Part shown: in pieces, positions 1 to 64,000 of the stretch
Numbering within the stretch: the stretch's first letter is position 1
How the letters are laid out: every line of letters begins with the position of its first letter
Assembly: GCA_020536535.1 (NCBI GenBank)
Contig: JAHLWZ010000733.1
Span: forward strand, 101,491 to 165,490
Reading direction: 5' to 3'
DNA length: 64,000 nt
Origin: Pelomyxa schiedti
Lineage: Eukaryota > Protista > Evosea
Notes under the pieces: generated by a model
Told to the model about the DNA's origin: nothing
Seen by the model: only the letters and a program-made list of their open reading frames with translations
Database searches by the model: none
Translations under genes and position numbers: made by a program

Positions 1-481
1 CCTCTTCTTCTTCCTCCTCTTCAACAGCTGCAGTTTTCTTTGTTTGCTTTTTTTTTGGTTTTTCTTCTACCTCAACTTTCATTTCAGGCATCTGTTTGGC
101 TCCTTTTTAAAATAATAAGGGCAGGTTAACAAGAGTGCCGACACACCCATTCTATATATTTTTTCGATTTCAGTGAGACCTTCCAGCGACTTCTTTTTTG
201 GTTTCTTGACCTTCAGTGCCTTCTGAGCCTTCTCTTTGGTAATTTTCTTAACATAGTTTGTAGCCTCCTGCTTCAACAGGTGCTCCACAGTCTGTTGGCA
301 GTTCCGCCATCGTCACAAAATGGAAAAACGTCAGATCCGAACATACATCGGCGTTGGGATCTGGGTTGTACTTCTCCGCCACTGCTTTCTTGATCTCTCT
401 TTCTCTCTTCTTTGCGACACGTCGCACTTTGGCTCGTTCTTCCTTCGCTGACGGCACCAAAGACCAGTCCTCGTCACTCAT
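1..481 (-). CDS. Lys/Glu-rich hypothetical protein, 5' part (runs off window start)
   Basis: ATG at 481. Manual splicing via GT-AG introns (gccgat|gtatgt...caacag; atgg|gtgtgt...aaaaag) gives MSDEDWSLVPSAKEERAKV...PNADTVEHLLKQEATNYVKK...GAKQMPEMKVEVEEKPKKK...EEEEE, open to position 1. Family not recognised. Confidence 0.6.
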
Positions 482-607
482 TTTGTTTATTTTTTGTTGT
501 TTTTTTTTCCAGTTCGGTGTCGAAACTGGGTCAAATTTGTGGCACCTGTCAAATCGTTAATCGGATCTCAGACGAAAAACAAAAAAACCAGAAAGTAAGG
601 ACACGCG

Positions 608-1862
608 ATGCCGCTGGTTACGTTACACTGGGATGAAGTGCCCATGAGCCATTTCATTTATGAATGTCTGTGGGCACTTGCGTTTGTTGTTGTGGTGCTA
701 TTCGCTCGCAGCCGAGGGGAGATTACGCGGTTTTTTGGCGGAATGATCTACGGCTTCGTCACCGAGATGGTGGTTTATGTCGGCCTCGAGGCCGCTCAAT
801 TTCAAGGCGTTGGTCGCGCTTACGATCACGGTAATTCTGGCTCACGTTTCTAGTTCATGCTTTTTAACTTTGTGTGCAGGCTTGTTTACTGTAATGCTTT
901 TTGGGATTTCTCCCTTGTACATGGTACTGGTGTTAGATCAATTTTTTGTTTGTTCATTTCTTCACAGGATCTTTTCTGGTGGCCGGTTGTAATTTATGTT
1001 GTTGAATACTGTGCTCGTTGTACCTACAGAACAAGTACTATGTTTGATCGCTTTAACCACTAAAACACACCCTACAGAAACACTAATGTCTCGGCTACTC
1101 ATTGCCACAACAGTGGCCGTTTTTGCCGACTTTGCTATAGAACCTGTTGCTGTTACATACGGTATTTTTTCCCCCTATGCCCCAAAAATAAAAAAAAAGC
1201 AACCTGCTAACCACAGGACTGTGGGTTTATCGCACTGGTCAAATGCAGTGGCAAAGTTGGGTTGGAGCACCCTATGCGAACAACATCGCCTGGTGTGCAG
1301 ACTACTCTTCATCCAAGTATTTACTCTCTGCAGGTTCGGAATTCAAGGAGGGTTTGTATTTGGCTGCTACTGTAGTGATGTAGTCCGGGGTCTCACACGA
1401 AACTCCTGGATTATAATTTCTGATATCTCCACATTCGTTACACAAGTTCTAGCCAGCTGGATTGGGATGGGTCTATGGTGCCTATTGATGACGGCTTTCC
1501 GATCGCCATATGGAATTATCAGATTCATAAGTGATCAAGTGCAACTGGGGGTACTGATGTTTGGTGTGCTGGTTTACACTATGTGGTATACCTTCGTTGT
1601 GTGTGCCAAGATGGAGCCCAAAGTCCCCCAAACACAACTGGGGTCACAAGCCATCAAATCCAGGTTCCCGGCCGTTCTCATGGTGCTCTGGCAGGCCTCA
1701 TCTTTTGCCTTCAAGCTTGTCTACTGCAAAACCAACAGTGGCTCTGAGCTGTGCACAGAGAACTCCACCCTTGTACTTGGCTGTTGTGCGGGCTTCTCTG
1801 TCCTTCTCACCTTCCTGCCATCCTACTGTATGGGCGCCCTCTATAAGCCCAAACACCACTAA
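608..1862 (+). CDS. Multi-pass membrane protein, CruF/DUF422 (carotenoid 1,2-hydratase-like) family
   Basis: Spliced product contains GFVTEMVV...RAYDHG...FGISPLYMDLFWW and ADFAIEPVAVTYGLWVY...GAPYANNIAW. These match the DUF422 pattern E..G..Y..gvPl..W / D..(D/E)P.a...G.W.W...GvP..N..(G/A)W. Several hydrophobic helices. Confidence 0.65.
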
Positions 1863-2013
1863 AGCCCAACCAAAACAACAATAAAAGTAAATAAAAACCT
1901 CAAAGCGTTAATGCTACTGTTCAGAACTAATTCTTGTTGGCCGAAAACTCAGCCCAGCTTTCGTAGACGATTCAGAACATCACCTCTTAATAGGGAAGGA
2001 ATACCAAAACAGT

Positions 2014-4314
2014 ATGACCGATCCCAGCACCGCGTCCGTGCCTCCCCCCGTACCGCCACGCGACACGCCCTCGGCTGATACACCAGCCTCTGACGCGCCG
2101 AAGGATTTGGGCGCGACAACAAGCTACGAAGCAGCGGCGGGCGATTATGGGACCGGAGGAGGGGGGTGTCGCACGCCAACGCCGCCTGTGGACGAGCCCC
2201 CTGAGGTACCCAGCCTCAACCCGTTCGACGTCGGCGACGACGCCGCGGACGACGACGACGGGCCGGTGCAGCGGGAGCAGAGCCCGATTGTGGGAGCAGG
2301 GTCCGTCAATGGCGAGCCAGACGCGGATTCTTCGCCGTCGTCGACGAGACCCACAAGTACGGCGAGCGTCCCTTCGCCGGAAGCCGAGAAAGATCCCAGC
2401 AGCCCGAATGGAACCAGGAGAGGGAATCCGGCGAACCCATTCGTGAGCAGCCCGACGCCGGCCCTTGTGACCGAAGTCTGTGGCGAGACGGCCTCGTCGT
2501 CGTCGCCGCCAATGAGGGACGTGGCGCCAGCTTGGGTGTTCCGGGGTTCGATCCCCACCACCGGCGATGTATATTTCGCCAGCCTGAACATGGGCCGTTC
2601 CAAGGTCCCTGACGAGACCACGAGGGCAATTTTGGAGAGGCTGACACTGTCTAGGCGTGCCATTTGTGAATCTGTGAGAGGCGGCTGCTTTGAAGCTGCA
2701 ATCAATGTAATTGTGTATTGCATCTGACACCATTTCACCCCCTTATGGCACCTCGTGCAAAACTCTGTGTGTGTATCCACTTATGCAACTTGTAGGCCAT
2801 TGATGAATATCTTCCAATGCTCAAAGGATTGGTTCGTTTCATTTTATTTCCCCCCCACCGTTTACCAAAACTCCGCGCGTTTAGATATCTGCTAGTGCGT
2901 CACTGCCAGTCGACATATGCAAAAAACTGGGTAACATTGCTTTCTCTTTTTACGTTGTGATTTCTGTACCTAAACAACCCAAAAAGATTTTAAGTGGTAC
3001 ACACCATTTACAACACAATATTGTCGTGACCCTTTGACGATACCAACCTTGGAATATGAACTGTTCTTTATCTTATTGGTGATAACTATTTCAAATTTCC
3101 TTGAGTGCAACCACCTTAATGATCTCTTTAGATGTATGGATTTCTTCATCGTGTGGCTGCAAAGGAAATATTACAAAGCTACAAAGATAACAAAATTGCG
3201 GCCGACAACCCCAAGTTTAGAGGAATAACAGAATACCTACAAAAAGCTATTGGGGTAGAAACACATTTACCCTTGCCATTCTCTCATGGTTTTAGTAGAT
3301 TTTCCACTTTTTGGAAACCCTACCACTCTATACAGAGCCGGAAAAACCTAAAATGCCTATTTTAATTGAATTGCACCCAGAAATGCCAAAACTCCTTGCC
3401 TAGTATCGCACCCAACTAAGATTGATTGCCTCTTATACCACCCAGTATGTGTATAATGGAAGCAAATGGTATTCTCGTAATGCCCGCCCTGCAGCAAAAA
3501 ATCAATACTGAGGTCTTTTATCTATAGTAAAAATAATTTCTGATGTACCTTTAGGATGTAGCCCAGCAATGTCTCCAAATCTCGGAAATGGTACGCACAC
3601 TTCCTTGGTCTCTTGTCAATCATTTCTTAACTGACTTAGTAAGGCTTCGTATTGCTTCTCTTCAGTGTGCAGAATAACGCAGAAAGAATCAAACAGCAGA
3701 CTGAGTATTTTAAAAAGGTTCACCTTTCCAGTATCATAAACAAGTATAGATTTATGTCTTTCCATCTAGTTATTTCCTTCTTATGAAATACATGTACCAA
3801 GGGCAGGCCTTAATATTTAGAGGACAAAACGCATGGGATCACAGGTAATCCTACTTCGTTACAACACATTCTTACTTTACAAAAGGAATTATAACTTAGC
3901 ATTGACATACCTTCAAGTATACTGGACTTTTCTCCTTCTTTCCCTGACCCATAATACCACAAACAACAACAAGGCCGCACTTCCCCGCCAGATTCATGAC
4001 AAAGCCTTGAAGGTACCGTTTTAGTTCAGGATCAAATAACTCACCCTTTAGAGTCATAAAAATCGAGACTGCATGCCCGAAGTCCTAAATGAAGCAGCTG
4101 GTTTCATGAATTTTGTGAAAGACCTCTACAGAAAGTGCCCCATTTCCCCTCCCCTAATCCCTTCAATTGAAAAAAACACCCACACAAAAGGTACACCTTA
4201 GAGCACAAGTCAACAGAATTCCCCGAGACACCAGTCCAACCAACAACCTACGCCGATCCCAAGGCCAACAATCTCCAACTATCCTTCAAAGAGGATTCCT
4301 GTTCCCTGTGCTGA
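2014..4314 (+). CDS. BROX: BRO1-domain protein (BROX-like) with Pro/Ser/Thr-rich N-terminus and C-terminal CaaX-like motif
   Basis: AILERLTLSRRAI...AAIN/AIDEYLPMLKGL and LEYELFFILL resemble BRO1/BROX helices. The last exon reads ...KEDSCSLC* (stop 4312-4314), a CaaX-like end as in BROX. Confidence 0.7.
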
Positions 4315-4456
4315 GCCTTACCACTCCCACAACTGTGTTTTTACCGTAGACAAAGCCAACTTTTTTTTTGCCTCTTCAATCGTCGTTGATCAACCCCACG
4401 AAAGAACAAACACCGAAACAGGAAAAGTGAGTAGACAATAAACAGGTATCAAGGAG

Positions 4457-5650
4457 ATGAGCGGAGGACAAAGGAGACAAGCGATTGGAGCGGGACGGTG
4501 GTTCCCTGCAGCGGAATCGCAACTCAGATCCGCGGTGGATAGGTACTTGGCGGCCGCGTCACCGATCTCCGAACAAGTACTCGCTACTCCGGTCTTGGGA
4601 GTGGTCTCTCCTCATGCGGGTGTGTGTTGGTGCAGTGTTTTATGTGGAGATCTTTCACGATGGTTTTGTGTTTTGTTGTTTCTTTTTGTTTGTCTGTTTG
4701 TTTTCTTGCTTTTTTAAATTGTATGTTTTTTCTTTCATTTTAACAAACAATGGGAACAATGTAGGTTATGAGTACTCTGGAAAAGTTTCTGGATATAGTT
4801 TCAGGGCGCTTAGGGAGTCGGCTGTTCGCCATGGGGAACCTAACTATGTTGTCATTGTGGGGTGAGCTGTAGGCTTCCATTTATATTAATATTTATGTTT
4901 GCTTTATGGAGCAAGCTCGCTTAACTCTTTTTTTTTTTCCCTCAGGTTTAGTCATAGTGGTTCTTTTCCCGGTGCAGCAATAATGCCTGGTACCGAGTTC
5001 GTCTCTCCGATTGGAACATCTCCACTTGCCAATGATGTTGCAGAAAAAATGTGCTTGAACAGGCCCAAGTAAGTTGTTGAAGAGTGTGTTTATCCACCCG
5101 TCTCACTTCTTGCAGGTTGAAAATGAATTACGGTCCGCACCACGGTGAGCACAGTGCAGAAAACCAAATACCGTTTGTTCAAGCCATATTCCCACATGTT
5201 TTTTTTCCCCCTCTCTTCAATACCTTCTCACCTCTTGTTCTCCCCCAGGCCAGACTTGTAGTTGTCCTTCTTGGTGATCACGCAGCCGCAACCATCAACC
5301 AACTTGTCGACGCTCTCGTGGAACTTCGCACCACAAGCTTTGGAGGACCCTTTGTTGTTGTATCCAGCAGTGACATGCTCCACGATGCAGACTATGACAA
5401 AGTTGTGTCCACAGACCACCACACACTGGAGCTAGTGACCCGCCTGGACGACGCGGCCCTCGCTTCCACCTGGAACTACAGCCACCAAATACTGTGCGGA
5501 ATTGGGCCGGTCTTGGTGCTAGTCAAGTTCGCAAAGGCCTGTGGACCATCCATGAGGGCACACACTCTGCACTACAGGAACTGTGGGGATGACTTCCCCG
5601 AATCCAAGGGGGACTGGGTTGTTGGTTATGGTGCTGTGGCTTTCTCCTGA
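4457..5650 (+). CDS. MEMO1: MEMO1-family / AmmeMemoRadiSam protein B
   Basis: Spliced motifs RQAIGAGRWFP, SPHAGYEYSG, VIVGFSH, GEHSAENQIPFVQ, SSDMLH, LCGIGPV, YRNCGD...VVGYGAVAF*. Confidence 0.9.
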
Positions 5651-5850
5651 TTCATTTCCTTTTGTTGGTTGAGACAGCAGTTGAGATTGAGGGTTTCCCT
5701 CTCGACCAAACACCTTTATCTAACTAAAGCAATAAAAACAAACCTATTTGCCCCCTTCAACGCTAGGTTGTCAAAAAAAAAAAGTTCTTTGTTTGAAATG
5801 GCCAAAAGATCTTCGTTTTTCATTTTTTTCTCCAAACAGTAGTCGCTGTG

Positions 5851-8800
5851 ATGTCGTCGTCGTCGTCGGATCCGTGGTCGGACTTTCGAGGGTGTGGACT
5901 CAGCCCCCTTTTTTCTAAGTGCTGTTTTTTGTTGCTGTCGCGTGCACTGCCACATCTTCCCTTTTTGTTTTTTTTGGTTGTTTTTTCCCCCCGCGGTTTA
6001 TTTTCCCCTTTTGTGTGCTAATTGGTTGTTGTGTGCGGCACTGCTCACTCGATGGATTAAGAAATTTATTTGGACCTGGGGGTTCCCCGCCGCCTGGGTT
6101 TCCGCCAATCCCTGCATCATCGTCAAACACAGGCGTTCACAACAGAATCAACACTCTGGCGTTTTTGTATGCTAAGGAGTGCAAGTCCAGTTTCGACTCG
6201 TTGAGGAAGAGTGTGCAGGTACCTGACTTTGGAATGGCAGGGTGGCCTCCTAAATGCTTATTGATGTGCAGGTTCTCACTGCTACTAAAAGAGAGCTCGT
6301 GCATTACAATGCTAAGAAAGAAGGCAAACCAGTCAGGTTTCCAACACCTTCCTTGTAGTCGTTTCCCAACACATTTAGTGACGCTGATTCCACATCTGTT
6401 CGTGGGAGTGGTCGCTGTTTTGGTTGTTCAAACACTTTTGTTGGTCTCTCCCTCCGTCTACTGGAAGCCATGGCAAAGAATGAGCAAAGCAGAAAAAGTC
6501 TGGTGGATCAAGGAATGTTGCAATTGTTAATGCAGAACAATGTGAGAAATGGAAGTGAAGCAAGCCGTAAAGCAGCTAGACGGCTCATTTGTGTTCTGAT
6601 CAATGGGTGCAATACTGCAACTTCCCAGCTTGTTAGCATGATTAAAGAGAGGCTTTGTTTTGCACTTGATAATTACACGTATGAACAAGATAAAAACATC
6701 ACTACTCCTCTAACTTCCCCAGGACTATGGACCCTGGATTTCTAGTGAGAAACGAAATGGCACTTCTTTATGACGTGTGCAAGTCGTCTGAGGGTCAGTG
6801 CTGGGAACAGTGTTTTAGACTCGTGTTTGAAATGCTGTTAATGAGGTATAAAACTCCTACTGTTTCCTAATTTATTTATTTCTTTCCTGCAGCACCGAAA
6901 GAGGGTCAACTTCCCCTCTTGTTTGTGAGCATATCATATTGCCATGCCTTCATATTCTCACTGAGACATTGGGGGTATTTTCCTAGAAGAAAATCAAGTC
7001 ACTAACTTAAAACTAGGCAAAAGAGCCAACTGCTGATGAAAAAAAGTCGAAGCCAACTTCAACTTCAACTTCAACTTCAACTTCAGCTTCAGCTTCAACT
7101 TCAACTTCTACCCCCCCATCCAACAAACTTGCCCACTTGCGACCAACACCAACTGAACCAGTGGATATGGTAGTTGATTCAACACCACAGCCCTCCCAAC
7201 CCCAGCAGCCCCAGACACCTGAACCATCAGCAACTGTCCTCCCTGTTTTCCAAGGTTCCTCAGTCTCTCTTACTGATTGGACTTCCAAAAAAACTTCCTA
7301 TGATGCCTGGCTCCACTCATTGCAGCAGTGGTCACAAGCACATGCTCAAACCAAGACACTGACAAAAGAAGAGGTACAGTTTTTTTTCCTTCTAGAGTGT
7401 ATCAATACTTTTCCTAGGCACGAGAGTTCTATATCATGGAGAAGTATTACAGTAAATGGACTAACTACATTCTACACAAACGCACGCACCCAATGTCTCC
7501 TCTGGAAGAGCTACAAACAGAAGGCTCATGGATACAAAAGTTGCTTCTCTGCCCTTGCTCAGACCAGATCAGGCTTCAAGCTGCAGCCCTGGTTCGTATT
7601 TTGTACCAGCACCCAGTTAGGTGAGAACTATTATCGGGTGGTAAATGAATAAAAAAGTAAGTTGACAATGAAGACTAGAGCCCTTAAATTTTTGGATATG
7701 TTTACACGATTGCTTCCTTCAGCAATAGCAATGGGAGAAGCCTCGTCTCAATTTTTCGTCTTATTTAATGGTGAAGCTTTCTTTCTTTGGGATTAAATAC
7801 TCATTCCTCTTCAAGCTTTGCTTGAGCCCTGGGAGCACCGTGTTTATTTTGTTGTAAAAAAGTATTATCCCTCCAATTTACTTACCTAAATAAACTGTTT
7901 AATTGGCTGAAGGAACCTACCTTACCTTGTGGGCCTTATATTGGCTGAGATTGAACGCATTCATAAATTAGAGGCAGAAATCTCCACAGATATCACACAA
8001 GGAACAATTTGTCACACACTTGTTTCCATACTGTCTCGTATTTTGGAGGAACCAGTATTACACAAGAAGTTCAAATCAATGGGCTTCGTCCATCAAGTAA
8101 GAATCACAACCTATTTCTGCTGTTCTGAAGCCTAACAGCTTCTGGATGGATTCCTGATGCTGAGGGGTTTGATTGTTCAAAAAACCAAGCTCACTGATGA
8201 TAGCAGTGCATGTTTGATGAAAATTCTCCTGTCAATGAATCAGTCCGAGGAAGAACAAAGAGAATTCATGCATGCCTGTGTGAAGGTTTTTCAGAACACA
8301 CTTTGTACTTTACTAAAAGGCTCCAAGGGACTAGATAAGTACAAAGACTGGCGTATTGTGTTGTTTATCTATGAGCAACTTGGCAAAATAATATGTCCTG
8401 AGAAACCAGAGGTTGAATTCCAGCTAGACTTGAAGAAGGCATCATCACAAGATGAATTCATCCGTGGATCCATGACAAAGAATCCCTATTCCTCCAAGGA
8501 GGTGAGCCTGAAACAATAAAACTGGGGTGAATTATAATACCGTTTTGTAGGTTGGTCCTCTCATGAGAGATGTGAAGAACAAAATTTGTACGACACTGGA
8601 TCTGAGAGGTAATCTCGTTTTGAACTATTTTTGAGTTATCATATTGTAATGTACATAAATAGGCCTCATTGATGACGACTTGGGCATGGAGTTACTGGTC
8701 TGCAATAAGATAATCAAACTTGATTTGCCCATAAAGTAGAAAGTGAGAGGTTTATCCTGGATGACCTTTTCTTAGAGCTATTTATGAACAAGTCTGGCTT

Positions 8801-11800
8801 CCATCTGTTCCGGAGGGCAAGAAAAAAGATGTCATGCAAGTAATTTACCGATTACAGGGTCTTGATGGAGAGGTAAACACTGAAATAGTATTTCCTCATA
8901 ACCATTTTATCTTTCAAAGGCAACAGAAGCAATTGTGGACACCATTCGTACAGATTCTGGAGAACAAAAGAATCCGGAGGTACTTTCCTCTCCTCTCCAA
9001 TGTTTCATTAATTTCGTTTCAAGGAGGAATTCCGCATAACTGCAGTTATGGCTCAGTGCGGGGGTCTTAATGCAATGCTCCGAACAATTCAACGTGCTCC
9101 AGAGCTTGAACAAATAGACCTCCTTCAGCTTGTTCTCAAATTGCTTAGGCTTGCTCTTTATCTTCAAGTTCGCCTCCTTTAACATGTTTTGATTCTTCCA
9201 AGCTTAAACTCTTTAAGGTGAACAGACAAAATTTTGTGCTGCTTGATGGACCCTATATTATTGCGGAGAAACTGAAGCGGGTCCTGTCACTCAATTCTGG
9301 TGCAATTCTCCATTCTTTTGCTAACGTTTCTCACAATTGCTTCTGCAGATGCTCTCAACAATATAGCTATTGCCCTATCGGCTATTATTGAAGCTGTTGG
9401 GGAAACAATTGATCTACCAATCTCCGGCCCATTGCCTCCATCTATCACTACTCCTTCATCACCAATTCCCCCGCACTTACCCGTGGAGAGTAAGGTGTCC
9501 ACACCCATACAGGAGCCAGTTGCAACCTCGTCTGTCTCCCTTTCTTCCACCTCCGCCTCCGCCACACCCGCCCTCTCCCCAACACCAACATCCACACCCA
9601 CACCAACCACTTCCACTTCTGCCTCCACCTCCACGCCCACACAGCTTCCTGAGATGGATGTCGACACTGTTGGCATGGCAGACAAACAACAAGCACGACT
9701 GGTTCAACTTGAGGGTCTTTTAGCCCTCCTCACACAGTGCATGCAACTCCGGAAGAATTCTGCTTTGTTGGAGGTAACTTGATTAAGTGATTTCCTCTTC
9801 CATCTGTTCACCTTCTGCTAGAGTGTCTTGAAAGTTTTCCCACTTCTTACATACAATAACCCTACACTGATGGACAGAATCATTGCCTTCTTTGGTGCTT
9901 ATACAGACTTCGATGCTTACAATGCACAGTTGTCTAAATTTACTTTTAACTAGCACTTATTACTCCCAGAGAAGCCAGTGATGGAGATAAAGTGACATTT
10001 GGCCTGAACTGTTTCATTTCCATGGTGTCTTCTATTAATATGAAGACACAATCTGGCCCACATCTCAAGTCTCGCTTTATTGAAAAGTCCGTTACAGCTT
10101 TCTTTGTAAACTATATTCGCAGTCACTTCCCAGCGGATAAGGACAAGAGCTCACCTGTATGTCCTACAAAATAAAAATAAAAAACCGTCACCATGGACAG
10201 GAATGGACACGAAGTCTTTCTGAACGCTCACTTCCCGTTGTCTTACAAATTCTTTCTGGCCTTGCCAAACAGCACCCTCCAACCCAAGTAGCCCACGCCA
10301 TATATCAACCGAGACTAATGCAACCTATTATAGGAAATGCATGCAGACATTTTACCTGTTATTCACACACTGGTAAGAGCTGTCTTCCTTCTCTCCAACA
10401 AAGATCAACACTCAATTCCTTTTCAAGGAACAAGTCAAGATCGAAGAGGTTAAAAAGGTCGGTCTTCTTGCTGCAAATCTCCTGGACACCCTGGTAAATG
10501 ATGTAAAATCTAAAATGCCTAATTAATCTCTTTCTTCACTCCCAGAAAGACAATCCTGTCATTACTAAAGCTGTTGAAAGTATCCGAATAGCTGCCCGCA
10601 AGGAAAAGATGAAACTAGCTGAGCAAAGAAGACAACAAATTCTGAAAGAAATGAAGCTTGAAGCTCACGGTTCGAAAATTGTTGCTGCTGGGATGCCAAG
10701 TGTGTTTTTGCATTTCAATTAACTTTTTCTTACGTCCCACTTTTCCTTTCATCATCAAAGGTTCTGTGGAAGAGCTTGGTGAAGAAGATAGACTCCGCTG
10801 TACAGTATATTTGCCCTAAATAATTTCCTCTACACATAAAAAATTTTTCTAGGTATGCAAAGAAGGTTTCACATATAAACCTCAAGAAGTCCTGGGTTTC
10901 TATGTTTTTTGCAAACCTACTCCAATGGCAAGTATCATTCAGAAGGGATTGACGCCAAACCGCGCTGATGCAGGTGTATCGACAGCCACTCACTTCAACT
11001 TGATACATTTCACGTACACAAAATCGAGTCTTTCAAGTTTTCTCTGATAAATTGAAGATGCCACGAACACTCAACAAGAGCTGAAAGAAAGAAAAAAGCA
11101 CCAAAGGAAGAATGGGAAGGGGCAGCTTTGCGGAATCAATTCAACAAGTGCAATAACATATTCCCTGTACTGTTCTTTCTTTTCTACAGTAGATGTTTAT
11201 AGTGCACAGATAATGGGACCTAGTACCACAGACGACGGTTACACAGCTTGTGCAGAAAGGTTGAGGGATACACAAATACACGTCATCCTTATACATGAAA
11301 AGGTTTTGGAATGGCTTATCCTTGAAACGGTCTGAACAGCGGTTGCGGGTTCTTATTCACGATATGCGTATGCTCATTACCCGGGTTATCAACAAAAATG
11401 TATGTTGCAATTTTGTAGGTGTATACCAATAATACAAAAACAAGCAATCCGATCCCACGTCGGGAGGCCGTGAAGCCAATACCATAGCTTTGCCGTTCAT
11501 GTTTCAAATGGCGAACTTCTTATTAGAAAAAGAGCCAGGCTATCTGTGTGCTCTCTTAAGCTCTGATAGCGTCTTTTCTAAACAAAACATAGGAAATCGT
11601 TTCAGGCGTCCCTCTCTTCCTTTGTATCACAATCACGAGATTTGTGGGACTCCAACAATTCCCAATGTGAAAACGTTCTTTATTTCCTGGTCCTATCCTT
11701 GCCTCTAATGCCACTTGAAGAGTGGCAAACTGCTAAGGTACATCTCGGCTTTTTTCACATATTCTGACTCTTTAAACTAGATAACCTTCATCAAAAGAAT

Positions 11801-12758
11801 TTTATCTTATGCCCACTACGAAATGTCTGTTACTGAACCAGTCAAGCCAAAAACTGAACCGGAGCCCAGGCCCAAAACACCACCACCCCAAACATCTTCA
11901 GCCAGACCCAAGACCCCTCCTCCCGCTACCACTACTGCCACAGCTTCAGCTTCCTCAACAGACTCAGTCCCTCCGCCTACCTCACACCCAACCGAAATTC
12001 CACCTCCAGCCCCAATAGAAAAACCTGCACCAACTCCCGTCACATCAGCTGAGGCAGGCCCAACTGCAACAGCCACAACAGCGTCCGCAACACTCACCCC
12101 TGTTTCCAGTACTCCTGCCAAATCAACTGAACCAGTTGCCATTCCCCCACCCTCAGTATCACCCCCACCAACCAGCACAACAAACACAACCTCCTCTGTG
12201 GCTATTCCCCCACCACCAGACCCAGCAACATCCACAACTTCTACAACTGCATCAACTACCACTTCAGCTACTACTTCTACATCTTCAAGCACCCAACCAG
12301 ACGTGGCTATGGAAAATGCCACTACGGTCGGTGACAAGTCCTTTTCAGCGTGCCGGGCACACCTTATGTTTATGTGCTTTATTGATGCAGTTCACCGAGC
12401 TGTTAAGACCAAGTCTGGTCTTCCAGGATCAACTTTGCCTGATGTTGTCTACAGAAGAGATGACCCTTGGGTGGCCTATATGAAATCTGAACTAAGGTTG
12501 GGGACATTTTTACTGTTAAGTTTATGAAGTGACCACAAACCAGGAAGAAAACCATAACAGAGAAGATGCAGAAACTCCTCAAAGACTTTGATGACGAAGT
12601 AGCACCGTGTTCTGAGTTCATGGAGGTCTTTGACACCCTCGGTACTTCCCCGTACCCAATCAAATGTTTCTCCACTCACACCAACAACAGGAATCCTGGA
12701 ACAAGTGTTGCGGGAATCACCCGCTTTTGAAGAGTTTGTTTCTACTTATTTCCACTGA
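5851..12758 (+). CDS. UBR4: UBR4/BIG-like E3/E4 ubiquitin ligase, C-terminal module only (armadillo-like region, UBL-like segment, hemiRING)
   Basis: [84 protein letters not shown]...THFNLIHFTCH...EEWEGAALRN...KCNNIFP, and an end KLLKDFDDEVAPCSEFMEVFDTLGIL...YFH*. ATG 5851 joins in frame through intron 5892-6061. Confidence 0.9.
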
Positions 12759-12821
12759 TCGGGGAAAAAAAAGCCTTGTTCCCCCAAAGAAGTTCTTAAT
12801 TTCGGGTTACTAAAAAAATTC

Positions 12822-14637
12822 CTATTCCTCTAGTGGTGTAACTGCCAGCATCACAGCTGCATGTGGTCTGACATCGATGGCGAATTCACCATAGAACTCA
12901 CCAAGGTCTTGCTGGAGGTAAAGGTCACGAATGTGTGCCAGCTACAGAAAGACATAAGAAGTCGGGAGAGAAAACTTTGGTAGGATTGGTACAGCACCTT
13001 GAAAACTGCTGGGTAAAAATCGCCATTATTGTTGCCGGTGTTCATGTGTATGGCAATGTTCCTATCTTCGGTGCCCTTGTGTTTCATCAGTGGAAAGAGG
13101 GAATAGGGGAGGGAACTTTGTTCAGCAAAACAACAGCAAAACGACCGTCGTAAAGAGGTTTCCCCCAAATCTAGGAAATGTCATTCACATCGAGGTGAGA
13201 TTCGTGTTATACCTCATAGGCATCCAAGTACTCAAGGAGAGATCCTTGTACACATTCCCGGTCTTGGTTCACTGGAAAAAAAGGTCGGCTTTTTATAAAT
13301 TTAAATGGGGCCCGGTTACCTGCAAGAATTTCCGGGACAGTAAGAATTTTGATTGCCTCGGCGCTCATGGTTCTCACATCAGCACCAATGATAATTGGCG
13401 AGGCAAGTACAGAATACAGCATCATCTGTGCAAGCTCTTCATCTGAACTCATCCCAGTGTATCCAACTGTAATCATATCCAAAAAGTTGAATGCACCACA
13501 TTTTTGATAGTAGGCATTTCCAACCTTCACGAAGTCAATACCTAGAGTATATATATAAGGTAGAATAACCTGCATATGAACGTTATCCATGAGGGAATCC
13601 CAGGAATCCCCACGACCAAACCATGACTTGTACATATGCGCCCATTGGGGTCCCCATACCCATATAAGCTCATCAGCAGTTAGCGCAATCTGTTTTTCAG
13701 TTTAGGAGGTGAATATTGTTCGTGCCGGGTGTGTTTAAAAAATAACCTTTGGTCTGATGTCAGGGAGTATTCCATGTTGATATGGATTGTATAGACGCAT
13801 ACCAGACGTGGGATTTCCGTCGTCAATATAGTATACTCTATTGATTTCAACCAGGGAAAAGAGTATTGGTTTCAATACATTTGGCGTCCTGTTGCATTCA
13901 ATGCCTCGGACATTGTTTTAACTGAATTCTGTATACAGTTATTTCTCGTTCCACAGAATGCCGCACAGGTATCCTATCTTCACGTGTGAGTCTTGAAGGG
14001 CCCTATTCCAGACGTGGGAGATAGGGAGCATGCATGTTTAAGAAAATCGAATCCCCAATCGGCAAAAGCTTGTGCGTCGGTTTGTTCATGTCCCAGTGAG
14101 CCAGAGAAACCTCCACATGTAACCTCGCTTATCGAGGAGTAAATTCCCGCTTTGAATCCCTTGGCGTGCAGCTGCTGAGCTACTGAAGCCATTCCATTTG
14201 GGAACTTAGCAGTGTCACATTGAATTCTGTCAGAGCTATCACGAGGTTCAGGAACAATACAATGTCCCTCACTGTTTGTCTTCTGGCAGGCCTGCCACCC
14301 ATCATCAATAAGAATATATCTGTCATTCACCAACTTAGAGGCAAAAAAGAAATACTTTTCAATTTAAACTATGAAAGCAGAGAGATGGTGGGTTGTTAAG
14401 AATAGAAATATAAATATCAGCCCCCCGCAACTGGTATCCAGCATCCCATAATCCCGAGGAGAGCATAGCATCAGCCACTTCTAGCAGACCCGACTCCGTG
14501 ACGTTGAATCTCATGCTGTTCCACGACGACCATGCCAAAACCGGCACGCGACCAACCCCATTGTCCACACACCCAACGCTCAAAATTTGAAGTAAAACCC
14601 CGGACGTCAAAACCGCCGCGGCGCACCACCCCTTCAT
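12822..14637 (-). CDS. Alpha-galactosidase, glycoside hydrolase family 27, secreted
   Basis: Signal peptide, then DNGVGRVPVLAWSSWN, YILIDDGWQ, KFPNGM, GIYSS...[30 protein letters not shown], and C-terminal IRDLYLQQDLG...VRPHAAVML. Confidence 0.93.
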
Positions 14638-14773
14638 CACCAATCAATTTGATGGATTTGAAAAACCAAAATGATGTGGGGCACCAGCGCCAAAAGCGTA
14701 AAAAGTTTCCGTATCTTCTTGTATCATCAAATCAATTATCTACCCTCGTCGCTGCCCAGTTCAGAATCAGAGC

Positions 14774-15766
14774 TTACTCTTCGCTCTCGTTGTTGTCCTC
14801 TTCGTCATCCTCATCATACTCTGTGGTGGCACTCCTGTGAGTGGCATCCTCTTCTGCCGAGTCATTCTCGTCTGGTTCTTCTTCTTCACAGTCAGTGGTG
14901 ATGGATTGTTCTTCGTTAGCCTCTGATTCCACTTTTGGCGACCGGGAAGGTGTGTTGGTCCGGGGCTTCTTGCGTTTGGGTGGTTCCGGCTTCTCATGCT
15001 TTTTTGACACCACTTGGGGTCTGATTTGTCCCACTTGCAGGATGAGAACCACTTTGGAGCAGACCTTGGGGCTGCAAAGTTGTGTGACTATTGGTTTTCC
15101 TAGCTCCGACTGGATGAGGGAGATGGAGATGTGTTCATTTGAGTAGTCTTCTGTGGGCAGAGACGGATACGAGTCCTGTGTTTTCTGACAAAATATGAGC
15201 CCAAGTGCCCACTCTCGTGTGGGCTTCTGGAGCTTGCCGAGCACCTCTTTCATTTCACCATTTTTGAGTGGCTCCTCCCAGTCCGTGCTTTCCACGATTA
15301 TACAGCCTCCTTTCAGGCCAATCTCATCCATATTGCCTGTCATGACAAAATCGTCTGCACATACACCAGGTGCTTTCTTGAGGCACTCAAGCCCTCCTGT
15401 GAAGGAATCTCCCTGGCCAGAGAGAAATGGTACTATCTGATTGTCAAATAAGGCCTGAGTGGATTCATTGTAGAGCTGTTGCCATATTGTGCAACACGAT
15501 TTGTCACTGTCTGGTTCCTCAGGGTGGTATGAATACTCTGAATTGCCGTAAACGTGAAACAGCAAGGAATGCGCAAATTTGGAGAGAGTTTGCCCACCAA
15601 ACCCCCCACAGTGCGAGGCTGCTGACACAGCCACTCCTGCAAACATGCTCCATCATCAATCCACTGTTGCCATCAGACCTTCTTTTGGAGGTGGAGTTGA
15701 ACCTGGATTTAGCATCTTTGACAACACCCTCAAATTTGCCATAGTTAATCAGTGCACTGGAGAAGT
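14774..15766 (-). pseudogene. Crinkler-like gene copy 1: 3' portion, frameshifted, truncated by an assembly gap
   Basis: Near-identical to about 54860-55845. An extra A (gcaaacatgctcc vs gcaaactgctcc, about 15645) shifts GLMMEQFAG to GLMMEHVCR. Abuts the N gap at 15767. Confidence 0.7.
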
Positions 15767-15866
15767 NNNNNNNNNNNNNNNNNNNNNNNNNNNNNNNNNN
15801 NNNNNNNNNNNNNNNNNNNNNNNNNNNNNNNNNNNNNNNNNNNNNNNNNNNNNNNNNNNNNNNNNN
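15767..15866. other. Assembly gap (100 N)
   Basis: Run of exactly 100 n; true length unknown. Confidence 0.99.
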
Positions 15867-16215
15867 CAATAACGAGTGCCTGAACTTCTTCTCCTTCCAT
15901 TTTTTATTTTTTTAATTGTTTGTTGGTTCTGCTTGCTTGTCTGTTCTTTGTTGAAAAGAAAAAATGTTGGTTCGTCGCTTAAATGCCCTTGATTGTTCCT
16001 AAACAAGGAGCAATTGCCCAAGGTCAGAATCCGTTTTTGGCTTCATTCTGTTCCTCTGAACGGGATGAAGTCAACTTGGCTCCCAAGCCCTGTCTGAATG
16101 AGGCACTTGTTGAGGTTCGCGCTGTGAGGTCGCCCAACAGGTTCCGATAACCCCGCGATATCGAGCTATCTATCACCCGGTCGATCTGTTATCTCATACA
16201 CCAACTGTTTATTGG

Positions 16216-19200
16216 ATGGCAGACGGTGAGCGTGTACTGTTCGACGATCACGACGCTGCAGAAGGCGACAACGACGCAGCGCCCTCGTGCATCACAGACT
16301 ACAACAACAGCGCCCGCATGGCCGGCGGGGGCGACGCTGAGGAGCCAGGGGCCGGGCCCCTCACTTCCTCGGGTCTGACCCCCTCCGCCGCCGTTTCGAG
16401 GTACGTCGAGGCGCTGGTCGGGTGCGCGGCCGCTGCCGTGGCCTCGTGCATCCGCGTGGTGGCCGGGGCGGGAGCGGGGCCGCTGGGCGGGGGCGCGGGG
16501 GCCAGAGGCGGGGGAGCGGGGGCAGGAGGGCCCGGGGGCAACGGGGGCGAGGGCAGCGGGGCAGAGGGAGGCGGCGCGGCGGTGGGAGTGGGAGTGGGAG
16601 TGGGAGTGGGAGTGGGGCCTGCTGTGATTGTGCACGATTTGTTCCAGGTGGTGTCCGAGATAACTGATGACAGTGAGCTGGGTATGCGTCGAGGGGACTG
16701 CAGCATTGTTGTTGTTTCTTTGTTTGTTTGTTGTTTGTTTTGGATCAAGTTGTATGAATCATGCCTGTGGGTCTTGTTACTTTTGTAACAAGGTTATTGC
16801 TATCTCTTTTTTTTATTGTAACAGACTACAATGACAGTGCTATGTGGATCGATTGTATTGAATGAAGAAAGGGGTGTGATGAAATTTGTGGAGCAGTCTT
16901 GCGTGAATCAAGAAAAAGTATATGTGCAGGCAAGGGAGGAAGCTATCTTGGGGGTAACATCGTTAATTGGGAGGCTGAGCCATCATGTGCGGGAGCATGT
17001 TGTGGAGCTAAAGAATGTTTGCATGAACATTTTCAGGAAGGAACAGTCCAATGTGGTCAAAATAGCATGTTTTGCACTCATTACAAAGGTCATTAAACTG
17101 AAGTTTCCGCTTATTGATGGAGAGAGGCTAAAAGTCCGTGAGATGGCCGAATTGTATTAAAATCCTTTCGGTTTTCCCTTTTTTACTTATTTTGTATCAG
17201 TTTTATGCGTGATATTACATGTGGCAAGTCATCACAAACAGGTAAGGAAACTTAGGACTTCTGGTACACTGTTAATCATGTTTCCAGTAAAATCAAGAGC
17301 CATGCAACTTCTAGGACTTCTTGCACATAACTTTCCAGAACACATTTTTGATAAATCACCAGTTTTACTGCACATATTTTCCGATTCTTTAGCTCGCCAG
17401 TTTAAATCTCCCAAACCTGACATGCAGGTTTGAACCCTCACAGCACCAAGTTGTGTAATTTACTGCTAGGTTATTTCTGGGGCCCTACGGGGATTGACAA
17501 GTTTCCTTTTCCACTTTTCTGGTGATTTTTGTGCAGGTTAATTACTTTTTCCTATGTTATATAGTAACATTTCCCAGACAAAAAAAATGTACCAACCATC
17601 TATAAGTACTTGTGCATGGCTATTGAGCCCCCTAGCCACCTTCAGAGATATGACATCCCCAAAGGTAAATTCGTAAGAAGTGTCTGTATTCTTACCTACA
17701 ATTAGCGGGGTTGAAATTCATCAAGTCACACGCATCTTTGATTCATGAGTACTTAACAGAAGACTCTGTTCCAATGTTCAAAAGACTGTGCATTCTTTGT
17801 AGTCATAATAACAAAGCAGTACGAAAAAGAGTCTCCTGTTCTCCAATCCAACTTCCTTCAGCTTAGAACGTCTGCATTCGCTGCATTGAATTCCTTTTTT
17901 CAATCAGTCTTCAAGGAACTTGTTTCTGGTGTTAGAGATGTTAAGAGAGACCAAGAAACTTTCCAAGTTGCCATTGCCACTTAGCTGAAGGGACTACTAA
18001 CTCTCACAAGTTTTTCGTGAAGAAATTCTTTGAACTTATGGAATCTCCAACAAGTGGAATATATGACATTTCAATATCCATAGTAGGTTTTGGGTGGCTC
18101 GCCCTTCCAGTCAAGGTACCAAGTCAACATAAATTCCATTTCAATGAAGCTGACTGGGGTAGGTGTTCCTGGGGGTAGCCGAGCTTACCAAGATTCTTGC
18201 TGCCCTCTTTCATAAGGCTGAAAAATTTTTACTCTCGTAAGGTTACAAGCAAATTGGTTTACACTCAGCTTTCTGTTGTCAACTAGAATTGACTCTGAGG
18301 AGGAATCAGCAATTCATTTGTCAAGTTTAATGACAAGCTATTCCCGAATCATTGAGCACCTCCCAACTTTAGAAGAATCAGAAGTATATACACTGCACAA
18401 CATACTAATTCTCTTACACTAAAGCAATCAAGTTAATACAACAGGAGAAACTATTTGGAGCTCTTTTCAGGCTTTTTCCACACTTATTTTCCCGCCAATG
18501 GAACAGATACTTCATTGGGCTCTCACAGCTCTTCCACATCTTGTGGCGTAAAGGACAAGCCCTTAAATTTCTTCTTGTGAGAATTAGTACGGAAAAACAT
18601 GTAAAAACGAAACTAAGGAGTATCTAGTTCCCCAAGGGTTATTAGCTACATGTTCAAGAGCTCCAGAGGTAACGCATCTGAAAGCAACAGGTGACATTCT
18701 ACAAAATCATGTTTCACCTAACCATCTTTAAGGGGCTTTTGCTAGCAGTATACCTTTCTACCAGGAGTACAAACCACTCTGGGTACATATTCTTGAATTG
18801 GAAAAAAATGCCCTTGAAGTTCCTTTTTCTGAGGATGAATACTCACGGATGAGTGAACTTATATATGACGAGTTTATTTCTGGTAACTTGTACGCTCCTT
18901 ATTTGCCTCTAACACTCTATAGGCATACTAACACTTGTACACAAACTGAATCTCCAATACGTTGGTACCCAACTAGAGTCTGACACAACAGAGAAATCTG
19001 AGGAAACTGTGACACAGATTGCTTCCATATCTCCTGTAAAAAATTCATACAAAGGAAAAAAGTGACTCAATCCACACAAGAGTTCAGTGAAGCCTGTTGT
19101 ACCCCGAGATATGGAAGTGTTCTTGAACCTGGTGGAATTCTGCAAACTGATATTACCTACTACAAGCACTCAATTTTTCTCAAGGTACATGCATTGTTGA

Positions 19201-22200
19201 AACAAAGTACTAAGATATCAGATGGGTCTTTGTCTTTTGCCGAGACATGCTAAATTTCTCAAAGAAACTACCCCTTATCTCTGGTTTCTACAAGCTTCTT
19301 ACAATCGCTCTTCAATTGTGTGAGAAACATAGATACTTTGAGGTACCTCTCTTCAGGCGCACAAATAATGACATCAGTACAGGGTGTGAGAGTGGAGTAT
19401 GTAGATGACGATGATGAAACAATCATAGATGATTCCAAGGTTATGTGTTATAAGCTTATCAAAGCGGGACTAAAGGTTTGTTTCACGGTTTTCTTCTGAC
19501 TTCCTTTGTTTATCTGGAATAGGAATTCCTTAAAAGAATGCAACAATTTCAAGATGAGCTCTTATCTTCAATCTTGGAATTGATCCTCTCTATTCCAAGA
19601 GAGTTTGTCAATGCCAGTGAACTTGTCCTCCCTCTTACACAGGCTCTGACTTTGGGCGTAAGGTATAATCTCAATTGTGGTTTATTTACTTACTTTCAAA
19701 AGTTATACACCATTGGCGAATATTGGACTTGTTGCCTTGAGCCATTGGATGAAAGTAATGTTGTACACCGTAACGCCTTGACCCACATATATTCAGGTGT
19801 TTCCAGATATAAAGCAGCACCTTCCAGCAATTTTACCTGCTCTGGGTGATTACCTTCTGATTGCCCCTCCAGACTCTGCTGCCGTATCAACATCAGAGAC
19901 AACCTCAAAACATCACAAAGTAAAAATTCGGGCTTTTTATTTTCCTTCCTAAGCTTACATCAGAAGAATGTGGCTGTAGATCAAGTTCTTGAACTTCAGT
20001 ACAAAGTCATTCATCTACTTGGGGAAATTGGAGGAAAAAATGTGCACGTCATACAGGATTTGAACTCAAATTCCACAATACAATCTCAAATAGCATGGGA
20101 CACAAGAGAACGTGTCAAGTTTACCCCACCGTTTTCAGATTTGAAGCCAGATATATTTTTGGGTCAACATGGAGGCTATAATTGTTTTTATCTTACTTCA
20201 AACCAGATTCATTGTTGGGAAGAGTTACAGAGCTTGCAAAAGTGGCGAGTGATAGGCAAACAAAAGTTGCGGCTTGTGAGTTTCTACACAGTGTGATTCT
20301 TCTCATGATAGGCTCTAATGCAGTTGACCCAACAACCACTGCAAGCAACATGGTATTTAGATGTTCAGTAAGCCTCCTAACACAACTCAGAGTACATTCA
20401 ATAAAATATACAGTCATGTCTTTCCAACTCTGCTTCTCCTTGCCATTGACCCAGATCCTGTTACGAGACAGCTTTTTCATAATCTTATTTTGCAGCTTAT
20501 TCACTATTTCACAACAACCGCATACTGTGCTCTAGATGCAGCAACTTTATTGGATGTGTCAGGTACCCTCGATATTAACTTAGCATGCTGTAATCGATAT
20601 GTGTAGTTGATGCAGTTGGTGAACCAAATGGCCCATTGCGAGAATTTGCATCTGAGTGCATAGCTGAATTTTTGAAATGGTCAATAAAATCTGCTCCGGT
20701 GCATAGTATCATTAAAGAATAACTGACTAACCAATCTATAGACAACAGCAAGTAGCCGAGTGAATTCAAAAACTGTATTAAAACGAATATATAGCTTGGC
20801 CTGCCACCCAAGTCCTTACAAGAGGCTTGGATGTGCTACTGCATTCAATTCATCTTATAGGTACCATTTTTCTCATACTATTTAATCAGCCAAAGATATT
20901 TCCGTGAGGAAGAGTCTTTAGTGGATCAGTTTACTTTTGAAATTGCCCAGAACTTTCTTCTATCATTGCAACAGTGCAGCGATGACGATGAATCATTGGG
21001 TTGGATCCTTTCCTTCTTTTACTCTAATATTATTTTAGGTACAGCTGCAGCAATTGTCTCTTCCCTGAGACATTTAGAAAGGGTTATAAAGGTTCGTGCT
21101 GCCCTACTTACTACCAAAAAACCGAGGCGTGGCCATGTCGATCTTAACAGCTTCTTGATGTGGATTTTTAAAGTAGGTATCAAGTATACTTTAAACAACT
21201 CATTACCACAAGTTACTGGGGCATCAACAAACTCAGTTCCGCCACATTGTTATGGATCTAATTGTGTCTCTTGTTCCCTGTCTTCACGGTTGGTCTCTAA
21301 GACTGTCTATTCCTAACAATCAACACAGATATTTCTGTTGCAAAATGGATACATCGTATTCTCCTTAATGAAAAACTATCAATTGCCTCCATTTTTGAAC
21401 CAAAAGAAATGGCTATTCCAAGTATTTCATCTTCCCCAGAGGTAAATGTATGATGTTGTAGTGTTGTCCTAATTATTTTCTCAGATCTTACAAAATTGGT
21501 TTGATCAGTTGTACAGCATTCTGGATTGTTATTTATGGGGAAAAGCATACACAATTCCTCTCCCACACCCAGGTGGTGGTCCTTCACCATCTGGGATAAT
21601 AAAGGCTCTAAGTGTCTTTCTGGACTCATTTGCATTGTGGTCTTACCCAAATGACGGGCAGTGCCCATTGGAGCGCTTATTTAGATCGAAGGTAACACAA
21701 TGCCCTAATCACTACTAATTACATGGAAGTCAAGTGTTGTGTGCAAGATGTTTGAGTATATCACATGTCTAGCTGAAGGGATGGGAGTTGTTGGTGTACA
21801 TGGGTTCTTAGGGAGCAAGCTTTATGAATTATTGTTCAGGTCACTTGTGTCACCTGATTCGGTATATGCTTTCGTCAAACTAACACCCTGACCCAAACCT
21901 AGATTGACATCAAAACTGCCTCAAGTGCTGATGGGATTTTGTTAGACACAGCTAGTATAGCTTTGTGTAAAACTATCGTTAAAGTAACTCCTTCACCTGG
22001 TAGAAAGTTTTGACTACCTACCCTTAGATTTCCGACCCCTCTGCCCAGCACTCCTTCTATAGAACTCTCCAAAAATTACTTTCTTTCCCTGAGAATAATG
22101 CCTTCAACCTGCAGTTTGACTTTTTACCAAGTAAGCCAACTACCATGACATGAACTCAAAATTCAAGATTTCAATCATCTGCGTGCCTTGAACCTTGTAC

Positions 22201-25200
22201 ATGGTCATGTGTTACTGAACCAAATTGGTGTTCTTTCCCACATTCTTGGCATACAAACACCTGCCCAATTGGCTACCCAGCTCGCCACAGGGTTATTTGA
22301 CAACTGCCACACTTATGACACTCCCCTTAAGGCAACTCACAACCACTGCTTGACTTACTTTAATTACAAAAATCTCCAGATAGCCACTGGGTCCCAAATT
22401 TTAATCTATACCTTTGAACTCGGGCTCGATGAGGATGTCTTAATTGATTTCTTACTGGTATCTACTCATTATTCCTTTTTCTCATTTTCCACAACATGCA
22501 CAGGATACAACTCCTGTGACTCGGCAAGAGGCAGAACCAAAAACAAACAGCGTAATCCAATCAACTCCTCCAAGTGTTAGAATTAGAGAAGACATTCAAC
22601 AGTCAGGCTCTCTCGGCTCTCTTTCTGAGACGGAGCTACACCAATTAATTGATTTGAATAAGGATACCGCGATGGTATCACCACAACAAAAGGCAGTCAC
22701 CAAGGGTGCACAGTTTTACACTTGTTTCCATACCCAGGTTTGTGCCTCACATTAGCATCAAAAAATAACCTCTCAATAAGCTTGAGGAGGAAATTATTTC
22801 TAAAGTGACCACCTACTCCACACGACTGTATAGCTCTTTGTCACAGGAACTGATATTTCGCATTCTTGTTAATACTTGTTACCATTGTTTGAAAACCAAG
22901 TCAAATAATGTGACCCAGCCTTTTGTCTTTGAGGTTAGTAAAGGCCTGGAAAAATTCAACTCTGAAGCGACCAGATGTCTAAGCAATTATCCTACTTGGC
23001 ACCGTGGGTTCAAGTGTCCAGTGCAACTGAGTACAAAATGGTGACTGTGTTTTATGAGCTAAAAATACAACTAAGTCTACCCTAGCGGGCACTAGAACTC
23101 ATCAGAGTGTTGTTATTATGTGGAAAGTGCCTGACAGAACCAAGTATGTTTCTCCAACATTCACTTCGATGAAATATTGCTAGATGCACAAGGTTTTATC
23201 AAGCAAACTATTGCCTGCTTTTTTGCCCAGGGCACTACACTTTCCCTCAAGAATGAAGCACTCTCTGTTGTTCGTCACTTGGATGGCAATTTTACTTCTG
23301 TGGTAAGAATTCAGCTTAGAAGATAGTATAATACAAACCACAAAAGATCACTCAATTTTTGCATGAAATGCTCACCCAAGACCTCCCACTAAACTCTCAT
23401 GATGTAGTCAAAGGATCCTCTATGTACACTACTTGAGAGGAATCCACTCAATTGACATTCCCCAGGTTCACTGAATATTCTCTCGCTATAGGGTACCTTT
23501 TTGATTTGCTGGGATCTACACGAAACACAAAGATCTTAGAACTCCTTTACCCTGTTCTTAATGAAAAAGACCACACCCTTAGCAATATGATTTCTTCAAA
23601 ACTCAAGGCTCTAGTGGATGGATGTACAGATGACCAAGCTCGTGAAATTTTTGTCTCTTGCTTTAGGTGCACAAACTTATCTCTGTTTTGAAATCTGTGA
23701 TTTACTTACCTCAGTGTATATGAGGATAATACTCATCCTCCCCAACTGAAAATCGCCTTGGTCACTAAGCTCTGCATTCCACTTATTGAGAAAATATCTT
23801 CTCCCTTCAGGCTGGAGCTGTTTCGCCAACGTATCGGCAGCCTTACTGCAAAGATCCTATCTCCATTTCCACATGAAGTTACACCTGCTTCTGTGCTGCT
23901 CATAACGGAAAAAACCCTAGCATTCAAATTCATTTCTGTAAGTTATCGTGATATAGAGTCAAGATATTAATATGCCCTAGACACTATATTCTGTACTCCC
24001 AGCAGAAACTATTAGATCCAAAATAAATCCAGCATTTTATAGTCTCTCAGATGCGAAGGGCACAGAATTCACATCAGCAGTCATGCGTGCTGCTCATAAC
24101 ACCAAGGCAGAACAGGCAGGTCCATAACACCTAAAAACCATACTTCTTACCATAACGCCAGCTCTGGGAGCCTGCAGTGCATGACATAGTATTGGAGTAC
24201 CACTGTGCTGCATTTGATGCTCTTAGCACTGTGGTTACTCAAACACAGACCAAAGAAAACTTTTTTTATGTCTTCATGTTCAAAGAGCAGCCTGAGAAAA
24301 ACGAACTTATTTGGGAAAATATTGTGGATACTGAAGTACCATCTATTGAATGAAAGAAGTACTAAAAATTTACAGAGAGTTTTCAAGTTAGAAGTAGAAA
24401 CACATTTCCCATGGGCACAGCAAGCTATGAGGTCACTACTGGAGCCCACTAATGACAACACTCCCAATGAAGGAAGCTTAAAAAAGTACGTAGCCTGACT
24501 TAAACAAAGTGCCAAGTAGAATAATAAAAATCCAGCAAAGATGTTTGGAACATCTCTGCACACTACCTCAAAGATAGTAGCCTCAGTCAAGACCTCTCGT
24601 TCTATCCTATTTTTGGAAAAGTTGACCAGGAACCGTTTCCTGCACAGTCACTTGTTGAGACCACTGCACAAAAACAAAGCACACCCAAGTACTTCTTGAC
24701 TTCATAGTTCTGAAATAAGTGACAAATGTGCTTAGAGAGAAACCCATAGAAATGGACGAACTGAATGCGTGTCCTTGCATGCACACGTTCTTGAAACTGT
24801 TGGATACTATGCAAGAAAAATTTGGGGCAACTTACAGGACAGGAGTCTTACCCAAGTGGATGTCTGATATTCTAAGCAAATTTACTTCCCCAGGAACCCA
24901 CGAGAATATAAAACTCTTCATTCTTAAAATCGTTCTAAATAAACCCAAAGTGAGTAGTAACATATGCATTTTCTGGACTGTTTAATGCTTCCAAGATATT
25001 TGAGAATTTTTATGAGTTTTGGCTTCGGCCAATTTTGACTTTTGCAATGACACCACTTTCTGGGGGGACAGGGTTTCACTACTTCCTACGTGATCTTTGT
25101 GTCACAATCTTGCAATGGTTACAAGGTGACATTACAACTCACATTCACGTCATTCACCACAGAAAAGCCAGGAAAATTACCGTGGCGGATATTGATAGAG

Positions 25201-28200
25201 CAGTCGTCTCTGATTTCATGGTAAGCCTGGATCAGGCCAGACAGCCGTAATAATTCCTATTTTCAGAATCACCTTTTGCGCAATATTGTATTCCCCAAAC
25301 GCACAGTGTTGCATTCAAATTTGGATATTTTTCAAATGTTTGTTGAACAATGGAAAGGGAAGTTCATACCGCATAAGGTTTGAACCTATCCAAAACACAA
25401 TGAAGGGTTCTAACTTATTAAAGAAAATAATCATAGAGTACCTATCAGCCTCTGGGAGGAATGAAAAGATGAACAAACTTCTACGTTTTACAGGGCTACA
25501 GCTAATTGGGGTTCTGGTCGCCAATGGGCTGCCAGCTTATGATAGAATAAATGATACAGAAACAACCGAGTTCAAATTCTTTGAAATTCTACTCAGTAAT
25601 ATCAACAATGTCTCAAAAGAAATATATGAAACCACAGCAGAGGTACTCTTCCGCACCCCTCCTTCATTTTTCTGACCTACAATACAGGTCTGTGGCCTAA
25701 TTTTAAGTAAGCAGTCGGTATTTGGAATGAGTGATAGTCCCTTTGAGCAACTTGCTTATGAAAAAGTAACCTTCAGAATTTTTTCTCAATCTTATCATTC
25801 TGAAGATCAATGGTATGCTGGCCAGAAACGATTTACTACAAGCCTTATTATGCTTGCAAAAAATTGGTGCCCGTTGTCTTCCATTCTTGCAAATGGTAAG
25901 TTCCTTGTTTAAGTTCCAGAATTCTAATGAAGAATCGAGTTTCTACTCAAAATTTTTGATCTCATCCCAACGTTGGCTGGTCAGCTAAGAGCTATTGCCC
26001 TTTCACTCATAAAGTGGTGCACAAAGACAATCCAAGATCTGTTTCAGAAGCTTCAAGCAATTAAAATGGAAGAATTACTAAAATACAGGTTTTCCCTTTA
26101 CACTGCATAGTTCCTCCTTAGAACTGTAGGGATACTGAAACCCAACTCGTTATGCTGGGAATCCTACATGATGCTCTCCCTGTGATCTCTAATGACGATA
26201 CACTTGGCATCATCAATGTCGTTACTCCCATTTTCCCACACCACTCGGCTTTTGCTTGCAGGGTTTTCACAAAAGTGGTGTCTTTCTTTTTGTAAACACA
26301 ATTTTAGGAAGCTTATTATGAAACCCTATGCTGGATATATGATAACAAGCCAGAGCTTCGTGTCCATGTTCAACATGAAATTCTTCTTGGTTTTTGAGTA
26401 ATCACATCTTTACCTATAACAGCAATTCAGGAATTGTTGACAACGATCCTGCAATTCAAATCAAAATCTTTTCGTTCTTTGATGATGTAACTCGTACACC
26501 ATCTGGGAGTGTACCCCGGCTAGTACAAGTTTGCAGGTATGTCAAGTCACTATCTCAAAGTCTCTTGACGGTATTCTTAGCAATCTCTATGCACCTCAAA
26601 TTGAAGATCATTGGTTGAGTTTTGCATCAAATCTTATTCTCAACCTTTCTCGAGCAAGCCCGGACTATGATAGACCCATTTTCGATAAACCCTTGAGTGA
26701 ATGCCAGTTTCATGACCTAAATATTGATTCCTCTTGGCAGCACAGAGCCACTCCAATGACACCATTGTTCTCTTCACAATTGAGCTCTCTGGATGTAAGA
26801 AAATTAAACAATATTTGCACTCAAACAACCAGATGGATATGCCTCCACCGTCGGCAGGAAATATTAGAGGAACACAGGAGTTCTTATTTACACCGACTCA
26901 GTCTCCCAGTATGCTCCCACGACAATCTTATTATCCAACTGTGCCAGTGGTCAGCCTTGAACCTAGCCAGTCATTGCAGAGGACATCGCTAATATTTACA
27001 TTTGCACCTCCTCCATCTTCTGCTGACACAGCAATGATTGATTTTAAACCTCTAAGTACCCAAGGAATACCTGATTTAAACACTCATATGTCGTCCTCCC
27101 CTGTGAAATGATACATCTCAACTCCTATACAGCGAGGAGAAGCGAGAACCATTTTGGAATGTACGACGGCGATTTACACCAAACCCAGGCAAGCACTCAC
27201 TGTGAAGTGATAAACTCACAGTACCCTAGCAACCCAGGATATAATTCTAGCACAACGTAAGAAACAGAAGCAACTGGAAGCGTTGCGGGCAAGGCAAGCA
27301 GAACAACGTGCTGGGCAAGTTACATTGTTCAGGAAGTACAGAATCGGTATGGCTGTACTGTCAAATAACTCTTATCTCATTCCAGTGGAAAAAAGGAGAA
27401 CTACCTGATATTCAAATAAGACCAAAGGAGATAATACAACCACTGCAAGAACTAACAAAGAGAGACTCAGTTGTTTCCAGAAAACTTTTTAGCACAGTAT
27501 TCCAGGCTATTCTGAACTCCTTGCCAAAGGTAACAAGTAAAGTTTTCCAGCAAATGCCTGAAAGGGTCTCCTCTAAGGATACAGAAGATCTGGTCATAGA
27601 AACATTGTACAAGTCACTTGCAAGTCTTCTACAACGGTCGTGCTACACAGCTCCATTCATAGGAACACTCCATATTATAAATATGATGATGATAAAGAAG
27701 TCCCCAGTATGTTCCCTTACAGTTCAGCTTCCCCCCAACTGCAAGCAGAGTGCCTTGTTACCTTCCCAAATCGTGGGTGCTTCCTCACAACGGGCATATT
27801 CTGTTCAAACTGGAATTTTGTTGTTGGAAAAGATGATTCTTCTAAAAAGAGATGAAAAAGCTGAAGTAATAGAAGATGACTGGGCTCAGGTAGAACAAAG
27901 TAAAACCGCAATTTCTAAGCATTCACAGCTAGCAAATCTCTACAAAACCATTGATGAAGAAGATATTTTACTTGGTCTCTACGATAAGCACTTCAGTAGT
28001 CAATCATACACAAAGGTACAATCCTTTTTTTTTTTTTTCCTTTTTTTTTTCATCCCTGAACGTGAATAGAAAGCCCTCTTGTTGGAACTGTCTGGTGACT
28101 ACCAAGGTGCTTTCCAAATTTATGATGAAGTGTGCATCCTTTTAATGAAATAACTTTTAATGCTGTAACGTAGGCCACAAAACTATTGGATTGTGGGGGA

Positions 28201-31200
28201 CCTTGGAAGGAGTGTAGCCCGTCATCACACGAAGTCGAAATGTGGGAAACTGGCCGCCTTGAATGCCTCAAGAAGTTATTACGGTGGAGTGACTTAGGGG
28301 AGAACACAGTAGTTGAACTTGTTGATCCCGCCAATGAATTCTCAGTTTCACAGCTCTACACTCTTTTTTCTCCACAATTTCAGGTTTTTCCTTCCTCTTT
28401 TGTAGCCTCTTATTCTCCACTAGCAACTGGGCTATCTTAACTTTTTCATTACTAGCCATTTGAAGCTCAAGGAAAAATGGCCTGTTCTCTTTGATTTCAT
28501 TGACAAGTGCCCTGAAAGATACAAACCTGCTCTAGAGGAACAGTTTCCTTTACGTAATACCTTTAATTGCATTTTTTGCTCAAGTTTCACATGACTTAGA
28601 ATTGGCTGTAATTGCAATCCTTCGGTCAGATTATGATCGTAGTCGGTATTATATCAACCATTGCTATCGTGCATTTATAAAGGACTGGGGAAAATTGCAT
28701 ACACTTGCTCGTGAAGCAAAGCATGCCAAGTTGCAGCAGCTGCAACTTCTCGTTGAAATGGAAGAATTCTTAAACTTCATTTGTAAGGACACCAATTTTC
28801 TCGGCCAGGGCCCAGTGAATACCCTGCTCTCTAGTTGGCGTGAGAGGTATTTCTACCACCCCAACTTTTCTCACTTCAATATTGTCTCCTTCTGAAAGAT
28901 TGCCTTCTATCGAAATGGATGACATAAACGTGTGGGATGATGTCGTAACGAATCGTGCCATTTTGTTTGAAAAGATTTATGATCACTTTGGGCAAAACTG
29001 GGAGAATGCACACCATGAGAAAGACACTGAAGTATGACAATAAAACCCCAAGACCTTAAGAAGCAACTAACAAGAAATTAGCCCTCTGTAAACTTATCTT
29101 CTTTGAAAAAGCAATTGCTAACTGAAAGGGCTTTGCTTTATAGGACAATGTCGAATGCTGCTCGGAAAAAGTATTTCTTAAAATTCTCTAAAATCTGACG
29201 GTCTGAAGAAATTCCCTCTCAGTCTCTGAAGTTTACCTGAAGTTATCACTCAAGTCGTTTCCTGTGAAGGGAGAGTTTGATTTTGCGTTTTTCTACTCTC
29301 TCGTGAAGCTGTACTTGGCTAAAGTCTCCGTTCTCAGTCAACCTGAAGAGCAAACAGGCAAACTCCTAAATACCTTGACCTTCATTCTCTCAAAGCAGGT
29401 TTGCTCCCTTTTTTTGTCACCACGAAGAAACATTTTCTTTCATGTATAGGATGAACCGTTAGTACAAGCTGATGTGATAAATAGAAGGAAGTACTTGACC
29501 ATACAAGGCGATATATACAGACAACTTGCAGAATTAGTTGTCCAATCACCAAAAACTGTAGAACCATTGCTTGCACAACTTCTTTCAGGGAAATCTTCCA
29601 CAACCAGTTATTCAGGTGTTGTACGAAACATTGGCATAATCTGTATCAATAACACCCACAAAGCTGCCATTTTACAGACTACACTCCAACTTTTCGATAG
29701 TGTTTCTGCATTGGTTCTTGATACTGAACAGGTACACGTCTTCCAATTGTCATTAAGTAACGGCAGTGTGGGCTAAAAAATCATCCCAGATTCACTCAGC
29801 TGCAAAGTCCTTCATGAAATTTTCATACTTTTGTGATGGCATGCTGCATAACTTGGCCTACGATTCTAGCCAAGTATACATGTTTCCTTGCCAAAATCAA
29901 CCGTCCTAATTACTGGCAGGCGTCATTGCTCGCGGAAAGAGTGGTTACAAGCACTCTCATCGCCATGAAGTACAAACACAGGCCAGCACAAGACAGATTC
30001 CCCAGAGTTTTATCCCTTATTGGCAAGTATCCATCCACACGACTTCTTTTCCAGAAAGCAGTAAGTGGCAGTGTGGGCCAGTTATTTTATTATTAAAGTA
30101 GTACTAGGCAAAGGAAGTACCTGTGTGGATGTTCTTGCCTTGGGTATCACAAATCCTGAGCATTCTAAATTCAGAAGAAGGCGACTGTGTACACATAATT
30201 GTTGCTGAAGTATTAGTTCAATGTAATTTTCCCGAACTAACACTCTTAAAAAAAAACAAGATTTCCAGACAGTACCCGCAAGCTATTGTTTATCCCATTT
30301 CCGTGAGTCGTGAGCAAATGACTCCGAGATCACTTGAGTTCATCAATGGAATATACTCTGAGGACAGAGACCTGCATATGTTCATGGATTCCTGTTGGAA
30401 GCTAACACACCCAGAGCATAGGCTTAAAGACTACCTTGAAAATTTGAGAGTACAGAAGACCTCGCACCCCAAATTCCATTTCATCATTACTGCAGGCTCT
30501 TCTAGGAAATAAAACCCTCAACAGGGAAAAAATAGTAGAGTTGCTTGAGATAATAAAGCAGGACGTCTTTCAAATTGATGAGAACTCGGGAGATTACAGT
30601 AAAACAAATTTCTCATCTTTCCCCAATTCACAACAATAGATAAGACATTTACAGAGCAGTGGAGAGACCCATTCTTCCAAATTGCAGGTAGGAAATTCCA
30701 CATAAATAAGGTTTGACTTTTGTAACAGGAGAACATGCCTCCAATATCTTAAGCAGCAAGTTTAACGTACAACAATTAGCCGATTTCATGGCCGGTATTC
30801 AGAAGAAAATGGTGAGGAAAGATTTAAAGCTGCACCATTTTTCTCAGTGGCTTTCCCGGTATACATTGTCGGGAACTGACACGGTACTTCTGGCGGTTAT
30901 ACCAAGCTGACTTACTTAAGGGCATTGAAATTCCAGGACAATACGATGGGTTCAGTTGTCCAAATTCTAGTCCACACATTTTTCTTTCATCTTGTTCGGA
31001 TGACGTGAGTTGACTAGAATCCCTCTTTTTCACACCTTAACGAAACTGTAGTTACTTATCATGCAATCGATGCGACTCCCTAAGCGGCTCACATTGTATG
31101 GGAATGACCAACATGAATACAGATTCCTGGTAAAAGGTGGCGAGGATTTACGATTAGATCAGCGTGTAGAACAAGTATGTGGTCTTTGTTTTCTAAGTTG

Positions 31201-32783
31201 CACTGGTGTAATCTGTACCTTAAGTTGTTTTCTGTAATGAATGATATTTTCCGACATGACCCTGGATGCTTCAAGAGACAGTTGCAACTGCTTACATATA
31301 AAGTATTTTTTCATGTTTTTTCTCAGCTCACCCTTGTAGGTAATCCCTCTGACAAGTAAAGTTGGGCTAATTCAATGGGTAAACAACGCCACACCAATAA
31401 AAGAAGTATTTGAAAAGCAATTTGCAGAAGCTTTGGTTGTCTACATTTAAATATTCTTTTGTACTCATTTCTTGTAAGGGAGTGAAGTCATTCTCTTTTC
31501 TTAAAGTACCTGATGATGGTGCCTTTCAAGAATGGTCTACGTTTTTGCGTTCGTTTGGACCAGCAGGTATCGTACCCTTAAACACTTTCTATCCTTATTC
31601 CAGCCGAAGGAACAACCCCATCTTATCTTTATCATGCCTTGTATTCAAAAGGAACTCGGGCTACATTACTTCACAAATTTGAAGAGCTTCAACAAAAAAT
31701 CCCTTGTGACTTGTTGAGGTTGTTCCTTTATCCTTTCACTAACTCCTAGAACCAACTTTTAAAGGGAGACTATTTCACGTTTGGCAAGTTCACCTGAGTT
31801 GTATTTGAGCATTCGTTCCCAGTTCGCTCGCTCTCTTGCTGCCTTCAACATAGGATCTTATATAATAGGTTGTCTATTTTACTACAAGTTTAGAAGCATT
31901 TACGGTCTATGCAGGCATAGGAGACAGACACCTTGAAAATTTTATGTTATCACTTACTGAGTATGTTTTACCTTCTACTTGTGTGCAACGGACCTCTCAC
32001 ATTTCGTAGTGGATCTCTTGTTGGAATTGATTTTGGACATGCATTTGGGACGGCCACTACGTTCCTTCTTGTTCCCGAGCTAGCACCGTTCCGATTAACG
32101 AGGCAATTCACCCAGTTTCTGCAGCCGCTTGATGTTGATGGACTTCTCAAGCACAATATGGTTCATGCACTGAGAGGTTTGTGACTATTTCTTGCTTTTT
32201 TCGAGAGTCACCCGCACCAGCTTTGCAAGTGAACAAAGATGTGCTACTTGCTACGATGGAAGTTTTCGTGAGAGAACCACTTCTTAACTGGGACCTGTCA
32301 ATATCTAAGATAGCAGGCCGGCCACAAAGTAGACCCGAACTTGATTGCTTATTTCTAAACAACTTTAGAAGATGCAGCTAGCAACAGGCAGTGGTTCCCA
32401 GAGAAGAAGGTAGAAATTGCAAAAAGAAAGTTGTCCTTGGCAAATCCTAGAGACATCACACTCACAGAGATACAAGTTAGTCACTCCAAGCCAATTTCAC
32501 CTCTTAACCACATCAACAAAAACAACAGGATTCACCAATGTTGGAAGGGAAGTATGGCAACATCAAGCCCGCCGTCATTGACACTTTGATGGGGGACCCC
32601 AAGTTTTGCATGAGAGCCACCGTCGGCCCCCTTTGTGCAAGTGTAAAGGTTAGTTAGTGTCATTTGACTGTAATGAAACACAACACTAACAGTCTGCAGG
32701 AACAAATCGACTGCCTGGTGGATCAAGCTACTGACCCCAACATTCTTGTTAGGATGTGGCAGGGCTGGCTACCATGGGTGTAG
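16216..32783 (+). CDS. PRKDC: DNA-dependent protein kinase catalytic subunit
   Basis: Many-exon PIKK with [60 protein letters not shown]...[12 protein letters not shown] and a FATC end [19 protein letters not shown] (stop 32781-32783). Confidence 0.97.
16582..16617 (+). repeat. (GTGGGA)x6 coding hexamer repeat (VG repeat) in DNA-PKcs exon 1
   Basis: gtggga x5 plus gtgggg, inside a Gly/Ala-rich, GC-rich stretch. Confidence 0.9.
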
Positions 32784-32915
32784 TAGTATGTGCTGGACTG
32801 TTGTGGTAACGTATTATCATTCTCCTTGGAATCAAAGGATGAAAGAGCGTTGAAATGAAAAAGCCTTTTTTGTTTGTTTGCCTCCATTGGAGTGTGCCGT
32901 GTCGAGTAGGCACAA

Positions 32916-33725
32916 TTACAGCTTAGTGCCACAATTGGGGCAGAATTTCGCGCCTGGGTTCTTGGTGCCACAGTTGGGGCAAAACTGTTGTGAAGTGAGT
33001 ATGACAGGGTACATGTGGGTAGTGCCAATACCTTTGCAGCTGCAGACGAAGTGGTTGAGGGAGAAGGGGAAGGAGTAGGAGTATGTGTTACTGCAGGGGT
33101 GGAACGGGGCGGGGGAGGTGGAGGCGTGGTTTCGATGGCGTGTGGCGGAGCTGGGGTGGGGCCTGTGTATTTGGTTCCTGTAAGGATTCTCCTAAGTGAG
33201 GACAGGGTCTAGGGAGCAGTAAGAAGCTTGACCCAGATGTTTGAAGTGTACCTGGTGCACTTGGTTAATGTTTTTAGCCTCGTACAGGTCAACAGTCATA
33301 AAGAGGTCAGGTACTGGAACTCCCAGTTTACGGCAAGCATTCAAAAAGGACTCGATATTTTCCTAGAGAAGAGGTGTAAGTAGTGCAATCGATGCCCGAA
33401 AGGCGAGTCGTGAAAGAGTAATTACCATCATTGGAAAAGCTGCTCTGGCCGTAGAAAACTTGCACATCCCAGGCTTATAGTGATTGACCAACCTGTGGGA
33501 AAGGAGTTTGTTTTTTTTAACAAAGAGGGGTGTAAGAAAGGTACTAGCGCACTTGCACAAAACGACTCCGCTCTTAAGGCCCTCGTTGAACGAAGGAACG
33601 AGGCGCTCGCCAGTCGTGCTTTCAATCCATCCTTTAAGATCTGCCTCGAGTGCGGGGTCGAAGGCAACACGTCTTTTCACCTGAAGATCAGCATCAAGTC
33701 CGTAGTTCGGTCCGTGATTGGCCAT
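32916..33725 (-). CDS. Transgelin/myophilin-like calponin-homology protein with Pro/Thr linker and C-terminal double zinc ribbon
   Basis: MANHGPNYGLDADLQVKRR...LKSGVVLC...ENIESFLNACRKLGVP..DLFMTVDLYEAKN. The last exon (after gtattg...caacag) reads FCPNCGTKNPGAKFCPNCGTKL*. Confidence 0.88.
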
Positions 33726-34179
33726 GCTTTTATCGTCGTTTGTTAGACCAGCACACACAGTGCAAAAAAACGCCCAATGAAACTGACCCGGATCTGAGGT
33801 TGGTTGCAATGCCACTACGTTAGTGTTCTTTGTTTGCTTTGTTTGTTGTATTATTTGCTGCGTGGTGTCATTTCGGTGCAGGGAACGAGTGTACCTTTGT
33901 TTTTATCGTTTTTTGTGTTGTTTCGCTCGCTCGAAGGGGAAAAAAAATTTATGAGATCGCTGAGTTTCAGGTGGTATTTTTAGTTTCGTATTGTGTAGTA
34001 AGGATTGTGTTCTTTAAGGAATCACAAAGGAACACTAATATTAAGTAAAGGTGTAAGGGCAACTTGTTGGACAGTTGATCAGTGGCATTGTCTGTAAGAA
34101 GGGAAGGAGGTATTCAATTTGTTAGGGAATAAGTGGGATTAGGGAGCAAAGCGGGAAGAAAGAGATAGTGAGAAAGAAA

Positions 34180-34865
34180 ATGAGAGTGCCTCTGCCGTTC
34201 CCGTTATCACCGGCACTTGTTCCGCCGCTCTTTGGGGTTTCCTTGCAGTGGATGACAGTGTTCTCTTTCGCTATGGCTGAGATTTTTGTTCTATTGATTC
34301 TGCTCACACCACTGCCGAGAAGATGGAGGCTTTGGCTGTCAGGAGTGATTGCGAGCATTCCGCGAAGGCCAACTATCTCTTTGCTGATCAAAGTTGCTTT
34401 TGTGATCCTTCTTGGCCTTTTTGCGGATTCCATACGAGAAGTATTTGGTTCAATGGAAGCGGCAATGATAACACCGCAAGATGCTTTGTTTCAGACAAGG
34501 TAGGAAGAGTGAGGAATTGCCTTCGCGCCTAATGTACTAATACAGAGCGTTCAGAGCTCAAAGAAATGCCTACATGACTGGTGTTGCTTTGCTGTTGATG
34601 GGGTTACTCAACCGCGTCTATAAGTACATAACAGCAGCTTTGCAGGCTGAGGCCGAAGTCAGTATACTCAAGACTCAACTGAGGGACGTAACGGCACAGC
34701 TGTCTGTTGCATTGTCAGGGAAAGCAGAAATTCAGAATAAGTATGACATGGTTAGACGGTATGCCAAAAGGAAAAGGAAAACAATATACAAACTCTCTGA
34801 TAGGGAGATACTCTCTGAAGATACAGTTAGAGAAGTGCCAAGCACACAATAACCCTCAAGAGTGA
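34180..34865 (+). CDS. B-cell receptor-associated protein 29/31-like ER membrane protein
   Basis: SLQWMTVFSFAMAEIFVLLILLTPLP, LFADSIRE, FRAQRNAYMTGVALLL..LLNRV, then a coiled coil. The last exon boundary is uncertain. Confidence 0.85.
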
Positions 34866-35337
34866 AAGGAAGCTAGTGTCTGGTTTTTTATAAATGAAAA
34901 AAAAAAGAAAACCCAAAGCACCTTTTCTTGGCAATGAGGAAAACAGTGAAAAAGAAGCACTAATGCTAAAGTCCTCTTGATTTTATATCCACACGGAACC
35001 ATAAGTCACAAATGGAACGACCCTTTGGGTTGCTGCACACCGTCACCGCGTTGTGCGAAAACAACTTGGAATGTCTTTTAGTAGTTTCTCAAGGGATTCA
35101 CTCATTTCAGAGTCTTACCCTTGATCATCTCACCAGGGTTGTGGTGTGCTTGAACTGTGCATGAACTGGAGGGGAGTCCAACAAGTGTCTCGAGATCAAT
35201 CTTGGTTTGATTCCGCCAGGGGGATCTTGGCAAGTCGGAATTCGCAATTGACAACAATTTAAGCTTGGCAATTTGGGAAAAAAAAAAACAAACAACAAGC
35301 ACAAACAACTAGGAAAAAGCGACAAAACAAGCACAAG

Positions 35338-36074
35338 ATGCCGAAGAACAAAGGAAAAGGAGGAAAGAACCGTAGGAGGGGTAAGAATGAAGGCGATGAG
35401 AAACGCGAACTTACGTTCAAGGAGGATGGCCAAGGTCGGTGTTTTTTTATTATTATATAATATTATATGTTCCTCGTCATTCTATTATAGCTTTTTTTTT
35501 TTCTCGTCTAAACTGATGTTCAGAGTACGCACAAGTTACGAGGATGCTAGGGAATGGCCGTCTCGAGGCCGCTTGCTTTGATGGTTCCAAGCGAATGTGC
35601 CATATTCGCGGCAAGTTGCGCAAGAAGGTCTGGGTGAATCAAGGCGACATTGTCCTTTTGGGCCTCAGGGACTATCAGGATGGCAAGGCTGATGTCATTC
35701 TCAAGTACAACTCAGAGGAGGCTAGGATGCTCAAGGTAACGCGTCCGTTCCTTTGTTCCTCGGTCTCTGACTTTCTTGTAGGCCTTTGGTGAATTGCCAG
35801 AGAATGCCAAGATCAATGAGACAGGTGGAGTTGACGAGGAGGGAGACAATGACGAACTCCACGTCGAGTTTCAAGAGGATCCAGGTTGGCCCCTAACCCA
35901 ACAACACAAGTCTAATACACTGTTATCTCCTAATCCTACGTGAGTCTAACCTCGGAAACAGATCCCTCGTTTCTTGGGAGGCCAGTTGCAACCCCAGCTG
36001 CTGCTCCGGCGGCTGCTGCGGCGTCTGCAAAGGTCCCTGAGAAAAAAACCACTTACACACTTGACGACATCTAA
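35338..36074 (+). CDS. EIF1A: Eukaryotic translation initiation factor 1A
   Basis: [17 protein letters not shown]...[38 protein letters not shown]...[21 protein letters not shown], ending ...LDDI*; 3 introns. Confidence 0.98.
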
Positions 36075-36470
36075 TGTCGGCTTGTGTGGTGATTATCATT
36101 GCTGTGCAACGGGGCTATCGTGGAGCCCTGCAGTCTGAACCGGTCAAATCAAGCGGCACTCTTCGTTCCCTTGCCACACTGTCTCCTCAACCTAGTGCCT
36201 TAGCTATCACCAAGACCACCTTAATCCCTTTGCACAGCAAATAAAACAAAAAACGAAACTTTGCCAAGTTCCTTTGCACTTTTTACTTTTTGCGTGTGGG
36301 TGTTAGGGATAACAGGCTCTCCTTCTATTTGCATTTAAAAATAATGATGGGGTAATCCTGGCTCGTTCTTACTTGAACCCCGTGTGCAGTGGTGCACTTA
36401 GGGTGTGGAGTTCTCTGAGGGCTTTTTTACCTTATGAGGGCGTTTTTGTGGTATTTTTCCACATGCTTTT

Positions 36471-36755
36471 ATGGAATGCACCTGCAGACTTGAAATGGGA
36501 GATCCGATCAGCTGTTCGTTCGCCGAGTTCTGCATGAGGGGACAGGGCACAGATCCAGATCCCAGCAAGGCCATCCAGTACTTAAACAAGGCAGTTGCCG
36601 CCGGCAGTGTGAAGGCAATGGCGAGCCTGTCCAGCTGCTATATGACGGGCACCGGCGTCGAGAAGGATAGCGAGAGCGCTCGTCTGGCTTCTTCTTCTGC
36701 TGCCCAAAAGCCAGCTCGTCTCCATATGCGACTCACAGCAACGCCGCGCAGTTGA
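36471..36755 (+). CDS. Short Sel1-repeat protein or fragment
   Basis: FCMRGQGTDPDPSKAIQYLNKAVAAGSVKAMASLSSCYMTGTGVEKD fits the Sel1 consensus. Only about 1.5 repeats; 5' end uncertain (possible ATG at 36346 with an intron). Confidence 0.55.
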   Translation: MECTCRLEMGDPISCSFAEFCMRGQGTDPDPSKAIQYLNKAVAAGSVKAMASLSSCYMTGTGVEKDSESARLASSSAAQKPARLHMRLTATPRS

Positions 36756-36827
36756 GGTTAAGTTTATAACTAACACACTGGACTTGGCATCCAAATCCTT
36801 TCTCACCAACACAATGTCGTGGTTAAC

Positions 36828-37994
36828 CTAGGGTGTGTTCATAATCCAGAGTCTTGCCAGTGGGGTGCCTGTGGTGGTGTAATGAATGCATGCAGAACCA
36901 TCGTGCCAGGTGGAGGAGGAATCATTATCCTCACTTATGGCAACATAAACTTCATCTGATGATGAGCAACGATTCAGCAGGGGGTTGTGACGGTAACTGC
37001 ACGAGGGCTTGCTCATGCCAGAAGAAGCGCCATACACCTCACACACCCCCAAATCCTTTCTCACCAAAACAATGTGCCCACTTGACACACCAACAAGGTC
37101 ATGCGTCCTCGAAGGGAATGCGCGCAGTTCCTGGCCAGTCGCACTGTTGTAAACTCTGTAGGGACCTCCCGAACTCGAATCGCCGTGCACAGTGAGGATC
37201 GTGTCAGGCGAGGCCCAAAGCAAGTCAAACGGGTCCTGCCCCGGGACCAAAACACTCTCCCTGGCCTTCACAGTGACCCCGGCAGCGACGGTCCTCTCCA
37301 TGTCAATAAACGACACGAGAGACGCCCTGGGCTCATGGACATACCAGGCGCGCATCCCAACGACAACCAGCTCGTCTCCACATGGGTCGAACGGGGAGAA
37401 CCTCGCGCCGAGGCCGTCGAGCGGGACCGTGCACGGCACGCAGACGCCGACGCCGCTGGGCGCGCGGCCGCCTCTCGTCATCCTCCACGCGACGAGGTTC
37501 TTCTCCGCGGTGAACTTCACGAGCCACTTGCGGTTGCTCCTCCAGAAGTAGTCCGCGTAGCTGTCGATTGTGGCCGTCACGTTCCCGCTGCTGTCGATGA
37601 CTTTTGCGCACCCCCACGTGGAACACACGAACTTGCCGTCGCCCGCAGTCCCAACGATGCGCCCAGACACCGCGCATTCGTCGTCGTCGTCGTCGTCGCT
37701 CCAGGAGCGGCACCAGGCCACGCCCAGCGTTGCGCTCAGTCCGATGAAAACGCAAACGTTCACGTTGTTCCGGGCCACGGTGATGGTGGTTCCTACCTCC
37801 TTGCAGCAACCAACGACCCAGTCGCGGCCAAAGGACTCACACAACGCGCGATTGTGGGACAGCGACTTGGCCGCGCTCCCAACCCCGCACCTCTCAATCC
37901 ACGAACTCGCGAACGCAACAAACTGTGATCGTGCATCGATGATGGGCTCGATTGTTGTGTGTCGTTGTTTTCCCACGACACCAACCGTCGCCAT
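36828..37994 (-). CDS. Intronless 388-aa hypothetical protein, lineage-expanded type, predicted beta-rich C-terminal part
   Basis: Uninterrupted, GC-rich ORF in an intron-rich genome. ARSQFVAFASSW...ALCESFGRDWVV N-terminal motif followed by short beta-strand-like segments. Confidence 0.75.
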   Translation of the reverse strand: MATVGVVGKQRHTTIEPIIDARSQFVAFASSWIERCGVGSAAKSLSHNRALCESFGRDWVVGCCKEVGTTITVARNNVNVCVFIGLSATLGVAWCRSWSDDDDDDECAVSGRIVGTAGDGKFVCSTWGCAKVIDSSGNVTATIDSYADYFWRSNRKWLVKFTAEKNLVAWRMTRGGRAPSGVGVCVPCTVPLDGLGARFSPFDPCGDELVVVGMRAWYVHEPRASLVSFIDMERTVAAGVTVKARESVLVPGQDPFDLLWASPDTILTVHGDSSSGGPYRVYNSATGQELRAFPSRTHDLVGVSSGHIVLVRKDLGVCEVYGASSGMSKPSCSYRHNPLLNRCSSSDEVYVAISEDNDSSSTWHDGSACIHYTTTGTPLARLWIMNTP

Positions 37995-38456
37995 CGCAAA
38001 TGATCAGTCTTCAAAAGGCGATCTGACTGTTGATAAGATTAGTTGATGCTTGTTCCAGTCGTGGGCAGGTTAAGAGAATACTCTTCAAAGCCAAGCTTCC
38101 TTGTTGACTGACATTGAAGTACCCTGTAACTACATATTTTGACAGGACACAGTGCTCTTTGAATTGAGTATCATGTAATCCTCATATTGATTTATTCTAG
38201 ACACAGCCTGCTTATAAGGAAGATCCCACTTTCTCCTTGGAGATAGTTTGATTTAGGGGAAGTACCGTAACTGCAAGACAACAAACCGTTAAACTACAGA
38301 ACTTCCGGTTATTACAAATCCTCTTCAACAAGAGAATGGCAACGAAACGTCACCTAGCCATCGGAACGATAAGCGTAACTGCAGCGGTATCTGTTCCACT
38401 AAAGGCATGATCTCTTGTTGTTCAGGAAGAGAATCGCTGTTCTAAGCTTTGTTTAG

Positions 38457-41160
38457 ACCTTTCGGTGTACCGTATGCAGCCATAGGCTCAGAGATCCCGT
38501 CACTTTTCCCTGTTTCCACAGCATGTGCCTCGCTTGTGCTCAGAAACGAATCTCCGATTATCCTGCTCTCCCGGTGTGCGAGGTCTTGTGAGTTTTTTTT
38601 TTCGGTTCACATCAATATGGCAGTTGGGTTGCCCCGTGTGCAGCACGAAATTCGGCTCGGCGTCACCCACGGTGAATGTGAACCTGGCGGCTGTCATTGA
38701 CGGCGAAGACCTACTGCAACAACACCTTGCGAGAGGAAGTCATGGGACATCTGAGCCTAGCATCTGTGGTTTGTGTAAAAAGAGGCCAGCGCAATACCAG
38801 TGTGAAACTTGTGGGATGGTATTTCCTTTCTCTGTTAATTAGGGATAAGAAAATACATTATATCTTATACAATGTGTACATAGTATTGTACGAAGAAAGA
38901 ATTCACTTTCCTAAGCTCTGTGCGAAACACTTGAAGAAATTGCATGCAATGCAGGTATTTGAGTCACACGAAGCAGTTGAGTTGCAAATTGATTCAGAGG
39001 AACCTGCGATGATGGTATCACCAAAGTCCTGTGAAATATGCAATTGTGAAAAACGGAATTTGTTCTGCAAGCAGTGTAATGAAGTAATCTGTGCCAAGTG
39101 TGATATTATTGGTGCTGTATGTTTCTCGCTCTTTTTTTACACAATTGATTAAATAAACCACACGTGGAAAGTAACTCATTTTTTTTCCTAAATAGCACAG
39201 GCAACACGATTGTATCGACCTTTATGAGACAAGGAAGTTTTTTGTTTCTCAACTCAGTGCAAATGAAGTTTATCTCTCGAATCGCAAGGCAGAATTGATG
39301 GTTTCTTCCATTCCTATCTCTATTTGGCAACTCAATACTTTTTGCAAGGCCTTCAAGTCACAACTTGAAACACTAAACCGGGATATAGAAACTGAACAGA
39401 GGAACCAATGCCATGCCGTTAAAGAAAGGGTTTGTCACCTGAATGCTCCTACCTTTCCTCTGATGCTTAGCAAATCAAGATACACGAACTGCGTAAGTTA
39501 CTTAAAGATAAAGAGAATGAACTCTGCAGTTTCATTGAAATGAAACAGTACTCCAAACATTCCGACCTCATGCGTCAACTACACGTCATAGAGGATCAGC
39601 TTTCAGTAATAAATTGTGGGGTATGTGCCCAAGTTCAGTATACGGTCAACCTTTCTTTTTTTATGTCTAATTACAATTGCAGGTTTCGTGTATTGAGATT
39701 TCAAATCAAATAGTGGGTGAAGAAGACCCATTTGGATTTGTAAGCTTCAGGGTTCCTTCCATTCATGCAGCAGCTTCGATATCTCAGTTCCCAAGTACGA
39801 AAACATTGCCTCTAGTTGCCTCAGCACCACTTGAGGAATCACAACTTGACTGCAATGACCTTACCTCTGCCATCAAGGCCCTGAAGCTTCTTCCTTCGGG
39901 TTTTTCCCTCTACATATATATATTTCCACTGCCATCCCCACATGACTCACATACTGTAAAAATCAAAGATCCACCTTTTAAGCACTAAAATTCGCCTTCA
40001 CAGTTGATGCCAAACAAAGCAAGATTGTGAGACTTGATGCAGGGCCAGTATTCCGCTATGAAGAACCAGTCCTTTTTGCCACAATCCAAGCCTGTGATAA
40101 AAACGGAAAACCTTCCAAGATTACGTCGAGCATCATCTGTTCCTGCGTAGTATTTCTTTCACCCCTTATCCTTCCTTCCGTCATTCAATTCACCCAGCAG
40201 AAACACCTCCCCTTTTCCATACATACATTTTAACAGAAGAACATAGGGACCAGGGCCTGCCACAATTGAGATGCAACCAATACCAGAAAAAGAAAAACGA
40301 GGGCAACTAACAGTGACAATGTCACCAACAGGAATTGGGGAGCACACAGTCACTGTACAAGTCAACGACAAGCACATCGTTGGCTCTCCTCTTGTGGTTG
40401 AGGTTATCGATCCTAAAATGTATCAGAAAACCCAACCTACTTAAAACGTGTACAACCATTCCAATTTACCAAACCACCAGAGCATTCCCAGGAAGCAAGA
40501 TACTCACAACTCTGTTCCTCAATTGCAAACTGCACCACATAATTCTTGGTGCTGAGCAGGACATGGGACACCGAATGACCCACACAGCATGGCGGCTCCT
40601 GTGGCGTGGATCAGAACATGGATTCGGTGCTTCAAAGTTCCATAAGTTGTGCAACAAAATCGCACCAACGGTTTCGATTATCAGGACAGCATCAAAATGT
40701 GTGTACTGCCATTTCTTCCCTTTTCTTTTTATCTTATCTATCCTTTGATGGGTTACAACTGGGTACCATACATATGTATCTAAAAAATACTAAATTGTGC
40801 CTCCCAAAAATAGATGTATGTGGAGGATACACACCTCTCAAATTTAGCAACAGTGGGGAACACAAAGGGGGCTGTGGTGGGCGCAACTTCTTATTCAGCC
40901 TTGTGCGTGCGGGAGTCCCCAGCCCTCCCACAATCCTAAGGTGCAAGGAGCACACGACGTGCATATTCTGCTCGGCCGAGAGCGGGCCGGTCTTCGGCCA
41001 GGGCCTCCACGTGTGTGACAACAGTGACACGCAGGCACTGAGCTTCTCGGATTTGGCTACCCCGCCTAGTTGGGCCGGGGCGCCCCCACCGCAGTTCCTC
41101 GTTGGCTCACGTGGTCCCGGCTGGCTGGTGGAAGAAATCGAGGTATGGACACCAAACTGA
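38457..41160 (+). CDS. TRIM-like protein: RING, two B-boxes, coiled coil, filamin-type Ig repeat(s), TLDc
   Basis: CTVCSHRLRDPVTFPCFHSMCLAC...CPVC (RING); CGLC...CETC..LCAKH and CEIC...LFCKQCNEVICAKC (B-boxes); ATIQACDKNG...VQVNDKHIVGSP (filamin); WRLLWRGSEHGFGASKFHKLC...GGYT...GPVFG...VEEIEVW (TLDc). The true start lies upstream and is not resolved. Confidence 0.85.
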
Positions 41161-41515
41161 ATCCCGCAGTTCTCCCCTCTGGCACACCTCTCGCCAGCAA
41201 CCCAAACGAGATATTCCCGTTTCCCCTGCACATTGTCACTTGGGGATAGAGCAATTCACAACCGAGAGGGATACTTCAACCAATCAACATGAGCACAAAA
41301 AAAAAAAAAAAAAACATCTAAAAAAGGCACAAGTTTTGGTAGTAGTATCTACCCACCACCATCACAGGTTCCTGGTTTTACAACAAGTCAGAAAGCAGCA
41401 ACTGTGCCTGGCGCATCACACTTCACACAAGCCTCAGGCTGTCTGTTTTTGCAGAAAACCCAATTGACACAAACCACCCAACGAAGGGACATGCTGAAAA
41501 CAATTTTCATTTCCG

Positions 41516-42974
41516 ATGGGTGTTGTGGGTGCCGCATTGGTTCTGCTTGTGCTTGCGGTAGGGCCTGTATTATGGGTGGTGATGGAGACGATTAGAACAC
41601 GGCGTTCCAATCGCCGTGTCGTTCGAGCCCCTGGCTCAAAGTCGGGGTTGGTCCTGGGTCACGTGGATGGTTTCACACTGGAGCACGCCGAATTCACCGA
41701 GAAAATACCTTATGGGACACAGGCTCTTCTCTACATCAATTTGGAATTGGGTAAACTACTACTCAAGGTGTGGTTTTGAAAAACAAAAGAAATCAATTGT
41801 TTTTTTTAACTAAGTTATAGGAAAAACATGTCACTGTTGTGGAAGCAAGGTGGCCTGTGCAGGGTTCTCCATTAAAGAAGGGTGAACTGGCAGGGCTTCT
41901 TGCTTTGACTCATTCACAGTATCTCACATGAGGATTACATGTTTAGATGTCTAATGGGAACGCACAGGCACACATCCAGAGTAATTACTGATGCAACACC
42001 TCATGATCTTTGGATACAGTATGTCAAATTCCTTTGTGTTTCACCTGCAGCACAAGGACGCGGGCTTTCCCGTGAATTACTTGCATATGGGCTGGATGTC
42101 ACTAAACAAATCAGAAAGGTAATAACTAATTGGCAATTATTTATTATTGGCTCACTGCTCCCCAAATAGGACCCCGGCCTCACATGGTCCCTTATTGAGG
42201 ACACAAATTATGCATCTCTTGGGGCTTCTACTACAGTAGATGCGATGCTTGCTTGCAAGCTGAATTGCACTGGAATTTCCTGGAGAAAGCCACCTGTAGC
42301 TTGCTTTACATTTCTTACTTGGACTTAACCTTTCCAGAAATCACCTCATGTTAGCCTTCTCAGTGCCTCCGAGCGAAGTGCTATGGTAACACGTTTGGAA
42401 AACTTGTACTCTGAGCACTTCTGTGTGGAACCAGAAGAAACTCTCGACATGAATTCATATTATGTTTTCAAGAGGGAAGGACGCATCACTGCTGGAGTTC
42501 AAGCAAATATGTTCCCACTTCAGGTTTTGCATGTATGTTTGCCCAGTAATCATTCAAGCCCAAAACTAATAAACAACATGCGGCCAGTGCTGGACATTAC
42601 CCCTAGTATGGATTCTCTCCAAGCTGCCATTCTTGCAGCCAGTTGTTAAAGCGGGGATGAAGAGCCGAATGTTCACACTTGGGAATGTGTGGTGTGAGCC
42701 CGGATTTGAAGATGACGTTCTCCGCACAGTCCTTCACATCCAAGCGGTCAATGATTACTCTGGAGCACTCATGCACTGGGACAGGAGGAGTGAATTCTTC
42801 CGCCGCGTAGTGGGCTACTGGGAAAGCAGCATGAATAAACAGGGACTCTTTGGAAGACTGCTTGGCTACAGCATACCCACTATCTCAGTGATCATAAAGC
42901 CTCTCAACATGGATGACAAAGTCATTCAGGATGTCATCAAAAAACCCTGGCTTGGGTTTTGGCGTGGGCTGTGA
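41516..42974 (+). CDS. GNAT-fold acyltransferase with N-terminal transmembrane anchor
   Basis: Hydrophobic N-terminus (GVVGAALVLLVLAVGPVLWVV) and acyl-CoA motif A KFLCVSPAAQGRGLSRELL. Substrate unknown. Confidence 0.7.
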
Positions 42975-43053
42975 AAAAATAAAACAAAAAGTGTCCAAGA
43001 AAAAACCCTCGTATTCCGCATCGATCAAGGAATCTCCAAAATAGGGGAAAAAA

Positions 43054-45331
43054 ATGAGTTCGTACGGTGCCTCACCCATAACCGCCGTCAGTTGTTTCGT
43101 CCTTTCTCTGTTTTTATGCGCTGTGTATGCTGCATTGGGCTCTGATCCCGCAAATGGGTGCCTCGATGTTTCGCTCAACTCCCTTGACGGTAGTTCCCTG
43201 CGAGCGATTTTTTGACATTTACTCGTCGGGCACCTGTGAAACTACCACTAAAAATAGGGACTGAGACGCAGTCTCCAGAGTTGGGACTCACTGATAAACA
43301 GGCTGCAATATTGCGTTATTTTTCAGGCCTCACGTTTTTGAATGAGGGATGGAGTGGCTGGGAAGTGCACTTGGGAGATAACCCCCAATTGGACCTCACT
43401 TCTGTTAGATACCCTTTGGCATTTATGGGCTATGCAATAGGTATTAGCTGCACCAACACCCCACTTACTGTGGTTTTGGGAAGATAGTTTTTGTGCTAGC
43501 CAAGCCACTACACAATATATAGCTTGTTGATTTTACATTCCACTCATCACTGAAGGTATTGCGGCTGAAATGACACCAGCCTACTCAGAATTTGCTTCCC
43601 TTGCTCTTGAAGATATTATTTGGAGAGAAATTGATCCTGTGACGTGGTCATATATTGACCAATATTGGGCAGATACACCGTATTGTTTTTTCCTTTTTTT
43701 CTTCTATGTGACACTGCAATTAGATATTTCCCTGACCCAGTGGTAACCAAATTTTCCTAGAGGCTCTCCAAGTAAATGGCTCCCTTAGGTTCATGAAAAC
43801 ATCATGTATTCTGGGCACTTAGGTCAACTTATCGCTCTGTACGAGGCTATATCAGGAGACACCAAATTCACTGATCAAGGGTGGGACTTCATTTGGACAT
43901 GGGAAAATTCAACACAACAAGTGATGCACTATACTGCACCACAGTTGATGAAAGCGGTATTGTAGAAGCGTTCTTGTCTTGATATTGATTTGCAATCAAA
44001 GATGACCGATCAGATGGACTCTACAGTGGGTGATCCAAAAGACTCAGGCTGTGTGGCATGTGAGCCGGGTTGGTGGTAGAGCCCAAATTCCAGTTGTTTT
44101 GCGTTCCTAATTTTTCAACCAGTTACATTGTATGCAATGAACACCCGCACAATGCCTTTAATCTGTATGATGCATTTCATGGGTCGAATTACACCCACTC
44201 TGACTATAAGTGGCTAGATTTCCTCAAGAGGGTAACACCCTTTCCCGTCCTTCCCCAAACTTAGGAGTCCAAAGGAAGGTAGGGAAAATATCCCCATTTA
44301 TGATAGAACACGTTATCTGCATATGATGATGGATAAAAAACTGGGTCTTTGGGCTCCAATGGCAAGCCCCGGTAATGCAATGCACTCCTTGGAATTTCAT
44401 CTAAACATCAACAGGAAATGATGCCTGGGGGATCCCCTGGACAGCTGCATGGTCTCCTGACAGGGACTTCATCTGTGAAGGTAGGGAAATACTGCTCTAA
44501 AACTCAACCGAGTCCTCGATTTTAGGATACATCTCTATGCGGGATAGGGCATCGTGGTCCCCCGGAGATGTAAGGCCTTCATTTAAAAGTAATCACAGTA
44601 ACATGACTCACAGCTTGGGGGTGAACACATGGACGTTGACTTGAGCGGAACATGCATGCAGTTCAACACTTACATCGCCACATCGTTTTTCCCCACGGCA
44701 GAACACCTATGCTCTACAACGGAGAGAACAAAAACGAACTCCGCGTATGTGCTCCTCACCCTATTAATAACTTCTAAGAAGTAAGTACTTCAGGTATGAG
44801 TACTTTGAGTACAACTGCGGAACTCTGAATACAACAGCATTCGTCGATACCTTCGAAGACACGCGGTACTATTATGCTGTTGAAGACCCACAATACACAA
44901 TTTGGAGCACCGCAAATACCCTCACGGCCATGGTTACAATGCACAACGAATCGTTTTTTGGAAGCTACCACCAGCCACTGTTTTTCAGAACTATGGGACA
45001 ACCCAGACTGCTCCATGTGGACTACACTAAAGTAGCAGTTGTTACCGCGATCTACTCTGAACAAACTCTTCACTTTGTTCTAAAGCTGTATGTGATTCCA
45101 CAAACTTTCCAAATACCCAACACTGACACTTCTGATTTCAATTACAGATACTCAATGAGTATGGCACCATTTGATTGCCCAATTGAATGCTATGCACCAA
45201 ACTTTGGCTCTCTTGTGTGTACTGGGGAGACAATTACGGACTACACCTACTCCAACACAACTAGCATTCTGACATTCCACGCCACCCTTGATGGAAAGTA
45301 TTCCCTCAATTGTTATGTAAAAGCCTTCTAG
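43054..45331 (+). CDS. Linalool dehydratase/isomerase-family enzyme with signal peptide
   Basis: SVRYPLAFMGYA, TPAY, FPDPV, ENIMYSGHL..L..LYEAISGD, spliced ACEPGWCYIVCN.H...LYDAFHGSNY...KWLDFL. These parallel Ldi motifs YELAF, DPIEKENIMYKGHL, CEPDNYFVQCN and YDRLHG...WLDFI. Confidence 0.85.
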
Positions 45332-45412
45332 CAAAATATTTGGCTTTGTTTGGTGAAAATCAGACTTTTATTTTGGAATTTTTTCTTTTTTATTGGGTGT
45401 TTGGTGTACATA

Positions 45413-46738
45413 CTATAATGACATCGTTTGAGACTGTATGTAAGCAATCTCGGTAGTATTATAAGGTGTTCCATCTTGCCGGAAAATGTCATGGAACCAA
45501 AGAGGGGGTTCACTTGTATAAGTTGTACACCAGCTGTCCCAAGGCATGATTGTTTGTGTTTTTCCGTAGACAAACCCCCAGTTATGAGCCCCCACACTCT
45601 GTGATTTGAGCCAACCAAGAATAGGATCAAATGTACTTCCCTGAGGCCTTGCCATGTATTCAGTGCACACCATTGGCCGGCCGTATTTGGTCAAACTAGC
45701 CACGCGGGATTGCATTCCAGACAAGGAGTCATAATTATGGAAGGAGAGGATGTCAGATTGGTCAATCATAGCCTGAGCCAGCTGGTCCGGATTGTCCCAG
45801 TCTCCCCACCACAGGCCGGCTGTCAGGGGTTGGGTTGGTGTTGCATTCCTGGCTGCAGAGAATGCCAGGTTCAGAATTCCAAGGGATGCATCGGCCCGGT
45901 CGGTTGGATTATAGGCCTGGTAGGCCGGCTTATTGGGGTTGTCTGGTTCATTGAACAGGTCCCAGCCCCATACACGGGTGTCATCAGCAAAGCGGGATAC
46001 TACAGCGTAGATGTAGTCCCCAATTACACTATTCCACTGGGTTCTATCTTCCATGACAAGAAGTCCTGGGGATTGCACCCAACCAGAGTTGTGAACCCAT
46101 GGGAGGGGATCACGTTGCCTACATGACATAGGGAGAATGGTTAGCAATTGAGCATACTTCTCAAATAGTGATAAAAAAAGAATTATTATTAGTATTCTCA
46201 TACGTGCTGGGTTGTGGCCAAGGATCCCAGCAGCCATCCAATAAAACTAGCAGAGTTTCAATTTTGTGACTCTCAGCTACGTCAAGGAAGGCATCCACAC
46301 GTGCAAGGAATCCCTCTGGATCCTTTGTTCCCCAAATTGTAAGAATGAGAAAAGCCTCTAAAAAAAATTACTTGTGAGTATGCCAGATCATGCAAGAAAA
46401 CCCTGACACTGTTAAACCCCAGGCTACTAGCCCACCCCAATTCCCTATCAATTGTATCCAAGTCAAAAGTATCCTCCTATAAAAGAAAAAGGGGCTTAAA
46501 AAAAAAAACCAAACGCCGGGACCCATAATTAAGATGGAACCTGCCACATCTCCAGTTGATTTATCGCGGTGGACGGTATGAAGTTGCAACCGACACGCCA
46601 TTCCTGCCCCTGGGCCCATTCCACTGCCCTTTCTGTGGTCCATCTCGTGCCCGGGCTGTTGCTGTTGTGACTGTGACTGCACAAACAACCCAGAGATCCC
46701 ATAATCACCAACACGGCAGCACCAACAAGTCCCTTCAT
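45413..46738 (-). CDS. Secreted clan GH-A glycoside hydrolase (GH5-like, bacterial type)
   Basis: Signal peptide; RWTTERAVEW...GCNFIPSTAINQLEMWQ; acid/base WDLFNEPDN; nucleophile CTEYMAR; WGFVYGKTQTIMPWDSW; WFHDIFR.DGTPY. Confidence 0.88.
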
Positions 46739-46848
46739 CTTACCCCTTCCTCGACGGCGGTCAGGCCTGCCAAACGGTATTTGATGAAAAATTTTTAGAA
46801 AAAAACAAAAACGGAAAGAAAAAGAAGTCTGGAGGAAGCTTTTTTTTA

Positions 46849-48416
46849 CTAAGAGGACTTGGGGAGGGTGTTGAGGAATAATTTAACTTCAGGAGCCAGG
46901 TCGGCAAACACACCGGGAGTTAGGTCTGTTTGCATTCTGAATTCAAATGGCTTTCTTCCAAGGAGCAAGTCTCTATCTGAGGAACAATGAATAGGGTAAA
47001 ATTGTAGGTACGAGGAAACCGTTCTCCCACGTGAACATGCCAGTTCCTGCAAACTCAGCCAGTGGGTTGATTTCAACAACCCAGATTTGAAGATTTTGGA
47101 ACCTATGTTGGTGGTGAATATTTCAAATTGTTAATAGGAAGATGGACCTATCAGTGCGGCCGGGATATTCCCCTTCCCTAGGAACGCATAACACAAAGTC
47201 AATTACGTAGCTTGGAATGCTGATCTTGGGTTGAATTCTATTCCTATAATCCTCAGAAATGAATCGAACGATTTCCTCCCTCCGTGCGAGAAGCTTTGGG
47301 AAGAAAGCAAAACTGTAGCACATAAGATTACTTCAGTAAGAGGAAGAGGGTGTTACTTGTTGTACTGCGTCAATGCTGTGAACTGCCCATTGTGGACAAA
47401 ACCGCGGAACTCAAGGTCGGGGTCGAATGTACGGAACTCCCGGACTACCACCGAGAAATTTTCGGTAATTCTGCCCGATGAGTATTCCTGTAGATCGCCT
47501 TGCGTAGAATATAAGACAGAATAGGTTATATTTCGATGAGAAAATCACCTTGTATTCGATCACTCATGACAAGGAGTTTAATTCCTTCGGCAGCCCGGGA
47601 AAGTTTCATGGCATAAGTGGTTGCCCTGTAAATGGCACACAGCTGCCTGTTCTCTTTCATATCTGAAATCGTTAGAAAGAGGTAGTTTGAATTTGAAACT
47701 ACGTGGATATGGAGGTAATCCTGCTTCGTCATGCTCAACCCACTCCATTTCGTGGTTAAAGTGATTGATGAAATCTGGTGATTCCATTGGGGCATCCTTT
47801 GGACTTCGAGAGGAAAGTCTATTTTTTCAGTTAGAAAAGGTGATGTCAATGGGTTTATCACTACCTAATGAATATGAAAGGTACACCAAGTTCCGCTTTT
47901 GCTCGATCGATAGACTCCGCAAGTTGCATGAGTACACTATTGTTTTCCCATGTTACTGATCTATCAGCTTGCCATCTCTTGTGCTCTTCAACGAGCGCTG
48001 CAGCAGCCTTGTGTGGTATTTAGTTATTTCTTGCCACATAAAGCGTTTGGAGGACTCACTTCTCTTGGTAGAGGGACAAAGGTGGACCTGAAAGTAAATG
48101 AAGCTATCTGATCATAATACTTTTCCATGTAGGTTTCTTTTAACAGTAAGTTCCTCTTCCACAACCAGACAAGTACATAAAATGGGGAAAACAGATAAAA
48201 CTCTAACCTTCCATCAACTGTACATACAGGTAAGAGCATTAACAAAGAGAAAGAAAGAAATCACACAGTTTGGTAGTTGGTTCCATCGCAAATAAGTTGC
48301 ACAGGACGCGGTGGTTCCTTCGTAGCCTGTTTCCACCCATAATGTAAGTTCGACAACGTTCAAAGCACCGGGCTTATGCACACCGTTTTTTTCAGTTTGA
48401 CACTACTGAAGTCCAT
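46849..48416 (-). CDS. CDC123/R2K-clade ATP-grasp protein with N-terminal WH2/beta-thymosin-like motif
   Basis: Spliced MDFSSVKLKKTATKEPPRP...; FIFIRLSSRSPKDA; EFRGFVHNGQFTALTQYN; YVIDFV; IWVVEINPLAEFAGTCLFTW. Confidence 0.8.
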
Positions 48417-48629
48417 CTTCTCAGGTTGGTACGTTTGGTTTTTTTGCTCTGTTAAGAAGAAAGTTCCTTCTTAAGAGTCATCAAGGAGCTATTTTCCGCG
48501 TTGTTGTTTTTTGAAAACATCCATTCACAGGAACATCACCCGCTCGAACTTGGTTTTTTCCGGGATCACACCGAAGAACTAAGAGCGACTGTTTAAATTC
48601 TCCGCCTGCCTGTTCATTTTCGAAACGAA

Positions 48630-51600
48630 ATGTCGGCGCCGCCACCCCCGCCACCGCCCCCAGCCAAAACGACGAGGCAGGGAAGTAATGCCACCGCCTC
48701 CCTTGCTCCTGTGACATCGGCAACTTGCGCTCCTTCGAGTATGCCGGGGAGTAAGATCATTGGCCGTGTTGCTCAAGTGATGGCGTCTCTGGATCTGGAA
48801 TCTAAGTTTAAGTTGCTCTCTGGCCAGACCGCTTGGTCTACGAGAGCAGGTAACTCACACCCATCATTTTTTCCCTCTATCTCTCTTCGTCTCTTTCCTT
48901 CCCTCTGGCTGAATGGCTTAGTGACATGAAATGGGCGGGGGTGTGTCAAAATAGTTAGGGAGTCCTTCCCACAATTGAAGTTGGTGGATGGTTCATGTGG
49001 TGCGCGCGGGAGTGGGTGCCCCGATTACCCAAGTTGCTTACTTCCATGCCCGGCAGCCATGGCTTGCACTTGGGACCCTGAATTGGTCTATAAACTATGC
49101 AAGGTTTGCAACTGTGATTTATTATTTATAAATAACAACTGAATCACAACACGTGTGAAAATTTGAAGACAACGGGGATGGGGGAATCCTCATTGAACTT
49201 TCTAGTTCAAAAATGAACTAAATTGATACAGGTTCTTGGACACGAAACAAAGCTGAAAGGCTCACATATTGTTTTGTCTCCAATGGTTAATATGCAACGG
49301 CACCCACTCACTGGAAGGCATTTTGAGTGTTTTTCAGAGGACCCATTTCTGACTCATGTAATGGGTACCGCGTATGTGAAAGGAGTTCAATCTGAGGGTG
49401 TTGGGTGTTGCTTGAAGCATCTCGTATGCAATGACTGTGAATTTCAGAGGACAACAATGAGTTCTGTAGTGATTGACAGAGCTTTGAATGAGGTCTATCT
49501 TCTACCATTTAGGAGAGTTATCACTGATTCAAAGTACCTTTTACCCCCCTTCCTACTCTTCTCACATATTATGCAGCCCATGGTCACTCATGACATCCTA
49601 TAATAAGCTTAATGGAGTCTACACAAGTGAAAGCCCGCTTCTTGAAGATATTCTTCGGAATCAATGGCAATATGATGGACTGGTTGTGAGTGATTGGTAT
49701 GTAGATTTCACTTGACTTGTGTACTTTCACTGAAAAGTCTTCGTAGGGGTGGTGTTTACAGTCCCTCAGCACTTGTTACTGATCTCGTAGACCTTGAGAT
49801 GCCTGGTCCAGGAAAGTGGATGTCTCCCACCGCCGTCCAATATGCCTTCAAATCAGGACAACTGACAGAATCACTTCTGAACAAAAAAGTTGTGCGCCTC
49901 TTGACTGCCATGGATAGGGTTGGCTTATTGGCACACCCAGAAGTCATCACTGAATCCACCCAAGATAGAGAATCAGATAGACTGCTTTTGCGTAAGACTG
50001 CTGCCGAATCAATTGTCCTCTTGAAATATGATAACTCCTGCGCATTACCACTACAAGCTGGCAATATCTCGAAGTAAGCATTAAGTCTTTTTTCCAAATA
50101 CTTACTCTTACTCCAAGTAGAGGAATTGCTGTCATTGGTGAACCCGCATTGTACGGGCTCGAATGGGCTGTTGCAGTAGGAAGTTGTCAGTTATTCCCAC
50201 ACTATGTCGTTTCCCCTGTTGATGGTAGGAAAATATCTAGCTTATCTATCAACTAACCTATTGACAGCCATTTTCGAACACTGCAAGATGGCCCACGTAC
50301 CCGCATTCTATGAACCAGGTTGCATGTTCCACAATACGGTCCCCTGCATGCCCTCCTCCTGGTTGAGGCCCCAGGAAGACAGCACAACACATGGACTGCA
50401 TATCACTTACTTTAAAGACATCGAGATGACACAAGTGGCCCATTCTTCTATTTCTAGGCAGACGTATTGGAAGTGGACAAGGAACCAATTTCCAACCATT
50501 CCCCTTGCTTGCAGAATTGAGGCCGTTCTTTCCTCACCTTTCACAGGAACACACCACTTATTCCTGGAAGGATCGGGTATTAGAAAATTGTTCCTCAATA
50601 ACAACCTCCTTCTCCACAGTTCGTTAAAGTAAGGCTCCCACAAGGAATAGTTCATAACTGGTCAAAAGGAAAGCACCTGTCGTTCTCGAATTTGGGCATA
50701 TGTACAATCTCAGAATCGAGGTTGTTTCTACTGAAAGTGAACCGCGTGGCCTTTGGTCACTACAACTTGGATGTCTTCCCCCCCTGTCTGATGATCCCCT
50801 TCAATCTGCTGTTTCTGCTGCTCAGCGAGCAGATGTTGCCATTATTTTTGCGGGACTAGGCTGGTATAAAAACGAAGTTCGCTTATTCATCTAAGTCTAC
50901 TCTTAGCAATTTTGAAGGCGAAGGTCTGGACAGAACTCGCTACGAACTTCCCGGGAAACAAGATGAACTTATCTCGAAAGTAGCTGCTGTTAATCCAAAC
51001 ACCTTTGTTGTAGTTGTTGGAGGTGGTCCCGTTGACATGACCAAGTGGTGGAATAAAGTTCCAGCGATCTTCCATGTGATGAAAACTTTTCCTAATTCTG
51101 CATTGCTGATAATAAACCTTAGGCATGCTATCTTGGACAAGAATATGGCAACGCTATATCCGATGTTCTATTTGGTACTGTTAATCCATGTGGAAAACTA
51201 CCCTTTTCCATACCAATGTCTATAAGGGATACCCCAGCTTTTACCTCCTTTCCTGGAGAAAATTCAGAGGTATCCACTCCCATCCATATTCTTAACTTAA
51301 CTTTTTTCAGATATTATACTGTGAGGGTGAATTTATTGGTTATAGGTGGTATGATAAAAGAAGAATACAACCACTGTGTGCGTTTGGGAGTGGCTTGTCC
51401 TACACCCAATTCAAACTACAGTTCTGCCCCTAATTTGTCATTCCATCAAAGAATAATCTCTCTCCTTTCAGGAACCTGTTATACCCTGAGACTGTTGCTC
51501 AGAACAGCGCTTCTATCCCAATTTCTCTGGAAGTTCTCAATGTGGGCAAGTATGGTGGAAACCATGTTGTGCAAGTATACACCAAAATTCCTTCCTCGCG

Positions 51601-51860
51601 CCTTGTGCGGCAGTTGGTTGCGTTCACCAAAGTGAATGTTCCACCAGGCCAATCACAAAGAATAACAATCTACATTGACACGCGGGACTTGGCAACATAC
51701 AGGAAAGGACTTGGCTGGGCCGTACTTCCCGGCCCCTACAAGGTATCATCCCAATCACTCAAGTACAATGAAAATGACCATAAGATTGCAACAGATGTAC
51801 ATAGGCTCGTCTTCGGTAATAACACCATGCACACTCAAAACAACTATCACCCTAAATTAA
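48630..51860 (+). CDS. Beta-glucosidase, glycoside hydrolase family 3, with PA14-like insert and Fn3-like tail
   Basis: SPMVNMQRHPLTGRHFECFSEDP, LKHLVCND, MTSYNKLNG, GLVVSDW (nucleophile), AAESIVLLK, EGEGLDR, LFGTVNPCGKLPFS, VVQVY...RQLVAFTKV. Confidence 0.95.
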
Positions 51861-51944
51861 AGGCCACCAATAAAAGTGCTTCGTGGAAACATCTTTTTTG
51901 GTGTCGTTTCAATAGACAGTAAAGAAAAAAACAAACTGGGAGGA

Positions 51945-53727
51945 ATGGGGTCGTCTGGGTCTTCAAACAAGGAGCCAAGTGGTTGGGAGAGAGAAGCCGA
52001 GGGAAGTGCCGGGAAAATTGTACTTATGGGTTGTGGGGAGACCGGCAAAGCAACGTTCTACAGACACATTTCATTTTTGTTGTTGAATGAGGCTCCTGAT
52101 GTGCCTGTGAGTTTTTTTTTTTTTCCCAAGTACCTGATAGTGAATATCATTGTAATTTTTCACAATTTTTTTAGGAGGATGCACGCAGGGTATATAAGAG
52201 TTCCATGCAATTTTTTTGTGCCAAAACTGCATGTTGTATAGCACATAGAACTGATATAGATCTACAACCCAGTGCCAGGGTTTGGCTTTTAAAAACTTAA
52301 GACTGTTTTGACTGGAAAAAGGCTGCTGCTGAAGAATTGAAACCAATAGAGCCAAATAACCTGGTAACTAGCAATGTATTTGACATTCAGACTCAAGTCC
52401 TTTCGGTGTTAACTGATCCTTCAGTCCTCCCTTTCCTTCGTAACGTGTGTTAGAACATCTTGTGATTTCTTGTTTTTTGAATATTAAAAAAAGAGATACG
52501 AAGACCCAGAAACTGAGGGCAAGTTTTTTGCCAATGCAACCTACTATGCTGAAAATTGCAAACGAATTCTTGACGCAGACTACCTACCCACTTTCTCTGA
52601 TATTATACGTGTGAGAATAAAAACAACCGGCTGTTCTGAGCGGTTCTTGGTACATTTCTTCTCCAGAATTTGAATACTAAACTTTTGCAGGTTAAAGATA
52701 ATACCAAATTCCAACTCGTATTACTTGGATCCCAAAGATCGGAACGCAAGAAGTGGGTGTGTGTGTATCCTGGCACTGATGTGGTGTGCTATGTTGCCTC
52801 TCTGATCGAATACAATCAAAAACTTTACGAGGATGGAGTCACAAACAGGTACCAATCTTTTTCTGGTAAGGCGAGTTAACAAGATCTAGACTCGCAGAAT
52901 CAAAAAAAGTCTTTGCAGCACTGCCAACAAATCCCGAGCTACAAAGTATTCCTTTCGTTTTGTGTCTGAACTTTTTGGACCTTTTCCTGCTCAAAAAGTT
53001 GCACCATCCCCCATGCAACAGCCAATTTCTCCTCGAATTCCAGCAATCACATCCAAAATTACCCCAGCTCACATTTTTATGTGGTGGATCTCAGATCGCA
53101 AGTACATTCCATGCTTCATACATTCCCATTCACCCCTTTTAGATAACGAAGCTCTGGTAATGGGAAACTTTCCTAAAGGGAAGCCCTTAACTAAGCTGGC
53201 ACGAACCACTTTCGATTCACATCTGAAACTTTTACCTGAAGACATCTGGCACCAAGTAAGTCAAAAAAAAGGAAGTAATTGATACATACCGTACCTAGAT
53301 TTTTTCCTTTTTTGATGCCTCATCTCTCTTTAGGCTGAGGCTGGTATGCAAAAGCATGCTCTTCCTGATTGACAATGCAGACAGTGTTTGGATGCATCTT
53401 GTGTCACGTGCATTGGGCACTAATTTCACCGTAAGTGACCTACAGCACTTTGCCAGCCTCATTCCCAGTACTTCATTGACCTCTTATTCTCGCTTCTTAC
53501 CTCCCCAATTAGCATCCGGCCGGCTCAGCACTTACCAAGCAGCTTATGTTGTTGTTGGAAAGAACCTCGATATCAGACTGATTGCCAGCTATATTCTTGG
53601 TGATAAAGTTGGTCAGATTCCCGTTTTCGTAACGTGCATGCTGGATTCGGACTGTGTTCAAAGACTGATGAGTATTCTAGTGGACTTGCTGCCAAAAAGA
53701 GATACTTCCCAGCCATCCAACAGTTGA
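51945..53727 (+). CDS. Degenerate G-alpha-like GTPase domain fused to an F-box
   Basis: MGS start; GCGETGKATF; DIIRVRIKTTG; LLGSQRSERKKW; YVASLIEYNQKLYED..TNR; LNFLD. After introns 53102-53142 and 53256-53298 it reads LLPEDIWHQIFSFFDASSLFRLRLVCKSM...W (F-box). The 3' end is uncertain. Confidence 0.78.
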
Positions 53728-53892
53728 AAAAACCAAAAAGACCCATGATTATCCTTGTAATTGAAGAAGCAATAACGATTGCCACCTTTTCTATTACACA
53801 TTACATATTTATTGTCCACACAGCAAGCATGGTCCACAAGGTGTGCTTGTAGGATCAAGCATTTATGTGAATTCACGAAGTCCCAACGTGAT

Positions 53893-54783
53893 TCATGACA
53901 TGTAGTTCACTCTCACACCACTGGTCCCGGCTCTTTTTTGTGTGTAGTACCACTGCAATATTTCCATTGGGAACCTGGTCTTGAGCAACTCCAGTACACC
54001 AACAGGGCACTGCTCCATCAAATTCTCAGCCCCACCTCCCACAGCAAAAACATCAGACGTTATACAAAGCCTCTTTGCCACCCACATAGCTGACTCCTCC
54101 ATCCCCCTCCTACTGGAGTTGCTCCCGCCCCTGACGTCATAGCAGTTGTATTTCGCCACGCAATCGCAAAAGAGCTTGTTTGAAAATGCAGCAGGGGGAA
54201 GCCACCCGGGCTCCGCCAATTTTCTCAGGGTCCAGTCAGATACCCTGAGGGCGCTGCATCCAACGGCAGTGCTGAGGATCGTCAGTACGCCGCACATTCG
54301 GGATATGCGCAGTACCTTGCGCACCAGAACCGCCATTGTGGGAAAGAAAGACTCGGCGACGAGGACGAGGAACTCGTCGGCCTGGCGGGTGTTGCTGAAG
54401 TACCCAGTGCTCCCGCTGGTATTTGTGGGCGAAATTCCACCCGAGAACAAGCCGGGAAGGTTCACGTTGATCATGCTGAACGCAGTGAATGGAGACGAAG
54501 AAGATGACGACAAAGAAGAAGAAGAAGAAGAAGAACACGGAGAAAATGAGTGGGTGCAAAAGTCATCGCTGAGGACCCTTGGCACAACGACGGTGCACAC
54601 GACGTGGGAGATTGAGACTATTTGCTGAACAGAGAGGTACTGCCGTGGCAATTCTACGTACACCCCACTCCCTCCTGTTGGTCGTGTAACTGCCTCGGTA
54701 GTAGTCGTCATCCAACGTTTCGCGTCGTGCTTTCCGGGAATGAATTCTTCGAAGAAGCACCCATGGGTGGCGGTAAAGGGCAA
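53893..54783 (-). CDS. Intronless hypothetical protein (lineage-specific family, possibly truncated)
   Basis: 296-aa open frame; likely start MTTTTEAV (about 54709); Ser-run insert; helical segments (WVAKRLCITSDVF, GVLELLKTRF). No confident family. Confidence 0.6.
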   Translation of the reverse strand: MPFTATHGCFFEEFIPGKHDAKRWMTTTTEAVTRPTGGSGVYVELPRQYLSVQQIVSISHVVCTVVVPRVLSDDFCTHSFSPCSSSSSSSLSSSSSSPFTAFSMINVNLPGLFSGGISPTNTSGSTGYFSNTRQADEFLVLVAESFFPTMAVLVRKVLRISRMCGVLTILSTAVGCSALRVSDWTLRKLAEPGWLPPAAFSNKLFCDCVAKYNCYDVRGGSNSSRRGMEESAMWVAKRLCITSDVFAVGGGAENLMEQCPVGVLELLKTRFPMEILQWYYTQKRAGTSGVRVNYMS

Positions 54784-54846
54784 AGAAAATGGGTTTTTTT
54801 TTTGTGTTGGCCGGTTCAGAATCTTGGTGTTGTACCTGGCTCTTTA

Positions 54847-57800
54847 CTATCTATCGTTGTTGTCCTCCTCTTCGTCATCATCCTCTGTGGTGACACTCCG
54901 GAGTGTTACATCCTCTTCAGCAGGATCCTTCTCGTCTGGTTCTTCTTCTTCACAGTCAGTGGTGATGGATTGTTCTTCGTTAGCCAATTCTTCATAAGCC
55001 TCTGATTCCACTGTTGGCGACCGGGAAGGTGTGTTGGTCCGGGGCTTCTTGTGTTTGGGTGGTTCCGGCTTCTCATGCTTTTTTGACACAACTGGGGGTC
55101 TGATTCGTCCCACTTGCAGGATGAGAACCACTTTGGAGCAGACCTTGGGGCTGCAAAGTTGTGTGACTATTGGTTTTCCTAGCTCCGACTGGATGAGGAA
55201 GATGGAGATGTGTTCATTTGAGTAGTTATCTGTGGGCAGAGACGGATACGAGTCCTGGGTTTTCTGACAAAATATGAGCCCAAGTGTCCACTCTCGTGTG
55301 GGCTTCTGGAGCTTGCCGAGCACCTCTTTAATATCACCATTTTTGAGTGGCTCCGCACAGTCCTTGCTTGCCGCGATTACACAGCCTCCTTTCAGGCCAA
55401 TCTCATCCATATTGCCTGTCATGACAAAATCGTCTACACATACACCAGGTACCGTCTTGAGGCACTCAAGCCCTCCTGTGAAGGAATCTCCCTGGCCAGA
55501 GAGAAATGGTACTATCTGATTGTCAAATAAGGCCTGAGCGGATTCATTGTAGAGCTGTTGCCATATTGTGCAACACGATTTGTCACTGTCTGGTTCCTCA
55601 GGGTGGTATGAATCCTCTGAATTGCCATAAACGTGAAACAGCAAGGAATGCACAAATTTGGAGAGAGTTTGCCCACCAAACCCCCCACAGTGCGAGGCTG
55701 CTGACACAGCCACTCCTGCAAACTGCTCCATCATCAATCCACTGTTGCCATCAGACCTTCTTTTGGAGGTGGAGTTGAACCTGGATTTAGCATCTTTGAC
55801 AACACCCTCAAATTTGCCATAGTTAATCAGTGCACTGGAGAAGTTGTACATAGTAGGCCAGGCTTCAACTAAAGGTACTGTCACATTTCCGGAGTTCAAA
55901 AATGGAGACAATTTTCCTTCACACCCACACAGGCTCAAAAAGAGCAAAGGCTCTTCAATGAGACGTGGAAATGTACATCCAAGTTCTGGTGGTGGGTCAG
56001 TAACTTCCCTGCTGCCCATTTTGGATGATGTACTTGTTGTTGTTGAAGATGGTTCTGTCAATAAAGTCTGGTTGTTTCTTCCATTTATTGGCACATAGTT
56101 AAGATTGCCGCGATAATTATGCACCTCCCAATATAGGACCTTCGCTTCTTCGTCTTCACCTTCTTTTGTTTTTGGATCAGGGACGAATAATCGTGCAAAA
56201 TGGTGGGAAATGAAATCAGTGACTTCGTTTCTGTGAGCAGGCAGAAACATCACTATCTGTCCCGCCTGGGCCACCTGTTCCTTCCACATCTCGGGCTTGA
56301 GACTTCTCAGCCTTTCATACGACAGAGCAAACAACGTGTTCAGTATTGGGACAACACGTGTTTCGCCATCCAGTTCTTCAGAAGGTGGCAGAACTTGCTT
56401 CAGTATTTTGAACATCTCAATAACCAGGAGGGGACGGCTGTTCGTTGCACAGTAGCTGATAAACTCCCCAAACAACGCATGTATCTTGTTGCATCTTTCC
56501 AGAAGCTTCTCAACCTCAGGCACCCAGCAGTTCAAACTTGCAAGGCACAGTGATGAAGGGTGCGCAAACAAGTGACACCAGATGTAATCTGGGAGATCAC
56601 AACGTGACCCATTCCCATCCGTAAAACCTGCAAGCATAGTCACGGCCCTGGAGTTTGTGCCAGACAGGATGACCACAAACCCCAAGACCCTCAGAATGTT
56701 GCGTACAAGGCACACTTTTTCGTGATCTCCAGCAGGTATCTCATCCACAAACACAACTGGCTTCTCGCCAGACCATTCTTTCCGAAATTGGCCGATGGTC
56801 ATGGGAGCCTGGATGTAAGCCTTACCAAAGTCTTTCCCCACGAGGGAAAACGGAAGCCTATTAGGGAATGGGTTCTTTGGGAATACTTCGGCGGCAGCAG
56901 AAGAATGACTTGAAGACGTGGATGTTACTGCCGTGGGTGGTTGGGTGTGAAAATTCGTCATCATCCAGTTGAGACATGCCACAGTCCAAAACGGCTGAGA
57001 TGTGCCACACAAGTTTGAACAGTGGGGCCATGTATCTTCGTCATCTTCTTCTGCTTTTGCCCTTGGTTTTCCTTTGCATTTTGCGGTCCAGTCCATATAA
57101 TCTCTTTCCACACACTCTGTGAATTTGCTTGACCACAGCTTCCAACTTCGGTAGATAGCCTGGGAGCTCTTTCTTTTCCACACAATGTAGCTTTTTATTT
57201 TTTGCCACAGTAAGGTGTGAGAGGAAAAAAATGCCATACATGAGGTCCAAGTCCAACGCAAACGCTAACTGAGTTTTCCCCATTCCCGAACTGCCATCCA
57301 AAATAATGAACGGCATATCAAGCTCATCTTCACTAGATTTTTCTGGAATGCCATCGTCCTGGCACCCCCACTCTCCGCCCTTAATAGACTCAATGGCATG
57401 TCTCATGTTCCACAAGTTTGTCTCTTTTGTACAGTTGGCCATTGCCTGTCCAGTTTTGAAGTACTTCATAACAATGTGTTCTATATCTCGTACAAGAACA
57501 CCTGCCAAAAACCATTGGGACAAGAACATTGAAGTTGTTGTACGCACCTCTTATTTCTATTGGAGAGTGCCGAGTGATCAGCTGTACAATCATGATGTTT
57601 TTTAGCTTTGACGCAATTGCATCATTGCATACAACATTAATCTTTTGGGAATGTAAGGTGTTTTTAAAAAAAGGAGCAAACGTGCTGACACAGAAAAGAA
57701 ACTCACGTTTTTGCTCGAAAGTAAATCCCACATATGATGTTTTGGCCTGGACATGCCATTAAAGAGATCGAGAAGTTCCTCTGTCGTGAGTGGGACATAA

Positions 57801-57922
57801 TTTCCAATAATGCTAGGTTTCACGTGCACATGTAGATTTTGTGGAATGGGAACCTCAACCCCATCTTTTGAAATCAAGAAGTCACTGCCACCACCTGTTT
57901 CTAATTTAGCCTTGAGTGACAT
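54847..57922 (-). CDS. Crinkler (CRN)-like effector: P-loop NTPase plus restriction-endonuclease-like C-terminal domain (copy 2, apparently intact)
   Basis: Walker A GSSGMGKTQLAFAL, SQAIY, Walker B VFVDE, LVRNILRVLGFVVILSGTNSRA, then SAASHCGGFGG..L..F...L, IVPFLS, NMDEIG...ASKD. These resemble oomycete CRN NTPase/REase proteins. Three short 5' introns, then one 2.3 kb exon; acidic tail. Confidence 0.75.
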
Positions 57923-58810
57923 TTAAAAAAGAAAAAAAGAAAACCTTTTGGCAGGGCTGCTATTCTCTTCTTCCTTGTGGTTCGCAGGTGTCGTGCCTGA
58001 GGTGGTGTCACTGTTCCCATCCCTGACCCCGACCCTGACCCCGACACTGGGGCCCCGGTGGAAGCTGGGTCATGACGTGGTGGGGGTGCCTGCAACCCGT
58101 GTCTTTGGCTCGGTGTTCTGGCGGTGGACAAGGAGGAGGCAGATGGTGGCACTTTCCCCGAGCTTATGGGTCCCTCCACCGCGCATTTTTTGGTAATTGC
58201 GATCTCTTGTGGGCGAATCAATTTAGAGCGGACCCCCCTCACTTATTGTCTTACCAACTACCATGAGACCCACGAAGATAGGAATACTGCCTCCCAGCAG
58301 CATCAGTGCAGGACCCGCACTGACACCATCTGTTAGCAGAAGGAAAGGTATTGTTTTTCCCTTATTGTGCATCCAAGACGCAAGGACAGCTGGACTGTGG
58401 GCTGTGACGTGCCGGTCCTGTTCCCTTGTTGTGTCAGGAGTAAGAGCCACACAAGAGCGTTGTTGCCGAATCTACGACACAGCCCGACAGTTGAAGAAGG
58501 AAAAAAAAAGAGAAGTTTTAAGGGAACGATCATCATCATGATCCGGACTCACTAGCAACTCTGCTTCCCTCGCTGTTGCAAATCCCCAAGTCCACTTAAT
58601 TACTGTTTACCCCTGTTTTCTTGGTAATGCCTGTTGGTACCAACCCCTCATCCCTTGATGGCTGTTTTTGGCTTGTTGGAAAATCAAAATCAGCGGGATA
58701 AAGAAAAAAGAAATAGTGAGGGGGCCGATTTAGACGTAGCTCTTTTCCGCTGAGGTGAAGCAGGAATTTTGGTTTTAGTTACGGAAGGAACCTTGGTCCT
58801 GTGGCTGACT

Positions 58811-60960
58811 TCAAGGGTAAAAAGTGTTGAGGGCGAGGAGGAGGAGGGCCGGGGTGGCCTGATTGAGGAAAACCATCTGCAGGAACAACCTCACCGGAAT
58901 CGTCCTTTCCTTCCAGTCCAAGTGACTCTGCTGTTCCATCATCGCGTCGATGGCAGAACACGTCTGTGACCTAAGTGCACACAGCCTCTGTTCAATGACA
59001 GACTCCACTCCTAGCGATGGCGATGCGGACGATGAGGAGGAGGATGTGGACGCGGAACTGGAAGCTGAAGCTGAAGCGGAAGCCGAAGCCGAAGCAGTGG
59101 ATTTGATGCGGGAAACGAGGTCGTTGATATCGGTAAGGAACAGGTGCGAACCCACGAAGGTGGAGGCGAGGCCGGCAGAGGGCCGGGTCGCTGGGTTCCT
59201 GTCAAACACCCGCTTGAAGAGATGGAACAGGCACGGGCACTCGCGGAGGAGCCCTGCCGGGATCGTAAGGGGCTTGGAAGTGATCGCTGCCTCGCTCGTG
59301 AACGGCGTGGTCCCAAAGCACATCTGCCACACAACGCACCCAACGGCCCACAAGTCGGTCTTGGTCACGTTGTATTTTCTTGACCTGTATGTGGGTGTAA
59401 ATGTGAATGTGAGTGTTACTGTGGGGGTTTGGGAAACCTTGGTTGCACTGAAACTGGTCTAAGGGCTTCTGGTGCCCTGTTGAGAATGTTCCCTTCTGGT
59501 ACCTCATTCTGACCCAGTTCTAGGATCCCGGGCGTGGCGCCGGTGCTGCTTTCGCCACTTCCTGAAGAAGGGTTTATGCTCACTGAGGTTCCAAAGTCAC
59601 ACAGAACAGTGAACTGGCCTGTGAATCCGGGTCTCTCGAGGAAGAGGATGTTGTCGGACTTGATGTCTAGGTGGAACAACCCACATGTGTTGTTGAGGTG
59701 CTCAACTGTTGAAAGCAGCTGGAAGGTGCTCTCCAAGGTCTTGTCCATACCAAGAGGAAGCAGGATGGTGGTTATGCTTGCAGTCGTGGTTTTGCTTGCA
59801 GGAGCTGCGCGACTCTGCTGTGATAGAGATGGTGTTGGTAACAGAAACTGCTGCATGCGCTTTTCAAGGGTTGTTGATCCAAGTTCCTGTGTGATGAATG
59901 TTGTTCTGTCATATATTGACACACAGTTTAGGTGGTTGTGAGGACTGGGGTCAACTGGGGACCCTGTGTCTGATGAAACCAAGCACATTTTTCTATCTTT
60001 TGGGATAAGCTCTTCCTTTTTGGGAAGGTGGGTCAGCAAACACGCGAGTGATAGTTCTGTTGTGTGTGGGGAATACTTGTGTGTAACTCCGGAAAAAACT
60101 GATGATGTTGGCCACACCCCAGTGTGTGTTTTGAATGAGTGAGAGGTACTCTTTGTCAAATCGGTTCCTCTGATGCTCTGTGGTTCCGACACTACCTGTC
60201 CTAAACTCCAAATTGAACATCATCTTCAATGCCACCCCTTGCTCAATTATCTTCCTTGGAATATGCCAATCGTTTGTTGGTTTCAGCATTACACTGCTCG
60301 TGGTTCCGTTGCATCCAAACCCAAGAATCTGGTTGTTTTTTTTTTTGTGGTGTGGAGGAATCCCAAATGGAAGGGTTCAAACCTTTGCAGAAGGGATATC
60401 AAGGTCACCCATCTCAATTGCTCGCATACAGCTAAAATCGACGAAAGAAGAGAACTTTTGATAATACTGCAGAATGTGATAAGGGTGTAATGTGTTGGTG
60501 GGTGTATTTTGGTTTTAGAAAAAAAACGGTAAATGAGCAACCAACCAAGCTGAAGTTCTTTTCCTGCAAGGAGAAATGATTAAACAAGGGGAAAAAAAAG
60601 AGAAAGGATATGAAATACCTGCTTCAGTGCCAGTTTTATTGTTTTGATTAAAATGGAGATCTCGTTGACAGACTGCAAAATGATACTGTTGTCACCCATT
60701 TCTTCTGCAGTATCTTTTCTTCTTATTGTGTTGTCTTGGTTGTTCGTGGTTCCTGTTACCAGCAGTGGCCCCGATATTGTCACTTTAGTTGCAAAAGTTG
60801 GAGGGAATGCCGCTGGTGTTAATGTGCCATTATATGATTGTGTGGATTGTGGAACTATCTGCAATTGTTGTGGGAATTCATCCCTCAACATGGAAGCCAA
60901 CTTATGGGTGAGATCAGACAATATTAAGCCCCGAGATGAAGGAGGTTCGCATGAATTTAA
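58811..60960 (-). CDS. PINK1-like, non-RD Ser/Thr protein kinase
   Basis: Spliced ILGFGCNG (Gly loop), VALKMMFN, HLDIKSDNIL, LCDFG, GNILNRAPE, KTDLWAVGCV, RNPATRPSA. The upstream exon at about 60618-60990 splices in via EKNFSL|YYQK...PSAK. May be the C-terminal part of the LRR gene. Confidence 0.85.
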
Positions 60961-61073
60961 CTTGAAGTATTTTTTGCCTGTGTGCTGCTATTTAATTCGC
61001 TTTATTTTATTTTCTGGTAAACAGCACACCAATAGCAATGGACCTCGGACTGGGATATGAACCTTTGAGATAA

Positions 61074-62914
61074 TTAGTGCTCAGAAATGGGTTTTTGGTG
61101 GTGCCAGAAACATGGGTAATGATCATCTGAGTCCAGGATCTCAATGGGAATGGAAAACAGATCCACCAATGGGTTGCATATCATTGGATTATCCAGTTGT
61201 ACGAGATACATAGGCCATGCAAGGCAAATTTTTTTACATCGTGCATCACCAACAATGACATAGGTATCTTCTGCTCCTGCTCCCTCTGACAATACCAAGA
61301 GAGAGGCAATTGGAGAAGTGGTGCATGCCAACCAGGAAAACCACAATAAGTAAATATCTGTGGAGCATCGGCTACCCTTGGCCCCTCTTTTATTCCCTTT
61401 TTTTTTTTTGCAAGTCGATTGATTGTGTGTGACAAGCCAACTACATACAGCCAAGATTCAGGGACACGAGTGACTTGTTGGATGAAAGTGACTGTGAAAT
61501 GCTCGATGCACCCTCGGCGCCAATGTTGTTACCTTGTTTGTTTGTGAGTTCAAGTTGGTTGGTTTGAGTTGGGAGGAAAAGGAGGAACGAGTGGCACACC
61601 GCAAAGATCCAGGGACACGAGTGACTTGTTGGAGGAAAGTGACTGTGAAATGCTCGATGCACCCTCATCGCCAATGTCGTTACCTTGTTTGTTTGTGAGT
61701 TCAAGTTGGTTGGTTTGAGTTGGGAGGAAAAGGAGGAACGAGTGGCACACAGCGAAGATCCAGGGACACGAGTGACTTGTTGGATGAAAGTGACTGTGAA
61801 ATGCTCGATGCACCCTCGGCGCCAATGTTGTTAGCTTGTTTGTTTGTGAGTTCAAGTTGGTTGGTTTGAGTTGGGAGGGAGAAGAGGAACGAGTGGCACA
61901 CAGCGAAGATCCAGGGACACGAGTGACTTGTTGGATGAAAGTGACTGTGAAATGCTCGATGCACCCTCATCGCCAATGTGGTTATCTTGTTTGTTTGTGA
62001 GTTCAAGTTGGTTGGTTTGAGTTGGGAGGGAGAGGAGGAACGAGTGGCACACAGCTAAGATCCAGGGACACGAGTGACTTGTTGGATGAAAGTGACTGTG
62101 AAATGCTCGATGCACCCTCATCGCCAATGTCGTTAGCTTGTTTGTTTGTGAGTTCAAGTTGGTTGGTTTGAGTTGGGAGGGAGAGGAGGAACGAGTGGCA
62201 CACCGCAAAGATTCAGGGACACGAGTGACTTGTTGGATGAAAGTGACTGTGAAATGCTCGATGCACCCTCATCGCCAATGTCGTTAGCTTGTTTGTTTGT
62301 GAGTTCAAGTTGGTTGGTTTGAGTTGGGAGGAAAAGGTGGAACGAGTGGCACACAGCGAAGATCCAGGGACACGAGTGACTTGTTGGATGAAAGTGACTG
62401 TGAAATTCTCGCTGCACCCTTGGCACCAATGTGGTTTGCTTGTGTGTTTGTGAGTTCAAGTTGGTTGGTTTGAGTTGGGAGGAAAAGGTGGAACGAGTGG
62501 CACACAGCCAAGATTCAGGCACACGAGTGACTTGTTGGATGAAAGTGACTGTGAAATTCTCGATGCACCCTCGGCACCAATGTTGTTATCTTGTTTGTTT
62601 GTGAGTTCAAGTTGGTTGGTTTGAGTTGGGAGGGAGAGGAGGAACGAGTGGCACACCGCAAAGATTCAGGGACACGAGTGACTTGTTGGATGAAAGTGAC
62701 TGTGAAATTCTCGCTGCACCCTCATCGCCAATGTTGTTACCTTGTTTGTTTGTGAGTTCAAGTTGGTTGGTTTGAGTTGGGACGTGCCACATAAATTCAA
62801 ATGTTTGCAAGCACATTTAGGGTGCTCTAGTGCACGACGTATTGTGTTCGGTGGTACTGCCCACCCGTCGACACGCTCCTTGGTGTAGAGTTGTTCCTCA
62901 ACACTTGGCCTCAT
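61074..62914 (-). CDS. Ribonuclease-inhibitor-type (NLRC3-like) LRR protein with nine single-LRR exons
   Basis: ATG 62914 (MRPSVEEQ...KHLNLC), then nine 28-aa LRRs xNxIG(A/D)EGA..ISQSLSSNKSLVSL(N/D)Lx. It either stops at 61074 or splices on into the kinase. Confidence 0.85.
61449..62787 (-). repeat. Tandem array of nine 151-nt exon+intron units
   Basis: 84-nt exons at 61449-61532, 61600-61683, 61751-61834, 61902-61985, 62053-62136, 62204-62287, 62355-62438, 62506-62589 and 62657-62740, separated by 67-nt GT-AG introns. Confidence 0.97.
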
Positions 62915-63234
62915 ACCGCCAGTGAAGTTCGTTTATTGTCTGTAGACCAAAGGGATACACCGGTGTGCAAATGTGATGAGAATGAGGCCTTCATTTCGTC
63001 AGGCATAAAGCCCCAAATTTTGAAAAACCGCGTACCAAAAACTGGAGCGGGCAGGAGGTTTTACACTTGGGAGGGGTCGTTTGTTTGCGGTTGGCGTTGG
63101 GGGAGGAAAAAGGAAAAAAAACAAAAAATCTATGGTTTGGGTCCACTATGCCGGTGTTTCAAGTGCTTTGAGGATGTATGCACTCCCACTTATTGCCAGT
63201 TTCCCTCTTGCACAATTTTCAACATCCCTTCTTA

Positions 63235-63334
63235 NNNNNNNNNNNNNNNNNNNNNNNNNNNNNNNNNNNNNNNNNNNNNNNNNNNNNNNNNNNNNNNNNN
63301 NNNNNNNNNNNNNNNNNNNNNNNNNNNNNNNNNN
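63235..63334. other. Assembly gap (100 N)
   Basis: Run of exactly 100 n. Confidence 0.99.
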
Positions 63335-64000
63335 GCTTCAGTATTTTGAACATCTCAATAACCAGGAGGGGACGGCTGTTCGTTGCACAGTAGCTGATAA
63401 ACTCCCCAAACAACGCATGTATCTTGTTGCATCTTTCCAGAAGCTTCTCAACCTCCGGCACCCAGCAGTTCAAACTTGCAAGGCACGGTGACGAAGGGTG
63501 TGCAAACAAGTGACACCAGACGTAATCTGGGAGATCGCAACGCGACCCATGACCATCCATAAAGCTTGCAAGCATATTCACAGCCCTGGAGTTAGTGCCA
63601 GATAGTATGGTCACAAACCCCAAGACCCTCAGAATGTTGCGTACAAGGCATACTTTTTCGTGCTCTCTAGTAGGTATCTCATCCACAAACACAACTGGCT
63701 TCTCACCAGGCCATTCTTTCCGAAATTGGCCGATGGTCATGGGAGCCTGGATGTAAGCCTTACCAAAGTCTTTTCCCACGAGGGAAAACGGAAGCCTACT
63801 GGGAAATGGGTTTGTTGGTAATACTTCTGCCGCAGCAGAAGAATGACTTGTTGCTGCAGTGGGTGGTTGGGTGTGAAGGTTCGTCATCATCCAGTTGAGA
63901 CATGCCACAGTCCAAAACGGCTGAGATGTGCCACACAAGTTTGAACAGTGGGGCCATGTATCTTCGTCATCTTCTTCTGCTTTTGCCCTTGGTTTTCCTT
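63335..64000 (-). CDS. Crinkler-like gene copy 3, internal NTPase portion (bounded by gap and window end)
   Basis: Near-identical to about 56395-57070: KPVVFVDEIP..EHEKVCLVRNILRVLGFV.ILSGTNSRA. Confidence 0.8.

What the first reader, a model, noticed from the sequence alone, without database searches (positions are those of the whole stretch)
46849..48416. WH2/beta-thymosin motif fused to a CDC123/R2K ATP-grasp: candidate actin-directed ligase
Seen: the first two exons encode MDFSSVKLKKT-ATKEPPRP, close to thymosin-beta FDKSKLKKTETQE, followed by an ATP-grasp with RLSSRSPKD, EFRGFV...LTQY and EINP. Known: LKKT is the G-actin-binding WH2 core; the CDC123/R2K clade is predicted to catalyse peptide-ligation protein modification and includes amoeba and Legionella members. 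Inference: an enzyme tethered to actin monomers that modifies actin or an actin partner. I do not know of a description of this fusion.
Basis: partly seen in the sequence, partly recalled or inferred. Interest (0 to 1): 0.7.

Follow-up and report, generated by a model that had tools for sequence, protein, structure and literature searches.

The report
Actin-binding motif on CDC123-like enzyme
An intact amoeba gene encodes an ATP-using enzyme of the CDC123 type whose first residues carry the short LKKT motif that other proteins use to hold actin monomers. More than a hundred relatives from distant protists have the same layout, which points to an undescribed, testable family of actin-directed enzymes.

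Summary
The minus-strand gene at 46849-48416 has 11 exons, including a 10-base microexon. Its pieces tile exactly the public 356-aa record 'cell division cycle protein 123-like [Pelomyxa schiedti]'.

RNA contigs confirm introns 4-10. The three 5' exons have no RNA cover, but homology supports them. Relatives from Physarum, Balamuthia, Bigelowiella, Ammonia, Acrasis, Anaeramoeba, bdelloid rotifers and many metagenomes carry the same N-terminal extension, in two cases inside one intronless ORF.

In 78 distinct N-termini the aligned motif is L (75), K/R (70), K (54), T/V (61), usually after an amphipathic stretch such as MSFLKEIEQKK. A profile of this segment searched against all PDB sequences returned actin-bound WH2/beta-thymosin peptides in six of eight hits. 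One relative passes Pfam's WH2 cut-off.

The body is a D123 domain (64 bits) with the ATP-grasp residues invariant. Its model (pLDDT 94.7) matches Cdc123 structures.

I found no paper describing this fusion. Actin binding and ligase activity are inferred, not shown. The Pelomyxa motif is a short form that fails Pfam WH2 on its own.

Earlier scan notes on other pieces of this genome describe CDC123-like paralogues fused to other domains, not this one.

The parts
48384..48416 (-). Exon 1: M1-T11, MDFSSVKLKKT. This is the short-form WH2/beta-thymosin-like motif, with the LKKT core at 48395-48384.
   Evidence: Searches place it. Its position is homologous to the conserved L-[KR]-K-[TV] column of the family. 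There is no RNA cover here.
48267..48326 (-). Exon 2: A12-T31. It holds the linker ATKEPPRPVQ and the start of the folded N-domain (LICDGTNYQT).
   Evidence: Searches place it. It aligns with the 'LC..(D/E)Y..' block of the relatives. Intron 1 is 57 nt, GT..AG.
48208..48217 (-). A 10-base microexon encoding L32-M33-E34 plus the first base of E35.
   Evidence: It is required for the frame. It matches the conserved 'LM(E/K)ET' of the relatives. It is included in the public model P0054. The flanking introns are 49 and 71 nt, GT..AG.
48060..48136 (-). Exon 4: ETYMEKYYDQIASFTFRSTFVPLPRE. It contains the alternative start ATG at 48128, which I first favoured.
   Evidence: Searches place it. An RNA contig reaches up to 48104 and confirms the intron 48059-48008.
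47865..48007 (-). Exon 5, part of the N-domain. It ends in the first two bases of R108.
   Evidence: An RNA joint falls at 48006/48059 and another at 47818/47865. One search shows the tiling.
47703..47818 (-). Exon 6: (R)LSSRSPKD and onward. It holds R108 and K115, the two basic residues that define the R2K clade, and D116.
   Evidence: S110, S113, K115 and D116 are invariant and R108 is near-invariant. One search gives the coordinates. RNA joints confirm both borders.
47549..47662 (-). Exon 7: ...YRATTYAMK...SDRIQ, with the invariant R182.
47357..47498 (-). Exon 8: VVREF...EFRGFV...TALTQYN. It carries the ExR strand of the kinase-like half (E214, R216).
   Evidence: On its own the exon hits Pfam D123 with E=1.8e-4. 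R204, E214, R216, F218, Q229 and Y230 are invariant. RNA joints confirm the borders.
47148..47312 (-). Exon 9: contains D270 (VIDFV), the conserved acidic residue of strand 4.
47020..47102 (-). Exon 10: VVEINPLAEF, the ExN metal-binding motif (E297, N299).
   Evidence: The exon alone gives a weak D123 match at profile positions 232-253. E297 and N299 are near-invariant. RNA joints confirm the borders.
46849..46976 (-). Exon 11 and the TAG stop (46851-46849). At least 13 nt of 3' UTR are seen in RNA.
   Evidence: Searches place it. An RNA contig reaches 46836.

Best explanation
The gene encodes a 356-aa cytosolic protein in two parts.

Part one (shown) is a WH2/beta-thymosin-type motif at the extreme N-terminus. 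In Pelomyxa it is the short form MDFSSVKLKKT. About 14 residues of linker follow it.

Part two (shown) is a CDC123-like R2K ATP-grasp domain with every ATP- and metal-binding residue conserved.

The gene belongs to a well-supported clade found across many protist lineages that shares this layout.

The proposed mechanism is inferred. The N-terminal motif docks the enzyme on an actin monomer. The helix would sit in the barbed-face cleft and LKKT would run along subdomain 1, as in solved WH2-actin complexes. The tethered ATP-grasp module would then use ATP to form an acyl-phosphate and ligate an amino acid or peptide onto actin, or onto a protein bound to that monomer. This parallels tubulin-tyrosine ligase, which acts on the soluble tubulin dimer.

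My odds are about 0.9 for the architecture, about 0.65 that the motif binds actin, and about 0.35-0.45 that actin or an actin partner is covalently modified.
For: Gene model:
- Seven introns are confirmed exactly by RNA contigs.
- All exon pieces tile the public protein P0054.
- The 5' exons and the microexon are reproduced in relatives.
- In two intronless loci the motif's Met is the first Met after an in-frame stop, and it lies in one ORF with the D123 domain.

Motif:
- The aligned column is L 75/78, K/R 70/78, K 54/78 and T/V 61/78.
- Hydrophobic residues sit upstream of the invariant Leu: alignment column -7 (99%) and columns -13/-12 (86%/53%), which are residues -7 and -11/-10 in the ungapped sequence. 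Basic residues sit at -4/-3.
- A 26-column profile searched against 177,635 PDB sequences returned N-WASP WH2 (E=2e-4), thymosin beta-9, WIP, MIM, VASP and a thymosin beta-4 chimera. That is six of the eight hits.
- Pfam WH2 is the only family hit by more than one member. It gives 24.8 bits against a cut-off of 23.1 for P0070, 20.8 bits for P0170 and 16.5 bits for P0033.
- The first 12 residues are identical between the window's protein and P0083, although the two are only 37-39% identical overall.

Enzyme:
- P0054 hits Pfam D123 at 64 bits, cut-off 24.
- The family profile hits human CDC123 at E=5.9e-23.
- The AlphaFold2 model has pLDDT 94.7 and pTM 0.90, and its ten best Foldseek matches are all Cdc123 structures at E about 1e-14.
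- K115, D116, R204, E214 and R216 are invariant; R108, D270, E297 and N299 are near-invariant.

Clade: 134 rows group with SH-aLRT support of 99.

Literature: Burroughs et al. 2015 (PMC4431377) guessed from phyletic pattern alone that the amoeboid CDC123 paralogues might modify the actin cytoskeleton. Its main text and the stored, truncated copy of its supplement do not mention WH2.
Against: - The window's own N-terminus has only 7 residues before LKKT. It lacks most of the WH2 helix and gives no Pfam WH2 hit.
- Individual E-values for such a short motif are marginal.
- No RNA contig covers exons 1-3.
- No actin-binding test or complex model could be run here.
- Canonical Cdc123 keeps the same catalytic residues, yet it is known as an ATP-dependent eIF2 assembly factor. 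To my knowledge no ligase product has been shown for it. So residue conservation does not prove ligation.
- The model gives residues 1-25 as coil with pLDDT 75-81. This could mean the tail packs on its own domain rather than being free.
Confidence: 0.5

Rival explanations
1. The enzyme is not a ligase. It is a Cdc123-style ATP-dependent assembly or holding factor: the WH2 captures an actin monomer, and the ATP-grasp body binds it or a partner without covalent chemistry. This mirrors the way Cdc123 holds unassembled eIF2-gamma.
For: The closest solved relatives are Cdc123 bound to eIF2-gamma domain III with ATP. The canonical protein keeps the same residue set, and as far as I know no product has been identified for it.
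Against: The near-total invariance of the acyl-phosphate and metal residues holds across lineages whose sequences have diverged to 32-45% identity. R2K relatives sit in toxin and peptide-ligase contexts, according to PMC4431377.
Confidence: 0.2
2. Actin is a cofactor or an address, not the substrate. The WH2 activates or localises the enzyme where G-actin is abundant, and the enzyme modifies something else, either a small molecule or another protein.
For: The WH2 evidence is the same as for the best explanation. From my own knowledge, actin-activated enzymes exist among bacterial toxins. The linker of about 14 residues does not constrain which target is reached.
Against: Nothing in the locus or the family points to another substrate. 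The neighbouring genes are unrelated glycosidases.
Confidence: 0.15
3. The N-terminal basic motif does not bind actin. It could be a nuclear or membrane targeting signal, or a site for another partner, and it resembles WH2 only by composition.
For: The motif is short and lysine-rich. Most members, including the window's, do not reach Pfam WH2. The individual PDB E-values run from 0.1 to 0.9, apart from N-WASP.
Against: The conserved hydrophobic periodicity upstream of an invariant Leu, followed by K/R-K-T/V, is the WH2 signature and not a generic basic patch. Six of the eight PDB hits are actin-bound WH2/thymosin peptides.
Confidence: 0.1
4. In Pelomyxa the first three exons are a prediction artefact, and the protein starts at the ATG at 48128 (MEKYYDQ...).
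For: RNA contigs stop at 48104. A 10-base microexon is unusual. LKKT alone is a chance-level motif. Several database relatives start at the equivalent Met.
Against: Exon 1, exon 2 and the microexon each match the relatives residue for residue, including two intronless genes. The first 12 residues are identical to P0083. The relatives that start at the anchor Met look like 5'-truncated transcripts or gene models.
Confidence: 0.05

Closest known systems
Canonical CDC123 / D123 (human, S. pombe; PDB 8phd, 4zgn-4zgq)
   Same: They share the two-domain ATP-grasp fold: the ten best Foldseek hits are Cdc123 at E about 1e-14. The protein hits Pfam D123. The basic pair, ExR, Asp and ExN residues correspond.
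   Different: Identity is only about 17%, and single-sequence phmmer gives E=4.9e-5. The canonical protein has no N-terminal LKKT motif (from my own knowledge of the human and yeast sequences). It binds eIF2-gamma. The window's family forms its own clade.
Fast-evolving CDC123-family paralogues of amoeboid protists, Legionella and giant viruses (Burroughs, Zhang, Aravind 2015, PMC4431377)
   Same: They are non-classical, often multi-copy CDC123-like proteins in amoeboid eukaryotes. The authors speculated that they modify actin-cytoskeleton proteins.
   Different: That paper gives no sequence link to actin and does not mention WH2. Whether the WH2 clade equals their group was not tested. The N. 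gruberi protein P0145 falls outside the WH2 clade.
WH2 / beta-thymosin actin-monomer-binding motifs (thymosin beta-4/9, N-WASP, WIP, MIM, VASP)
   Same: Both have an amphipathic N-terminal stretch followed by L-K/R-K-T/V and then a polar, acidic tail. A profile of the family retrieves these peptides from the PDB. One relative passes Pfam WH2.
   Different: Here the motif starts at Met1 and is fused to an enzyme. The Pelomyxa copy keeps only the part that corresponds to thymosin's 'FDKSKLKKT'.
Tubulin-tyrosine ligase and TTLL enzymes
   Same: They are ATP-grasp ligases that add amino acids to a cytoskeletal protein, and TTL acts on the unpolymerised subunit. TTL appears among the weaker fold matches (rank 33).
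   Different: They belong to a different ATP-grasp family and recognise their substrate through the enzyme body, not through an appended short linear motif. For the window's protein the analogy is functional only.
Other Pelomyxa CDC123-like paralogues (earlier scan notes s1-396629 and s1-386767; P0146)
   Same: Same genome and the same D123 domain fused to an accessory module.
   Different: Those carry a membrane anchor plus gamma-glutamylamine cyclotransferase, or a ZPR1 jelly-roll (P0146). They do not carry a WH2. P0146 lies outside the WH2 clade.

Membership tests
CDC123 / D123 family (Pfam PF07065; R2K.1) | Match to the D123 profile above the curated cut-off | tested here: met
   P0054 scores 64 bits against a cut-off of 24, E=1.7e-17. 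Exon 8 alone gives E=1.8e-4. The family profile hits human CDC123 at 5.9e-23.
CDC123 / D123 family (Pfam PF07065; R2K.1) | Cdc123-type ATP-grasp fold | tested here: met
   The AlphaFold2 model has pLDDT 94.7. Its ten best Foldseek PDB hits are all Cdc123, with TM up to 0.76 by target.
CDC123 / D123 family (Pfam PF07065; R2K.1) | Orthology to the classical eIF2-assembly CDC123 (binds eIF2-gamma domain III) | not tested
   The protein has only 17% identity to human and fission-yeast Cdc123 and sits in a separate clade from the other CDC123-like rows. No canonical sequence was available as a reference, so the presence of a separate classical CDC123 in Pelomyxa was not checked.
R2K ATP-grasp clade | Conserved basic residue in RAGNYA strand 2 plus a second K/R just downstream in the loop (human K104 and the following K/R) | tested here: met
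   In RLSSRSPKD, R108 is near-invariant and K115 is invariant. The defining features are taken from PMC4431377. The first position is Arg here rather than Lys.
R2K ATP-grasp clade | [quoted passage not shown] | tested here: met
   E214 and R216 are invariant; D270, E297 and N299 are near-invariant. The pairwise alignment to human CDC123 covers EFR and the INP motif.
R2K ATP-grasp clade | ATP-dependent ligase activity | not testable with these tools
   This needs an enzyme assay.
WH2 / beta-thymosin motif (Pfam PF02205) | Match to the WH2 profile above the curated cut-off | tested here: inconclusive
   The window's own N-terminus gives no hit. At the homologous position, relative P0070 scores 24.8 bits against a cut-off of 23.1, P0170 scores 20.8 and P0033 scores 16.5. 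Three of 69 members hit, and WH2 is the only family hit more than once.
WH2 / beta-thymosin motif (Pfam PF02205) | LKK[TV]-type core preceded by an amphipathic helix with conserved hydrophobic positions | tested here: met
   For the family: L 100%, K/R 93%, K/R 71% and T/V 83% in the A1 alignment. Hydrophobic residues are 99% at alignment column -7 and 86%/53% at columns -13/-12, which are residues -11/-10 in the ungapped sequence. The profile retrieves WH2/thymosin peptides from the PDB. In the window itself the core LKKT and F(-5)/V(-2) are present, but the helix is cut down to 7 residues.
WH2 / beta-thymosin motif (Pfam PF02205) | Binds monomeric actin | not testable with these tools
   No complex prediction or binding assay was available here.

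The most novel reading that the evidence does not exclude
This clade is an 'actin ligase' family. It would be an ATP-grasp enzyme tethered by its own WH2 to G-actin that writes a so far unknown amino-acid or peptide tag on actin monomers in many protists and bdelloid rotifers. That would be the actin counterpart of tubulin tyrosination or glutamylation, and the first defined substrate for a CDC123-type enzyme.
Probability: 0.3. Interest if true: 0.9.

Novelty: new variant of a known kind. Interest (0 to 1): 0.75.

Why it matters
CDC123-type (R2K) ATP-grasp proteins keep a full catalytic site, yet to my knowledge no reaction product has been shown for any of them. The extra paralogues in amoeboid protists have had only a speculative link to the cytoskeleton. 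A conserved actin-monomer-binding motif at residue 1 of a whole clade names a concrete candidate partner.

This turns an open question into a few simple experiments: peptide-actin binding, and an ATP-dependent mass shift on actin. If the enzyme does modify actin, it would add a new class of actin post-translational modification and a new way of coupling an enzyme to the monomer pool.

It also shows that public annotation ('cell division cycle protein 123', 'translation initiation regulator CDC123') mislabels this clade.

Tried and rejected
1. My first reading was that the LKKT exons were a chance upstream ORF and that the gene started at ATG 48128. The grounds were that a four-residue motif is near chance level, that a 10-base microexon was needed, that the N-terminal pieces gave no Pfam hit, and that RNA contigs stop at 48104. 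I rejected this after the relatives showed the same extension and the public model tiled the exons.

2. A codon-usage log-odds score for exons 1-2 was compatible with coding but too weak to decide anything.

3. Exon-by-exon Pfam and PDB searches gave only weak D123 matches and an irrelevant PDB hit.

4. RNA reads were 3'-biased single-cell libraries. The loose ends at 47961 and 47472 look like template-switch adapter sequence at internal positions, not transcript starts.

5. The protein atlas gave only generic D123 clusters.

6. The outgroup rows P0043 and P0044 were tested as possible classical CDC123. They are not close to human CDC123 (E about 1e-6 to 1e-7), so the tree has no classical CDC123 in it.

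7. My automatic 'short/long' labels in the tree are crude and were not used.

Searches used single exons by reference or the public record P0054.

Full report
**Observation**

The region 46849-48416 holds a minus-strand, intron-rich eukaryotic gene. From the reading frames and GT..AG borders I derived 11 exons:
- 48416-48384
- 48326-48267
- a 10-base microexon at 48217-48208
- 48136-48060
- 48007-47865
- 47818-47703
- 47662-47549
- 47498-47357
- 47312-47148
- 47102-47020
- 46976-46849

The introns are 40-71 nt long. Without it exon 2 cannot be joined in frame to the MEKYYDQ exon.

**Transcript evidence**

Four single-cell RNA-seq runs from one study hold part of the stretch. Their contigs, laid on 46700-48700, show seven joints that match introns 4 to 10 of my model exactly. 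They cover 46836-48104 without a single difference. Nothing covers 48105-48416. The libraries are 3'-biased, and the loose ends at 47961 and 47472 look like template-switch adapter sequence. So RNA neither supports nor contradicts the three 5' exons.

**First reading, later overturned**

LKK[TV] occurs six times in the six-frame translation of the window, against 2.1 +/- 1.5 in shuffles. The N-terminal ORF pieces hit nothing in Pfam. A codon-usage score was inconclusive. On that basis I first took the LKKT exons for a chance upstream ORF.

**Relatives**

Exon 8 alone gives a weak D123 match. As a phmmer query against 1.84 billion representatives it found 47 proteins.

Examples are MDFSKVQLKSV...VVLCEDSDQYTKLMEETYLEQY and MSLLEALQQKRSKLKKT...TLICKGSDDYHRLMKETYMEEY (Bigelowiella). 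The window reads MDFSSVKLKKT | ATKEPPRPVQLICDGTNYQT | LME | ETYMEKYY.

A word search with one of these relatives returned 138 proteins. Among them is P0054, 356 aa, named 'cell division cycle protein 123-like [Pelomyxa schiedti]' by NCBI. Every exon piece of the window is found in P0054, in order, with only the split codons between them. From then on I used P0054 as the reference.

Two relatives are encoded by intronless genes: L001 on a metagenome scaffold and L002 in GCA_040384145.1. In both, the motif's Met is the first Met after an in-frame stop 5-8 codons upstream, and it lies in one ORF with the D123 domain. The fusion therefore does not depend on any splice prediction.

**The N-terminal motif**

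I collected 78 distinct N-termini with at least 20 residues before the conserved 'LC..(D/E)Y..LM.ETY.E.Y' block. In these the aligned four columns read L 75, K/R 70 (K 50, R 20), K 54, and T/V 61 with A in 10 more.

In the 69-row alignment A1 the Leu is invariant. Upstream of it lie hydrophobic positions. Alignment column -7 is 99% L/I/M. Columns -13 and -12 are 86% and 53% hydrophobic; these are residues -11 and -10 in the ungapped sequence. Basic residues sit at -4 and -3, and polar or acidic residues follow the core. The typical sequence is MSFLKEIEQKKtaLKKTe. Acrasis kona has MSFLDDIKNRNSNLRKV, and an unnamed relative has MSFLDDIKKGTTLRKA.

A profile of A1 searched against all 177,635 distinct PDB sequences returned eight hits at E <= 10. 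Six of them are peptides or domains solved as actin binders: N-WASP WH2 (E=2e-4), thymosin beta-9, WIP, MIM, the VASP G-actin-binding site, and a thymosin beta-4 chimera.

When each member was scanned singly, Pfam WH2 was the only family hit by more than one member. P0070 reaches 24.8 bits against a cut-off of 23.1, P0170 reaches 20.8 and P0033 reaches 16.5. The window's own N-terminus gives no hit.

Pelomyxa belongs to a short-form subgroup (MD[FL]S.VKL[KR].T) together with Physarum and several unnamed sequences. This subgroup keeps only seven residues before the Leu. Those first 12 residues are identical between the window's protein and P0083, although the two proteins share only 37-39% identity overall. 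This points to strong constraint on the short form.

**The enzyme body**

P0054 hits Pfam D123 at 64 bits, cut-off 24. The 87-row family profile hits human CDC123 at 5.9e-23 and fission-yeast Cdc123 at 1.5e-14.

The AlphaFold2 model has pLDDT 94.7 and pTM 0.90. Residues 1-25 are coil at pLDDT 75-81, and the first helix starts at residue 26. Its ten best Foldseek matches are all Cdc123 structures (E about 1e-14, 17% identity). Other ATP-grasp enzymes follow, including RimK, D-Ala-D-Ala ligases and TTL.

The defining residues of the R2K clade, as listed in PMC4431377, are conserved. R108 and K115 are in RLSSRSPKD, E214 and R216 in EFRGFV, D270 is present, and E297 and N299 are in VEINP. All are invariant or near-invariant across the family.

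**Distribution**

Named members come from these groups:
- Amoebozoa: Pelomyxa, Physarum, Balamuthia, Arcella
- Rhizaria: Bigelowiella, Chlorarachnion, Ammonia
- Heterolobosea: Acrasis, Naegleria lovaniensis
- Metamonada: Anaeramoeba
- a colponemid (Colp12)
- bdelloid rotifers: Adineta, Rotaria, Didymodactylos
- a copepod transcriptome, plus many metagenomes

A quick maximum-likelihood tree puts 134 of 142 rows in one clade with SH-aLRT support of 99. The WH2-type motif occurs in every major subclade. Eight other CDC123-like rows fall outside, including Pelomyxa P0146 and N. gruberi P0145. Members without the motif mostly start exactly at the Met of the 'LM.ET' block, as expected for 5'-truncated transcripts or gene models.

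**Literature**

No paper in the library contains both 'WH2' and 'Cdc123'. The searches for 'WH2' with 'ATP-grasp' and for 'WH2 domain' with 'D123' gave only irrelevant papers. 'Cdc123-like' occurs only in Burroughs et al. 2015. That paper speculates that the amoeboid paralogues might modify actin-cytoskeleton proteins, but it never mentions WH2 in its text or in the stored, truncated copy of its supplement.

**Interpretation**

Shown: the gene model except for RNA cover of the 5' exons, the conserved WH2-type motif, the CDC123-type ATP-grasp with an intact site, and the clade.

Inferred: that the motif binds G-actin, and that the enzyme ligates something onto actin or an actin-bound partner. 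The rival readings are a non-catalytic Cdc123-style holding factor, actin as activator or address only, or a motif that does not bind actin.

**Caveats**

The Pelomyxa motif is the truncated form. The per-sequence statistics for a roughly 20-residue motif are marginal. No classical CDC123 sequence was in my tree. I could not model a complex with actin.

Noticed in passing
window 46529-46738 (-): The next gene downstream starts at ATG 46738 with a signal-peptide-like N-terminus (MKGLVGAAVLVIMGSLGCLC...) and continues into a GH5-like glycosidase. It lies only 111 nt after the stop of the CDC123-like gene, so the intergenic spacer is very tight.
   Followed up: no
window 48630-49600 (+): A divergently oriented gene starts at ATG 48630 with a proline run (MSAPPPPPPPPAK...) and continues into GH3 beta-glucosidase-like exons. 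Only 213 nt separate the two start codons, so the promoter region is probably shared.
   Followed up: no
window 47961 and 47472: RNA contigs carry loose ends (CCCATGTAC, CCCATGTACTCTGC) that look like template-switch oligo sequence at internal positions. This suggests truncated cDNAs and explains the missing 5' cover.
   Followed up: partly
P0146 (Pelomyxa schiedti, 500 aa): A second Pelomyxa 'CDC123-like' protein combines a ZPR1 jelly-roll domain (PF22794) with D123 and falls outside the WH2 clade. So this genome fuses the CDC123-like module to several different accessory domains.
   Followed up: partly
P0165, P0169, P0082 (Adineta vaga, Rotaria): Bdelloid rotifer records join a ketoacyl-synthase (PF00109/PF02801) to the WH2-D123 protein. 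The WH2 Met lies internally (…MSLADQLKSVRLRST…), so these look like merged neighbouring gene models. A protist-type family in bdelloids may reflect horizontal transfer.
   Followed up: no
L001:1994-2971 (P0083): An intronless relative on a metagenome scaffold has its first 12 residues identical to the window's protein (MDFSSVKLKKTA) despite 37-39% identity overall. Its neighbours are a homogentisate dioxygenase and an FKBP-cyclophilin fusion.
   Followed up: partly
P0021 (312 aa, outgroup row): A divergent CDC123-like protein outside the main clade also begins with a WH2-like stretch (MANFAEELNSVKLRKV). The motif may therefore be older than the clade, or it may have been gained twice.
   Followed up: no
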